A stretch of 64,000 bases of DNA, from the NCBI GenBank assembly GCA_002269645.1, contig NIVC01000491.1, positions 62,001 to 126,000 of the forward strand, written 5' to 3'. Numbering within the stretch: position 1 is the stretch's first letter; each line of letters begins with the position of its first letter. The stretch comes from Macrostomum lignano (lineage: Eukaryota). The notes under the pieces were generated by a model that was not told the origin of the DNA, ran no database searches, and saw only the letters and a list, made by a program, of their open reading frames with translations. Shown here in pieces: positions 1-64,000 of this stretch. Position numbers and translations under genes: made by a program.

Positions 1-413
1 AAAATACAATCACTTAGATCAATAAGGAGGAAGCTGATTGTATTAGTGGATACGCCTGGAACCGCCAAAATTGCAATTGGGGTGCTGGGGGTCCAACAGG
101 CTAGTTAGTTAGTTGGCTTGGTATAAAGAGGATTTCGGAGGAAAAAAAGAAAACGAAGACCTCTCTGCCTCTTCGGCCCTAACGATCCTACCGTCTTTAA
201 ATCTACTTGCAATCGATAAAATCGTATAAAAGTTAAATTGAACTTGTTGTTTAAAATCCGATTAAATTAGCCGCGTTTTACTACTTACTAGTAGGACATT
301 TTGGAATTTCGATGGCACCAATTCGTAGGAATTAAGTTTTGTGAATCTTTTAAGGGCATTTTTTCTTAAACTTAAGTTTATAAAGTCAGAGAAAGAAAGA
401 TCAGGAAGGAAAT

Positions 414-822
414 CCAAGTAGGTCAGCAGGAAGGAAGGCCAAATACGTCATCAAGGAAGACCAAGTAGGTCAGGAAGGAAGGAAGGCCAAGTAGGTCAGG
501 AAGGAAGGAAGGCCAAGTAGGTCAGGAAGGAAGACCAAGTAGGTCAGGAAGGAAAGAAGGCCAAGTAGGTCAGGAAGGAAGGCCAAGTAGGTCAGGAAGG
601 AAGGAAGACCAAGTAGGTCAGGAAGGAAGACCAAGTAGGTCAGGAAGGAAGGCCATGTAGGTCAGGAAGGAAGACCAAGTAGGTCAGGAAAGAAAGCCAA
701 GTAGGTCAGGAAGGAAGCCAAGTGGGTCAGGAAGGAAGGAAGACCAAGTAGGTCAGGAAAGAAAGCCAAGTAGGTCAGGAAAGAAAGCCAAGTGGGTCAG
801 GAAGGAAGCCAAGTGGGTCAGG
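414..822. repeat. Minisatellite, ~19-23 bp unit CCAAGTAGGTCAGGAAGGAA(GGAA)G
   Basis: Tandem copies visible; lies in the Musashi intron. Confidence 0.9.
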
Positions 823-3150
823 AGAAACAATTAATTGTGTTGTGATTAATGCTACAGCTTGAAGCTCTGGGTCTGTAACTTTATTTGAATAAAAATAGTT
901 TCAATTCTCAAGCTCAATGACATAAAGCAGCAGCAGCAGCAGGTTTAGTTGAAGCGCCAAGGTATTGAAGGTACTCAGATACTGCCATATCTAATCAGAA
1001 AACTTCGGCGGTACAAGATCAAAGGCTCCAAATGAGAGGTCACGCAGATTTGAATACGAAAGGAATGATAGCTTCAAAAATAAATCTCAACACACACGCC
1101 TATAGAGACTGCTATACATACTTACCAATGAGTCCGAGCTCTTGACAGCTGTAGAGGACAACATTTTATTCCTCAGAAATTTGTTGGTTGGTCTTTGCTT
1201 GAAGAACTTTGGTTGGTAATAAAAGCGTTTGAAAATCGCCTATATAGCAATCAATGCCTTTCTGATCTAAACTGAATATATATGGGCCTATATAGTTGTG
1301 ACGTAATTTGTACAGTTGATGTACACCTGCACTTTGATGCGTGCCGGGCGCGTACACAACACCTCGCTATAGGCTTGTTGGGAATCGATTCAAATAGATA
1401 TATGCAAGCTTTAGACTTTGTAGGAATGCAGGGTGCGGACAACAGCAAGCCTATAGCTATAACCAGCTGAGGGAGGACTGACAGGTCTTCAAATCTATGC
1501 AAACCTAACAACTATCCTAATAAATCATGGACCTGCAGTGCGCGTACTGAGTGGGGTATTGGCTATGCTTACACTCCTATATATCTTAGCTGCCTGCCTC
1601 TTTAGACTAGTTCGTTGGGCTACAAGGAGGCCCCCGGGGTCCTTCCTTTTTAACACAAAAAGACCACGGGAGGGGTTGCGTGGGCCTTTGGAGTGTTAGG
1701 AAGAGAGCGACAGAGAGAGAGAGAGGGGGGGTGGAGGAAGAGAGAAGTGAAGGAGGAAAATGGGCAAGGGAAAGAATTGAAGGGAGGGTCCCAACCCCGC
1801 GTGGAAAGACGGCGATTGTTGTGTGTGTACCGGGCCCACCGGAGTCTGTGGTGGACAAGTCTGGAGGAAATCTCTGAGGTGGGTAAAATCAAGGAGAGAA
1901 GGCCAAGTGGTTGGGAAGAGAGAGAGAGAGAGAGGAGAAAAGGTCGGGAGATTGTGGTGGCCGGAGCTTGGAAACGAAAAGCCGGCCGCCTTCTTCAACC
2001 AATGCGCCATTGCCTCATCCTGTTACCCCCTCGTCCACCCCCCAAAAAAGACGAAACGCCTGCTTGCTCTCATTGAGGAGAAGAGCGCCCAAGACTCCTC
2101 AGACCAGCCTTACCCTACTAGAACTTACCAACCCCCGCCCACCTGAAGTCACGGTCACATCGCTTTCGGAGATGCAAGGTAGACAGACAGGCAGACAGAC
2201 AGTCGAGGCATTGGGCTGGGACACACTTTTTTAAAATAAGGTGAACCAAAGAGCGCGATCGACGGGGTGGGGAGGGAGAAGAAAGGTTGAGACAAGAAGG
2301 CATAGGCTTGAGAAGTTGGAGCAAAAGTTAGTTAGTGGCTAAGAGCGCGATTCTCCTTACTGCGCTAAGCCTCTTTGCCATCAATTGGAGGAGAAAAAGT
2401 GAAGGAGAGATCGAGAGGGAAGCGGTTGGGATGCAGCGCGCAGGCAAGCTGGTTGTAGGCAGAGAGGCAGAGAGACGTGAGCAGAATAGTCTCAAGGCTT
2501 CTAGTTGCGGGGAAAATTAAAAAAAGAAACGTCCCACACCTTTGGCCAAATGCCCACCGCGGCTCTAAAGTCACATCGCCCACACAGAAAAAAAACTGCA
2601 GGCAGGAAAGCCGCTAGCCAACAGCGACCGGTCAAGCTCCAAGCGTTTCCCAGATTCCTATATAAACCGCTTCCCCCTATAGAGAAAAAGAAGTTTGTTC
2701 TTGGATCGGGTGCAGTGTTTGGATCGATTTTTGAGGAAAATAGAATGTCAACAATTCCCGCGTCTGCACAAGTGAGGCCTGAGGGGCACGCATCGATGAG
2801 GGTGATGGCTGAGAAAGACTCCCCAGTATTGAGACCGCACTTCTGGGAGATGCAGACTCTGCAACCACGGCTTCTTGATCGATTTCCGGACAATTTTTTT
2901 GCCCGCTGCTGCAAGCAAGCAAAACACAGCAGCAAGAGGAGAGAGAGCGAGAAAGAAAGTAGGCTTAATGGAATGCAGTTTGCACCAGCCAATGAAGATT
3001 AAGATTTGTTTTCGATGGAATTTCGCCTTGTTCAAACTGTTCAACTAAGCGCCCCGATCTCCTAAATTTCCAGTCTCGCATTTCTGCATCTTGTAGACTT
3101 CAGAGTGCAGAGCTGGTACAGCCTGAGTACCGGAACTGCGTGATTCACGA

Positions 3151-3498
3151 ACCGACTCTCTTCTCTGGCAACCCGACTCTCTTCTCTGACAACCGACTCT
3201 CTTCTCTGACAACCGACTCTCTCTTCTCTGGCAACCCGACTCTCTACTCTGACAACTGACTCTCTTCTCTGACAACCGACTCTCTTCTCTGACAACCGAC
3301 TCTCTCTTCTCTGGCAACCCGACTCTCTTCTCTGACAACTGACTCTCTTCTCTGACAACCGACTCTCTTCTCTGACAACCGACTCTCTTCTCTGACAATT
3401 GACTCTCGTCTCTGACAACCTACTCCCTCTTATCAGGCAACAGACTCTCTTCTCTGACAACCGACTCTCTTCTCTGACAACCGACTTTCTCTTCCCTG
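3151..3498. repeat. Minisatellite, ~21-23 bp unit GACAACCGACTCTCTTCTCT
   Basis: Tandem copies visible. Confidence 0.9.
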
Positions 3499-4248
3499 AC
3501 CAACTTCGTAAACTCTCTGCCCCGACAACCAAATTCAACAGGCCTAACTAACTCCATTGAAAACGTTTCGCTCGAGTAGCTAACTAAACCTAAACGCAAT
3601 TTTAGCTCAGCAACAGAGAGCCAGCCTCCATGATGATGAAGGAATTGATTAGATTTTCGTTCCCCGCCCTTCATCTTCTTCGTCTTAAGGTCTCTGGGAT
3701 AAAAAATCTACAGAGGGAAAGCGATGGGGCAGTGGTGCAGAGTTGAAGACCGAGCCAAAGTCTACTGTTGCGACTCCAAATTGGGAATTATTGATTTTCG
3801 TCTTATCTCGGCTTCCCCCCTCTCTCTCTCTCATTTCTTCCTTTCTCCAAGAGAGGTTTCTACCAACCGGACTCCACTGGTGCAGAATATATATATTTAT
3901 ACTCTTATATACATACACATAAATCCAGTAAAGATCTCCACCCACTCGTGCCAGAAATTCAATTGCCTGCTCGTTTCGCCGAGTTTTCAGGAGAGCGTCG
4001 CTTCGAATAAGGGAGGGGCTGGGGGGTTGGTGGCGGGTGCAATCATCGGCAATATCAGAGAGAGAGAGAGAGAGAGAGAAAAGGCAAAAGCAGCGAGGTA
4101 TGCGCGCGCGAAAGTGAAGGATAAATAAATTCCTTAGTAGTTTTCTATCCTTTATGTACGAACGAATCCACTGTGCCCAGGTCCTATAGGCAACCCTTTT
4201 CGGGCTCACTTGTTTACGCTTCCATCTCTGGCCTGTCTTCTCCCTCTA

Positions 4249-4287
<39 letters not shown>

Positions 4288-4486
4288 GTCTTGTGTCGGA
4301 ATCTCAACCTTCAGCACTCCTTTCACCTCTCGAATCTTTGCTCTCTGTCTCTCTTATCTGTGTTTTTCTGTGTGTTGTGTCCGCATGCCTGTTCTTACTG
4401 TCTCTAAGTGCCTGTCCACGCGTATGTTTCTTTCTTCCTGTCTTTTTATGTCACCCTCTGTCTCCCCTTTGTCATCTTTAGTTACC

Positions 4487-5080
4487 CCCTGTCACCCTCT
4501 ATCAACCTTTATCACCCTCTATCACGGCCTATATCAACCTTTATCACCCTCTGTCACCCTCTATCAACCTTTATCACCCTCTGTCACCCTCTATCAACCT
4601 TTATCACCCTCTGTCACCCTCTATCAACCTTTATCACCCTCTGTCACCCTCTATCAACCTTTATCACCCTCTGTCACCCTCTATCAACCTTTATCACCCT
4701 CTGTCACCCTCTATCAACCTTTATCACCCTCTGTCACCCTCTATCAACCTTTATCACCCTCTGTCACCCTCTATCAACCTTTATCACCCTCTGTCACCCT
4801 CTATCAACCTTTATCACCCTCTGTCACCCTCTATCAACCTTTATCACCCTCTGTCACCCTCTATCAACCTTTATCACCCTCTGTCACCCTCTATCAACCT
4901 TTATCAACCCTGGCACCCTCTATCAACTTTTATCACCCCGTGTCACAATCTATCAACCTTTATCACCCTATGTCACCCTCTATCAACCTTTATCACTCTC
5001 TGTCACCCTCCATCAACCTTTATCACCCCCTGTCACCCTCTATCAACATTTATCACCCCTGGCACAATCTATCAACCTTT
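4487..5080. repeat. Minisatellite, 30 bp unit CTATCAACCTTTATCACCCTCTGTCACCCT
   Basis: Perfect copies recur every 30 nt in the centre and are degenerate at the edges. Confidence 0.95.
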
Positions 5081-7085
5081 TATGAGAGTTTTGTCTGGTT
5101 TGTAAATCCTGTTTACATGCAATAGGTCATGACGATAATCCTTATTTAGCTAAGCTGCTCATTGCAGGTTGCGGTCTGTTATTTTTATTATTATCGATCT
5201 CTCTGGTATTATTGGTAAAGCAGACTAAAAACACAATATGAACCTATATCTGACTTTTTCAGGTGTTGTTCTCGCAGTTTTTTTTCAATTTCCTATTATT
5301 CTTATGTAGGAACAATTTTGCAAAGTAATTATTATGCAGCTATTACTTAGTTAGTACCCAGATTATTGCATTAGAAAATCTGCAACGGCCAGAATGCAAC
5401 AGACAGCAACGGCAGAAGCGGATCAATGCCCCCCCCCTACTGGCCTGTTGCTTTAGACTATAATCCTTTTTTCGATCTGGCGCCTTCATGTATATGCAGT
5501 GTAGTGCTAAGCTTCACTAGATCCTGCTGTTGCCTCTCATGCTACCTTTGAGCTGCGATTTCTTCCTAATACTGTCTGTCTTTTTCTTCTTTTTTTTCTT
5601 CTGCTTTTGCTATGCCAGCCCCGCCCAACGTCTTGCGCACATGTCTAGATGGCTTATTTTTAACCTCGAAGCCAACAATAGCATACGTATGAAGCTTTTT
5701 ATATGCCTATAAATAATCAGCACACAAACAATAGCTTTATATAGGAGGGGCAACACGTGTGACAAGCGACGCAGGAATCTACTAAAATCTTCCTCAATAA
5801 TAAAATCCCCCGGGCGGTAAGGGAGGCAGCGTTTTTCCTGAGCTCTCCGTGGATTAAACTGCTTCGGCGGATTAATATAAGTGAAGCGGAATTCTGTGGT
5901 GGTGGGGGGGAGTGCCAAGCCGGTCTGTTGTCTTCTGCGCACAAGCCTGAATCTTTCTTGCCTGTTAGCCCCTAGAGGAAGAGCTGTTTTCAGAACAGAT
6001 AGCTGCAGCGATTTTGATTTTCCTCTGTTATTCCTGCTTTCCAATCCCGTCAGGCATGCCGCAACGCGCCCCACCCCTCACCGTCTCCCTACCTGCAAGT
6101 CCGGCAAGTCTATTGCAGCCACTGCAGATTCGGGGGGGAACCGGATTAAAAAAATCTCTCCTATACTGCATTATGCTTGTTATAGTCTCTCTTCCCGAGG
6201 AGATTATTAGGTTTCCCTTATCCTAATTCATACTTATAGGTAGAGAAAGAGAGAGAGAGAGAATGGCTTGTGCCAGAAAAGATTTGCCCAGCTGTGCTAA
6301 CTGGCTGAAACTACTATACTACTACAATAGTGGTAAAGTGCCCACGTATCTACGGCTCCTCATATAGCATAGCCGCGACGTTAATTTCAGAAGAAGAGGC
6401 TTGTTCTGTAGTCTGATTATCTTGTAATTAGTTTTTATACTTTGTTTAATTATTCCGCTTTAACCACTCTCTCACCCTTGATATCTTTTCTCCCCCATTT
6501 CTACTTCTCTTCCTTACTCCTCCTCCTTGCATCTCCGTATTTCCCCTTTTCCCATCCTCCTTCTCCACTAATCATATCAGGTTTCCAGGGTCTCACCATC
6601 CCAGCATTGGTCTATCCGTCTTTCTTTATACTTTTCTTCTAGCATTCAATAATTAGGACCCCTCATCCTCTTTGCAGGTGGGCTTTAATTACCATCATCA
6701 TCTTCTGAAAAATGTTCCGACGCCTCGACAGCAAATAAGACGATGTCAGGGAAACGCACATTCTCTCACAATACAGTTAGTTGCGTAGGGCATATTTACT
6801 TAGGGCATATTTACTATATTTACGACGTATTCTAATGCATTCTGCGTCAGACTACGACTGGGTACGGGCACTGTAATTATGACTTGTTTTTTTTCATCCT
6901 GCTCTGCATGAAATGCCCTGATTTCCAGGTTCGGAGAGTCAAATTAGGGAGTGGGGACCCTGGAGGGGGAAGGTGGACTAGTCCTTCAGTGACTGGAGAG
7001 ACTAGAAAGAGGCAGTCCTAAATTACTGAAAGATGTGAGTAACAAGATCTGCTTTAGACGAATCTAGCTCGCAGAGTTGCAGGAT

Positions 7086-7510
7086 GTGACGTCATGGATA
7101 TTGCAGGGTGTGACGTCATGGATATTGCAGGGTGTGACGTCATAGAGATTGCAGGGTTGTGACGCCATGGAGATTGCAGATTGTGACGTCATGGAGATTG
7201 CAGGGTTGTGACGTCATGGAGATTGCAGAGTGCGACGTCATGGAGATTGCAGAGTGCGACGTCATGGAGATTGCAGGGTTGTGACGTCATGGAGATTGCA
7301 GAGTGCGACGTCATGGAGATTGTAGGGTGTGACATCATGGATATTGCAGGGTGTGACATCATAGAGATTGCAAGGTGTAATGTAATGTCATGGAGATTGC
7401 AGAGTGCGACGCCATAGAAATTTCACGGTGAGACGTCATGGACATTGCGAGGTGTGATATCATGAAGATTTCAGGGTGCGACGTCGTGGACATTGCAGGG
7501 TGCGACGTCA
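7086..7510. repeat. Minisatellite, 24-25 bp unit GTGACGTCATGGAGATTGCAG(A/G)GT containing CRE palindromes
   Basis: TGACGTCA at 7087, 7111, 7135, 7184, 7209, 7282, plus variant copies. Confidence 0.9.
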
Positions 7511-8630
7511 CGAAGAATGCTATTAGACAAACCATATTCTTAATCCGCTGAAGTTGGCGGAATGCTGTCAATAACATGCACTTCAGTATTATAATTACAC
7601 ATGCCGTTAGCATAAATTGAGTAAATGTGCAGGGCAGGTAAATGCAAGGCGTTGGCTAAGTATTCATATGTAAGCTAAGAGCCAAGAAGAGATGGGTGTT
7701 TTTGCAGAAATCAAGAGGGAAAGAAAAAGTGAATGAAGGGCAATGGGCTGTTGCAGTAAGTGGCAGGCTGGTGGTGGTGCTGCTGCTGCTGATGCTGATG
7801 ATGGTCATCGGAGTGAATCGGCGAGATGGGTTGTGGTGGTTGGGCCGAAAGTTGTTGACTGATGTAATGAAGTTTTGGGAAGAAACAGTGGCTATATGGG
7901 GTAAAGTTGCTATTTCCCAGCCTCTCTCTCTCTCTCGCTCTCGCTCGCCCGCCCTCCCTGGCTTAGAGCTCATTATCTCAGCTTGGAATCTTCGCGTGCG
8001 CAGCCTCCTACTCCTCCATCTCTCTTCTCCCAGTGGCGGCTAGCATATGCCATATAGTAAGTCTCCCTAAGTGTGGCAAAATTTTCCCATACAAGCTGCA
8101 AGATATGTGCGAGTAGAAAAACCCCTGTCAGTCTGTGATCTGATCCAGGCAGAACAGTGAAGTGTTGATGGTTTTAGCTTTGCCCCCCCGGCCCCACCAG
8201 TTCTACCCCTCATCTCTCCCGCCCTCTCCCTCTTTTACTTTCCCACCCTGTGTGTGCAGTTCTGCATCGATTCCTTTGCAGTCTGGCGGGGGGGGGGCGG
8301 GGCACGAGGGAAAAAAAACAGAAGAATTCGAGCGTCGCTGCACACAGAAGTAGCTTCCAGAATGGAGGGGGGGGGTTGCCGTTAAAACAGTGAAGTAAAC
8401 AGTAGTAAGTATGGTAATAAAAGTATAGAAAGTAGTCCTTGCTACAGGACTCAAAAAAACAGTTGTCTGTCGTATAAAATAGATGACAGATTTAAATAAG
8501 TCGGGATTCCAGATTTAAACATAAAATATTTTGCAATAAAAATACATACTTTTTTATACATTGTCAAATTACGAATTCCAATTAAGAAGTTACAAATATG
8601 ACATGCAGGGAACTACATGTAATAATATGG

Positions 8631-9097
8631 GTAGAGAATCACAGTGGTAGAGAATCACAGGAGTGGAGTATCATAGGAATAGAGAATCACAGGGGTAGAG
8701 AATCACAGGGGTGGAGTATCATAGGGGAAGAGAATCACAGGGGTAAAGAATCACAGGGGTAGAGAATCATAGGAATAGAGAATCACAGGGGTAGAGAATC
8801 ACAGGGGCAGAGAATCATAGGGGTAGAGAATCACAGGGGTAGAGAATCACAGGGGCAGAGAATCACAGGGGTAGTGAATCACAGGGGTAGAGAATCACAG
8901 GGGTAGAGAATAATCACAGGGGTAGAGAATCACAGGGGTAGAGAATAATCACAGGGGTAGAGAATAATCACAGGGGTAGAGAAACACAGGGGTAGAGAAT
9001 CACAGGGGTAGAAAATCACAGGGGTAGAGAATCACAGGGGTAGAGAATCACAGGGGTAGAGAATCACAGGGGTAGTGAATCACAGGGGTAGAGAACC
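8631..9097. repeat. Minisatellite, 16 bp unit TAGAGAATCACAGGGG
   Basis: Tandem copies visible. Confidence 0.92.
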
Positions 9098-10147
9098 ACA
9101 TACGGACACGTGACAACAACTGTAACCGCAGCACTGTGCAGTACAGAGGGACTTTATAAATTGCGACCTTTCTGCACAATTTTCACTCTGGCCTGGCAAC
9201 TATTGAACACAATGGACTGTTTTGTCCCACGTTTCTTCTATCCCAGGAAATGCAGGCGGAAGATGTTAGCGTAGTGCATGAATTTACAATGACTGACTGA
9301 CTGACTGGCTGACTTGGCATCACTGCCAAACTATCTGCCTATTTTTCTCTAATATTTGTCAAAGATTTTTTCTTTTACATTTTCCCTCGATAAAACTGTC
9401 TATCTCCGAATTTCAACTTGGAATTCATTCAAACTTCTCTCTTTTCTTCATACACTTTCTCTCCCAGGAGAATAACCACCGCCCAAAGATAGATAGGATG
9501 CTTGTTTGCCAGACCAGGATGAAGAGTTAGCAGCAAAGGTTTGCTTGATCTTTCTTCCCCTTGGCGAACACTTCTTCTCCCTTATAGCCATAGTCGGCCA
9601 TAAAAAGATTCAAGAGGGAGGAAGAAGAAGTGCTTGGGAGGGAGGGTTGGTTAGAAATCGGCTCGATTTGATTTTGCCAGAGCCTATATAGGTCCAATAG
9701 ATTGGAGTCCCATCTCATCCCCCCAGCCCCAGAGCACGGGGAAGGCCCATCTCGATCAGATCTGTCGGAGTTGGCGGCATGGTAGTAACTTTGAGGAGTG
9801 AGCAGTGGGGGGGGGGGTGAGGGAAATTAATGAGGAGAAAGAAAGTTTAAATCTTTGGGCCCCGGGTGCTGCTGCATCATGGCTAAGCTTCTATTCGGGT
9901 ATATTCGATTCCCTCATCTTGCTATAAAATAATCTAAATCTTCCTGCTTCATCCGCTTATTTAAGCTCGGCGCCTCAGTCTCACAGCCTCAAATGAATGC
10001 AACAGGGAAAGCTATATTGATAGATAAAAGAAATATAGGAATGAAGATCCCGCACGCGCTGGCTATCCCTATATAGTTGATACTCGAAATCCGGATGGCT
10101 TAATTGAGTTTTTCGTGGGCCGGGCGCCTGATAGAAGGGAAACGCGG

Positions 10148-10159
10148 GGACAGAGAGAG

Positions 10160-10208
<49 letters not shown>

Positions 10209-10219
10209 GAGAGAGAGAG

Positions 10220-10303
<84 letters not shown>
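10148..10303. repeat. (GA)n microsatellite
   Basis: Interrupted GA run. Confidence 0.95.
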
Positions 10304-10947
10304 GAGATCAGATCACGTGACGCATAGCAAGGTGGCTGAAGGAAGACGAAAAGGGGGAAAGGAAGAGGCAAAGATTTTCGCCAAAGCGAATACCGAACAG
10401 TTAAAAGAGTTAAAAAGGTTGGAAGGAGGGAGAATTGATGAGGCAGAGAGTTTGGACGGCTTCCTAGAAACCCAACCCCCCCTCAGTCCCCAGCCCATTT
10501 CGCTTAGCGGCGTTAATCTAATTCGCATGAAATACTCCCCTCCGAGTCGGGCGGGGGTTGAGGGAAAATTTGAGAAGATATCTCTGTAGGGCCTCTTCTC
10601 TCTTCTTCTGCTTTTTTGCTTGGAGAGATTAAGTTGTGCGTCGAGGGAAACGACGCGGCTTTTTCTTCTTCTTTTTAACCGCCCGCGCGAAGTCTCGAGT
10701 TTCCTTCGACTCTCGCGTTTTAGTTTGTTTTTTTCCTTTAGTGCGATAAGTTTTTCACCCCCCTATATTCCTAGGTAATATCCCCAATCAACCATGATGT
10801 ATTACGTTGGCGCAATTAATCGGGTAAAAAAGGCTGAATTACTGTAGCCATCTGCTGTCTTGATTTGTGTATATGGCTTCTAGTTGCAATTTCTTGATTC
10901 ATCTGCTTCACTTATAGTAAGACTTTGATTTTCAGTGATTAATACTG

Positions 10948-11905
10948 TTTCAGTGATCCGAGTCTGTGCTTCAGTGACCCGAGTCTGTGCTTCAGTGACC
11001 CGAGTCTGTGCTTCAGTGACCCGAGTCTGTGCTTCAGTGACCCGAGTCTGTGCTTCAGTGACCCGAGTCTGTGCTTCAGTGACCCGAGTCTGTGCTTCAG
11101 TGACCCGAGTCTGTGCTTCAGTGACCCGAGTCTGTGCTTCAGTGACCCGAGTCTGTGCTTCAGTGACCCGAGTCTGTGCTTCAGTGACCCGAGTCTGTGC
11201 TTCAGTGACCCGAGTCTGTGCTTCAGTGACCCGAGTCTGTGCTTCAGTGACCCGAGTCTGTGCTTCAGTGACCCGAGTCTGTGCTTCAGTGACCCGAGTC
11301 TGTGCTTCAGTGACCCGAGTCTGTGCTTCAGTGACCCGAGTCTGTGCTTCAGTGACCCGAGTCTGTGCTTCAGTGACCCGAGTCTGTGCTTCAGTGACCC
11401 TAATCTGTATTTCAGTGACCCCAAATCTTTATTTCAGTGACCCCAAACTGTGTTTCAGTGACCATAATCTGTGTTATCTGTGTTTCAGTGACCCCAAACT
11501 GTATTTCAGTGACCCCAATCTGTATTTCAGTGACCCCAATCTGTATTTCAGTGACCCCAAACTGTATTTCAGTGACCCCAAACTGTATTTCAGTGACCCC
11601 AATCTGTGTTTCATTGACCATAATCTGTGTTATCTGTATTTCAGTGACCCCAATCTGTATTTCAGTGAGACCAAACTGTATTTCAGTGACTCCAATCTGT
11701 GTTTCAGTGACCCCAATCTGTATTTCAGTGAGACCAAACTGTATTTCAGTGACTCCAATCTGTGTTTCAGTGACCCCAATCTGTATTTCAGTGTGACCAA
11801 ACTGTATTTCAGTGACTCCAATCTGTGTTTCAGTGACCTCAGTCTGTATTTCAGTGACCCCAAACTGTATTTCAGTCACCCCAATCTGTATTTCAGTGAC
11901 CCCAA
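10948..11905. repeat. Minisatellite, 21 bp unit TTCAGTGACCCGAGTCTGTGC grading into TTTCAGTGACCCCAATCTGTA
   Basis: A perfect block to ~11400, then a diverged block ending ~20 nt from the Musashi exon 5 donor. Confidence 0.95.
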
Positions 11906-11926
11906 TCGGCATTCCGCAGGACTCAC

Positions 11927-14900
11927 CTTGCCCCCCTGTCCTGGCTTTCTTGGCACAGCAACTTTCGGATCGATCTGAAATGTCAACACAGATGCAATTG
12001 ATTAGTTTTAAAATAGAATAAGCTTCAAAAGTAGACAAAATATTTTGAGCATAAAAAACCACATTAACTACTACTTTATTGTCCCCAGAGCTCTGCAGCA
12101 GAGCCGGACTAGACTGTTAAAAAAACACTTGTACATCATAAAATTTAAAGAATAGTTACACTCTGCAGTGCCTCTTTGTCTCACAATTTTTCCACGTCAA
12201 ACCATGCCACTCTCCTCTCCACTCTCCCTCTGCCATCTCGTTCAATCCGACACAACACATTCACCCTTCTTCTCATACAAAATTTATGCAGTTTGAGACT
12301 TTGCCAGCTCATTAACTGAGTCCCTTAAAGCCCCCCCGCTCTGATGAAGCGGTTAACGAAAAAAAACTCTTCAATCCTTGATGAAGCAGCCTCTCGCTTT
12401 TTTTGTGTGCCAGGAAAGTTTCTGAGCACATTTCCCTGTAGGGAATTCAAATTACCAGTTGTATTACTCAGATCTGCAGCTCAGCCAACGCCTCAGCTAA
12501 TCTCTACTGTTATAGCGCTTTTGAGATTTACAAGGCTGCCAATTTTATTATCAGTGCAATTTAGATGCAGCCTAAACTAAATAACCCTTTAATCCTTTGC
12601 TAAAAATTATACGATGTACCACAGGGCTGGACTGGAAAAGTCTACCATCTGTTACATGAGGATCTGCTCAAATTACTCAATCCGTTCTACTCCCTTTCTC
12701 TACTGTGTTCCCCTGCCTCTGTCTGGACTGTCTTTACTTCTTCTTTCTATATAGTATTCTCTGCATCACCTCGTCTCCCCTTTTACCTGGCCTACAGATG
12801 GGCCGTCTACCCCCCTGTATTTCCTCATCCACCGCGCTCCCCTCGCCCGGATACAGTCTCGCCTCAAATTTTCTACCGCAACTACCCCTCCCACTCTCTC
12901 TCTGTCTCTCTGTCTCACCCCGCCTTCCTTTTTCCCTTTGCCCGCCTCCTCAAATGCGAGAGGGGGGGGGGCACAGATGCAGCGAGCGTCACTTTCTTTT
13001 CTCTCTGCCCCTCACACGGCCTCATCTTCTCTGCTTGCCGCCGGAGGGAAGGCGGGGCAGCAGGCGGCTTGTTCTAAAGCAGCAATCTGGGATAGGAGGG
13101 GCGGGTTCCTTTCTAACAAGGTACGCCGAATTGCTGCTGCTGCTGACGATGAAGTTTTCTGACAAAAAAACTCGACACAAATTCAACTAACTATGGGAGG
13201 AGACCGCCTGCGGCCATGGCTACATAGGAACCCTGGAGACTCATGCACAGCACAAAATCTACAGATATATATATATGTGTAGGCCTTTTGGAAGGGGAGA
13301 TTTAGCCGCGAGGAATCTTCTCGTCTCTTTTTTTCCTTCATCAAAGCCGAATCGAGGAGGGATAGGCCGGCCTAACAGAGGTCTAGCCTTAGGGCCTAGG
13401 AAAACTCGGAGTCTGCAAGCTTCATCTGTCCCCATCGTCTGCAGAGCTGCAGTAGAGAGAGAGAGTCGCTACTCCCGCTTGTTGCAGGCATTGAGTTTGA
13501 TTTTCACTGTTGGGCTCCTCAAACTTCCTTCTTCCTGCATAGCTGCTGCCGTTCTGCCGTGTGTGTGCTGACAAAATACACACCCGAACTCCCCCCCTGC
13601 CTCGCTAGATATACAACGAGAACGAGCGACGTCCAGCCTTTTGCTGCTTCAGTAAACTTTGACTATTCCTGCATCTTCTTCTGCCCCCTTTCTGTTAGCT
13701 GTTGGCTTTGCTTCCGCACAGTTTCTCCCTAAAACCTCGCTTTCCCACCTTTACACTTCATTCTATATAGTCAAGCCAAAGCCTCAGAAATCCCCCAGGA
13801 AACTCTGAAATATGCCAGTTACTTTTTCCTGAGTCCTTTTCCTTTCGATTTTTTTTCAGATCAGCCTCCTCCTACAGGAACAGGTGGCTGAGTGACTCGC
13901 GACTACAAATGCTTTCTATAGAACCCCATTTTCAACCCACTTTCTCTATCCTGAAGTTTGCTACTATCAACAACGGAATCCAGCAGGGGATCAAGGAAGT
14001 CAGTTGACTCCTCCACTCTCCAAGGAAACGTGAGAGCATAGTGACCAAACATTTTTCTTGCAATAGCTGGGCGCAAAACTTTGTTGGAGCTTCTATCTCT
14101 AAACGGTATATTCGGTACATATTAGAAACTGGTAAAATTCATTCAAGAGCTCTATATCAGTTCAATGCATGCTGCAATACAATACAATACGCCTTCGCTT
14201 CTGTGCCAACGTTTTGAGGTTTGAGTTACGCGAGCTTTGTGTGCTTAAGAAGTGTTTGCTTTATAAATGCTTATGCATCAACGCGACGCAGTACAGTAAT
14301 GCTGTTGAAGCTCCATCTAATACTCTCGATTATTGACATACACAGTGTAATAGAACCGTTGGTAAACGTCAAGCAATCTTAGAGTAGTTAAGAAAAGGAT
14401 TAATAAGCGAGCATGCATAATACCTTTTTAGACTCGAGAAAGTGTGGCGCGCTTTCCAACACTCTGTCAACGCTGCCGGGGTCAGCGAATGTGACGAAGC
14501 CAAAGCCTCTGCAGAGCGGGAGACAATGAATAGGATAGCATTTGCTTTTCTTTGCACATTACAATCTTCTGTCAGATCTTGTCTTCGAAAAAGCTCCTAA
14601 AACTGCAGCAGCAGCAGATGCTTAAAGTCACACGCTTCTAAAACCTCGAGATGGCATCGCAGCTCAAGCATCAGACCTGTGCACACCTTAACCCCCGGCT
14701 TCATCTCCGCATGTGTGGTTCGCATAAAACTTCGATGTTTGGTTTGTAAAATATAATGTAATTTGATATATGGGGGGTTCGTTTTTGAGATTTTCTAAAT
14801 TCAAGGAAGCCAAGAAAGTATATAGACATGGAAATGACGATATTTCTTAGTTGCATACATTATACTAGGGAGGAGAAGCTCTAAAGAGTGCTTTAGGGTT

Positions 14901-15518
14901 GAAAGAATAGAACAGTGGGAACTCATCACCTGCTGCTTTCATATTTTCGGTAGCTATGACTGCCTTTCATCGACAAGAAATTCCCCATTACCTAAAGAAA
15001 GGTGTCTTTATGTAGCTGAATTACAAAATTTATTATTGCGCTTACCTCGATCGCTTTGAAATTGGATCCTTCATTATCATGTACTCCTTAATTTCGCCAA
15101 ATTTTATAAAGTACTGATGCAACAGCTCTGAAACAGACGAAATGGTTGTTTTTTAAGGATTTTAAGTTTAGCGCTAGATTGAGGAAATTTCATAGATGCC
15201 AATGACTTTCAGTCACCTGGAGCAGTTGTTGGGCTAAGTCCTCCAACGAACATTTTTCTGGAACAATTGATAAAAACCAAAACGTTTATTTGAATACTAT
15301 CGAGTAGTTGATGTTCTAAAAGATACATGTATTTAACTGCATGTTTTTGTTCGAAACCGATGTAATCATTTAAATATACAGTACTCGTAATTTTTTGTCC
15401 CTTGATACTTAAGGATCGGATTAGATTCCAGTAAAAGTACTCACCCAGGATCGTTAGATCCAAGACCATTCATAGCCGCTTCCTCCGGGCTTCCACTTTC
15501 AATCGCATCCATTGTCAT
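11927..15518 (-). CDS. msi: Musashi-family RRM RNA-binding protein, 5' part (exons 1-5; remainder lies beyond base 1)
   Basis: Exons (minus): 15518-15445, 15257-15217, 15127-15046, 14508-14424, 11974-11927, all GT-AG with compatible phases. Joined protein: [110 protein letters not shown]. It has RNP2 (MFVGGL), RNP1 (RGFGFVTF) and the Musashi-type DPGKMF and IDPKVA.PR motifs. Not in the ORF track. I found no RRM2 exon in 1-11926. Confidence 0.92.
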
Positions 15519-18500
15519 GATGAATAAATTAAATGCAAACAAACAAGCTGAAAGATAATTTAGTTATAGTTATAGCGAAGCGAAGATGGCAGGTTCATTC
15601 GCCTGATATATGTCGCTAATGCTTCTGTGAAGTTGAGAGAGTTCGTTTAATATACACTGGCGAAGAAAGAAAATACAATCAGAATCTTGCAATCTATCTG
15701 AAGTAATCTAATTGGACGAAAAGTTTTGTGGAGTTCAAAAGATTGTCTAAGAGTTTTCGTGCTAATTTTTGAAAAGCATATTCGTTATAAAATAGTATTC
15801 AACTTATTTTAAAGCTTTTAAAATTACTTTCGTTTAAAAACGTTTTAGCTAAGCTTTTTTGTTTGTTATACCACGCAAATATTTAGCAAATTTTAAGCTC
15901 GTGAAATACGGAGAAAAAATCTTGCAAATTGCAGCTTGTACTCCCCTTGAGGGCCTCGCCCACAACGGCGCGAGTTTGAGCTTGTGGTAAATGATGGATA
16001 TAATTACTAATGCTTATATCTTGCTAATACCTGTTCATAATTTTAAATTGGAATATTTTCAACGTTTATTTGATATTTTTTTATCTCCGTTTCGATTATT
16101 AATCAATAATCAACCATTGCGTTGATAAGTCTTAAATTATACTTCTTAAAACCTTAAGACGAAGTGAAGACATAAACATGCTAGCCTTCATGCCACATGG
16201 TCAAGATAAGTAATAAAAAAGTTATCAAACTAAAATTAACAATGTAGTATTTTTATTTTTTTTAAATCAACATCTTATTCTTAGTAATGTATTTTGTTTT
16301 GCTTTATTTTTAAGTAGACTATCATGATCTGATGATCATTAATCTTAGGCCTAGGCCTATGAGTATGAGTAAGCCTAATAATTATTAATATTTTCGATTT
16401 AGGCTAATATTACTTGTATTTAGGCCTATCCATTTCATTTCTATGCTAAATAGTGAATAGCTAGGGGCCTAATATAATTTTGCTTTTTCAACTATCTAAC
16501 TATGTCTAAGCTGGGTCTGGGTCTAAACTTAAAGGCTAAGTATTACATTTATAAAAAATAGAAATAAAATTTTATATTATGAATATAATCCACTTTGGTA
16601 ATAGCCATTTTGGTAAAAGCCACCAGTAATAGTAGTGTGTAGATTTATGACTGTCAATAATAGGCCTAGTTTATATGTATAGTTATTAAGTTTAGCAATA
16701 ATTAGTTTATTAGTTAACATTTCAAATATCTTATTGCCACAAAAGGTTAAATTTTATAATTAAACTGTATTATAATTTGTTTAAACTTGCATGTTAATTC
16801 TGTAAAAAGTTTGAAGGTAACAAAAATTAAACCATGCAAGCTTGCATATATTGAAAATAAAATTTTTAAATAATTAATAAAGAAAAAAGTAGATTCTATA
16901 ATTTTAAGTTGCTATTTGCTAACTAGATCAGGGATTCTAATATATGTACAATATATAATATTTAGTTAATTAGAGGGATGTCTTGGTGTATCATATATCT
17001 AACTCATCTAGAAATTAAAATAGATTGGTTAAAACACTTTAAACAAGTAAACACATATAGATATGCATATATTTTGTTGTTCTTTTTAAAATTTTGTTTG
17101 CACATTCTTTTGGAGCATATCAATGAATATATACTATTCTCACTTGTTACCAAAGTGGCTATTATTGAAATGGCTATTACTGAAATTGAAATGGACTATT
17201 ACCTAATATTATTAGGCCTATTGCTTAGGCCAGGTCAGGAATTAGCCAAAATATTTGCAGCAATATTTGGTCAGATGACTAAACTAAAGTTTAGTAGAAA
17301 GATAGGAAGCCTAGTTTCTTAGAATTTTTTTAAAGGTAGGTTCTAAAAAATACACTATAAAGATAAGAAGTTTTCATTTTTCAGCACAAATTTTTTTATT
17401 GCTTTTGATAGGAGGCAGATCCAGTGTTTATCGTTTGATATGTTATGCCTTACTTATTGCTCTATTGAGATTTGTAAGCTTTTCATTCAAAGAATTTGGA
17501 TTCTATATTAATTTTTATTCAAGGCTATGTACATTTCTTGTATCTAACAATCATAAAAATGCATGGCATGGCACCAACCTTAGGTTTTATAAATATATTT
17601 TATCATCTATGGTACAAATATTTGTTACACAATACTAAACCTCTCTAACCTATAGAAGTTTCAGAAGTCTATAGACTTTATGCTTTTAGATTACTCAAAT
17701 TCGGCAGTTGATAGAAATCTTAATACTTTCAGTGGGTTATAACTTAATTGTTAGAGTAATAGAAGTATAATTGAAAAGTTGCTTGTTTGATTCTTGACCC
17801 ACTTGGAACAATTTGTATCTTTGAGCAAGACATTTAATTCTGTTGCTTTAGCTCACCATGCTATAAAGTGGGTATTAGTGAGGTGGGGATAGAGAATAGA
17901 AATAAGAATATGACAGTCATCTATAGTTCTGACACTAAGGAGGGGTGGTTTACTATATTCAATTTCTACCTGCATTTAGCTTGCACAATAAAGCCAGAAA
18001 AATTATGCAGTTAATTCTTATTATTTCCACCAAGTTACTTTGTTTGCTAGGATCTTCAATTCTAGGGGAGGGTAGTTGAAGTCATAGTTGAGCAGTCATA
18101 AATGGCATGGTCATTCAGATTCTGAGACACCATATGAGTATTCAATGCACCTCAAATAGCTTTAAAGCTTACTATAAGTAGTGTATTGCTGCCACCATGA
18201 TATAATTAATATATGGGATTCTCAGAACTTGCTTAGAGTTGAGAATTGATTATTTTGTGCCCTACAAGCAAAATATTCAAGATAATGTTAGGCTTATTGA
18301 TCAAACAATGCATTAAATATGGGTTATTTAGATTTTTTTTACTGGATAAAGTTCAATTGTTGAGCCAATAATATAGGATGGATTTAGGGGCCATGGTGCA
18401 GAGAGGCAAATTTAGTTGGTGTCTAGTAAGTAATAAAATAATAGCACTAAGCAGAAGAAAGGTTTGAAAAGCAAAAATGGGGAAAAGTTAGTTGTGTCCA

Positions 18501-18936
18501 ACTTACACAGAACATTAAATAGGGGGTGAATACCCCATTCCACAAGTAGGGCACATGATTTGGGGCAACAAGTGGGAAAAGCATTACAGACATTGGTTCC
18601 AGGTGTGGACTTGTTAAAAAAACAGCAGAAGTTAAGGCAAAAAATAATAGAAACCAGCAGAGGAGACAATGTATGGGGCATACAAAGGAGGAAGAAAGAC
18701 ACCAAGTGGGCCAAAGGCGGGGCCGATTGGGGGGACAAGGGTGACAACACTGTGGTCAGCGCTGGGGCACACTGGTAGCAAAATTTCCCAGAATAAATCA
18801 TAAAAATGTCATGATACAAGAAACCTACTATGCCAACTTTCAATCCATCTCAATTTTCACTGCATGAAAGTGCAGTTGCTTTTTACAAATTAATCTGCAA
18901 GTCCATATATACTGACAAAAAAACAATTGTGCCAAC

Positions 18937-21035
18937 ATGTTTCGCAACCAGTACGACCATGACGTCATCATATTTAGTCCCCAGGGTCGAATCCATCAGA
19001 TTGAGTATGCTATGGAAGCCGTGAAACAGGGCTCAGCCACTGTTGGAGTGAAAAATGGCACCCATGCCGCTCTGGTGGCACTTAAGAGAGCGCCATCTGA
19101 GTTGTCTTCTTTTCAGAAGAAGATTATACCAGTGAGTTTTTTGAATATCTATGAAGACTACGGAATTTAATTTAATAGCTGTTATGTGAGTCGTATAGAG
19201 TTAGAAGCCATGTCCTAGAAACTGGAGCCCGAATTTTTTTACTTTAGAATACTGACCCTCAGAAGCCTGTCAAGCCCGACCCTCAGAAGCCTGGCCCTCA
19301 GAAGCCTGGCCCTCAGAAGCCTGGCCCTCAGAAGCCTGGCCCTCAGAAGCCTAACCCTCAGAAGCCAGATCCTCAGAAGCCTGACCCTCAGAAGCCTGGC
19401 CCTCAGAAGCCTGACCCTCAGAAGCCTGGCCCTCAGAAGCCTGGCCCTCAGAAGCCTGGCCCTCAGAAGCCTGGCCCTCAGAAGCCTAACCCTCAGAAGC
19501 CAGATCCTCAGAAGCCTGACCCTCAGAAGCCTGGCCCTCAGAAGCCTGACCCTCAGAAGCCTGACCCTCAGAAGCCTGACCCTCTAAAAGCCAGACCCTT
19601 AGAAGCCTGACCCTCAGAAGCCTGGCCCTCAGAAGCCTGACCCTAAGAAACCCGACCTTTAATAGCCTGACTCTCAGAAGCCTGAACCTAAGAATCCTAA
19701 CCCTTAAAAGCCTGAAACTAAAAATCCTGACCCCCAGAATCCTGACCTCCACAGCCTGACCCTAAGAATGCTGACCCCCAGAGCCTGACCACAAGAATCC
19801 TGACCCCAATAAGCTTGATCTTCCGCAGTTGCAACTAAACAAACAAAACATCCCAGAAACTAGTCATTATTCTCCCGCCCTCCAAATTCAGATTGACAGC
19901 CACATTGGCGTATCGATCGCCGGACTGACAGCCGACGGTCAAGTGCTAAGCCGATTCGCTCGAGACGAATGCTTCAATCATCGTTGGGCCTACGACAGCG
20001 CCCTGACTGTTAGCCGTTTAGTTGATAATTTGGCCTCGAAATTGCAGGTACCAACTCAGGTGTACGGTAAGCGACCGTTCGGAGTTGGACTGCTGATTGC
20101 TGGCTTTGATATTGGCATTGGGCCGCGCGTGTTCTACCAGTGCCCGTCTGCTAACTATTACGATTGCAAGTCTATCGCTATTGGGGCCAGATCGCAGTCT
20201 GCTAGAACTTATCTGGAGGGTAAACTGGACGAGATTGCTGCCACAAAAACGCCTGAGGAGCTGATCAAGTATGTGTACTGCGATTTGTTTGACACTCTGC
20301 AAATATTTTGCTGTTAGTTGTCTACCCTAGTTCTGTAGTAGGTTTTGTCAGGCTACCTTAGTTCTGTAGTAGGTTTTGTCTGGCTACCTTAGTTATGTAG
20401 TAGGTTTTGTCTGGCCACCTTAGTTCTGTGGTAGGTTTTGTCAGGCTACCTTAGTTCTGTAGTAGGTTTTGTCAGGCTACCTTAGTTCTGTAGTAGGTTT
20501 TGTGTGGCTACCTTAGTTCTGTAGTAGATTTTGTCAGGCTACCTTAGTTCTGTAGTAGATTTTGTCAGGCTACCTTTGTTCTGTAGTAGATTTTGTCAGG
20601 CTACCTTAGTTCTGTAGTAGGTTTTGCCTGTTCTGTAGTAGTTTCTGTAGTGAGTAGAATGTTTCTATTTCTAGTATTTATAGTAGTACTTTTTGTATTG
20701 TTTATAATACATCTTACAGGGCGATAAGTGTCCGTAATTAAAACCATACTCCGTCTGCCCTCAGACACGGTCTAATTGCTCTGCGCAACACCCTGCCTAA
20801 CGAGATGGAGCTCAGCGTCAAGAACTGCTCAGTAGCACTCGTTGGCTCCGATATAGATTTCACCGTCTACGAAGACTCAGCTGTTGAGCCATATTTGGCT
20901 TTGATTCGCGAGGAGCCTTCAGCGGGCGCCGCCGACGATGGTCAACCGTCGACACAGTCGACTTCCGGCGATGGTGCCGCCGGCCCTGGCAGCAGTGGAG
21001 CCGCCGAAGGCGAGGTTCGGATGGAGGAGGCGTAA
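18937..21035 (+). CDS. PSMA1: 20S proteasome subunit alpha type-1 (alpha6), 280 aa
   Basis: Exons 18937-19131, 19892-20268, 20765-21035 (843 nt; intron phases 0 and 2). Diagnostic [82 protein letters not shown]. Confidence 0.97.
19251..19808. repeat. Minisatellite, 15 bp unit CAGAAGCCTG(G/A)CCCT in PSMA1 intron 1
   Basis: Tandem copies visible. Confidence 0.93.
20328..20632. repeat. Minisatellite, 31 bp unit TTAGTTCTGTAGTAGGTTTTGTCAGGCTACC in PSMA1 intron 2
   Basis: Period 31, about 10 copies. Confidence 0.92.
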
Positions 21036-21201
21036 TTAATGAAACTTGAAAGACTCTTCTATGATGTAGCAAATAATTAAATACCTATCTGTTTATGTTC
21101 TTGCTGTCTATCTACTCTGGGATGCAATTTAAAATATTATACGCTACATGTCGGTAGTTTAACTAAAAAGTTTTCAACTTTAATTTTCAGTTATTTAATT
21201 A

Positions 21202-21745
21202 TACGCTACATATCGGTAGCCTAGACATTGTCCACTTCCAGGGGAGGTTCCTATATCGTCCTGGGTTTAATTCCAACTTTTGTTTAATACGCTACATATC
21301 GGTAGCTAGACATTGTCCACTTCCAGGGTAGGTTCCTATATCGTACTGGTTTTAATTCCAACTTTTGTTTAATAGGCTACATATCGGTAGCTAGACATTG
21401 TCCACTTCCAGGGTAGGTTCCTATATCGTCCTGGTTTTAATTCCAACTTTTGTTTTATACGCTACATATCGGTAGCTAGACATTGTCCACTTCCAGGGTA
21501 GGTTCCTATATCGTCCTGGTTTTAATTCCAACTTTTGTTTAATACCGTACATATCGGTAGCTAGACATTGTCCACTTCCAGGGGAGTTTCCTATATATTC
21601 CTGGTTTTAATTTCAACTTTTGTTTAATACGCTACATATCGGCAGGTAGGCATTCTCAACTGCTAAGGCAATTCATATTTAATCCCCAGGCTCAAGCCTA
21701 AAAAAGGTAATTTGATACGCTACGTATCGGTAGTATAATATTGTC
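21202..21745. repeat. Tandem repeat, ~85 bp unit, between PSMA1 and GART
   Basis: ATCGGTAG recurs at 21212, 21298, 21383, 21468 and onward; about 6 copies with degenerate flanks. Confidence 0.9.
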
Positions 21746-22462
21746 CACTCCACAAACCCAGTGAATGTATCTATGTATCGAATACTAATAATTAAAGTGT
21801 AAAACGTGTTCGTTACATAAATTACGAACTTGTTTAGCTTGCTTTGTAAGCCTAGAATGAATAGAATGTCTCACGTAATTATTGCTTAAATTGGCGCCTG
21901 ATTTATTTTGTCTCTTAATAAAAGAGAACTATACTACTAGCCGGTTGAATATACTACTTATTCATATACTACTCAAATAAGCTCGAGAAGCATTTCTATT
22001 ATTATTATTCTTATTTCTAAATAAAGAAACGTAATTAGCATACATTCTGCAGCCTAAAATGAAAGGTCTTAGTTTCTTTATCTCCGTCAGTTGTTAATTT
22101 TTACTTACTAAATATTACTAAATTGGTAATGTATTTTGATATGCTCTATCCTGAACTGCAACCACCAAGTTGGCTGTTCCTGCTGTTTAGAAGCGTTTTC
22201 TTTTCTTCAAAACAATAAATATAAGCGAAATCCACGAAAAGTTAAGAATACAAACTAAGAGAAGTTGTTTGACTTGATACTTTAATCATATCATTAGAAA
22301 TTTGTAGACGCTAGAAATTAGGCTGCTAAACTGAACTTTCTGAGATATGAACTATGAAGCACCCTAAAAGATTTAAAGTTAATCCGTCGGGTTCTTATTG
22401 AGCAATTAGTCAAATTATGAATGCATTGTGCATAACCTTCGCATCATGCTATTTCATCATTC

Positions 22463-33208
<10,746 letters not shown>

Positions 33209-33333
33209 CCTGCACTGCCTTCCGTGTGCTGCGCTCCCGAGTTCCCGCTCTAATATTTTCAGTGAAGTTTTTCTACTTTAAGTAGCATGATACTGGTATG
33301 CTTGAAAAGTTTTTATAAATTTGTAATCTGATA

Positions 33334-33353
33334 TGTCTGTCTGTCTGTCTTAG

Positions 33354-33426
<73 letters not shown>

Positions 33427-33500
33427 GGCTGTCTGTCTGGTCCGTCTGTCTGTCTGTCTGGCTGGCTGTCTGTCTGGTCCGTCTGTCTGTCTGTCTGTCG

Positions 33501-33540
<40 letters not shown>

Positions 33541-33567
33541 GACTGTCTGTCTGTCTGTCTGTCTTAG

Positions 33568-33600
<33 letters not shown>

Positions 33601-33630
33601 GGCTGTCTGTCTGGTCCGTCTGTCTGTCTG

Positions 33631-33726
<96 letters not shown>

Positions 33727-33727
33727 G

Positions 33728-33767
<40 letters not shown>

Positions 33768-33768
33768 G

Positions 33769-33844
<76 letters not shown>

Positions 33845-33894
33845 GGTCTGTCTGTCTGTCTGTCTGTATGTCTGTCTGTCTGTCTGTCTGTCTG

Positions 33895-33946
<52 letters not shown>

Positions 33947-33947
33947 G

Positions 33948-33979
<32 letters not shown>

Positions 33980-33980
33980 G

Positions 33981-34032
<52 letters not shown>

Positions 34033-34033
34033 G

Positions 34034-34101
<68 letters not shown>
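33334..34101. repeat. (TGTC)n microsatellite downstream of the GART stop
   Basis: Interrupted TGTC run. Confidence 0.95.
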
Positions 34102-34854
34102 TTTCTGCCTTACCTTTTTATCATTAGTTGAATTGGATATTTAAAATCGAAAGTTGCAATCATTAAAACAATACCTAAATTAGCAATTATATGAAATTCT
34201 ATCATTGATTTTTTTTGCTGGAATTTCTACCAGTAAAGAAGTAAATTAATCGATTAGGTACATGCATTCGGAATACTTTTATTAAAATAATAATTCCTCT
34301 GTTTAACACAATTTTTGTCGATTTCCAGTGCATACTATTTATCGTTTGATTGTTCAGTAGAATAATGAGAGCTTTTCTCGCCAAATTTAGCTTGACCGGT
34401 GCATCTGTTTACCATTTTTTGCAGCTGTATCAGCAGTTTAGGACTTTGAAACAGTCTTGCGTGGATGGATTTGATCTCGAGTATCAGTTTTTGCTCCACA
34501 CTGCCTTTTTACGGTGAAATTATCAGCCTTTATCATAACATATGTTACTGTTATTAGTTTACTGATTTGTTCTAGTGGTTTCTTCGAAAGTTAGTAAAGT
34601 AGTATAACAGATGTACGAGTTTAAATAATGCTATCTGCTCATCTGATTTAGCAACAATAGTAAAATAACTAACACTTAGAATGAAAACTTAGGTAGCTAT
34701 TTTGCAAATTAGCTTTGATTGCAAAAAGTCTTAATTTTCTGATAATTGGACTTAGCCAGTTAATTTCTTTACCTATTATTTCACTTTTCCATTTATTAAA
34801 CGCTCATCAACCGTAAGAATCTCTAAACATCTCGGAGAATCCGCCCCCCCCCCC

Positions 34855-36620
34855 CACCCAGAGAGTCCCTCATGCGCTCCCACCCTCAGAGAGTTACTCA
34901 TCCCGCCCCCGCCCCCCTCGGAGAGTTACTCATCCGTCCCCCAGAGAGTCACTCATCCGCCCCCCTTAGAGAGTCACTCATCCGCCCCCCTTAGAGAGTC
35001 ACTCATCCGCCCCCCTTAGAGAGTCACTCATCCGCCCCCACCCAGAGAGTCACTCATCCCCCTTAGAGAGTCACTCATCCGCCCCGTCCCCACTCAGAGT
35101 GTCACTCATCCCCCCTCAGAGTGTCACTCTTCCGCCCCGTCCCCACTCAGAGTGTCACTCTTCCGCCCCGTCCCCACTCAGAGTGTCACTCATCCCCCCT
35201 CAGAGTGTCACTCATCCCCCCTCAGAGTGTCACTCATCCGCCCCCCCCCCTCAGAGAGTCACTCATGCGCTCCCACCCAGAGAGTCACTCATCCGTCCCC
35301 CAGAGAGTCACTCATCCGCCCCCCTTAGAGAGTCACTCATCCGTCCCCCAGAGAGTCACTCATCCGCCCCCTTAGAGAGTCACTCATCCGCCCCCCTTAG
35401 AGAGTCACTCATCCGCCCCCTTAGAGAGTCACTCATCCGCCCCCCTTAGAGAGTCACTCATCCGCCCCCACCCAGAGAGTCACTCATCCCCCCTTAGAGA
35501 GTCACTCATCCGCCCCGTCCCCACTCAGAGTGTCACTCATCCCCCCTCAGAGTGTCACTCTTCCGCCCCGTCCCCACTCAGAGTGTCACTCTTCCGCCCC
35601 GTCCCCACTCAGAGTGTCACTCATCCCCCCTCAGAGTGTCACTCATCCCCCCTCAGAGTGTCACTCATCCGCCCCCCCCTCAGAGAGTCACTCATGCGCT
35701 CCCACCCAGAGAGTCACTCATCCGTCCCCAGAGAGTCACTCATCCGCCCCCCTTAGAGAGTCACTCATCCGTCCCCCAGAGAGTCACTCATCCGCCCCCC
35801 TTAGAGAGTCACTCATCCGCCCCCCTTAGAGAGTCACTCATCCGCCCCCCTTAGAGAGTCACTCATCCGCCCCCCTTAGAGAGTCACTCATCCGCCCCCC
35901 TTAGAGAGTCACTCATCCGCCCCACCCAGAGAGTCACTCATCCCCCCTTAGAGAGTCACTCATCCGCCCCGTCCCCACTCAGAGTGTCACTCATCCCCCT
36001 CAGAGTGTCACTCTTCCGCCCCGTCCCCACTCAGAGTGTCACTCTTCCGCCCCGTCCCCACTCAGAGTGTCACTCATCCCCCCTCAGAGTGTCACTCATC
36101 CCCCCTCAGAGTGTCACTCATCCGCCCCCCCCCCCTCAGAGAGTCACTCATGCGCTCCCACCCAGAGAGTCACTCATCCGCCCCCTTAGAGAGTCACTCA
36201 TCCGCCCCCCTTAGAGAGTCACTCATCCGCCCCCCGTCAGAGAGTCACTCATCCCCCCGTCAGAGTCACTCATCCCCCCGTCAGAGAGTCACTCATCTAC
36301 CCGTCAGAGAGTCACTCATCCCCCCGTCAGAGTCACTCATCTACCCGTCAGAGAGTCACTCATCCCCCCGTCAGAGAGTCACTCATCCCCCCCGTCAGAG
36401 TCACTCATCTACCCGTCAGAGAGTCACTCATCCCCCCGTCAGAGAGTCACTCATCCCCCCCGTCAGAGAGTCACTCATCCCCCCGTCAGAGTCACTCATC
36501 CCCCCGTCAGAGAGTCACTCATCTACCCGTCAGTGAGTCACTCATCCCCCCGTCAGAGAGTCACTCATCCCCCCGTCAGAGTCACTCATCCCCCGTCAGA
36601 GTCACTCATCCCCCGTCAGA
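34855..36620. repeat. Minisatellite AGAGAGTCACTCATCCGCCCCCCTT with ~431 bp higher-order duplication
   Basis: Near-identical ORF translations offset by 431 nt (35099/35530; 35121/35552). Confidence 0.92.
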
Positions 36621-36757
36621 GCGCTTTTCTGCTTTTCTCTCGTATCTAGGAAATTTCTTAAGCATTGACAATGAGGCAAATAAAGTAGCCGTCAATTCAA
36701 TCCACTATTTATTATTTTGCAGCTGGCAAACAATTCAAACTCGATCCAAGCCAAGCA

Positions 36758-37159
36758 ATGCCCGCCCCAGACAAAGAAGAACGGAAGCGTCAAAAAGCGG
36801 AATTAGAGGCTCGCTATCGAGCTAAACAAGAGTTAATAACTGGCGGTGCAAAGCCTAAACAGCCGCAGGCGTTCCTGCCTCCGCCTGACACTCTGTCACG
36901 TGATCTGGCTAGCGGCGTTGGCGATACAAGCCAAGAACGGCCTACTGGCATCAATCATGTTGTGCACAAAATGAAAGAGAATCCTTTAGTGCCGGGCGGT
37001 ATGCTTCTAACCGTATTCGCTCTGGGCAACGGGTTGCGTTACATGATTAAAAGGAATAGCCAAGCTCAGCAGACTATGATGCGATTGCGGGTGTTTGGTC
37101 AAGGCTTCACCATGGTGGCTTTGGTTGCTGGCACTGTGTTGCTGGCGTCTAAGAAGTGA
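36758..37159 (+). CDS. HIGD2A: HIG1-domain family mitochondrial inner-membrane protein (HIGD2A/Rcf1-like), 133 aa, single coding exon
   Basis: KMKENPLVPGGMLLTVFALGNGL...SQAQQTMMRLRVFGQGFTMVAL matches the HIG1 pattern with two hydrophobic helices. An acceptor-like ttattattttgcag ends at 36722, 35 nt upstream of the ATG. Confidence 0.88.
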   Translation: MPAPDKEERKRQKAELEARYRAKQELITGGAKPKQPQAFLPPPDTLSRDLASGVGDTSQERPTGINHVVHKMKENPLVPGGMLLTVFALGNGLRYMIKRNSQAQQTMMRLRVFGQGFTMVALVAGTVLLASKK

Positions 37160-37344
37160 TTCAGTAGTGATGTTGTAGCAATTGTTTTTTATAGTCTGTT
37201 TTCTGTGTGCGTGTGCGCGTCTTTCTACTCTGATTGTATAATCTGAATTTGGAGTTGGACACATTTTGGCGGCGTTTCATAGGGTCGCTTGTATTGAATT
37301 AGCTTGAGACTTCATAAGCTCCAAGTATCACAAGCTCGAAATAT

Positions 37345-37780
37345 CTCTCTCACCCCCCTATCTCCCTCTCACCCCTATCTCCCTCTCCCCCTATCTCCCT
37401 CTCACCCCTATCTCCCTCTCACCCCTATCTTCCTCTCACCCCTATCTCCCTCTTCTCACTCCTAGCTCCCTCTCACCCCTATCTTCTCCCTCTTCTCACT
37501 ACTAGCTGCCTCTCACCCCCTATCTCCCTCTCACCCCTATCTCCCTCTCACCCCTATCTTCCTCTCACCCCTATCTCCCTCTTCTCACTCCTAGCTCCCT
37601 CTCACCCCTATCTTCTCCCTCTTCTCACTCCTAGCTCCCTCTCACCCCTATCTTCTCCCTCTTCTCACTACTAGCTGCCTCTCACCCCCTATCTCCCTCT
37701 CACCCCCTATCTTCCTCTCACCCTAGCTCCCTCTCATCCCTGTCTCCCTCTCACCCATACGTCCCTCTCGCCCATACCTC
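37345..37780. repeat. C/T-rich minisatellite (CCCTATCTCCCTCTCAC)
   Basis: Tandem copies visible. Confidence 0.85.
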
Positions 37781-38984
37781 CCTAACCCACAGAAGTTGCA
37801 CAAGTCTGCAGACTCCGTGTTTAGAAATTACCTAAAATTCAAGATTGTTAAAAGTCCTAAAATCCCAAGAATCCTTTTTAATTATAAATTTAAAAATGCA
37901 ACCTAAATGAAATGGTATAAGCAAGCAGTATTTGGAATGACAAATTCTGTGTCCAGAGTGTTGGAGTGGTAGACAGATTAATTTAGTATCCATGTAGAAA
38001 AGTGCATTAGCAACTTTATAACAAAATAGTTCTAGAAAACAATATTCTACTGTAAATAAATAAATTAAATAGTTGCGACCTGATTACCTACTGTAAGTAG
38101 ATTAAGTTTTAGTTTTTTGAGAAAAAATACAAAAAACAACTATCTGCCGGTGAAGAACTGTTTGAATTAATTAAATTTGATACCAGCTTATATTGGTGCC
38201 GATTTTTCTTTTGTTATAGTACTATATTGTTTCTATTTCTTAGGAATCAGTGTGAAGGCGGGTTTAACGTTAAGCTTTATTTGCTAATTAATAATTACTA
38301 GGCATATTGTGTTATGCTCAGCAACCACCACTAGCAGTCTAAAAATGTCTGTTTTATGAATTATTAATAATCTAATACTATAACTCCTATGCTTTTTATT
38401 GCTTAAACTCTAGTGCAAACAAACCAAAACTGTCGCAAAAGAAATAGTTTGCTCAGCCTCCCACTATTTGCTTCTTCTTCTTCTTCTTCTGTAATTCCAA
38501 GATGATGATGGAACTGCTGTCTGGTGCGATGCTTAGCCTTATTTGCTCGGCATAACATTTCCTGGAAAAATCGATTGAACATTTTATAGGAAACAAGTGT
38601 AGGCTCTGGTTGAAGTCCGTTTGCCTCTATAATGAGACAAATCGATATTTAAAGTATGTAGGCTCAGTAGCTTTGGGATTTCTTACAGTTTCCCGATTCT
38701 TAATTAGTCTCAAATTTAAAAAAAAGAATGAAAAATGAACAGAAATTTAATCTGTATAAATTTTGTTACATTTCATTAGTGAGCTGATTATTTCATAAGG
38801 GAATGTATTGTTAGACTTGATGCTAGATTTGCTAGATGTCTACATTGCTTCCTGCGTATAGTTAACTAGATTTATTAATCTAACTATCTAATATTTAATT
38901 TCGTGTCACGCGTAAGCTAGTTTTATTATCGCTCATGCGCCCGTCATAAACACACCCTTAGAATCTTAGAATCAGTCATACTCT

Positions 38985-40140
38985 AACCTGAGAATCGGTC
39001 ATAAACATACTATGAGAATCGTTCATAAACCCAACCTGAGAATCGGTCATACACCCACCTTGATAATCGGTCATAAACATACTATGATAATGGGTCATAA
39101 ACCCAACCCGAGAATCGATCATAAACCCAACCTGAGAATCGGTCATAAACACAACCTGAGAATCGGTCATAAACACAACCTGAGAATCGGTCATAAACCC
39201 AACCTGAGAATGGGTCATACACCCACCTTGATAATCGGTCATAAACATACTATGATAATGGGTCATAAACCCAACCCGAGAATCGATCATAAACCCAACC
39301 TGAGAATCGGTCATAAACCCAACCTGAGAATCGGTCATAAACACAACCTGAGAATCGGTCATAAACACAACCTGAGAATCGGTCATAAACCCAACCTGAG
39401 AATCGGTCATAAACCCAACCTGAGAATCGGTCATAAACACAACCTGAGAATCGGTCATAAACACAACCTGAGAATCGGTCATAAACCCAACCTGAGAATG
39501 GGTCATACACCCACCTTGATAATCGGTCATAAACATACTATGATAATGGGTCATAAACCCAACCCGAGAATCGATCATAAACCCAACCTGAGAATCGGTC
39601 ATAAACCCAACCTGAGAATCGGTCATAAACACAACCTGAGAATCGGTCATAAACACAACCTGAGAATCGGTCATAAACCCAACCTGAGAATCGGTCATAA
39701 ACCCAACCTGAGAATCGGTCATAAACACAACCTGAGAATCGGTCATAAACCCAACCTGAGAATCGGTCATAAACCCAACCTGAGAATGGGTCATACACCC
39801 ACCTTGATAATCGGTCATAAACATACTATGATAATGGGTCATAAACCCAACCCGAGAATCGGTCATAAACCCAACCTGAGAATCGGTCATAAACACAACC
39901 TGAGAATCGGTCATAAACCCAACCTGAGAATCGGTCATAAACACAACCTGAGAATCGGTCATAAACACAACCTGAGAATCGGTCATAAACACAACCTGAG
40001 AATCGGTCATAAACCCAACCTGAGAATCGGTCATAAACCCAACCTGAGAATCGGTCATAAACACAACCTGAGAATCGGTCATACACCCAACCTGAGAATC
40101 GGTCATAAACCCACTTTGAGAATCGGTCATAAACCGCCTT
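38985..40140. repeat. 24 bp satellite GAGAATCGGTCATAAAC(C/A)CAACCT with 288 bp higher-order unit
   Basis: Near-identical ORFs offset by 288 nt = 12 x 24 (39250/39538). Confidence 0.95.
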
Positions 40141-40181
40141 GCTCATAACAGTATCATTATCTATTCCAGCAGTCAGCGCAG

Positions 40182-41736
40182 ATGCTACATCAGCAGCAGC
40201 AGCAACAACAGAAGCAAGTGCAGAAGCAGAAGCACCTATACAAAGTGCTAGTATTGGGCGAAGTTGCTGTCGGCAAGACTTCCATCATCACCAGATACAC
40301 TGAGGGCATATTTTCGCCCTCCTACAAGGCTACCATTGGTGTGGATTTTGCTACCAAGTCTGTGCAATGGGATGCAAATACAGATGTTACCTTGCAGCTT
40401 TGGTGAGTAGCTTTGATTTGTTTTGAAACTGTATTGATGGGCTTGCATGTTATGTGCTCAGGAGCGGAATAGGCGGAATTGCCTCATCGCTGTTTGTGGG
40501 ACGCTTTCGCTGATGGCGTTCCAATATGGGATTTAGTTCAACTGCGGCTCTTAACATACCATTCCTCATCGCGTTTACCCAAGCTTTTTACCATTCCCCT
40601 GTATCTTCTTTCACACCCCATTTCCCTTCAGCCATAATTCACCTCCATTTCCCACCTTTCCATTCCGATTTACCACCCCTCTCCCACCCAATTTACCACC
40701 TCTTTGCCACCACCATTTGCCACGTCTTTCCTACCCTCTATTTACCACCCATTTCCCATCCCCATTCACCACCCCTTTCCCACCCCCATTTACCACCTTT
40801 CCCATCCCCATTCACCACCCCTTTTCCACCCCCATTTACCACCTTTACTATCCCCATTCACCACCCCTTTCCCACCCCCATTTACCACCTTTACTATCCC
40901 CATTCACCACCTCTTTCCCATCCCCATTTACCACCTCTTTCCCACCCCATTTACCACCTCTTTCCCATCCCCATTTACCACCTCTTTCCCATCCCCATTC
41001 ACCACCTCTTTCCCATCCCCATTTACCACCTCTTTCCCACCCCATTTACCACCTCTTTCCCATCCCCATTTACCACCTCTTTCCCACCCCATTTACCACC
41101 TCTTTCCCATCCCCATTTACCACATTTACTATCCCCATTTACCACCTTTACTATCCTCATTTACCACCTTTCCCATCCCCATTTACCACCTCTTTCCGAT
41201 CCCCATTACCACCCGGTTCCCACTCCCATTTACAACCTTTCCCATCCCCATTTACAACCTCTATCCTGTCCATTCACTGGCACCCTTTGTACAATTAGAT
41301 TAATAAGCTGTCATTTATCTAATTAAAAAAACGCTGTACCATAAAACAGGGACGTCGCGGGTCACGAGAGATTCGGTCACATGAACAGAAGCTACTACAG
41401 ATACGCGTAATTTCCATTGCTCGCCAACGTAAACAATAAATAAATCAAAAAAGACATGCTTGTAATTATTTCCACTTGCCTGCCGTAGCAATAATAGTAA
41501 CAGTAATTTATAACCATACTTTGCTAGGTCTTGTCGGTATAATTTAACCGTAATTTTATAATCAATAATTGGTTCAATAATAAATATACAACTTGATTGA
41601 TAGCTAACAATATGATAAATACAAGCTAATGACAATACATTTATATATCTGTCTTAGTGTCTTAGTGTCTTAGTTTCTTAGTGTCTGTCTGTCTGTCTGT
41701 CTTAGTGTCTTAGTGTCTTAGTGTCTTAGTGTCTTG

Positions 41737-41783
<47 letters not shown>

Positions 41784-42199
41784 TAACTGCCAACTTTAAA
41801 TAATAGTTTCTCAGAAAGCTTTTTTGGGTGTACAAGGTGTATGCTTACACGTACATTAATTTTCGTTGCGTTTCGTATTCCTATTTACAGAATCGCTGCA
41901 GTTGTGGTCTTCGACCTGAGTCGTGTGGACACATTCGAAGCCGTTTCTAAGGTAAGGTCTAAGGTGTATAAGGTTCTATTTAATTTTCATCAAATTTTTG
42001 TGTGTTTGAAATATTTCCCATTAGTACTACAGCAAAGCGGAGATATTTCTCAAGATAATTAATAGTAACTTGCAGTTCCACCGCTGCTCTGTTTCCATTC
42101 GCAGTGGGTGCAGGACGTTCACGACAAAGTGATGCTGGAGGATGAGTCCCGCATACCTGTTGTACTTCTGGCTAATAAGGTGAGTGCGGGCTTTCTGTC

Positions 42200-42234
<35 letters not shown>

Positions 42235-42297
42235 TTCTGTCTGTCTGTGTGTGTGTGTGTGTCTGTCTGTCTATCTGTCTGTCTCTCTGTCTGTCTA

Positions 42298-42344
<47 letters not shown>

Positions 42345-42345
42345 G

Positions 42346-42439
<94 letters not shown>

Positions 42440-42470
42440 GTGTGTGTCTGTCTGTCTGTCTGTCTGTCTC

Positions 42471-42503
<33 letters not shown>

Positions 42504-42504
42504 G

Positions 42505-42543
<39 letters not shown>

Positions 42544-42614
42544 GTGTCTGTCTCTCTGTCTGTCTTTCTGTCTGTCTGTGTGTGTGTGTGTCTGTCTGTC
42601 TGTCTGTCTGTCTC

Positions 42615-42653
<39 letters not shown>

Positions 42654-42720
42654 GCCTGCCTGCCTGCCTGCCTGTCTGTCTGTCTGTCCTTCTGTCTTAG
42701 TGTCTGTCTTAGTGTCTGGC

Positions 42721-42773
<53 letters not shown>

Positions 42774-42800
42774 GTCTGTCTTTCTGTCTGTCTGTGTGTG

Positions 42801-42839
<39 letters not shown>

Positions 42840-43264
42840 GTGTCTGTCTGTCTGTCTGTCTGCCTGCCTGTCTGTCTGTCAATCTTATGTCTGTCTGTCT
42901 GTCTGTCAGTCTGTCTGTCTGTCAATCTTAATGTCTGTCTGTCTGTCTGCTCAGCCTGCCGTCGTTCCCACCACCCCATCAGTCGGACCTGATGCAGCAC
43001 CAGATCTCAGACGACAGTATCGAATCGCTGAGCCGTCAGCTGGGCGCTGTCTGCTGGTTCAAAGTCAGCGCCAAAGACAACACTGGCATCGATGAGGCCT
43101 TCCTAACCCTTGTCGGTCGAGTTGTGAAAATTTCCTCGGCTTCGACTAGTTTGTCTGTCGGTGCCGGCGGCAGGTCAGGCGTTGTCAGTCTTGGCGAAGC
43201 TTCCGCTGGTGGCGGTTCTATGGGATCGAGATTCTCTTCTAGCAGCATTGGTTGCTGTTTCTAA
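40182..43264 (+). CDS. Rab32/38/29-family small GTPase, 231 aa
   Basis: Exons 40182-40402, 41350-41406, 41891-41951, 42105-42179, 42983-43264 (696 nt; phases 2,2,0,0). G1 GEVAVGKT, G2 [10 protein letters not shown]3 [11 protein letters not shown]4 NKSD, G5 VSAK, C-terminal GCCF. The 57-nt exon 2 is absent from the ORF track. An in-frame acceptor at 40169 means the N-terminus could extend further. Confidence 0.92.
40600..41265. repeat. C-rich minisatellite (CCCATTTACCACCTCTTT) in Rab intron 1
   Basis: Tandem copies visible. Confidence 0.88.
42195..42950. repeat. (TGTC)n microsatellite in Rab intron 4
   Basis: Interrupted TGTC/TG/TGCC run. Confidence 0.95.
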
Positions 43265-43386
43265 GTACACAGCAATTTCTGTTTGCAACGCTCTTTGATT
43301 CTACTGGGGTGTCATTCGTTGGGATTTAGTTCTGCTTGGTTGCTTCCAAAAATTTTATCTTCCCGCTGAATATCATTTTCTGTTTA

Positions 43387-43760
43387 TAATTATCTACTTT
43401 TCTGTCTACCTGTCTACCTTTTGTTTCCATCCATAATTATCTACTTTTCTGTCTACCTGTCTGCCTTTTGATTTCCATCCATAATTATCTACTTTTCTGT
43501 CTACCTGTCTGCCTTTTTTGATGTCCATTCATATTTATCTACTTTTCTGTCTACCCGTCTACCTTTTGATTTCCATCCATAATTATCTACTTTTCTGTCT
43601 ACCTGTCGGCCTCTTTGATGTCCATTCATAATTATCTACTTTTCTGTCTACCTGTCTGCTTTTTTTGATGTCCATTCATAATTATCTACCTTTCTGTCTA
43701 CCTGTCTGCTTCGTGTTCTCTATTGATAATTACGAGTAACTACCTTTTGTCTACCTGTGT
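43387..43760. repeat. ~49 bp tandem repeat ATAATTATCTACTTTTCTGTCTACCTGTCTGCCTTTTGATTTCCATCC in the Rab 3' region
   Basis: About 7 copies, ending shortly before AATAAA at 43788. Confidence 0.88.
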
Positions 43761-44157
43761 AGAAATTATAGTTATTGTTTTTGTGCCAATAAAATATTAA
43801 ATATGAATTCTTGCAGTAGTTCAATTTAGTATTATGTCAGCTACACTTACAATCAGATGTAATTATTAATTATTTTTTTATTACAGATTAATGTACACAA
43901 AAGTTTTGTGCTGTCATTTTTTGCTTTTAACGTGCAGAAAAATACTTTTTATTTGTAATGCATTCTCTGTATTGTTTTCCTCTGTGTATGCAAGTTGCGG
44001 TTAAAATGAGTATTATTTTTATATGCTAATATTCTGTATCTTATTGAGATTTATTGTGTAATTTAATCAGACAGCTTGTTATAAATTAAAATATTGCAAT
44101 ATATTGCTAATGTAAAATAGCACTTTCAAATGAAAAAAGGTGGTAGAAAGGTTAGAA

Positions 44158-44158
44158 G

Positions 44159-44231
<73 letters not shown>

Positions 44232-44281
44232 AACTACTACTGCTACTACTACTACTACTACTACTACTACAACTACTACTG

Positions 44282-44325
<44 letters not shown>

Positions 44326-44327
44326 GC

Positions 44328-44390
<63 letters not shown>

Positions 44391-44450
44391 AACTACTACT
44401 GCTACTACTACTACTACTACTACAACTACTACTGCTACTACTACTACTGC

Positions 44451-44496
<46 letters not shown>

Positions 44497-44563
44497 GCTA
44501 CTACTACTACTGCTACTACTACTACTACTACTGCTACTACTACTACTACTACTACTACTACTG

Positions 44564-44598
<35 letters not shown>

Positions 44599-44626
44599 GC
44601 TACTACTACTACTACTACTACTACTG

Positions 44627-44664
<38 letters not shown>

Positions 44665-44692
44665 GCTACTACTACTACTACTACTACTACTG

Positions 44693-44730
<38 letters not shown>

Positions 44731-44762
44731 GCTACTACTACTACTACTACTACTGCTACTAC

Positions 44763-44837
<75 letters not shown>

Positions 44838-44841
44838 AACT
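44158..44841. repeat. (ACT)n trinucleotide tract, ~680 bp
   Basis: ACT run with GCT/ACA/AAT interruptions. Confidence 0.97.
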
Positions 44842-45787
44842 AATCCCTAGATTTAAACCCTCTATTAAAATATTCCACCCTCCCCCCCAAAATATTAAAA
44901 ATTGTTAATGTTGGTGCATTCGTTTGTCTTCATCTCTCGCTGATTTTGCGAGCCAACAAGTTTATAAAATCTGACCCTCAGTTGCCTGTCTAGTGTTATT
45001 GTTTCCCAATACTATAAAACAATTAATTCCTCAATTTTTTGGGAGCTTTAGATGATATTTTCGCTGTTAACCTGCTGCTACCAGCTTAGAATTCAATAAA
45101 AGTTTATAACAAGATCAGAGAATGTCTGGCTTCCATTGCTGTGGCTCTGATGCCTAATTTGTCATTATCTCTGTTGGTTTTTTCTGCTTCTGCAAATGCC
45201 ACTTATTCTGGTGCTACCCGATTTGGGTTAAGTGTGCGTGTGCAGGTAAAACTGTGGTGTAAACTATTTTTGCCTTCATGATACTACTTTTATAAGTAGG
45301 TGACAATTGAGTTTTCTTTAATTTTTATGAAGTTCTTTAATTTTTATGACAATTTGCTTTTCTTCTACTATAAGTAATTTTTCACAAATTGGTGCTTAAT
45401 GCGCGTGAGAAAAAAGTGACTGCGCAGTCGGCTGCGCCTTGCAGAGAGCACGATTAAAGTTCTATTTGTTTGTTTCTGCTTATTTAATGGTTTCTAAAGT
45501 TTTTTCGATGCATATCTTCAAATTAAATTTAAAGAAATTTTGACCAGTAATCATTACTCCTGACAAAAATCGTAATGGCTTTAATTTTTACTATTGTTTC
45601 TCAATGCGGTTGGCAATATAAATAAAATAAAACAGATTATGTTTGGCCTGTCTAATTTGGAAAATTTGAGTTGCTTTTGTTTATTATTTGATGCTTTTGT
45701 TGTGTACTAGCATTGGTTTTAGAATATGGAAATCTGTGTATGCATCTATCGATTCTGTGCAGTCTGGGTTATTAGTGAGAACTGTTC

Positions 45788-46155
<368 letters not shown>

Positions 46156-46768
46156 AGTGTCACTTATTTCGAATACGAGTATTGTACTGCACTCATTTGT
46201 ATCTGGTTCTCTTATTTTTAAAAGTTTAGAAATAAAGTTTCTGTACAAATCAATCAGGCTTACATGCAGTTTATGTTTATATTGATTTCTATTGCACTGA
46301 ATTTGCAGAATCCCTGCCTTCGACTTGAGTTGTGTTAACGCATTTATAAGTAAGCTATCTTTGTGTATCTTTGCACTATGCGCTACAGAGCTATAGACCA
46401 TTAGCATTACGGAACAATTGCATTAGAACAGATATTTAGAAACGAGGGTTTTAAGTTTACCCCACTGTAATTACAGTGCTTTTTATCATCATTTGTTTCT
46501 CCTTTTCATGTGCTTATCCACGCCTTGAACCCTTTGTTGATGTAGATAGAACTTGTCTTCTTTTTCCTTTTTATCCTCTTTGATCTGTAGTAGATAAAAA
46601 AGTTGATAAAAATCTCTTTGCCGAGTCAAGTCAACGGAAATGGAATCTGGGCTTTCACTAGCTTATCAAACGCAACTTTGATATGCCTCAGCTTAGCTTT
46701 TGTTCATTATTTTAGTCCCTGTTACCGAAATGACAGGTTGTTGTCTTTCAAGTTCTTTCGGTTAGATA

Positions 46769-47013
46769 CAAAGGGTGCTAGCTGGGATAGTGATCGTTTG
46801 GGCACTACTTTGGCCGTAAGTTACAATTTCATAAGTTGCCATAGATATCACCACGTGATGGGCCATAACTCAGCTAATAAAAGTGCTAGAGAAAAAAATC
46901 AACACTCAACTAGACCATTGATAGTTTTTCTTTAAACTACCTGCTGTTTTACGCAATTTAGATGCTGTTGCAGAAAGTAGTGCCCAAACGATCACTATCC
47001 CAGCTAGCACCTG
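46769..47013. mobile_element. MITE-like element with 38-bp terminal inverted repeats, probably Tc1/mariner-derived
   Basis: 46774-46811 is the exact reverse complement of 46974-47011 (GGTGCTAGCTGGGATAGTGATCGTTTGGGCACTACTTT). TA flanks both ends (46767-68, 47014-15). No coding capacity. Confidence 0.7.
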
Positions 47014-47102
47014 TATATGTGTATTTGTATGTGTATTTGTATATGCCAATCCTCATATTGCAAAAGTATTTTGTACCCTACTTGATTAGCAATTATCCCC
47101 AA

Positions 47103-47410
47103 CCCGATTAGCGGTAATCTTCAATCCGATTAGCGATAATCCCCAATCCGATTAGCGATAATCTCCAACCCGATTAGCGATAATCTCCAATCCCATTAGC
47201 GATAATCTCCAACCTGATTAGCGATAATCTCCAATCTGATTAGCGATAATCTCCAATCTGATTAGCGATAATCTCCAACCAGTTAAGCGATAATCCCCAA
47301 CCAGATTAGCGATAATCCCCAATCCGATTAGCGATAATCTCCAATGCGATTAGCGATAATCTCCAATCCGATTAGTAATAATCTCCAACCAGATAAGCGA
47401 TAATCCCAAC
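47103..47410. repeat. 22 bp minisatellite TTAGCGATAATCTCCAATCCGA
   Basis: Period 22, about 14 copies. Confidence 0.9.
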
Positions 47411-48084
47411 TAGTTTAACAATTCTTGTGCGCTGTAGGTGGGAAAATAATTATCAAGAAAGTGCACTCAATAGTCTACTTGCTCAGATCCTTGAGTCCTT
47501 GTTTGTATTAAAATTCTTCAATAATGGTGAAGTGCAATTCCACAGACATTGCAAAGGACAAACGCTGTTAGCTTAATGCATAGCAAGTTTTGTTTATATG
47601 CTCTTAGAAATTGATTGATTGCACATGAATTCATCATTCTGTGATAGAAGTACTTTGATTAGCCTAGGTTTTTTTCTAACTACGAGCGTAGTTACTATCT
47701 GAGAAACTATATGGCGTAATTAATAATTAATTTAATGTAGTAGATAATCAGCTGATAAATTTAGCTCTGAATCAGTAAAGGTGCTATTTCATTTACTCTA
47801 GGCTTATCTATATCGTAAACATTGTAATGTAAAATAGCTCCCACTAATGCTCAGTTGTTGTTCTTAACTTAGCACATTCTTCATTTTGAGTTACTGAGGG
47901 CAGAGTGGGGCCACATGGGATTGCGATCCTGCTGCTGCTGGGCACCCTCCAGCAGTCACATGGCTCTGGCCTCGGTGCATATCTTATGTTATTGTGTCCC
48001 TAGCGTATTGGCTGCTAGTGTTTATCATTGTCATGATACTCTTAGTAACTTGCAGTTCCACCACTGCTCTGCTTCCATTCGCAG

Positions 48085-48806
<722 letters not shown>

Positions 48807-48864
48807 TCGTGGCCTTTGTGTTGGGAAAATTTTCCCCAGATGTAAGAGACTATGTTAGCTCTCT

Positions 48865-48970
48865 ATTGGCTCAGCGGCTTCATTGGCTGCCGTGTCTTCC
48901 CTTATTCTCAGTCTCCCTCTCTCCATTCAACAAGCCTATAAAACTGCCTCCCTGACTGCCTGCTCAGCTC
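48865..48970 (+). promoter_or_regulatory. Putative core promoter of the secreted peptide gene (2x CCAAT, TATA, Inr)
   Basis: ATTGG at 48865 and 48882, TATAAAA at 48937-48943, and Inr-like TCAGCT with its A at 48966, 29 nt after the TATA start and 120 nt upstream of the ATG. Confidence 0.55.
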
Positions 48971-49085
48971 TCTTCGCTGCCAACTATTTTGTTATCGAAA
49001 TTGAGGCGAGTTTTCCAACAGGAAACGACATTTTACGCTGGTTAATTATTTGTGATTATAAAAATATAAGCTCTAGTTGAGGCCA

Positions 49086-49645
49086 ATGTCTCGCTTTGTT
49101 GTTCTGTCTCTGGCGGCCCTGCTGCTTGTGTCAACTCTGTTGGTTTCGTCTGCTTCTGCCGCCGCTGCTGCTTCTGGCGGTCCGCCGAGTCGCCCGTCGG
49201 CGGCCAGCAGCGCCAGGCAGTCGCAGTCGGCGATTGTTGAAGACGAGAACGCCGACGATTCTGCCATCCTACCGTTGGAATATTTCCCGCTAATGGAGCC
49301 CCATCATCGCTGCCTGTTTGTCTGCCGCTACTGCTACCAGCATAATGTAAATGCAATTTTCTTCTCTCTTAACACTACTGACTTGAATAAGTAGGCAATT
49401 AGCAAATTAACATAAAAAATTTTATTGCATTCACAAATTTTTACGACAATATGTTTTTATCCTACTATGAGTAGTTTTTTTTTCAAAAAACGAGAAATAT
49501 TCCGTTTCAGACCGCCGGCCTGCTGCACTGTGCCAACAATTGGTGCCTGGCCCGCGTTAAGAACATGCTGGAACTGCCGCGTAGCGCCTACCGGGAGTGC
49601 CCGGCCATGGGCCTGGTTGACTTGGCCGGTCGGAACGTCGCTTAA
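49086..49645 (+). CDS. Secreted six-cysteine peptide precursor, 131 aa (eclosion-hormone-like candidate)
   Basis: Exons 49086-49346 and 49511-49645 (phase 0, AAT|gtaaat ... tttcag|ACC). Signal-peptide-like MSRFVVLSLAALLLVSTLLVSSASA, an acidic spacer, then CLFVCRYCYQHNTAGLLHCANNWCLARVKNMLELPRSAYRECPAMG. Confidence 0.8.
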
Positions 49646-50115
49646 TTAAATGGGAACTTGTGAACCTGCCGACTCCGAACTATTTAAACAGTAGCGCTGA
49701 CAATACGGATGAGACCATTTTTAACAACAAGTGCGCCGCGCGATAGCGGAGAATGCAAACCCAGAATAAGCACGAGAGGTGATTATATTTTCGAAAGAAA
49801 GTTTTTTTCGATACATATCGTACGGTAAGAATAATATCAAAATATATTAATAATCAAGGCTAATCACCTCTGGTAGCTTCTAAACATTTGTAATAACATT
49901 ATTATTAACATTATTGGTCAATGCGGTTGGCAAAATAATAAAGCAGATTCCGTTTCGTCTGTAATGTTTGGCAAAATTATTTGTTTTGTTTGAATTATTT
50001 CACTTCACTGTATTTAGAATATGGAATGTGTGTAGGAATCCTGACCGAGCTCCGGCTATAGATTGCCTGGGTTTTTCGGTGGGACCTGTCATAATTGACA
50101 GCTCTACTGTATCTG

Positions 50116-50312
50116 TCTGTCTGTCTAATCTATCTAATCTATCTGTATATCTGTCTATCTAGCTATCTATCTATCTAATCTATCTGTATATCTGTCTATC
50201 TAGCTATCTATCTATCTAATCTGTCTGTCTATCTATCTATCTAATCTGTCTGTCTATCTATCTATCTGTCTATCTATCAATCTATCTATCTATCTATCTA
50301 TGTAGTCTATCA
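50116..50312. repeat. (TATC)n/(TGTC)n microsatellite
   Basis: Interrupted run. Confidence 0.9.
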
Positions 50313-50492
50313 ATCTATTAATTTATATCCTAGATAGCTAGGCGTCTATCTGCAAATTCTCAGTCCACTTGCATTGATCAACTGCTCCCACCCGTAGAGC
50401 TAGGAGTGGAATTTTATTAGCAAATTACCTCAAGCTTGTAATCAATGCCAATGCCAATCGATTTCGGTTCACTTTCCTTTCACTTCAGTGCC

Positions 50493-50540
<48 letters not shown>

Positions 50541-51014
50541 CAGTTTCCTTCTCTCCATCTTGCATCTGTTGTCTAGTTCCAATGCGTCTGAAATTGAATA
50601 TTCTAGTGGAGAGCCGGTTCGCTGCTTACTCATTCGCCAGTCTCCCTGTCTGAAGTCTTGTGAGCTGTTCCCAGCGCACAGCACTATAGAGTGCGGCTCT
50701 TAGTCTTTTTTCGATTCTTGTTCTCCTGCTTGTGAGCTCAGCTGCATCTGGGCCGCCCGCGCACCCATCTCCACTTTTTTGAGAACCGAGCTAATGGAAT
50801 TTTACAGACAAACCCCGCCTTGTTCGAGGCCTAAGTGCGTTTCACATTTTTTCTGTCTGTTTGTCCGTTCCGACGTCAGGAACTGCAAACTTACGGCTAG
50901 TCGAGAACTGGAGCAGAAAATTATGACAGTATCTATAGCCTAGCGTTATTATAGTATAGGTTTGGAAATTTTTGTGCCAATAAATTTGTAGCAATAAAAA
51001 GTTCACGAGCTTCA

Positions 51015-51252
51015 GACCCTCAGTTACTGGGCCAGCCTCCCAGATCATCAGTTGCTGGGTCAGACTTCCAGAGTGTCAGTTGCTGGGCCAGACTTCCAGA
51101 TCCTCAGTTGCTAAGCCAGCTTCCCAGATCCTCAGTTGCTGGGCAAGCCTCCCAGATCCTCAGTTGCTGGGCAAGCCTCCCAGATCCTCAGTTGCTGGGC
51201 CAGCCTCCTAGATCCTCAATTGCTGGGCTAGACTCCGAGATCCTCAGTTGCA
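51015..51252. repeat. 28 bp minisatellite CAGATCCTCAGTTGCTGGGCCAGCCTCC upstream of TMEM50
   Basis: About 8 copies. Confidence 0.88.
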
Positions 51253-51336
51253 TCTCAATAAAAACGTGAATTATTATCACGCTCAATTGATGCCCTAATT
51301 TTCACACGAGCACCAGTTACACAAACGGCACAAACA

Positions 51337-51822
51337 ATGTCCGGTTGCCTTGACAACGTTCGCCTACCAAAATGCGACTGCTCAGCGGTGCGGCCGTATC
51401 GCAATTTAATCTCCAGCATTCTGGGCGGCTGCCTCGTCTCCATCGGCTGGTGGATCATGATCGATGCAGCCGCTGGTTATCCGTCGCAGTCGGAGATGCA
51501 CCACGCGGTGCACACGTGCGGAGTGCTGGCTACTGTAGCGGTGTTCATGGTTAACTCTATTAGCAATGGCCAGGTGACTGGCAGTGACACCTACACTGAC
51601 GGCTGCTTTGGGCAGAATGCTGCCAGACTGTGGCTATTCTTGGGCTTCATCTTGGCTTTCGGATCGCTGATTGCATCAGTTTGGATTCTATTTGGCGTGT
51701 ACGTTGGGCCGCAGAAGTCTCCTATGTGGCCGGGTGTTGCTATCTTCCTGCAGAATGGCTTTATCTTTGCCGGCAATATGATCTTTAAATTTGGTCGCTC
51801 AGAGGAGTTGTGGGACGACTAA
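51337..51822 (+). CDS. TMEM50: Transmembrane protein 50 (UPF0220/Vps68 family), 161 aa, single coding exon
   Basis: GWWIMIDAA, HTCGVLAT, VNSISNGQV, GCFGQNAARLWLFLGF, FLQNGFIF, KFGRSEELW match TMEM50A/B end to end. Confidence 0.95.
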   Translation: MSGCLDNVRLPKCDCSAVRPYRNLISSILGGCLVSIGWWIMIDAAAGYPSQSEMHHAVHTCGVLATVAVFMVNSISNGQVTGSDTYTDGCFGQNAARLWLFLGFILAFGSLIASVWILFGVYVGPQKSPMWPGVAIFLQNGFIFAGNMIFKFGRSEELWDD

Positions 51823-52102
51823 TTAGAGTCGAAATACGCAACTCTGCACAGCGTTAAAAATTTAGCGTCAAAACCTGTAGACAAAACTGGAATTGACATA
51901 ACTATTTTTCTATATGCTTATGATTATTGAAATCTGTGGCGATTGTTGTACCTCTCTTGTAAATTATTTCTGTTTATATGTCGTATGTCTCTTTTTGCTG
52001 CTTTCAAAACAAAGCTTCTTTTAAAAATAAGATACCTACTTACCAGCAGAAATTTGATCTTAACTTACTCACTTTTTTGAAGTCCTCATCCTAAAAATTG
52101 AC

Positions 52103-53045
52103 TCTAATCCACCCTGAGAATCGGCTCTAATCCACCCTGAGAATCGGCTCTAATCCACCCTGAGAATCGGCTCTAATCCACCCTGAGAATCGGCTCTAAT
52201 CCACCCTGAGAATCGGCTCTAATCCTCCCTGAGAATCGGCTCTAATCCTCCCTGAGAATCGGCTCTAATCCACCCTGAGAATCGGCTCTAATCCACCCTG
52301 AGAATCGGCTCTAATCCACTCTGAGAATCGGCTCTAATCCACCCTGAGAACCGGCTCTAATCCACCCTGAGAATCGGCTCTAATCCACCCTGAGAATCGG
52401 CTCTAATCCACCCTGAGAATCGGCTCTAATCCACCCTGAGAATCGGCTCTAATCCACCCTGAGAATCGGCTCTAATCCACCCTGAGAATCGGCTCTAATC
52501 CACCCTGAGAATCGGCTCTAATCCACCCTGAGAATCGGCTCTAATCCACCCTGAGAATCGGATCAAATCCACACTGAGAATCGGCTCTAATCCACCCTGA
52601 GAATCGGCTCTAATCCACCCTGAGAATCGGCTCTAATCCACCTGAGAACCGGCTCTAATCCACATTGAGAATCGGCTCTAATCCACCCTGAGAATCGGCT
52701 CTAATCCACATTGAGAATCGGCTCTAATAAATTCTTAGAATCGGCTCTAATCCACCCTGAGAATCGGCTCTAATCCACCCTGAGAATCGGCTCAAATCCA
52801 CACTGAGAATCGGCTCTAATCCACCCTTAGAATCGGCTCTAATCCACCCTGAGAATCGGCTCTAATCCACCTGAGAACCGGCTCTAATCCACATTGAGAA
52901 TCGGCTCTAATAAATTCTTAGAATCGGCTCTAATCCACCCTGAGAATCGGCTCTAATCCACCCTGAGAATCGGCTCTAATAAATTCTTAGAATCGGCTCT
53001 AATCCACCCTGAGAATCGGCTCTAATCCACCCTGAGAATCGGCTC
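52103..53045. repeat. 23 bp satellite GAGAATCGGCTCTAATCCACCCT (array 1, ~40 copies)
   Basis: Same unit as 58797-61680. Confidence 0.96.
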
Positions 53046-53504
53046 TGTTGTATTTAAAAAATAGTTTCTTAAATCAAGGGCATTCAATTAAATCATTTCG
53101 TGACAGAAAAACTTGTATTCTTCAAAATATTCAGTTTTCTTGTTAACCTGAATTATAGATTTTTAGCTATTAAGCATCAATTTGCTTGCTAAGAATAAAA
53201 TTGTAGTTTTGTTACCGTTTATCCTGACTTGGCTTTCTTATTGGCCTAAGAAAGTTAATTCGTTTTGGGCACAAAATTTGTGTATTAAATATTTCTTGTG
53301 TAATCACATTGAGTGCTTTACTGTTTATTGTCAATAATTTTTGTCGATTTTACAGAATAATCATTCTGTTTCAATAATCTCTGTAGCGGTTTTTTGAAAC
53401 GTTTTAATTCTGTCATGGGTTCTGAGGCATCTATTCAGTAAGGGTAAGACTTTGAAAATTGTAACAATTAAACAAACTTAGAATGAAACCAGCAATCTAG
53501 TGCC

Positions 53505-54298
53505 CCCCTCCTCAGAAATTCCCCCCGTGAGCCTTGACATCTCAGCAATTCCCCCTGAAAACCTTGACATCTCAGCAGTTCCCCCCGTAAGCCTTTACAT
53601 CGCAGCAATTCCCCCAGAAAATCTTGACATCTCAGCAATTCCCCCAGAAAACCTTGAAATCTCAGCAATTCCCCCAGAAAACCTTGACATCGCAGCAATT
53701 CCCCCAGAAAACCTTGAAATCTCAGTAATTCCCCCAGAAACCTTGAAATCTCAGCAATTCCCCCTGAAAATCTTGAAATCTCAGCAATTCCCCCTGAAAA
53801 CCTTGAAATCTCAGCAATTCCCCCTGAAAACCTTGAAATCTCAGCAATTCCTCTTGAAAATCTTGACGTCTCAGCAATTCCCCCAGAAAACCTTGACATC
53901 GCAGCAATTCCCCCTGAAAACCTTGACATCTCAGCAATTCCCCCTGAAAACCTTGACATCTCAGCAATTCCCCCTGAAAACCTTGACATCTCAGCAATTC
54001 CCCCTGAAAACCTTGAAATCTCAGAAATTCCCCCTGAAAACCTTGACATCTCAGCAATTCCCCCTGAAAACCTTGAAATCTCAGAAATTCCCCCTGAAAA
54101 CCTTGACATCGCAGCAATTCCCCCTGAAAACCTTGACATCGCAGCAATTCCCCCTGAAAACCTTGACATCGCAGCAATTCCCCTGAAAACCTTGAAATCT
54201 CAGAAATTCCCCCTGAAAACCTTGACATCGCAGCAATTCCCCCTGAAAACCTTGAAATCTCAGAAATTCCCCCCTCCCCCGTGAGCCTTGGCATCTCA
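53505..54298. repeat. 30 bp minisatellite GCAATTCCCCCTGAAAACCTTGACATCTCA
   Basis: Period 30. Confidence 0.94.
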
Positions 54299-54627
54299 GC
54301 AAATTTACGCTTTTAAGGTTATGGAAGCTCGTTTTAAATGGTTATAAAATTTGCCTTTTTACGAGCGTACGCGTGTACTATTTTTCAGCAAGTTAAGTTA
54401 AACGTTTGAAGTTTTCCTGTTGAACCTAACAATACATTGCAGAAAGCGCCGTAACTTTTTATAGAATTTCTATGCACTGACACTACAGACTCCTCTCTCA
54501 GTCGGAGTTTGCCGTTTAATTTGTGAAATATATAAAAATTAATCAGTTTTTATCAGTTCACGCATACATGATCAGCTGTGATTGTTATTGCTTTTAATTG
54601 CTTTTAACTGTTAGATCTCTGTGCCCG

Positions 54628-55545
54628 TTATCTCTCTTTATCCCTACCCGTTATCTCCCTCTACCCCTACCCTTTATCTCCCTATATCCCTACCCGTTAT
54701 CTCCCTCTACCCCTACCCTTTATCTCCCTATATCCCTACCCGTTATCTCCCTCTATCCCTACCCGTTATCTCCCTCTACCCCTACCCTTTATCTCCCTAT
54801 ATCCCTACCCGTTATCTCCCTCTACCCCTACCCTTTATCTCCCTATATCCCTACCCGTTATCTCCCTCTACCCCTACCCTTTATCTCCCTATATCCCTAC
54901 CCGTTATCTCCCTCTACCCCTACCCTTTATCTCCCTATATCCCTACCCGTTATCTCCCTCTATCCCTACCCGTTATCTCCCTCTACCCCTACCCTTTATC
55001 TCCCTATATCCCTACCCGTTATCTCCCTCTACCCCTACCCTTTATCTCCCTATATCCCTACCCGTTATCTCCCTCTATCCCTACCCTTTATCTCCCTCTA
55101 TCCCTACCCGTTATCTCCCTCTATCCCTACCCGTTATCTCCCTCTATCCCTACCCGTTATCTCCCTAAATCCCTACCCGTTATCTCCCTCTATCCCTACC
55201 CGTTATCTCCCTCTACCCCTACCCTTTATCTCCCTATATCCCTACCCGTTATCTCCCTCTATCCCTACCCTTTATCTCCCTATATCCCTACCCGTTATCT
55301 CCCTCTATCCCTACCCGTTATCTCCCTCTATCCCTACCCGTTATCTCCCTCTATCCCTACCCGTTATCTCCCTAAATCCCTACCCGTTATCTCCCTCTAT
55401 CCCTACCCGTTATCTCCCTAAATCCCTACCCGTTATCTCCCTCTATCCCTACCCGTTATCTCCTTCTATCCCTACCCGTTATCTCCCTTTATCCCTACCC
55501 TTTATCTCCCTCTATACCTACCCGTTGTCTCCCTCTCCCTGCCCG
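54628..55545. repeat. 22-23 bp minisatellite CCCTACCCGTTATCTCCCTCTAT
   Basis: Tandem copies with alternating variants. Confidence 0.93.
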
Positions 55546-55848
55546 TTATCTCTCACTCTCATCTCCCCAGCTTCCTTCGATACTTCCTTAACGAAACAGT
55601 CAAAATTTTCCTTTGATCTTCAGATTTTTTCGATCCGTTTTTTCCGGATCGAATTTCGCTCGTTTAGTTAAATAGTTTTTTTTCTTACCGTCATTCCACC
55701 TGATCTTATAATCTCCTAACCGAATCCTTTGATCGTATCTGATTTCGTTTTTGAGTCTTCTTCTTTGAATCCTCTTCCGGGCAAAAACAGGCAACAGAGA
55801 GAAAAAAGATAAATCGCTGTTTCTGCTGTCTTTTCTTCTGTACTGCAG

Positions 55849-56204
55849 AGCACTAAAATTCGAGCCGTTAGCCTCGCCGCAGGCGGCAGCTGGACTAGCT
55901 TCATCATCGCTACTAGATGGAGCTTAACAACCCACGGTGTTGTAGCAACTCGATTCGGGCATCACCATCAGCAGCATCTGCTGCATCGCTGCTGGCTCAG
56001 CTCTGCCTCGCGTAGAAACCGGCCAAACTATCCTGCGCTGGATGAGTCCGCTATTCGTGAGCAGTTTGTGAGCGGCTCCGGCCCCGGCGGGCAGAAGATT
56101 AACAAGACTCAGAATAAGGTGAAATTCTATATTGTAGAGACTGTAGCCTGTGTAGGCGTAGTTTTGATATCCAATTCTACAGACAGACAGACAGACAGAC
56201 AGTC

Positions 56205-56252
<48 letters not shown>

Positions 56253-56318
56253 CAGACGGACAGACAAGACAGATAGTCAGACAGACAGACACTAAGACAG
56301 ACACTAAGACAGACACTA

Positions 56319-56369
<51 letters not shown>

Positions 56370-56382
56370 TAGACAGACAGTC

Positions 56383-56423
<41 letters not shown>

Positions 56424-56446
56424 GGCAGGCAGACAGACAGCCAGAA

Positions 56447-56519
<73 letters not shown>

Positions 56520-56522
56520 CTA

Positions 56523-56585
<63 letters not shown>

Positions 56586-56618
56586 TAGACAGACAGACAG
56601 ACAGACCGACAGACAGAC

Positions 56619-56655
<37 letters not shown>

Positions 56656-56678
56656 GGCAGGCAGACAGACAGCCAGAA

Positions 56679-56743
<65 letters not shown>

Positions 56744-56746
56744 CTA

Positions 56747-56809
<63 letters not shown>

Positions 56810-57409
56810 TAGACAGACAGACAGACGGACGGACAGACAGACAGACAGACAGGTAGATTCAGCATCATCGCGTGAACACGTTTCCCAGTGTAACCATATC
56901 TCAATTCGGTGCTTCTCTTTGTTTAAGTCTATCTAATCTCGTTCCTCTCATCCATTCTCTTATCGACTTAACTATCATTATCTAACCTACGTAGTGACAT
57001 CTATCCTCATTTCCTCTCATCTACTCTCTACTCATCCCTTCTCATCTACTCTCATCAATTCTCATATAATATGTTCTCTTCCCAGGTAGTCCTGACCCAC
57101 CTGCCCACGGGCACTGTGGTGCACTGCCAGGAAACCAGGTCCCTACACGAGAATCGTCAAATCGCCCGTCGCCGCCTTCAAGAGAAGCTGGACGTTCTCA
57201 TCAACGGCGAACACGCCGCCTCGGTGGTGGCCGAACGAGAGCGTCGAGCTCAGGACCGCTACGAGCACGGCAGGAGCGTGTCCCGGCTGCAGATGAAACT
57301 GCGACTCAAAGAGGAGCTCGCAAATCGGCTGCCGCAGCGGCTGGAGACGCCTCCGAGCATGGACGAGGGTGGCGAAGCTGATAGTAACAGCGGCTCTGAT
57401 GGTCGATGA
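55849..57409 (+). CDS. MTRFR: Mitochondrial translation release factor in rescue (C12orf65), GGQ peptidyl-tRNA hydrolase
   Basis: Exons 55849-56118 and 57086-57409 (phase 0). [20 protein letters not shown]|[36 protein letters not shown], followed by a basic C-terminal helix. The start codon is unresolved because there is no in-frame ATG (see findings). Confidence 0.9.
56180..56851. repeat. (GACA)n microsatellite in the MTRFR intron
   Basis: Interrupted GACA run. Confidence 0.95.
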
Positions 57410-57449
57410 CTGAGTTGTAGCGTCTTATTCTCCGTAGCCGTAGACGTAA

Positions 57450-58425
57450 ACCTCTCTCCGTAGATCTCTTATCTCACCCCGTAAATCTCTTTATCTCATC
57501 CCGTAGATCTCTTATCTTACCCCGTAGATCTCTTTATCTCATCCCGTAGATCTCTTATCTTACCCCGTAGATCTCTTTATCTCATCCCGTAGATCTCTTA
57601 TCTTACTTCGTAGATCTCTTAGCTAACCCCGTAGATCTCTTTGTCTCATCCCGTAGATCTCTTATCTTACCCCGTAGATCTCTTTATCTCATCCCGTAGA
57701 TCTCTTATCTTACCCCGTAGATCTCTTTATCTCATCCCGTAGATCTCTTATCTTACCCCGTAGATCTCTTTATCTCATCCCGTAGATCTCTTATCTTACT
57801 TCGTAGATCTCTTTGTCTCATCCCGTAGATCTCTTATCTTACCCCGTAGATCTCTTTATCTCATCCCGTAGATCTCTTATCTTACCCCGTAGATCTCTTT
57901 ATCTCATCCCATAGATCTCTTATCTTACCCCGTAGATCTCTTTATCTCATCCCGTAGATCTCTTATCTTACCCCGTAGATCTCTTTATCTCATCCCGTAG
58001 ATCTCTTATCTTACCCCGTAAATCTCTTTATCTCATCCCGTAGATCTCTTATCTTACCCCGTAGATCTCTTTATCTCATCCCGTAGATCTCCTATCTTAC
58101 CCCGTAGATCTATTTATCTCATCCCGTAGATCTCTTATCTTACCCCGTAGATCTATTTATCTCATCCCGTAGATCTCTTATCTTACTTCGTAGATCTCTT
58201 AGCTAACCCCGTAGATCTCTTTGTCTCATCCCGTAGATCTCTTATCTTACCCCGTAGATCTCTTTATCTCATCCCGTAGATCTCTTATCTTACCCCGTAG
58301 ATCTCTTTATCTCATCCCGTAGATCTCTTATCTTACTTCGTAGATCTCTTAGCTAACCCCGTAGATCTCTTATCTCCACAGTAGATCTCTTATCTCCACC
58401 AGTTGATCTCTTATCTCACCCTGTG
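57450..58425. repeat. 43 bp dimeric minisatellite GTAGATCTCTTTATCTCATCCC-GTAGATCTCTTATCTTACCCC
   Basis: Alternating 22 and 21 bp subunits, starting ~40 nt after the MTRFR stop. Confidence 0.93.
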
Positions 58426-58796
58426 GATGTCTATTCTCACCCCCCCCCCCAAAATCTTCTATTTTATCTTGGCCCGTAGATTTTAATCACAACTTACCCA
58501 CAGATCTCGATCTTATCCCATCTAGTATATCTCCTATCGCATCTCACCCTTCCCTTAGATCTCCTATCTTTAATGTCGCTGATCTTCAACTTACGTTTTA
58601 ACCAGTGTCTTTCAATTTGAAATACTCTGGCACTGCCAATAACTTGTACAGAATCTGGTATTTGAATTTGGTAATCATTAAAATAAATATACACGACTGA
58701 CCTAATAACAGATTCAATTGTCAAGGTGTGCCTGTTTTGGCTTGTAAATTCGTGTCTTCGGCATTGAGATTACCTGATTATTGATTATCAGTTGGC

Positions 58797-61680
58797 GCTA
58801 ATCCACCCTGAGAATCGGCTCTAATCCACCCTGAGGATCGGCTCTAATCCACCTGAGAATCGGCTCTAATCCACTCTGAGAATCGGCTCTAATCCACCCT
58901 GAGAATCGGCTCTAATCCACCCTGAGAATCGGCTCTAATCCACCTTGAGAATCGGCTCTAATCCACCCTGAAAATCGACTCTAATCCACCCTGAGAACCG
59001 GCTCTAATCCACCCTGAGGATCGGCTCTAATCCACCTGAGAACCGGCTCTAATCCACTCTGAGAATCGGCTCTAATCCACCCTGAGAATAGGCTCTAATC
59101 CACCCTGAGAATCGGCTCTAATCCACCCTGAGAATCGGCTCTAATCCACCCTGAGAATAGGCTCTAATCCACCCTGAGAATCGGCTCTAATCCACCCTAA
59201 AAAATCGGCTCTAATCCAACCTGAGAATCGGCTCTAATCCACCTGAGAATCGGCTCTAATCCACCCTGAGAATAGGCTCTAATCCACCCTGAGAATAGGC
59301 TCTAATCCACCCTGAGAATAGGCTCTAATCCACCCTGAGAATCGACTCTAATCCACCCTGAGAATCGGCTCTAATCCACCCTAAAAAATCGGCTCTAATC
59401 CAACCTGAGAATCGGCTCTAATCCACCTGAGAATCGGCTCTAATCCACCCTGAGAATCGGCTCTAATCCACCCTGAGAATAGGCTCTAATCCACCCTAAG
59501 AATCGGCTCTAATCCACCCTGAGAATCGGCTCTAATCCACCCTGAGGATCGGCTCTAATCCATATTAAGAATCGGCTCTAATCTACATTGAGAATCGGCT
59601 CTAATCCACCCTGAGAATCGGCTCTAATCCACCCTGAGAATAGGCTCTAATCCACCCTGAGAATCGGCTCTAATCCATCTTGAGAATCGGCTCTAATCCA
59701 CCCTGAAAATCGACTCTAATCCACCCTGAGAATCGGCTCTAATCCACCCTGAGAATCGGCTCTAATCCACCTGAGAACCGGCTCTAATCCACCCTGAGAA
59801 TCGGCTCTAATCCACCCTGAGAATAGGCTCTAATCCACCTGAGAATCGGCTCTAATCCACTTTGAGAATCGGCTCTAATCCACCCTGAGAATCGGCTCTA
59901 ATCCACCCTGAGAATCGACTCTAATCCACCTTGAGAATCGGCTCTAATCCACCCGAGAACCGGCTCTAATCCACCTGAGAACCGGCTCTAATCCACCCTG
60001 AGAATCGGCTCTAATCCACCTTGAGAATCGGCTGTAATCCACCCTGAGAATCGGCTCTAATCCACCCTGAGAATCGGCTCTAATTCAACCTGAGAATCGG
60101 CTCTAATCCACCCTGAGAATCGGCTCTAATCCACCCTGAGAATCGGCTCTAATCCACCCTGAGAATCGGCTCTAATCCACCCTGAGGATCGGCTCTAATC
60201 CACCCTGAGAATCGGCTCTAATCCACCCTGAGAATCGGCTCTAATCCACCCTGAGAGTCGGCTCTAATCCACCCTGAGAATCGGCTCTAATCCACCCTGA
60301 GAATCAGCTCTAATCCACCCTGAGGATCGGCTCTAATCCACCCTGAGAATCGGCTCTAATCCACCCTGAGAATCGGCTCTAATCCACCCTGAGAATCGGC
60401 TCTAATCCACCCTGAGAATCGGCTCTAATCCACCCTGAGAATCAGCTCTAATCCACCCTGAAAATCGGCTCTAATCCACCCTGAGAATCGGCTCTAATCT
60501 ACTCTGAGAATCAGCTCTAATCCACCCTGAGAATCGGCTCTAATCCACCCTGAGAATCGACTCTAATCCACCCTGAGAATCGGCTCTAATCCACCCTGAG
60601 AATCGGCTCTAATCCACCCTGAGAATCGGCTCTAATCCACCCTGAGAATCGGCTCTAATCCACCCTGAGAATCAGCTCTAATCCACCCTGAGGATCGGCT
60701 CTAATCCACCCTGAGAATCGGCTCTAATCCACCCTGAGAATCGGCTCTAATCCACCCTGAGAATCGGCTCTAATCCACCCTGAGAATCGGCTCTAATCCA
60801 TCCTGAGAATCGGCTCTAATCCACCCTGAGAATCGGCTCTAATCCATCTTGAGAATCGGCTCTAATCCACCCTGAGAATCGGCTCTAATCCATCCTGAGA
60901 ATCGGCTCTAATCCACCCTGAGAATCGGCTCTAATCCACCCTGAGAATCGGCTCTAATCCACCCTGAGAATCGGCTCTAATCCACCCTGAGAATCGGCTC
61001 TAATCCACCCTGAGAATCGGCTCTAATCCACCCTGAGAATCAGCTCTAATCCACCCTGAGAATCGGCTCTAATCCACCCTGAGAATCGGCTCTAATCTAC
61101 TCTGAGAATCGGCTCTAATCCACCCTGAGAATCGGCTCTAATCCACCCTGAGAATCGACTCTAATCCACCCTGAGAATCGGCTCTAATCCACCCTGAGAA
61201 TCGGCTCTAATCTACCCTGAGAATCGACTCTAATCCACCCTGAGAATCGGCTCTAATCCACCCTGAGAATCGGCTCTAATCCACATTGAGAATCGGCTCT
61301 AATCCACCCTGAGAATCGGCTCTAATCCACCATGAGAGTCGGCTCTAATCCACCCTGAGAATCGGCTCTAATCCACCCTGAGAATCGGCTCTAATCCACC
61401 CTGAGAATCGGCTCTAATCCACCCTGAGAATCGGCTCTAATCCACCCTGAGAATCAGCTCTAATCCACATTGAGAATCGGCTCTAATCCACCCTGAGAAT
61501 CGGCTCTAATCCACCCTGAGAATCGGCTCTAATCCACCCTGAGAATCGGCTCTAATCCACCCTGAGAATCGGCTCTAATCCACATTGAGAATCGGCTCTA
61601 ATCCACCCTGAGAATCGGCTCTAATCCACCTTGGGAATCAGCTCTAATCCACCCTGAGAATCAGCTCTAATCCACCCTCA
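58797..61680. repeat. 23 bp satellite GAGAATCGGCTCTAATCCACCCT (array 2, ~125 copies)
   Basis: About 2.9 kb homogeneous array between convergent genes. Confidence 0.97.
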
Positions 61681-61961
61681 TAATCCAAATGCTGTAATAA
61701 AAGAGTTGATAAGCAAGACTTGTTAAAGCAACAGCTTCATCAAGGTATATTAGTGTAGCAGTATAAAGCAAAACCAAACAAAAAAATCCGAGCAAAAACT
61801 TGGCTCCAGCTCTCTCGTTGTTGCAGAAATACAGAAGAAAAAATAGAAATTTCTTCAGCAGCTATAGGAATCATGTGAAGTGGTTTTTAATAACCGATTA
61901 GTTGTAGTTAATCCTTGGCTTATAGCAGTCAAATCGCAATCACTTTGTCGGGCATCCGGCA

Positions 61962-64000
61962 TCAAGGCTTCCTGGTGTCGAAACCCGCCATGCTGTACAC
62001 CACGTCAACAAAGAAGAAATAATTAACATCCTCTCTTGTGCCGACTGTCTGCTTGAACTTGCGGTACAGCAGCGCCCATTCCTCCTCCGAGAAGCTGCTT
62101 ACAATGCCCAGATCGGTGAGCACTCGCCTGAACTGATTCTGCGAGATAGTGCCGTGGTGCACTTTGTCGTAGCTCTCGAAGAATGGCAGCATCTGGGTGC
62201 GCCGTTCGCGGACCTGCGGGCCGGTATTGGTTGGAATGGCTGGGCTGCTGGCTACTGGCTTTTTCATGGCCCCGCATCCCCATCTCACATCTTTGTCCCT
62301 GCATCCCTGTCCCTGCATCTCTGTCCCTGCATCCATGTCCCTGCATCCCTGTCCCTGCATCCCTGTCCCTGCATCCATGTCCCTGCATCTCTGTCCCTAC
62401 ATCTTTGTCCCTGCATCCCTGTCCCTGCATCTCTGTCCCTGCATCCCTGTCCCTCCATCCTTGTCCCTGCATCTCTGTCCCTGCATCTCTGTCCCTGCAT
62501 CCATGTCCCTGTATCCCTGTCCCTGCATCTGTCCCTGCATCCATGTCCCTGCATCTCTGTCCCTACATCTTTGTCCCTGCATCCCTGTCCCTGCATCTCT
62601 GTCCCTGCATCCCTGTCCCTCCATCCTTGTCCCTGCATCTCTGTCCCTGCATCTCTGTCCCTGCATCCATGTCCCTGTATCCCTGTCCCTGCATCTGTCC
62701 CTGCATCCATGTCCCTGCATCTCTGTCCCTTCATCCATGTCCCTGCATCCATGTCCCTGCATCCCTGTCCCTGCATCTCTGTCCCTGCATCCATGTCCCT
62801 GTATCCCTGTCCCTGCATCTCTGTCCCTGCATCCCTGTCCCTGCATCCCTGTCCCTGCATCTCTGTCCCTGCACCCATGTCCCTACATCTTTGTCCCTGC
62901 ATCTCTGTCCCTGCATCTCTGTCCCTACATCCATGTCCCTGCATCCATGTCCCTGCATCCCTGTCCCTGCATCCCTGTCCATGTATCCCTGTCCCTGCAT
63001 CTCTGTCCCTGCATCCATGTCCCTGCATCTCTGTCCCTGCATCCCTGTCCCTGCATCTCTGTCCCTGCATCCCTGTCCCTCCATCCTTGTCCCTGCATCT
63101 CTGTCCCTGCATCTCTGTCCCTGCATCCATGTCCCTGTATCCCTGTCCCTGCATCTGTCCCTGCATCCATGTCCCTGCATCTCTGTCCCTTCATCCATGT
63201 CCCTGCATCCATGTCCCTGCATCCCTGTCCCTGCATCTCTGTCCCTGCATCCATGTCCCTGTATCCCTGTCCCTGCATCTCTGTCCCTGCATCCCTGTCC
63301 CTGCATCTCTGTCCCTGCATCCCTGTCCCTGCATCTCTGTCCCTGCACCCATGTCCCTACATCTTTGTCCCTGCATCTCTGTCCCTGCATCTCTGTCCCT
63401 TCATCCATGTCCCTGCATCTCTGTCCCTGCATCCATGTCCCTGCATCTCTGTCCCTGCGTCAATGTCCCTGTATCTCTGTCCCTACATCTTTGTCCCTGC
63501 ATCCCTGTCCCTGCATCCCTGTCCCTGCACCCATGTCCCTACATCTTTGTCCCTGCATCCCTGTCCCTGCATCTCTGTCCCTGCATCCATGTCCCTGCAT
63601 CTCTGTCCCTGCATCCATGTCCCTGCATCTCTGTCCCTGCATCCATGTCCCTACATCCATGTCCCTGCATCCATGTCCCTACATCCATGTCCCTGCATCC
63701 CTGTCCCTGCATCCCTGTCCCTCCATCCCCGTCCCTGAATCCCCATCTCTGTCCCTACATCCAAGCCTAACGTTAAACAGGTGAAAAGTCCCATCTCCCA
63801 AAAAAGTCCCAGAACTTCCTCAAAGCCATGTGCCAAATCCCTAACGACCTGAACAGTAGGAAATTCTGAGTGTAGAGTCGGCTCCAGTCCATGCTCACCT
63901 GTTGAGCAATGAGCAGCAGCAGTTTGTTAACCGACTGCTCAGCCTCGGCCGGCAGGTAGTTGATGCAGCTCTCCGGCTCTGGCACAAACTGCTCAGGGTT
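61962..64000 (-). CDS. EF-hand-containing protein, last two exons (5' part beyond window end)
   Basis: Exons 64000-63899 (...AQQ|gtgagc) and 62213-61962 (ggcccgcag|VRERRTQMLPFFESYDKVHHGTISQNQFRRVLTDLG...VNYFFFVDVVYSMAGFDTRKP*). Contains an EF-hand-like loop (YDKVHHGTISQNQF) and a paired VNY..F helix. Specific family not recognised. Confidence 0.8.
62290..63750. repeat. 14 bp minisatellite TGTCCCTGCATC(TC/CC/CA) in the EF-hand gene intron
   Basis: Period 14; source of the long spurious Cys/Pro ORFs. Confidence 0.95.

What the first reader, a model, noticed from the sequence alone, without database searches (positions are those of the whole stretch)
49086..49645. Unannotated secreted peptide with eclosion-hormone-like six-cysteine framework
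Seen: signal peptide, acidic spacer and a C-x3-C-x2-C-x10-C-x4-C-x17-C domain assembled across a phase-0 intron, so it is invisible in the ORF track. A CCAAT/TATA/Inr promoter lies upstream. Established: insect eclosion hormone has C-x3-C-x2-C-x12-C-x3-C-x10-C, and EH-like peptides occur in some non-moulting phyla. Local echoes include HCANNWC vs LCAESC and RECP vs PECE. Inference: a divergent EH-family neurohormone in a non-arthropod, probably a flatworm, or a new disulfide-rich hormone family. There is no dibasic cleavage site before the domain, and two of the spacings differ from EH, so the assignment is tentative.
Basis: partly seen in the sequence, partly recalled or inferred. Interest (0 to 1): 0.78.

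Follow-up and report, generated by a model that had tools for sequence, protein, structure and literature searches.

The report
Flatworm-only secreted six-cysteine protein gene
This is a real, already annotated two-exon gene of the flatworm Macrostomum lignano that encodes a small secreted six-cysteine protein; it belongs to a four-member family seen only in this species and, beyond part of its cysteine spacing, shows no detectable relationship to insect eclosion hormone.

Summary
The CDS 49086-49346 + 49511-49645 (GT..AG, phase-0 intron) encodes 131 aa: a signal peptide, an acidic spacer, and a domain with cysteine spacing 3-2-10-4-17. The window is Macrostomum lignano contig NIVC01000491.1.

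Exhaustive HMMER searches found only three further relatives, all M. lignano paralogues. They keep the six cysteines and the motifs P-E-FP-M-PWQRCL, LLHCAN-WCL and A---CP. Three of the four groups keep the same phase-0 intron. The homeologous copy gives dN/dS of about 0.17.

Eclosion-hormone (EH) membership is not supported:
- There is no Pfam Eclosion hit.
- EH profiles from arthropods, molluscs, annelids, nemerteans and phoronids score 1-8 bits, no better than cysteine-fixed shuffles.
- hhalign gives at most 11% probability, against 97% for the EH controls.
- Cys4-Cys5 spacing is 4 in every paralogue and 3 in every EH domain examined.

Best reading: a lineage-restricted secreted, disulfide-locked helical mini-protein, probably an extracellular ligand, with function untested. 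The proposed promoter is plausible. However, chimeric models and the "g2" name show that some transcripts start upstream, in a duplicated GTPase exon, and use an acceptor at 49077.

The parts
49086..49346 (+). Exon 1 coding part, codons 1-87: signal peptide, spacer, and the first half of the conserved domain including Cys1-Cys3
   Evidence: Identical to GenBank PAA82157.1.
49086..49160 (+). Predicted signal peptide (about residues 1-25, MSRFVVLSLAALLLVSTLLVSSASA). The cleavage site is inferred from the -3/-1 rule; SignalP was not run.
   Evidence: Hydropathy maximum 3.1 over 12 aa. UniProt labels the product 'Secreted protein'. All paralogues have an equivalent N-terminus.
49161..49265 (+). 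Low-complexity Ala/Ser/Pro then acidic spacer (residues 26-60). Its length and sequence vary among paralogues, and it has no dibasic site.
   Evidence: Alignment A1. K/R pair scan.
49266..49346 (+). N-terminal half of the conserved domain (ILPLEYFPLMEPHHRCLFVCRYCYQHN)
   Evidence: Alignments A1 and A2.
49347..49510 (+). Phase-0 GT..AG intron, 164 nt, GC 0.26, lying six residues before Cys4
   Evidence: The same alignment column carries a phase-0 intron in paralogues Mlig004613 (L003) and Mlig010165 (L005).
49511..49645 (+). Exon 2 coding part: TAGLLHCANNWCL...RECPAMGLVDLAGRNVA plus the TAA stop (49643-49645); carries Cys4-Cys6
49071..49077 (+). 3' splice acceptor CTCTAG|T, 9 nt before the ATG. 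UniProt chimeric models use it. It is a candidate spliced-leader (SL) trans-splice site.
   Evidence: P0001, P0004 and P0005 read ...LLANK|LRPMSRF. The SL ends in ATG and would be in frame (SL sequence from PMC8629364). Use by the SL itself is inferred.
48085..48159 (+). Duplicated copy of the penultimate exon of the upstream Rab-like GTPase, with intact acceptor and donor. It is spliced to 49077 in chimeric gene models.
   Evidence: The duplicated block 42064-43036 corresponds to 48043-48740.
48800..48943 (+). Candidate core promoter: CCAAT at 48800, inverted CCAAT (ATTGG) at 48865 and 48882, TATAAAA at 48937-48943
   Evidence: Motif scan. Function not tested.
49937..49942 (+). First AATAAA downstream of the stop codon (candidate poly(A) signal, giving a 3' UTR of about 300 nt)
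   Evidence: Inferred only.

Best explanation
The locus is a genuine, expressed two-exon gene of Macrostomum lignano (BOX15_Mlig014903g2 / PAA82157.1). It encodes a 131-aa secretory precursor with three parts:
- a cleavable signal peptide;
- a variable acidic spacer;
- a conserved domain of about 65 residues, predicted all-helical, whose six invariant cysteines most likely form three disulfides.

It is one of four paralogue groups of a family so far seen only in this species. It is not a detectable member of the eclosion-hormone (EH) family or of any other described family.

Proposed mechanism. The steps from here on are inferred, not shown. The protein enters the ER, the signal peptide is removed, and disulfides lock a small helical bundle. 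Because no dibasic or other conserved convertase site precedes the domain, it is released as an intact protein of about 100 aa rather than being cut into short peptides. Outside the cell it most likely acts as a soluble ligand (hormone, paracrine or pheromone-like factor) for a surface receptor, as other helical three-disulfide proteins of 60-75 aa do (EH, CHH/ITP, attractin).

Transcription. At least some transcripts come from a longer unit that starts at or beyond the duplicated GTPase exon at 48085 and uses the acceptor at 49077, probably with spliced-leader trans-splicing. A local TATA/CCAAT promoter may also be used.
For: Gene model:
- It is identical to the transcript-based GenBank annotation on the same contig (method in PMC5730564).

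Family:
- phmmer against 1.84 billion representative proteins finds only M. lignano paralogues, at E 3e-10 to 6e-8.
- Invariant residues are R-C-L, C, C, L-C-N, C-L, A and C-P.
- The phase-0 intron sits at the same column in three of four groups.

Constraint:
- Against the homeologous copy there are 8 synonymous and 4 non-synonymous changes, dN/dS 0.17. All replacements lie outside the cysteine core, and the intron is 6.7% divergent.

Secretion:
- All members have a hydrophobic N-terminus, and UniProt labels them 'Secreted protein'.

Fold:
- AlphaFold2 on the family alignment gives pLDDT 71.5 with 4-5 helices. Cys1-3 lie on one helix and Cys4-5 on the next.

No convertase site:
-.

Not EH:
-.

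Upstream transcription:
- Chimeric models P0001, P0004 and P0005 join 48159|49077.
- The 'g2' suffix marks the second gene of a transcriptional unit cut at SL or poly(A) signals.
- The homeologous locus has the GTPase as the upstream gene.
Against: - No expression pattern, receptor or phenotype is known. The ligand role rests only on analogy of size, secretion signal and disulfide-rich helical fold.
- A lineage-restricted multi-copy secreted family fits gland products or defence proteins equally well.
- The structure model has only moderate confidence and rests on five sequences. Disulfide pairing was not obtained.
- Signal-peptide cleavage was not predicted with a dedicated tool.
- RNA reads were not inspected directly, so use of the 49077 acceptor by the spliced leader is inferred.
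- The family looks species-restricted partly because other macrostomid proteomes are not in the databases searched.
Confidence: 0.55

Rival explanations
1. It is a secreted effector rather than a signal: a product of epidermal, rhabdite, adhesive, pharyngeal or prostate glands (a mucus or structural component, antimicrobial or seminal-fluid protein) that acts directly on the environment, on microbes or on a mating partner.
For: - The family is lineage-restricted with several paralogues at 37-47% identity, which is typical of effector families.
- There is no convertase processing site.
- Orthologues in the other flatworm proteomes held by the databases are not detectable.
Against: - dN/dS of 0.17 between homeologues indicates purifying rather than diversifying selection.
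- The mature protein is roughly neutral in charge and not AMP-like (by inspection).
- None of the family's gene ids appears in the stored parts of the supplementary lists of germline/neoblast genes or of testis/ovary/tail-region genes. This is weak evidence, because some of those files were truncated.
Confidence: 0.3
2. It is a highly derived orthologue or paralogue of eclosion hormone (EH) that signals through a receptor guanylyl cyclase.
For: - It shares C-x3-C-x2-C at the start of a helix, followed by a second helix with two cysteines and a sixth cysteine further on.
- Two paralogues have the EH-like Cys3-Cys4 spacing of 12.
- A hydrophobic residue follows Cys1, and 'CA' occurs at Cys4.
- EH-type ligands exist in other lophotrochozoans (PMC6660194).
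- The published survey did not include Macrostomum.
- Divergent EH subtypes can themselves score low against each other: arthropod against 8-Cys molluscan type gives hhalign 8%.
Against: - No Pfam Eclosion hit.
- Scores of 1.4-7.6 bits against four EH profiles are not better than cysteine-fixed shuffles.
- hhalign probability is at most 11%, with only 9-26 columns aligned.
- Cys4-Cys5 is x4 in all paralogues and x3 in all 40 EH domains. Cys5-Cys6 is 17-18 against 10-14.
- The EH hallmark residues (G-x-x-[FY]-x-G, K/T-G, [PD]-x-C) are absent.
- The conserved intron between Cys3 and Cys4 is absent from the two arthropod EH genes checked.
- Platyhelminths are not among the phyla that PMC6660194 lists as having the EH ligand or its receptor.
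Confidence: 0.08
3. It is an intracellular or organellar metal-binding protein, with CxxxCxxC acting as an Fe-S or zinc ligand set rather than forming disulfides.
For: - CLFVCRYCY resembles the radical-SAM CxxxCxxC motif.
- The best, non-significant, PDB sequence hits are zinc-binding RING and zinc-finger domains (E 0.05-0.06).
Against: - All paralogues have a strong N-terminal signal sequence.
- The domain is far too small for a radical-SAM barrel.
- There is no Pfam hit.
- The RING alignment does not place the metal ligands consistently.
Confidence: 0.03

Closest known systems
Eclosion hormone family (Pfam PF04736; arthropod EH and the EH-type precursors of molluscs, annelids, nemerteans, phoronids and echinoderms)
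   Same: A secreted protein of about 60-70 aa that is all-helical with six cysteines. It begins C-x3-C-x2-C, has a second cysteine pair on the next helix and a distal sixth cysteine. A hydrophobic residue follows Cys1.
   Different: - Cys4-Cys5 is x4, not x3. Cys5-Cys6 is 17-18, not 10-14. Cys3-Cys4 is 9-12, not 12-13.
- None of the conserved non-cysteine EH residues is present.
- There is no profile or profile-profile similarity above cysteine-preserving shuffles.
- A spacer of 35-50 aa and a conserved 15-aa pre-Cys motif (LP-E-FP-M-PWQR) have no EH counterpart.
- There is an intron inside the cysteine domain.
CHH/ITP/MIH neurohormones (Pfam PF01147)
   Same: Secreted helical hormones of about 72 aa with three disulfides, released without internal cleavage of the cysteine domain.
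   Different: The cysteine spacing differs: C-x16-C-x2-C-x12-C-x3-C-x8-C (recalled from memory). There was no Pfam hit at E<=10. The family is known only from ecdysozoans.
Lineage-specific secreted cysteine-rich orphan families of flatworms and other invertebrates (general category)
   Same: Signal peptide plus a small disulfide-rich domain, several paralogues, no homologues outside the lineage, annotated only as 'hypothetical' or 'secreted protein'.
   Different: This particular family (motif RCL-x2-C-x2-C ... L-x-C-x-N-x2-CL ... A-x3-CP) is not mentioned in the literature library that could be searched.

Membership tests
Eclosion hormone (PF04736) | Six cysteines spaced C-x3-C-x2-C-x12/13-C-x3-C-x10/11(-14)-C | tested here: not met
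   All 40 EH domains from arthropods, an onychophoran, an annelid, nemerteans, molluscs and phoronids (PMC6660194 supplement) have x3 between Cys4 and Cys5 (or CC-x2-C). The window protein has 3, 2, 10, 4, 17 and its paralogues 3, 2, 9-12, 4, 17-18. Only the first two intervals match throughout.
Eclosion hormone (PF04736) | Significant match to the Pfam Eclosion profile (gathering threshold) | tested here: not met
   No Eclosion hit at E<=10 for the full protein or for any of the five domain sequences. The EH sequences retrieved as controls all carry PF04736.
Eclosion hormone (PF04736) | Sequence or profile similarity to EH beyond the cysteines | tested here: not met
   - hmmsearch --max with four EH profiles gives 1.4-7.6 bits. 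The fraction of cysteine-fixed shuffles scoring at least as high is 0.02-0.96, and no result is significant after 16 tests.
- hhalign probability is 0.2-11%. Arthropod against lophotrochozoan EH gives 97.7%, and 6-Cys against 8-Cys gives 96.7%.
Eclosion hormone (PF04736) | Disulfide connectivity C1-C5, C2-C4, C3-C6 (from memory of the Manduca EH literature) and a helical fold | not testable with these tools
No EH structure exists in the PDB, so the Foldseek result says nothing about EH.
Eclosion hormone (PF04736) | Cognate receptor guanylyl cyclase of the EH-receptor clade present in the genome | not tested
PMC6660194 does not list Platyhelminthes among the phyla with the receptor, but Macrostomum was not in its data set.
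Eclosion hormone (PF04736) | Expression in neurosecretory cells | not testable with these tools
   No expression data were retrievable. The gene ids are absent from the main text and from the stored supplements of the papers checked.
CHH/ITP (PF01147) | Profile match and characteristic six-cysteine spacing | tested here: not met
   No Pfam hit at E<=10. The spacing is incompatible (from memory).
New M. lignano six-Cys family (this work) | Signal peptide, then [LI]P-x-E-x-FP-x-M-x-P-[WH]-[QH]-R-C-L-x2-C-x2-C-x9-12-C-x-N-x2-C-L-x12-A-x3-C-P, with a phase-0 intron six residues before Cys4 | tested here: met
   Alignments A1 and A2. phmmer E 3e-10 to 6e-8 to the paralogues. Intron positions.

The most novel reading that the evidence does not exclude
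The family is the long-missing, extremely diverged flatworm branch of the ancient eclosion-hormone system, or an independently evolved helical three-disulfide hormone family. It would act through a receptor guanylyl cyclase or another surface receptor to control a life-cycle or reproductive transition in a non-moulting animal that is amenable to transgenesis.
Probability: 0.08. Interest if true: 0.6.

Novelty: new variant of a known kind. Interest (0 to 1): 0.3.

Why it matters
If the family proves to be a signalling ligand, it would add a flatworm-specific disulfide-rich hormone family to a phylum whose known peptide signals are almost all short amidated peptides. Macrostomum lignano is an organism in which transgenic reporters and RNAi can test this quickly.

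If it were shown to be a derived eclosion hormone, it would fill the platyhelminth gap in the distribution of the 'moulting' peptide systems described across Metazoa.

As the evidence stands, it is an uncharacterised orphan secreted protein of a sort common in animal genomes, so the immediate value is modest. There are three practical results:
- a corrected family assignment (not EH);
- a defined family signature;
- a warning that UniProt models A0A1I8HMK4, A0A1I8HBB9 and A0A1I8HUL5 are chimeras with a duplicated GTPase exon.

Tried and rejected
- Pfam scans of the full protein and of five domain sequences gave only noise: DUF7096, YbgS, PyrI_C and MAGP at E 0.07-2.6.
- The word-indexed search of 5.8 billion proteins, with the single sequence and with the family profile, found only M. 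lignano entries.
- The PDB sequence profile search gave TRIM32 RING and PRDM9 zinc fingers at E about 0.05-0.06. I rejected these as cysteine/low-information matches.
- Foldseek of the pLDDT-71 model against the PDB gave no match with E<7. No EH structure exists in the PDB, so this could not test EH.
- The single-sequence AlphaFold model (pLDDT 59) was not used for fold search.
- Full-text searches for the five gene ids and for family peptide motifs gave zero papers.
- Supplement searches in PMC8629364, PMC5816591, PMC5730564, PMC7336406 and PMC10092323 gave no entry for the family genes. The only hit was an unrelated neighbour, Mlig025664.g3.
- Looking for a Logan or ENA transcript contig carrying the exact protein returned only the GenBank genome contigs.
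- The radical-SAM/Fe-S reading of CxxxCxxC was rejected because of the signal peptide and the small size.
- The C-terminal 'G-R' as an amidation site was rejected as a family feature, because only this paralogue has it.
- tblastn for further family copies in the window found none.

Full report
**1. What is in the sequence**

The region is eukaryotic. An ATG at 49086 opens a 261-nt exon that ends at 49346 (AAT|GTAAAT). A 164-nt AT-rich intron follows, with GC 0.26 against 0.59 and 0.64 in the exons. It ends in TTTCAG|, and a second exon runs from 49511 to the TAA at 49643-49645. The intron is phase 0.

The 131-aa product is MSRFVVLSLAALLLVSTLLVSSASA / AAAASGGPPSRPSAASSARQSQSAIVEDENADDSA / ILPLEYFPLMEPHHRCLFVCRYCYQHN|TAGLLHCANNWCLARVKNMLELPRSAYRECPAMGLVDLAGRNVA.

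**2. Source and annotation status**

- The only hit in the 5.8-billion-protein index is a Macrostomum lignano cluster. Its members include GenBank PAA82157.1 (BOX15_Mlig014903g2) and PAA77600.1 (BOX15_Mlig010651g2), both 131 aa, and UniProt 'Secreted protein' entries.
Its contig, NIVC01000491.1 of assembly GCA_002269645.1, matches the window base for base over the 20.5 kb retrieved.
- That annotation was derived solely from RNA-seq and transcript assemblies (StringTie/TACO plus a de novo transcriptome, cut at spliced-leader and poly(A) signals). This gives indirect transcript support for the splice junction (PMC5730564).
- The gene is therefore real and already annotated as a hypothetical protein.

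**3. A small family restricted to this species**

An exhaustive phmmer search of the C-terminal 83 residues against 1.84 billion representative proteins found four proteins. These were the query's own cluster and three others (E 3e-10 to 6e-8), all from M. lignano: Mlig025664g1, Mlig004613g1/g2 and Mlig010165g1.

- All have a signal-type N-terminus, a variable low-complexity spacer and the same domain. The invariant residues are R-C-L, C, C, L-x-C-x-N, C-L, A and C-P. A conserved pre-cysteine motif, LP-x-E-x-FP-x-M-x-PWQR, is also present.
- Mlig004613 and Mlig010165 carry a phase-0 intron at the same alignment column as the window gene, six residues before Cys4. Mlig025664g1 is intronless.
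- The homeologous copy on NIVC01000733.1 lies in the same gene order: Rab-like GTPase, this gene, UPF0220 gene.
- That copy differs by 8 synonymous and 4 non-synonymous codon changes (Nei-Gojobori dN/dS 0.17). All four replacements lie outside the cysteine core, and the intron differs at 6.7% of sites. This points to purifying selection on a functional protein.

**4. Test of the eclosion-hormone (EH) reading**

- Pfam: no Eclosion hit at E<=10 for the precursor or any domain sequence.
- First alignment: I retrieved 68 EH proteins, all PF04736-positive, and aligned 19 of them. hhalign against the family alignment gave probability 0.96% over 20 columns.
- Broader EH set: that first set was only Lepidoptera and aphids, so I took EH-type ligands from the supplement of De Oliveira et al. 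2019 (PMC6660194). This gave 40 domains from insects, collembolans, arachnids, an onychophoran, an annelid, nemerteans, molluscs and phoronids.
- Cysteine spacing: every one of those domains has Cys4-x3-Cys5 (or CC-x2-C), Cys3-Cys4 of 12-13 (rarely 16-18) and Cys5-Cys6 of 10-14. The four M. lignano paralogues have 9-12, always 4, and 17-18.
- Profile scores: with all HMMER filters off, EH profiles score the family at 1.4-7.6 bits. The EH subtypes score each other at medians of 10-32 bits.
- Shuffle control: real family sequences do not beat shuffles that keep the cysteines in place. They do beat full shuffles. The only shared signal is therefore the partial cysteine frame.
- hhalign on the broad alignments: 0.2-11% probability over 9-26 columns. 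Arthropod against lophotrochozoan 6-Cys EH gives 97.7%, and 6-Cys against 8-Cys lophotrochozoan EH gives 96.7%.
- Limit of the test: arthropod EH against the 8-Cys type gives only 8%. Very diverged members can escape it, but those two are linked through intermediates, and the flatworm family has none.
- Gene structure: in a butterfly EH gene the whole cysteine domain is one exon, and an aphid EH gene has no intron. The family's conserved intron is therefore not shared. This is weak evidence.
- Literature: Platyhelminthes are not among the phyla that the published survey lists for the EH ligand or receptor. Macrostomum was not in its data.
- Conclusion: membership in the EH family is not supported, though a very remote relationship cannot be excluded.

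**5. Other comparisons**

- A PDB profile search returned only zinc-binding RING and zinc-finger domains at E about 0.05-0.06. Such matches are expected for a cysteine-rich query.
- AlphaFold2 on the family alignment gave pLDDT 71.5 and four to five helices. Cys1-3 lie on the first long helix and Cys4-5 on the next.
- Foldseek against the PDB found nothing with E<7. The PDB has no EH structure, so this does not bear on EH.
- No paper in the searchable library mentions the gene ids or the family motifs.

**6. Transcription context**

About 0.93 kb upstream lies a 92%-identical duplicate (48043-48627 against 42064-42663) of a block from the Rab-like GTPase gene. The block holds that gene's penultimate exon together with its flanking (TCTG)n intron. 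The duplicated exon (48085-48159) keeps perfect splice signals. A decayed copy of the first 60 nt or so of the last GTPase exon follows, ending at 48740.

- UniProt models A0A1I8HMK4, A0A1I8HBB9 and A0A1I8HUL5 splice this duplicated exon to an acceptor at 49076|49077, nine bases before the ATG. This yields [16 protein letters not shown]|LRPMSRF....
- In the Mlig_3_7 naming scheme, 'g2' marks the second gene of a transcriptional unit cut at trans-splice or poly(A) signals.
- The M. lignano spliced leader ends in ATG (PMC8629364). Joined at 49077 it would be in frame and give MLRPMSRF....
- The acceptor CTCTAG differs from the enriched YTNCAG motif.
Their spacing is sensible.
- Their use, and use of the acceptor by the spliced leader, could not be tested without reads. 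Both routes may operate.

**7. Interpretation**

Shown:
- a real, constrained gene;
- a secretory-type precursor;
- a conserved six-cysteine helical domain;
- a family restricted, in current databases, to one flatworm;
- no membership in EH or any other described family.

Inferred: signal-peptide cleavage near residue 25, three disulfides, release as an unprocessed protein of about 100 aa (no dibasic site), and an extracellular role.

I favour a soluble ligand. The reasons are purifying selection, a conserved surface motif ahead of the cysteines, and size and fold like EH, CHH or attractin-type factors. This rests on analogy only. A gland-derived effector is nearly as likely. Interest is modest: the EH idea, which carried most of the original score, fails the tests that could be run.

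Noticed in passing
window 48043-48740 vs 42064-43036: A segmental duplicate of part of the upstream Rab-like GTPase gene sits just 5' of the peptide gene. The duplicated part covers the penultimate exon with intact splice sites, the (TCTG)n intron and the first ~60 nt of the last exon. It explains the chimeric UniProt models A0A1I8HMK4, A0A1I8HBB9 and A0A1I8HUL5.
   Followed up: yes
window 49077-49088: If the 35-nt M. lignano spliced leader, which ends in ATG, is trans-spliced at the AG at 49076, its ATG is in frame with the ORF and would add MLRP to the N-terminus.
   Followed up: partly
L002:6001-6312 (NIVC01001259.1): The paralogue Mlig025664g1 is intronless, whereas the other three groups share a phase-0 intron. 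This could be intron loss or a retrocopy. It lies between an RNA polymerase subunit gene and a Nudix gene.
   Followed up: partly
window 49622-49642: Only this paralogue has a C-terminal extension, DLAGRNVA. It contains a Gly-Arg that could in principle be a monobasic cleavage and amidation site. It is not conserved in the family.
   Followed up: partly
window 51298-51822 and 55861-57409: The downstream neighbours are a UPF0220 (TMEM50-like) gene and an RF-1-domain (peptidyl-tRNA hydrolase-type) gene. The order GTPase, peptide, UPF0220 is conserved on the homeologous contig NIVC01000733.1.
   Followed up: partly
window, throughout (e.g. 58794-61685, 34909-36621, 29098-30295, 38985-40135, 52102-53046): The window is exceptionally dense in minisatellites, with 14-43-nt units in tens to more than 100 copies. 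A related 23-24-nt unit (...AATCCACCCTGAGAATC...) recurs at several sites. These arrays create many long spurious ORFs.
   Followed up: no
window 44159-44842; 26228-26670; 33334-34101; 42200-42949; 45788-46155; 48171-48630; 56179-56852: Long microsatellites are present: (CTA)228 and many (TCTG/CTGT/ACAG)n arrays of 90-190 copies. These give the 'CLSV' and 'DRQT' pseudo-ORFs that flank the gene.
   Followed up: no
window 16001-18000: There is a sharp drop in G+C to 0.28, against about 0.45 elsewhere in the window.
   Followed up: no

Follow-up and report, generated by a model that had tools for sequence, protein, structure and literature searches.

A mitochondrial rescue factor gene of Macrostomum lignano without an ATG of its own, and the likely use of the spliced-leader AUG

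Where does translation begin on a gene whose first coding exon contains no in-frame ATG? The question is raised by a locus of Macrostomum lignano, located in the window analysed here, a stretch of 64 kb from contig NIVC01000491.1: the gene, BOX15_Mlig015902g1, is annotated as 5'-partial, and the suffix "g1" of its locus tag presumably marks it as first within a transcriptional unit. A preliminary description of the window had named the product MTRFR and proposed that its start codon is donated by a spliced leader, provided that the organism is a flatworm, as it proved to be. The reading favoured here, to which a probability of about 70% is assigned, is the same: MTRFR lacks a start codon of its own, and most likely borrows the AUG of the trans-spliced leader. 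The proposal is supported by an AUG-ending leader, by the acceptor motif, by its phase 0 and by the finding of three gene copies, all devoid of a suitable ATG.

Structure of the gene and identity of its product

The annotated gene range, 10001-11549 of locus L001 (whose base 1 is window base 45861), corresponds to positions 55861-57409 of the window. The frame running from 55810 to 56118 on the plus strand reads IAVSAVFSSVLQ up to the acceptor and STKIRAV...KTQNK after it, with one stop, the TAA at 55810..55812, 13 codons 5' of the acceptor, and no Met; the only ATGs in this interval, at 55917 and 56042, are both out of frame. Re-reading of the frame agrees, therefore, with the earlier statement that no in-frame ATG is present between the TAA and the donor at 56119. 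The acceptor, described as strong and in phase 0, is found at 55821..55848 (ttctgctgtcttttcttctgtactgcag), where a 20-nt pyrimidine tract precedes CTGCAG, and is the proposed site of leader addition. Coding exon 1 (55849..56118, plus strand, as for all the features reported below) comprises exactly 90 codons, none of them ATG, so that the acceptor is indeed in phase 0; it contains the GGQ catalytic motif (GGC GGG CAG, 56086..56094), invariant in the MTRFR protein alignment.

A single GT...AG intron of 967 nt (56119..57085) follows, with its acceptor AG at 57084-57085; a (GACA)n microsatellite, with about 168 units (56179-56852), accounts for its bulk. Coding exon 2 (57086..57409) encodes the remainder of the RF-1 domain and the C-terminal tail, down to the TGA at 57407-57409; its end coincides with that of the annotated gene range. 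The in-frame ATGs of exon 2 encode Met 160 and Met 182, both C-terminal of the GGQ domain: starts at these codons could not yield a functional protein. A further ATG, at 57071-57073, belongs to the frame of exon 2 and is located within the intron, 15 nt from its 3' end; a transcript retaining the intron, or internally initiated, would give a fragment devoid of GGQ, probably of no significance.

MTRFR is a small, GGQ-containing protein, similar to release factors, which rescues stalled mitochondrial ribosomes, working with MTRES1 on split large mitoribosomal subunits. The spliced product of the locus is 100% identical to PAA82159.1, [quoted passage not shown], and its 197 genome-encoded codons fall within the MTRFR size range of about 140-220 residues. 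When the spliced product was searched against Pfam, one domain was found above the cut-off, RF-1 (PF00472, E=2e-22), and PF03462, the family of codon-recognition PCRF domains, was not matched. The best PDB matches are human C12orf65 (7a5h_C, E=1e-26) and its mouse counterpart (2rsm_A, E=5e-23); bacterial and mitochondrial RF1/RF2 score E=5e-11 or worse, and no chain named ICT1 or MRPL58 is present among the 45 PDB matches at E<=1e-3. In the profile search, the top matches, from many animals, are named MTRFR/C12orf65 ("mitochondrial translation release factor in rescue"); among the 120 matches listed, out of 6378, none comes, by name, from a flatworm other than M. lignano. On the basis of the Pfam domain, the best structural matches and the names of the profile matches, the gene is identified as the MTRFR/C12orf65 orthologue, as originally claimed.

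Like its mammalian counterparts (7a5h chain C; 2rsm), the predicted protein features one RF-1/GGQ domain and lacks domains for codon recognition. The conserved core begins at about codon 53: residues 53-166 align with residues 44-157 of human C12orf65, over 114 residues, and are preceded by a non-conserved N-terminal extension of 52 residues, to be compared with 43 in the human protein. Since core residue 53 is aligned to human residue 44, an N-terminus starting at the acceptor would produce a protein of normal architecture. Two differences stand out: the human gene features its own ATG, while the M. lignano gene does not, and the C-terminal tail of the M. lignano protein ends in an acidic, Ser/Gly-rich sequence, while most orthologues end Lys-rich.

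The 64 codons following the acceptor had been reported to contain neither Asp nor Glu, and the first acidic residue is indeed found at codon 65. The preceding stretch includes 8 R/K, 6 H and 14 S/T, is also rich in A/L, and resembles a mitochondrial presequence. If a D+E content of 11.5% is assumed to be typical, a run of 65 residues devoid of D/E has a probability of about 4e-4, which becomes 2.5e-5 at the D/E content of the MTRFR protein itself; the N-terminus shows a modest helical amphipathic moment. In its composition, the stretch fits a putative N-terminal presequence, which may direct the product to mitochondria.

Three copies of the gene

Two additional copies are present in the assembly, Mlig022593g1 (L002) and Mlig023541g1 (L003), both annotated as partial, and located in the same gene neighbourhood as the window copy (L001), between an upstream UPF0220 gene and, on the other strand, a downstream EF-hand gene. 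Alignment of 640 bases around exon 1 shows 97% identity among the three copies, and no indels in the exon; given such similarity, the weight of their agreement is limited in evolutionary terms. All 3 copies share the TAA, the pyrimidine tract with its AG and the CAG/AGC junction, and each features 197 open codons and no ATG before the GGQ domain. Introns differ in length (967, 1263 and 1087 nt), with conservation of the flanking intron sequence.

The lack of an ATG might also be an artefact, where an assembly indel hides a frame truly starting at the ATG in 55917..55919, as had been considered in the preliminary description, or a sign that the copies are decaying pseudogenes. The genome is rich in repeats and was assembled from long reads, and the older ML2-based models (P0002, P0003, P0004, P0066) are full of frameshifts. 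The three loci, however, were assembled separately, and show an identical frame without indels in exon 1; the ATG is found in the window copy only, being replaced by GTG in L002 and by GCG in L003, and its frame is closed by a TAG after 33 codons. Since the other two copies lack this ATG, and one frame is common to all three, the indel alternative fails and a start at 55917 is ruled out.

As for the decay of the genes, the comparison of L001 with L003 reveals only 2 differences out of 228 nt in the GGQ-domain codons 61-136, both synonymous; 13 out of 298 nt differ upstream, 12 out of 227 in the intron, 7 out of 180 in the presequence and 16 out of 183 in the C-terminal tail. All 13 nonsynonymous changes lie outside the GGQ domain, and nucleotide divergence of the domain is about 5-fold lower than that of the flanking non-coding DNA (Fisher p≈0.01). 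Such a pattern argues that the domain is under purifying selection, and that the copies are functional genes, likely constrained in the core and only loosely at both ends. With 197 codons kept open in all copies, and the GGQ domain constrained, pseudogene status is also ruled out; on the whole, it is very improbable that an artefact or a dead gene accounts for the missing ATG.

Two observations concern ATGs found in other copies or models. In L003, a C-to-A change at 9975-9977 (corresponding to 55826-55828 of the window) creates an out-of-frame ATG within the pyrimidine tract, at a distance of 23 nt from the exon; trans-splicing at this site would remove it as part of the outron. Outside the window, P0004 (UniProt A0A1I8F953), an MTRFR model from the older ML2 assembly, features an unrelated, Met-containing N-terminus, followed by 42 identical residues: it could represent either a fourth gene copy, featuring an ATG of its own, or a model that was wrongly assembled.

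The upstream region and the gene models

On the same strand, MTRFR is preceded by a UPF0220/TMEM50-like gene, located at 51298-51822 (L001 5438-5962). Most of the 4026 nt between the end of this gene and MTRFR are occupied by three tandem arrays, for a total of 2637 nt (52102-53046, 53511-54273 and 54624-55552, with units of 23, 30 and 23 nt); a fourth array, with units of 43 nt (57458-58443), starts about 50 nt 3' of the MTRFR stop codon. The arrays contain 23-41 copies of their units, with 90-92% matches. The sequence between the third array and the exon (55553..55848), the presumed outron, is non-repetitive, pyrimidine-rich and 96-99% identical between copies; in the window copy, no ATG is found in any frame in these last 296 nt before the acceptor. 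Such repeats are subtracted from intergenic distances in the cited part of the M. lignano operon paper (PMC8629364): without the three arrays, the distance between UPF0220 and MTRFR is about 1.39 kb, which exceeds the 1-kb operon threshold given there (PMC8629364), and leaves membership of MTRFR in an operon unsupported.

This region is where an ATG would have to be found, if the gene models were truncated and a real 5' exon, further upstream, were joined by cis-splicing to the acceptor ending at 55848, a case already raised in the preliminary description. The acceptor, by itself, does not separate cis- from trans-splicing, and the upstream 4 kb consist mostly of tandem repeats, where the assembly of transcripts is described to break (PMC8629364). 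Moreover, many M. lignano coding sequences are 5'-partial for trivial reasons. The upstream UPF0220 gene is itself annotated with a 5'-partial CDS (IFTRAPVTQTAQTMS...), although its model is not directly preceded by an AG and features an in-frame ATG 12 codons in. Since a gene with its own in-frame ATG carries it, the 5'-partial flag is not specific: in this assembly it is often trivial and, taken alone, is weak evidence.

Against a cis-spliced 5' exon, only 10-12 ATGs per copy are present in the interval up to the preceding gene, which measures 4.0-4.5 kb in the different copies. Every ATG-initiated open stretch, ending in phase 0 at a GT, was considered in all three copies: none of these stretches, in the interval to the neighboring gene, is followed by a donor resembling the GT[G/A]AG consensus. 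The one candidate exon shared by two copies is weak: it comprises 18 codons (MVIKFAF...QQ), ends at CAA followed by GTTAAG, and is missing from the third copy. An upstream exon would also extend an N-terminus which already has the length of the human MTRFR extension. Without a usable donor, and with the candidate lost in the third copy, the upstream exon is unsupported.

Gene models lead to the same indication. An upstream exon is missing from all five independent ones, derived from the three loci and from the older assembly. P0066, an older UniProt model, starts at the acceptor (STKIRAV), P0078 starts 3 nt after it (TKIRAV), P0001 and P0077 12 nt after it (RAVSL); of the transcript-based models, only P0002, another older one, extends upstream, reading 3 codons through the acceptor. 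Models of the current copies and P0066 start, therefore, 0-12 nt after the acceptor, and a cis-spliced ATG exon, for which no credible candidate is found in the intergenic region of any copy, is considered unlikely.

The position of these ends may be read in the light of the annotation pipeline, where the leader is trimmed off the reads before mapping, transcripts are cut at the resulting peaks (TBONE) and ORFs are called by TransDecoder, according to the section cited (PMC5730564). From such a procedure, a trans-spliced gene without an ATG would emerge with its CDS flagged as 5'-partial and opening at the acceptor, a picture to which the MTRFR models come close; imprecision of the pipeline is the only attribution offered for the 3- and 12-nt offsets. 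Annotated trans-spliced genes of M. lignano (Wudarski 2017; Grudniewska 2018; Ustyantsev & Berezikov 2021) share with MTRFR both the [T/C]TNCAG acceptor and a model whose 5' end is located at it. In the available text of the same three papers, no discussion was found of translation starting at the leader AUG.

The spliced leader as a source of the start codon

A single spliced leader of 35 nt, CGGTCTCTTACTGCGAAGACTCAATTTATTGCATG, is reported for M. lignano: it ends in ATG, and is followed by GTAAG in the SL RNA gene (PMC8629364). Its 3' end is ...AATTTATTGCATG, and the expectation, expressed before the organism was identified, of a leader ending in AUG is borne out by the published ...TTGCATG (PMC8629364). 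About 30% of M. lignano genes are described as trans-spliced, and the motif enriched at their acceptors is [T/C]TNCAG (PMC8629364): the CTGCAG of MTRFR fits it. Phase 0, for its part, arises by chance in one acceptor out of three. Taken together, the motif, the phase, the absence of alternatives and the ends of the gene models point strongly to trans-splicing at 55848/55849. Use of the leader AUG as the start codon is suggested, in turn, by the lack of any other suitable AUG and by the Schistosoma precedent.

A leader RNA gene was not found within the 64-kb window. Searches for direct traces of the joined transcript gave no matches: the leader-exon junction, TGCATGAGCACTAAAATTCGAGCC, has no exact match in metagenome contigs. 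The 90% protein cluster is composed of three genome-derived NCBI entries, with no transcript-derived member; neither the gene ids nor the name C12orf65 were found in the supplementary files of four M. lignano papers or in the full texts searched.

Translation starts at codons other than AUG are, in general, inefficient. They would nevertheless make the gene independent of the leader, if a near-cognate codon were used, such as the CTG at 55843, on an unspliced mRNA, or the ATT at 55858. In-frame near-cognates are indeed available (CTG 55843, ATT 55858, ATC 55903 and ATC 55906), and non-AUG initiation is documented in organisms featuring spliced leaders, as stated in the cited text (PMC9851317). 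Yet transcript-based models, with the exception of one older model, stop short of the CTG at 55843, and a leader ending in AUG, together with a matching acceptor in phase 0, offers a simpler route. Such a start is regarded as quite unlikely, even more so than a cis-spliced upstream exon.

According to the favoured reading, initiation at the leader AUG, the pre-mRNA would undergo trans-splicing at the AG whose last base is 55848, with removal of the outron and attachment of the 35-nt leader. The terminal AUG of the leader would then be placed, in frame, directly before AGC, the first codon of exon 1 at 55849, from where the joined sequence is predicted to continue as AGCACTAAAATTCGAG... Translation from the donated AUG would yield a precursor of 198 residues, M-STKIRAV..., where the first 50-65 residues or so, basic and devoid of acidic side chains, would act as a mitochondrial presequence ahead of the GGQ domain. 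Once the precursor is imported into mitochondria, the GGQ domain would act in ribosome rescue. Without addition of the leader, no AUG would be able to give a protein containing the GGQ domain.

Initiation at a leader AUG is an established mechanism in flatworms (Cheng et al. 2006, via PMC9851317; PMC12582326), and every flatworm leader reported, in the text of the latter source, ends in ATG (PMC12582326). In Schistosoma, 28% of the trans-spliced mRNAs carry the leader AUG in frame, and it is required by more than 40 cDNAs (Cheng et al. 2006, quoted in PMC9851317). The MTRFR locus shares several features with these "slORFs", as they are presented in the cited text (PMC9851317; Cheng, Cohen, Ndegwa & Davis, J Biol Chem 2006): an AUG-ending leader, an acceptor in phase 0, and a recipient exon without an in-frame AUG, so that the protein may be made only after leader addition. 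It differs in that slORFs are experimentally documented in Schistosoma mansoni, while the junction and the translation of M. lignano MTRFR are deduced from sequence. The organisms are also different, M. lignano being a free-living macrostomorph, within the rhabditophoran flatworms.

One may speculate that dependence on the leader AUG is a fixed and selected state of Macrostomum MTRFR, kept in three homeologous copies, that it couples the quality control of mitochondrial translation to the availability of the leader, and that P0004 is a leader-independent paralogue; such an extension is considered unlikely. If it were true, the supply of the rescue factor would be a read-out of trans-splicing activity, reportedly enriched among neoblast genes.

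Leaving this aside, MTRFR is an instance of a mechanism known since 2006, rather than a new phenomenon, and nothing is changed in the knowledge of either trans-splicing or MTRFR. What the locus offers is a clean and checkable case, where a conserved gene with a single function would produce a leader-dependent protein, in a model flatworm amenable to transgenesis. Models of such genes enter the databases flagged as "partial", and will be mis-annotated or dropped by automatic pipelines, unless the leader AUG is added.
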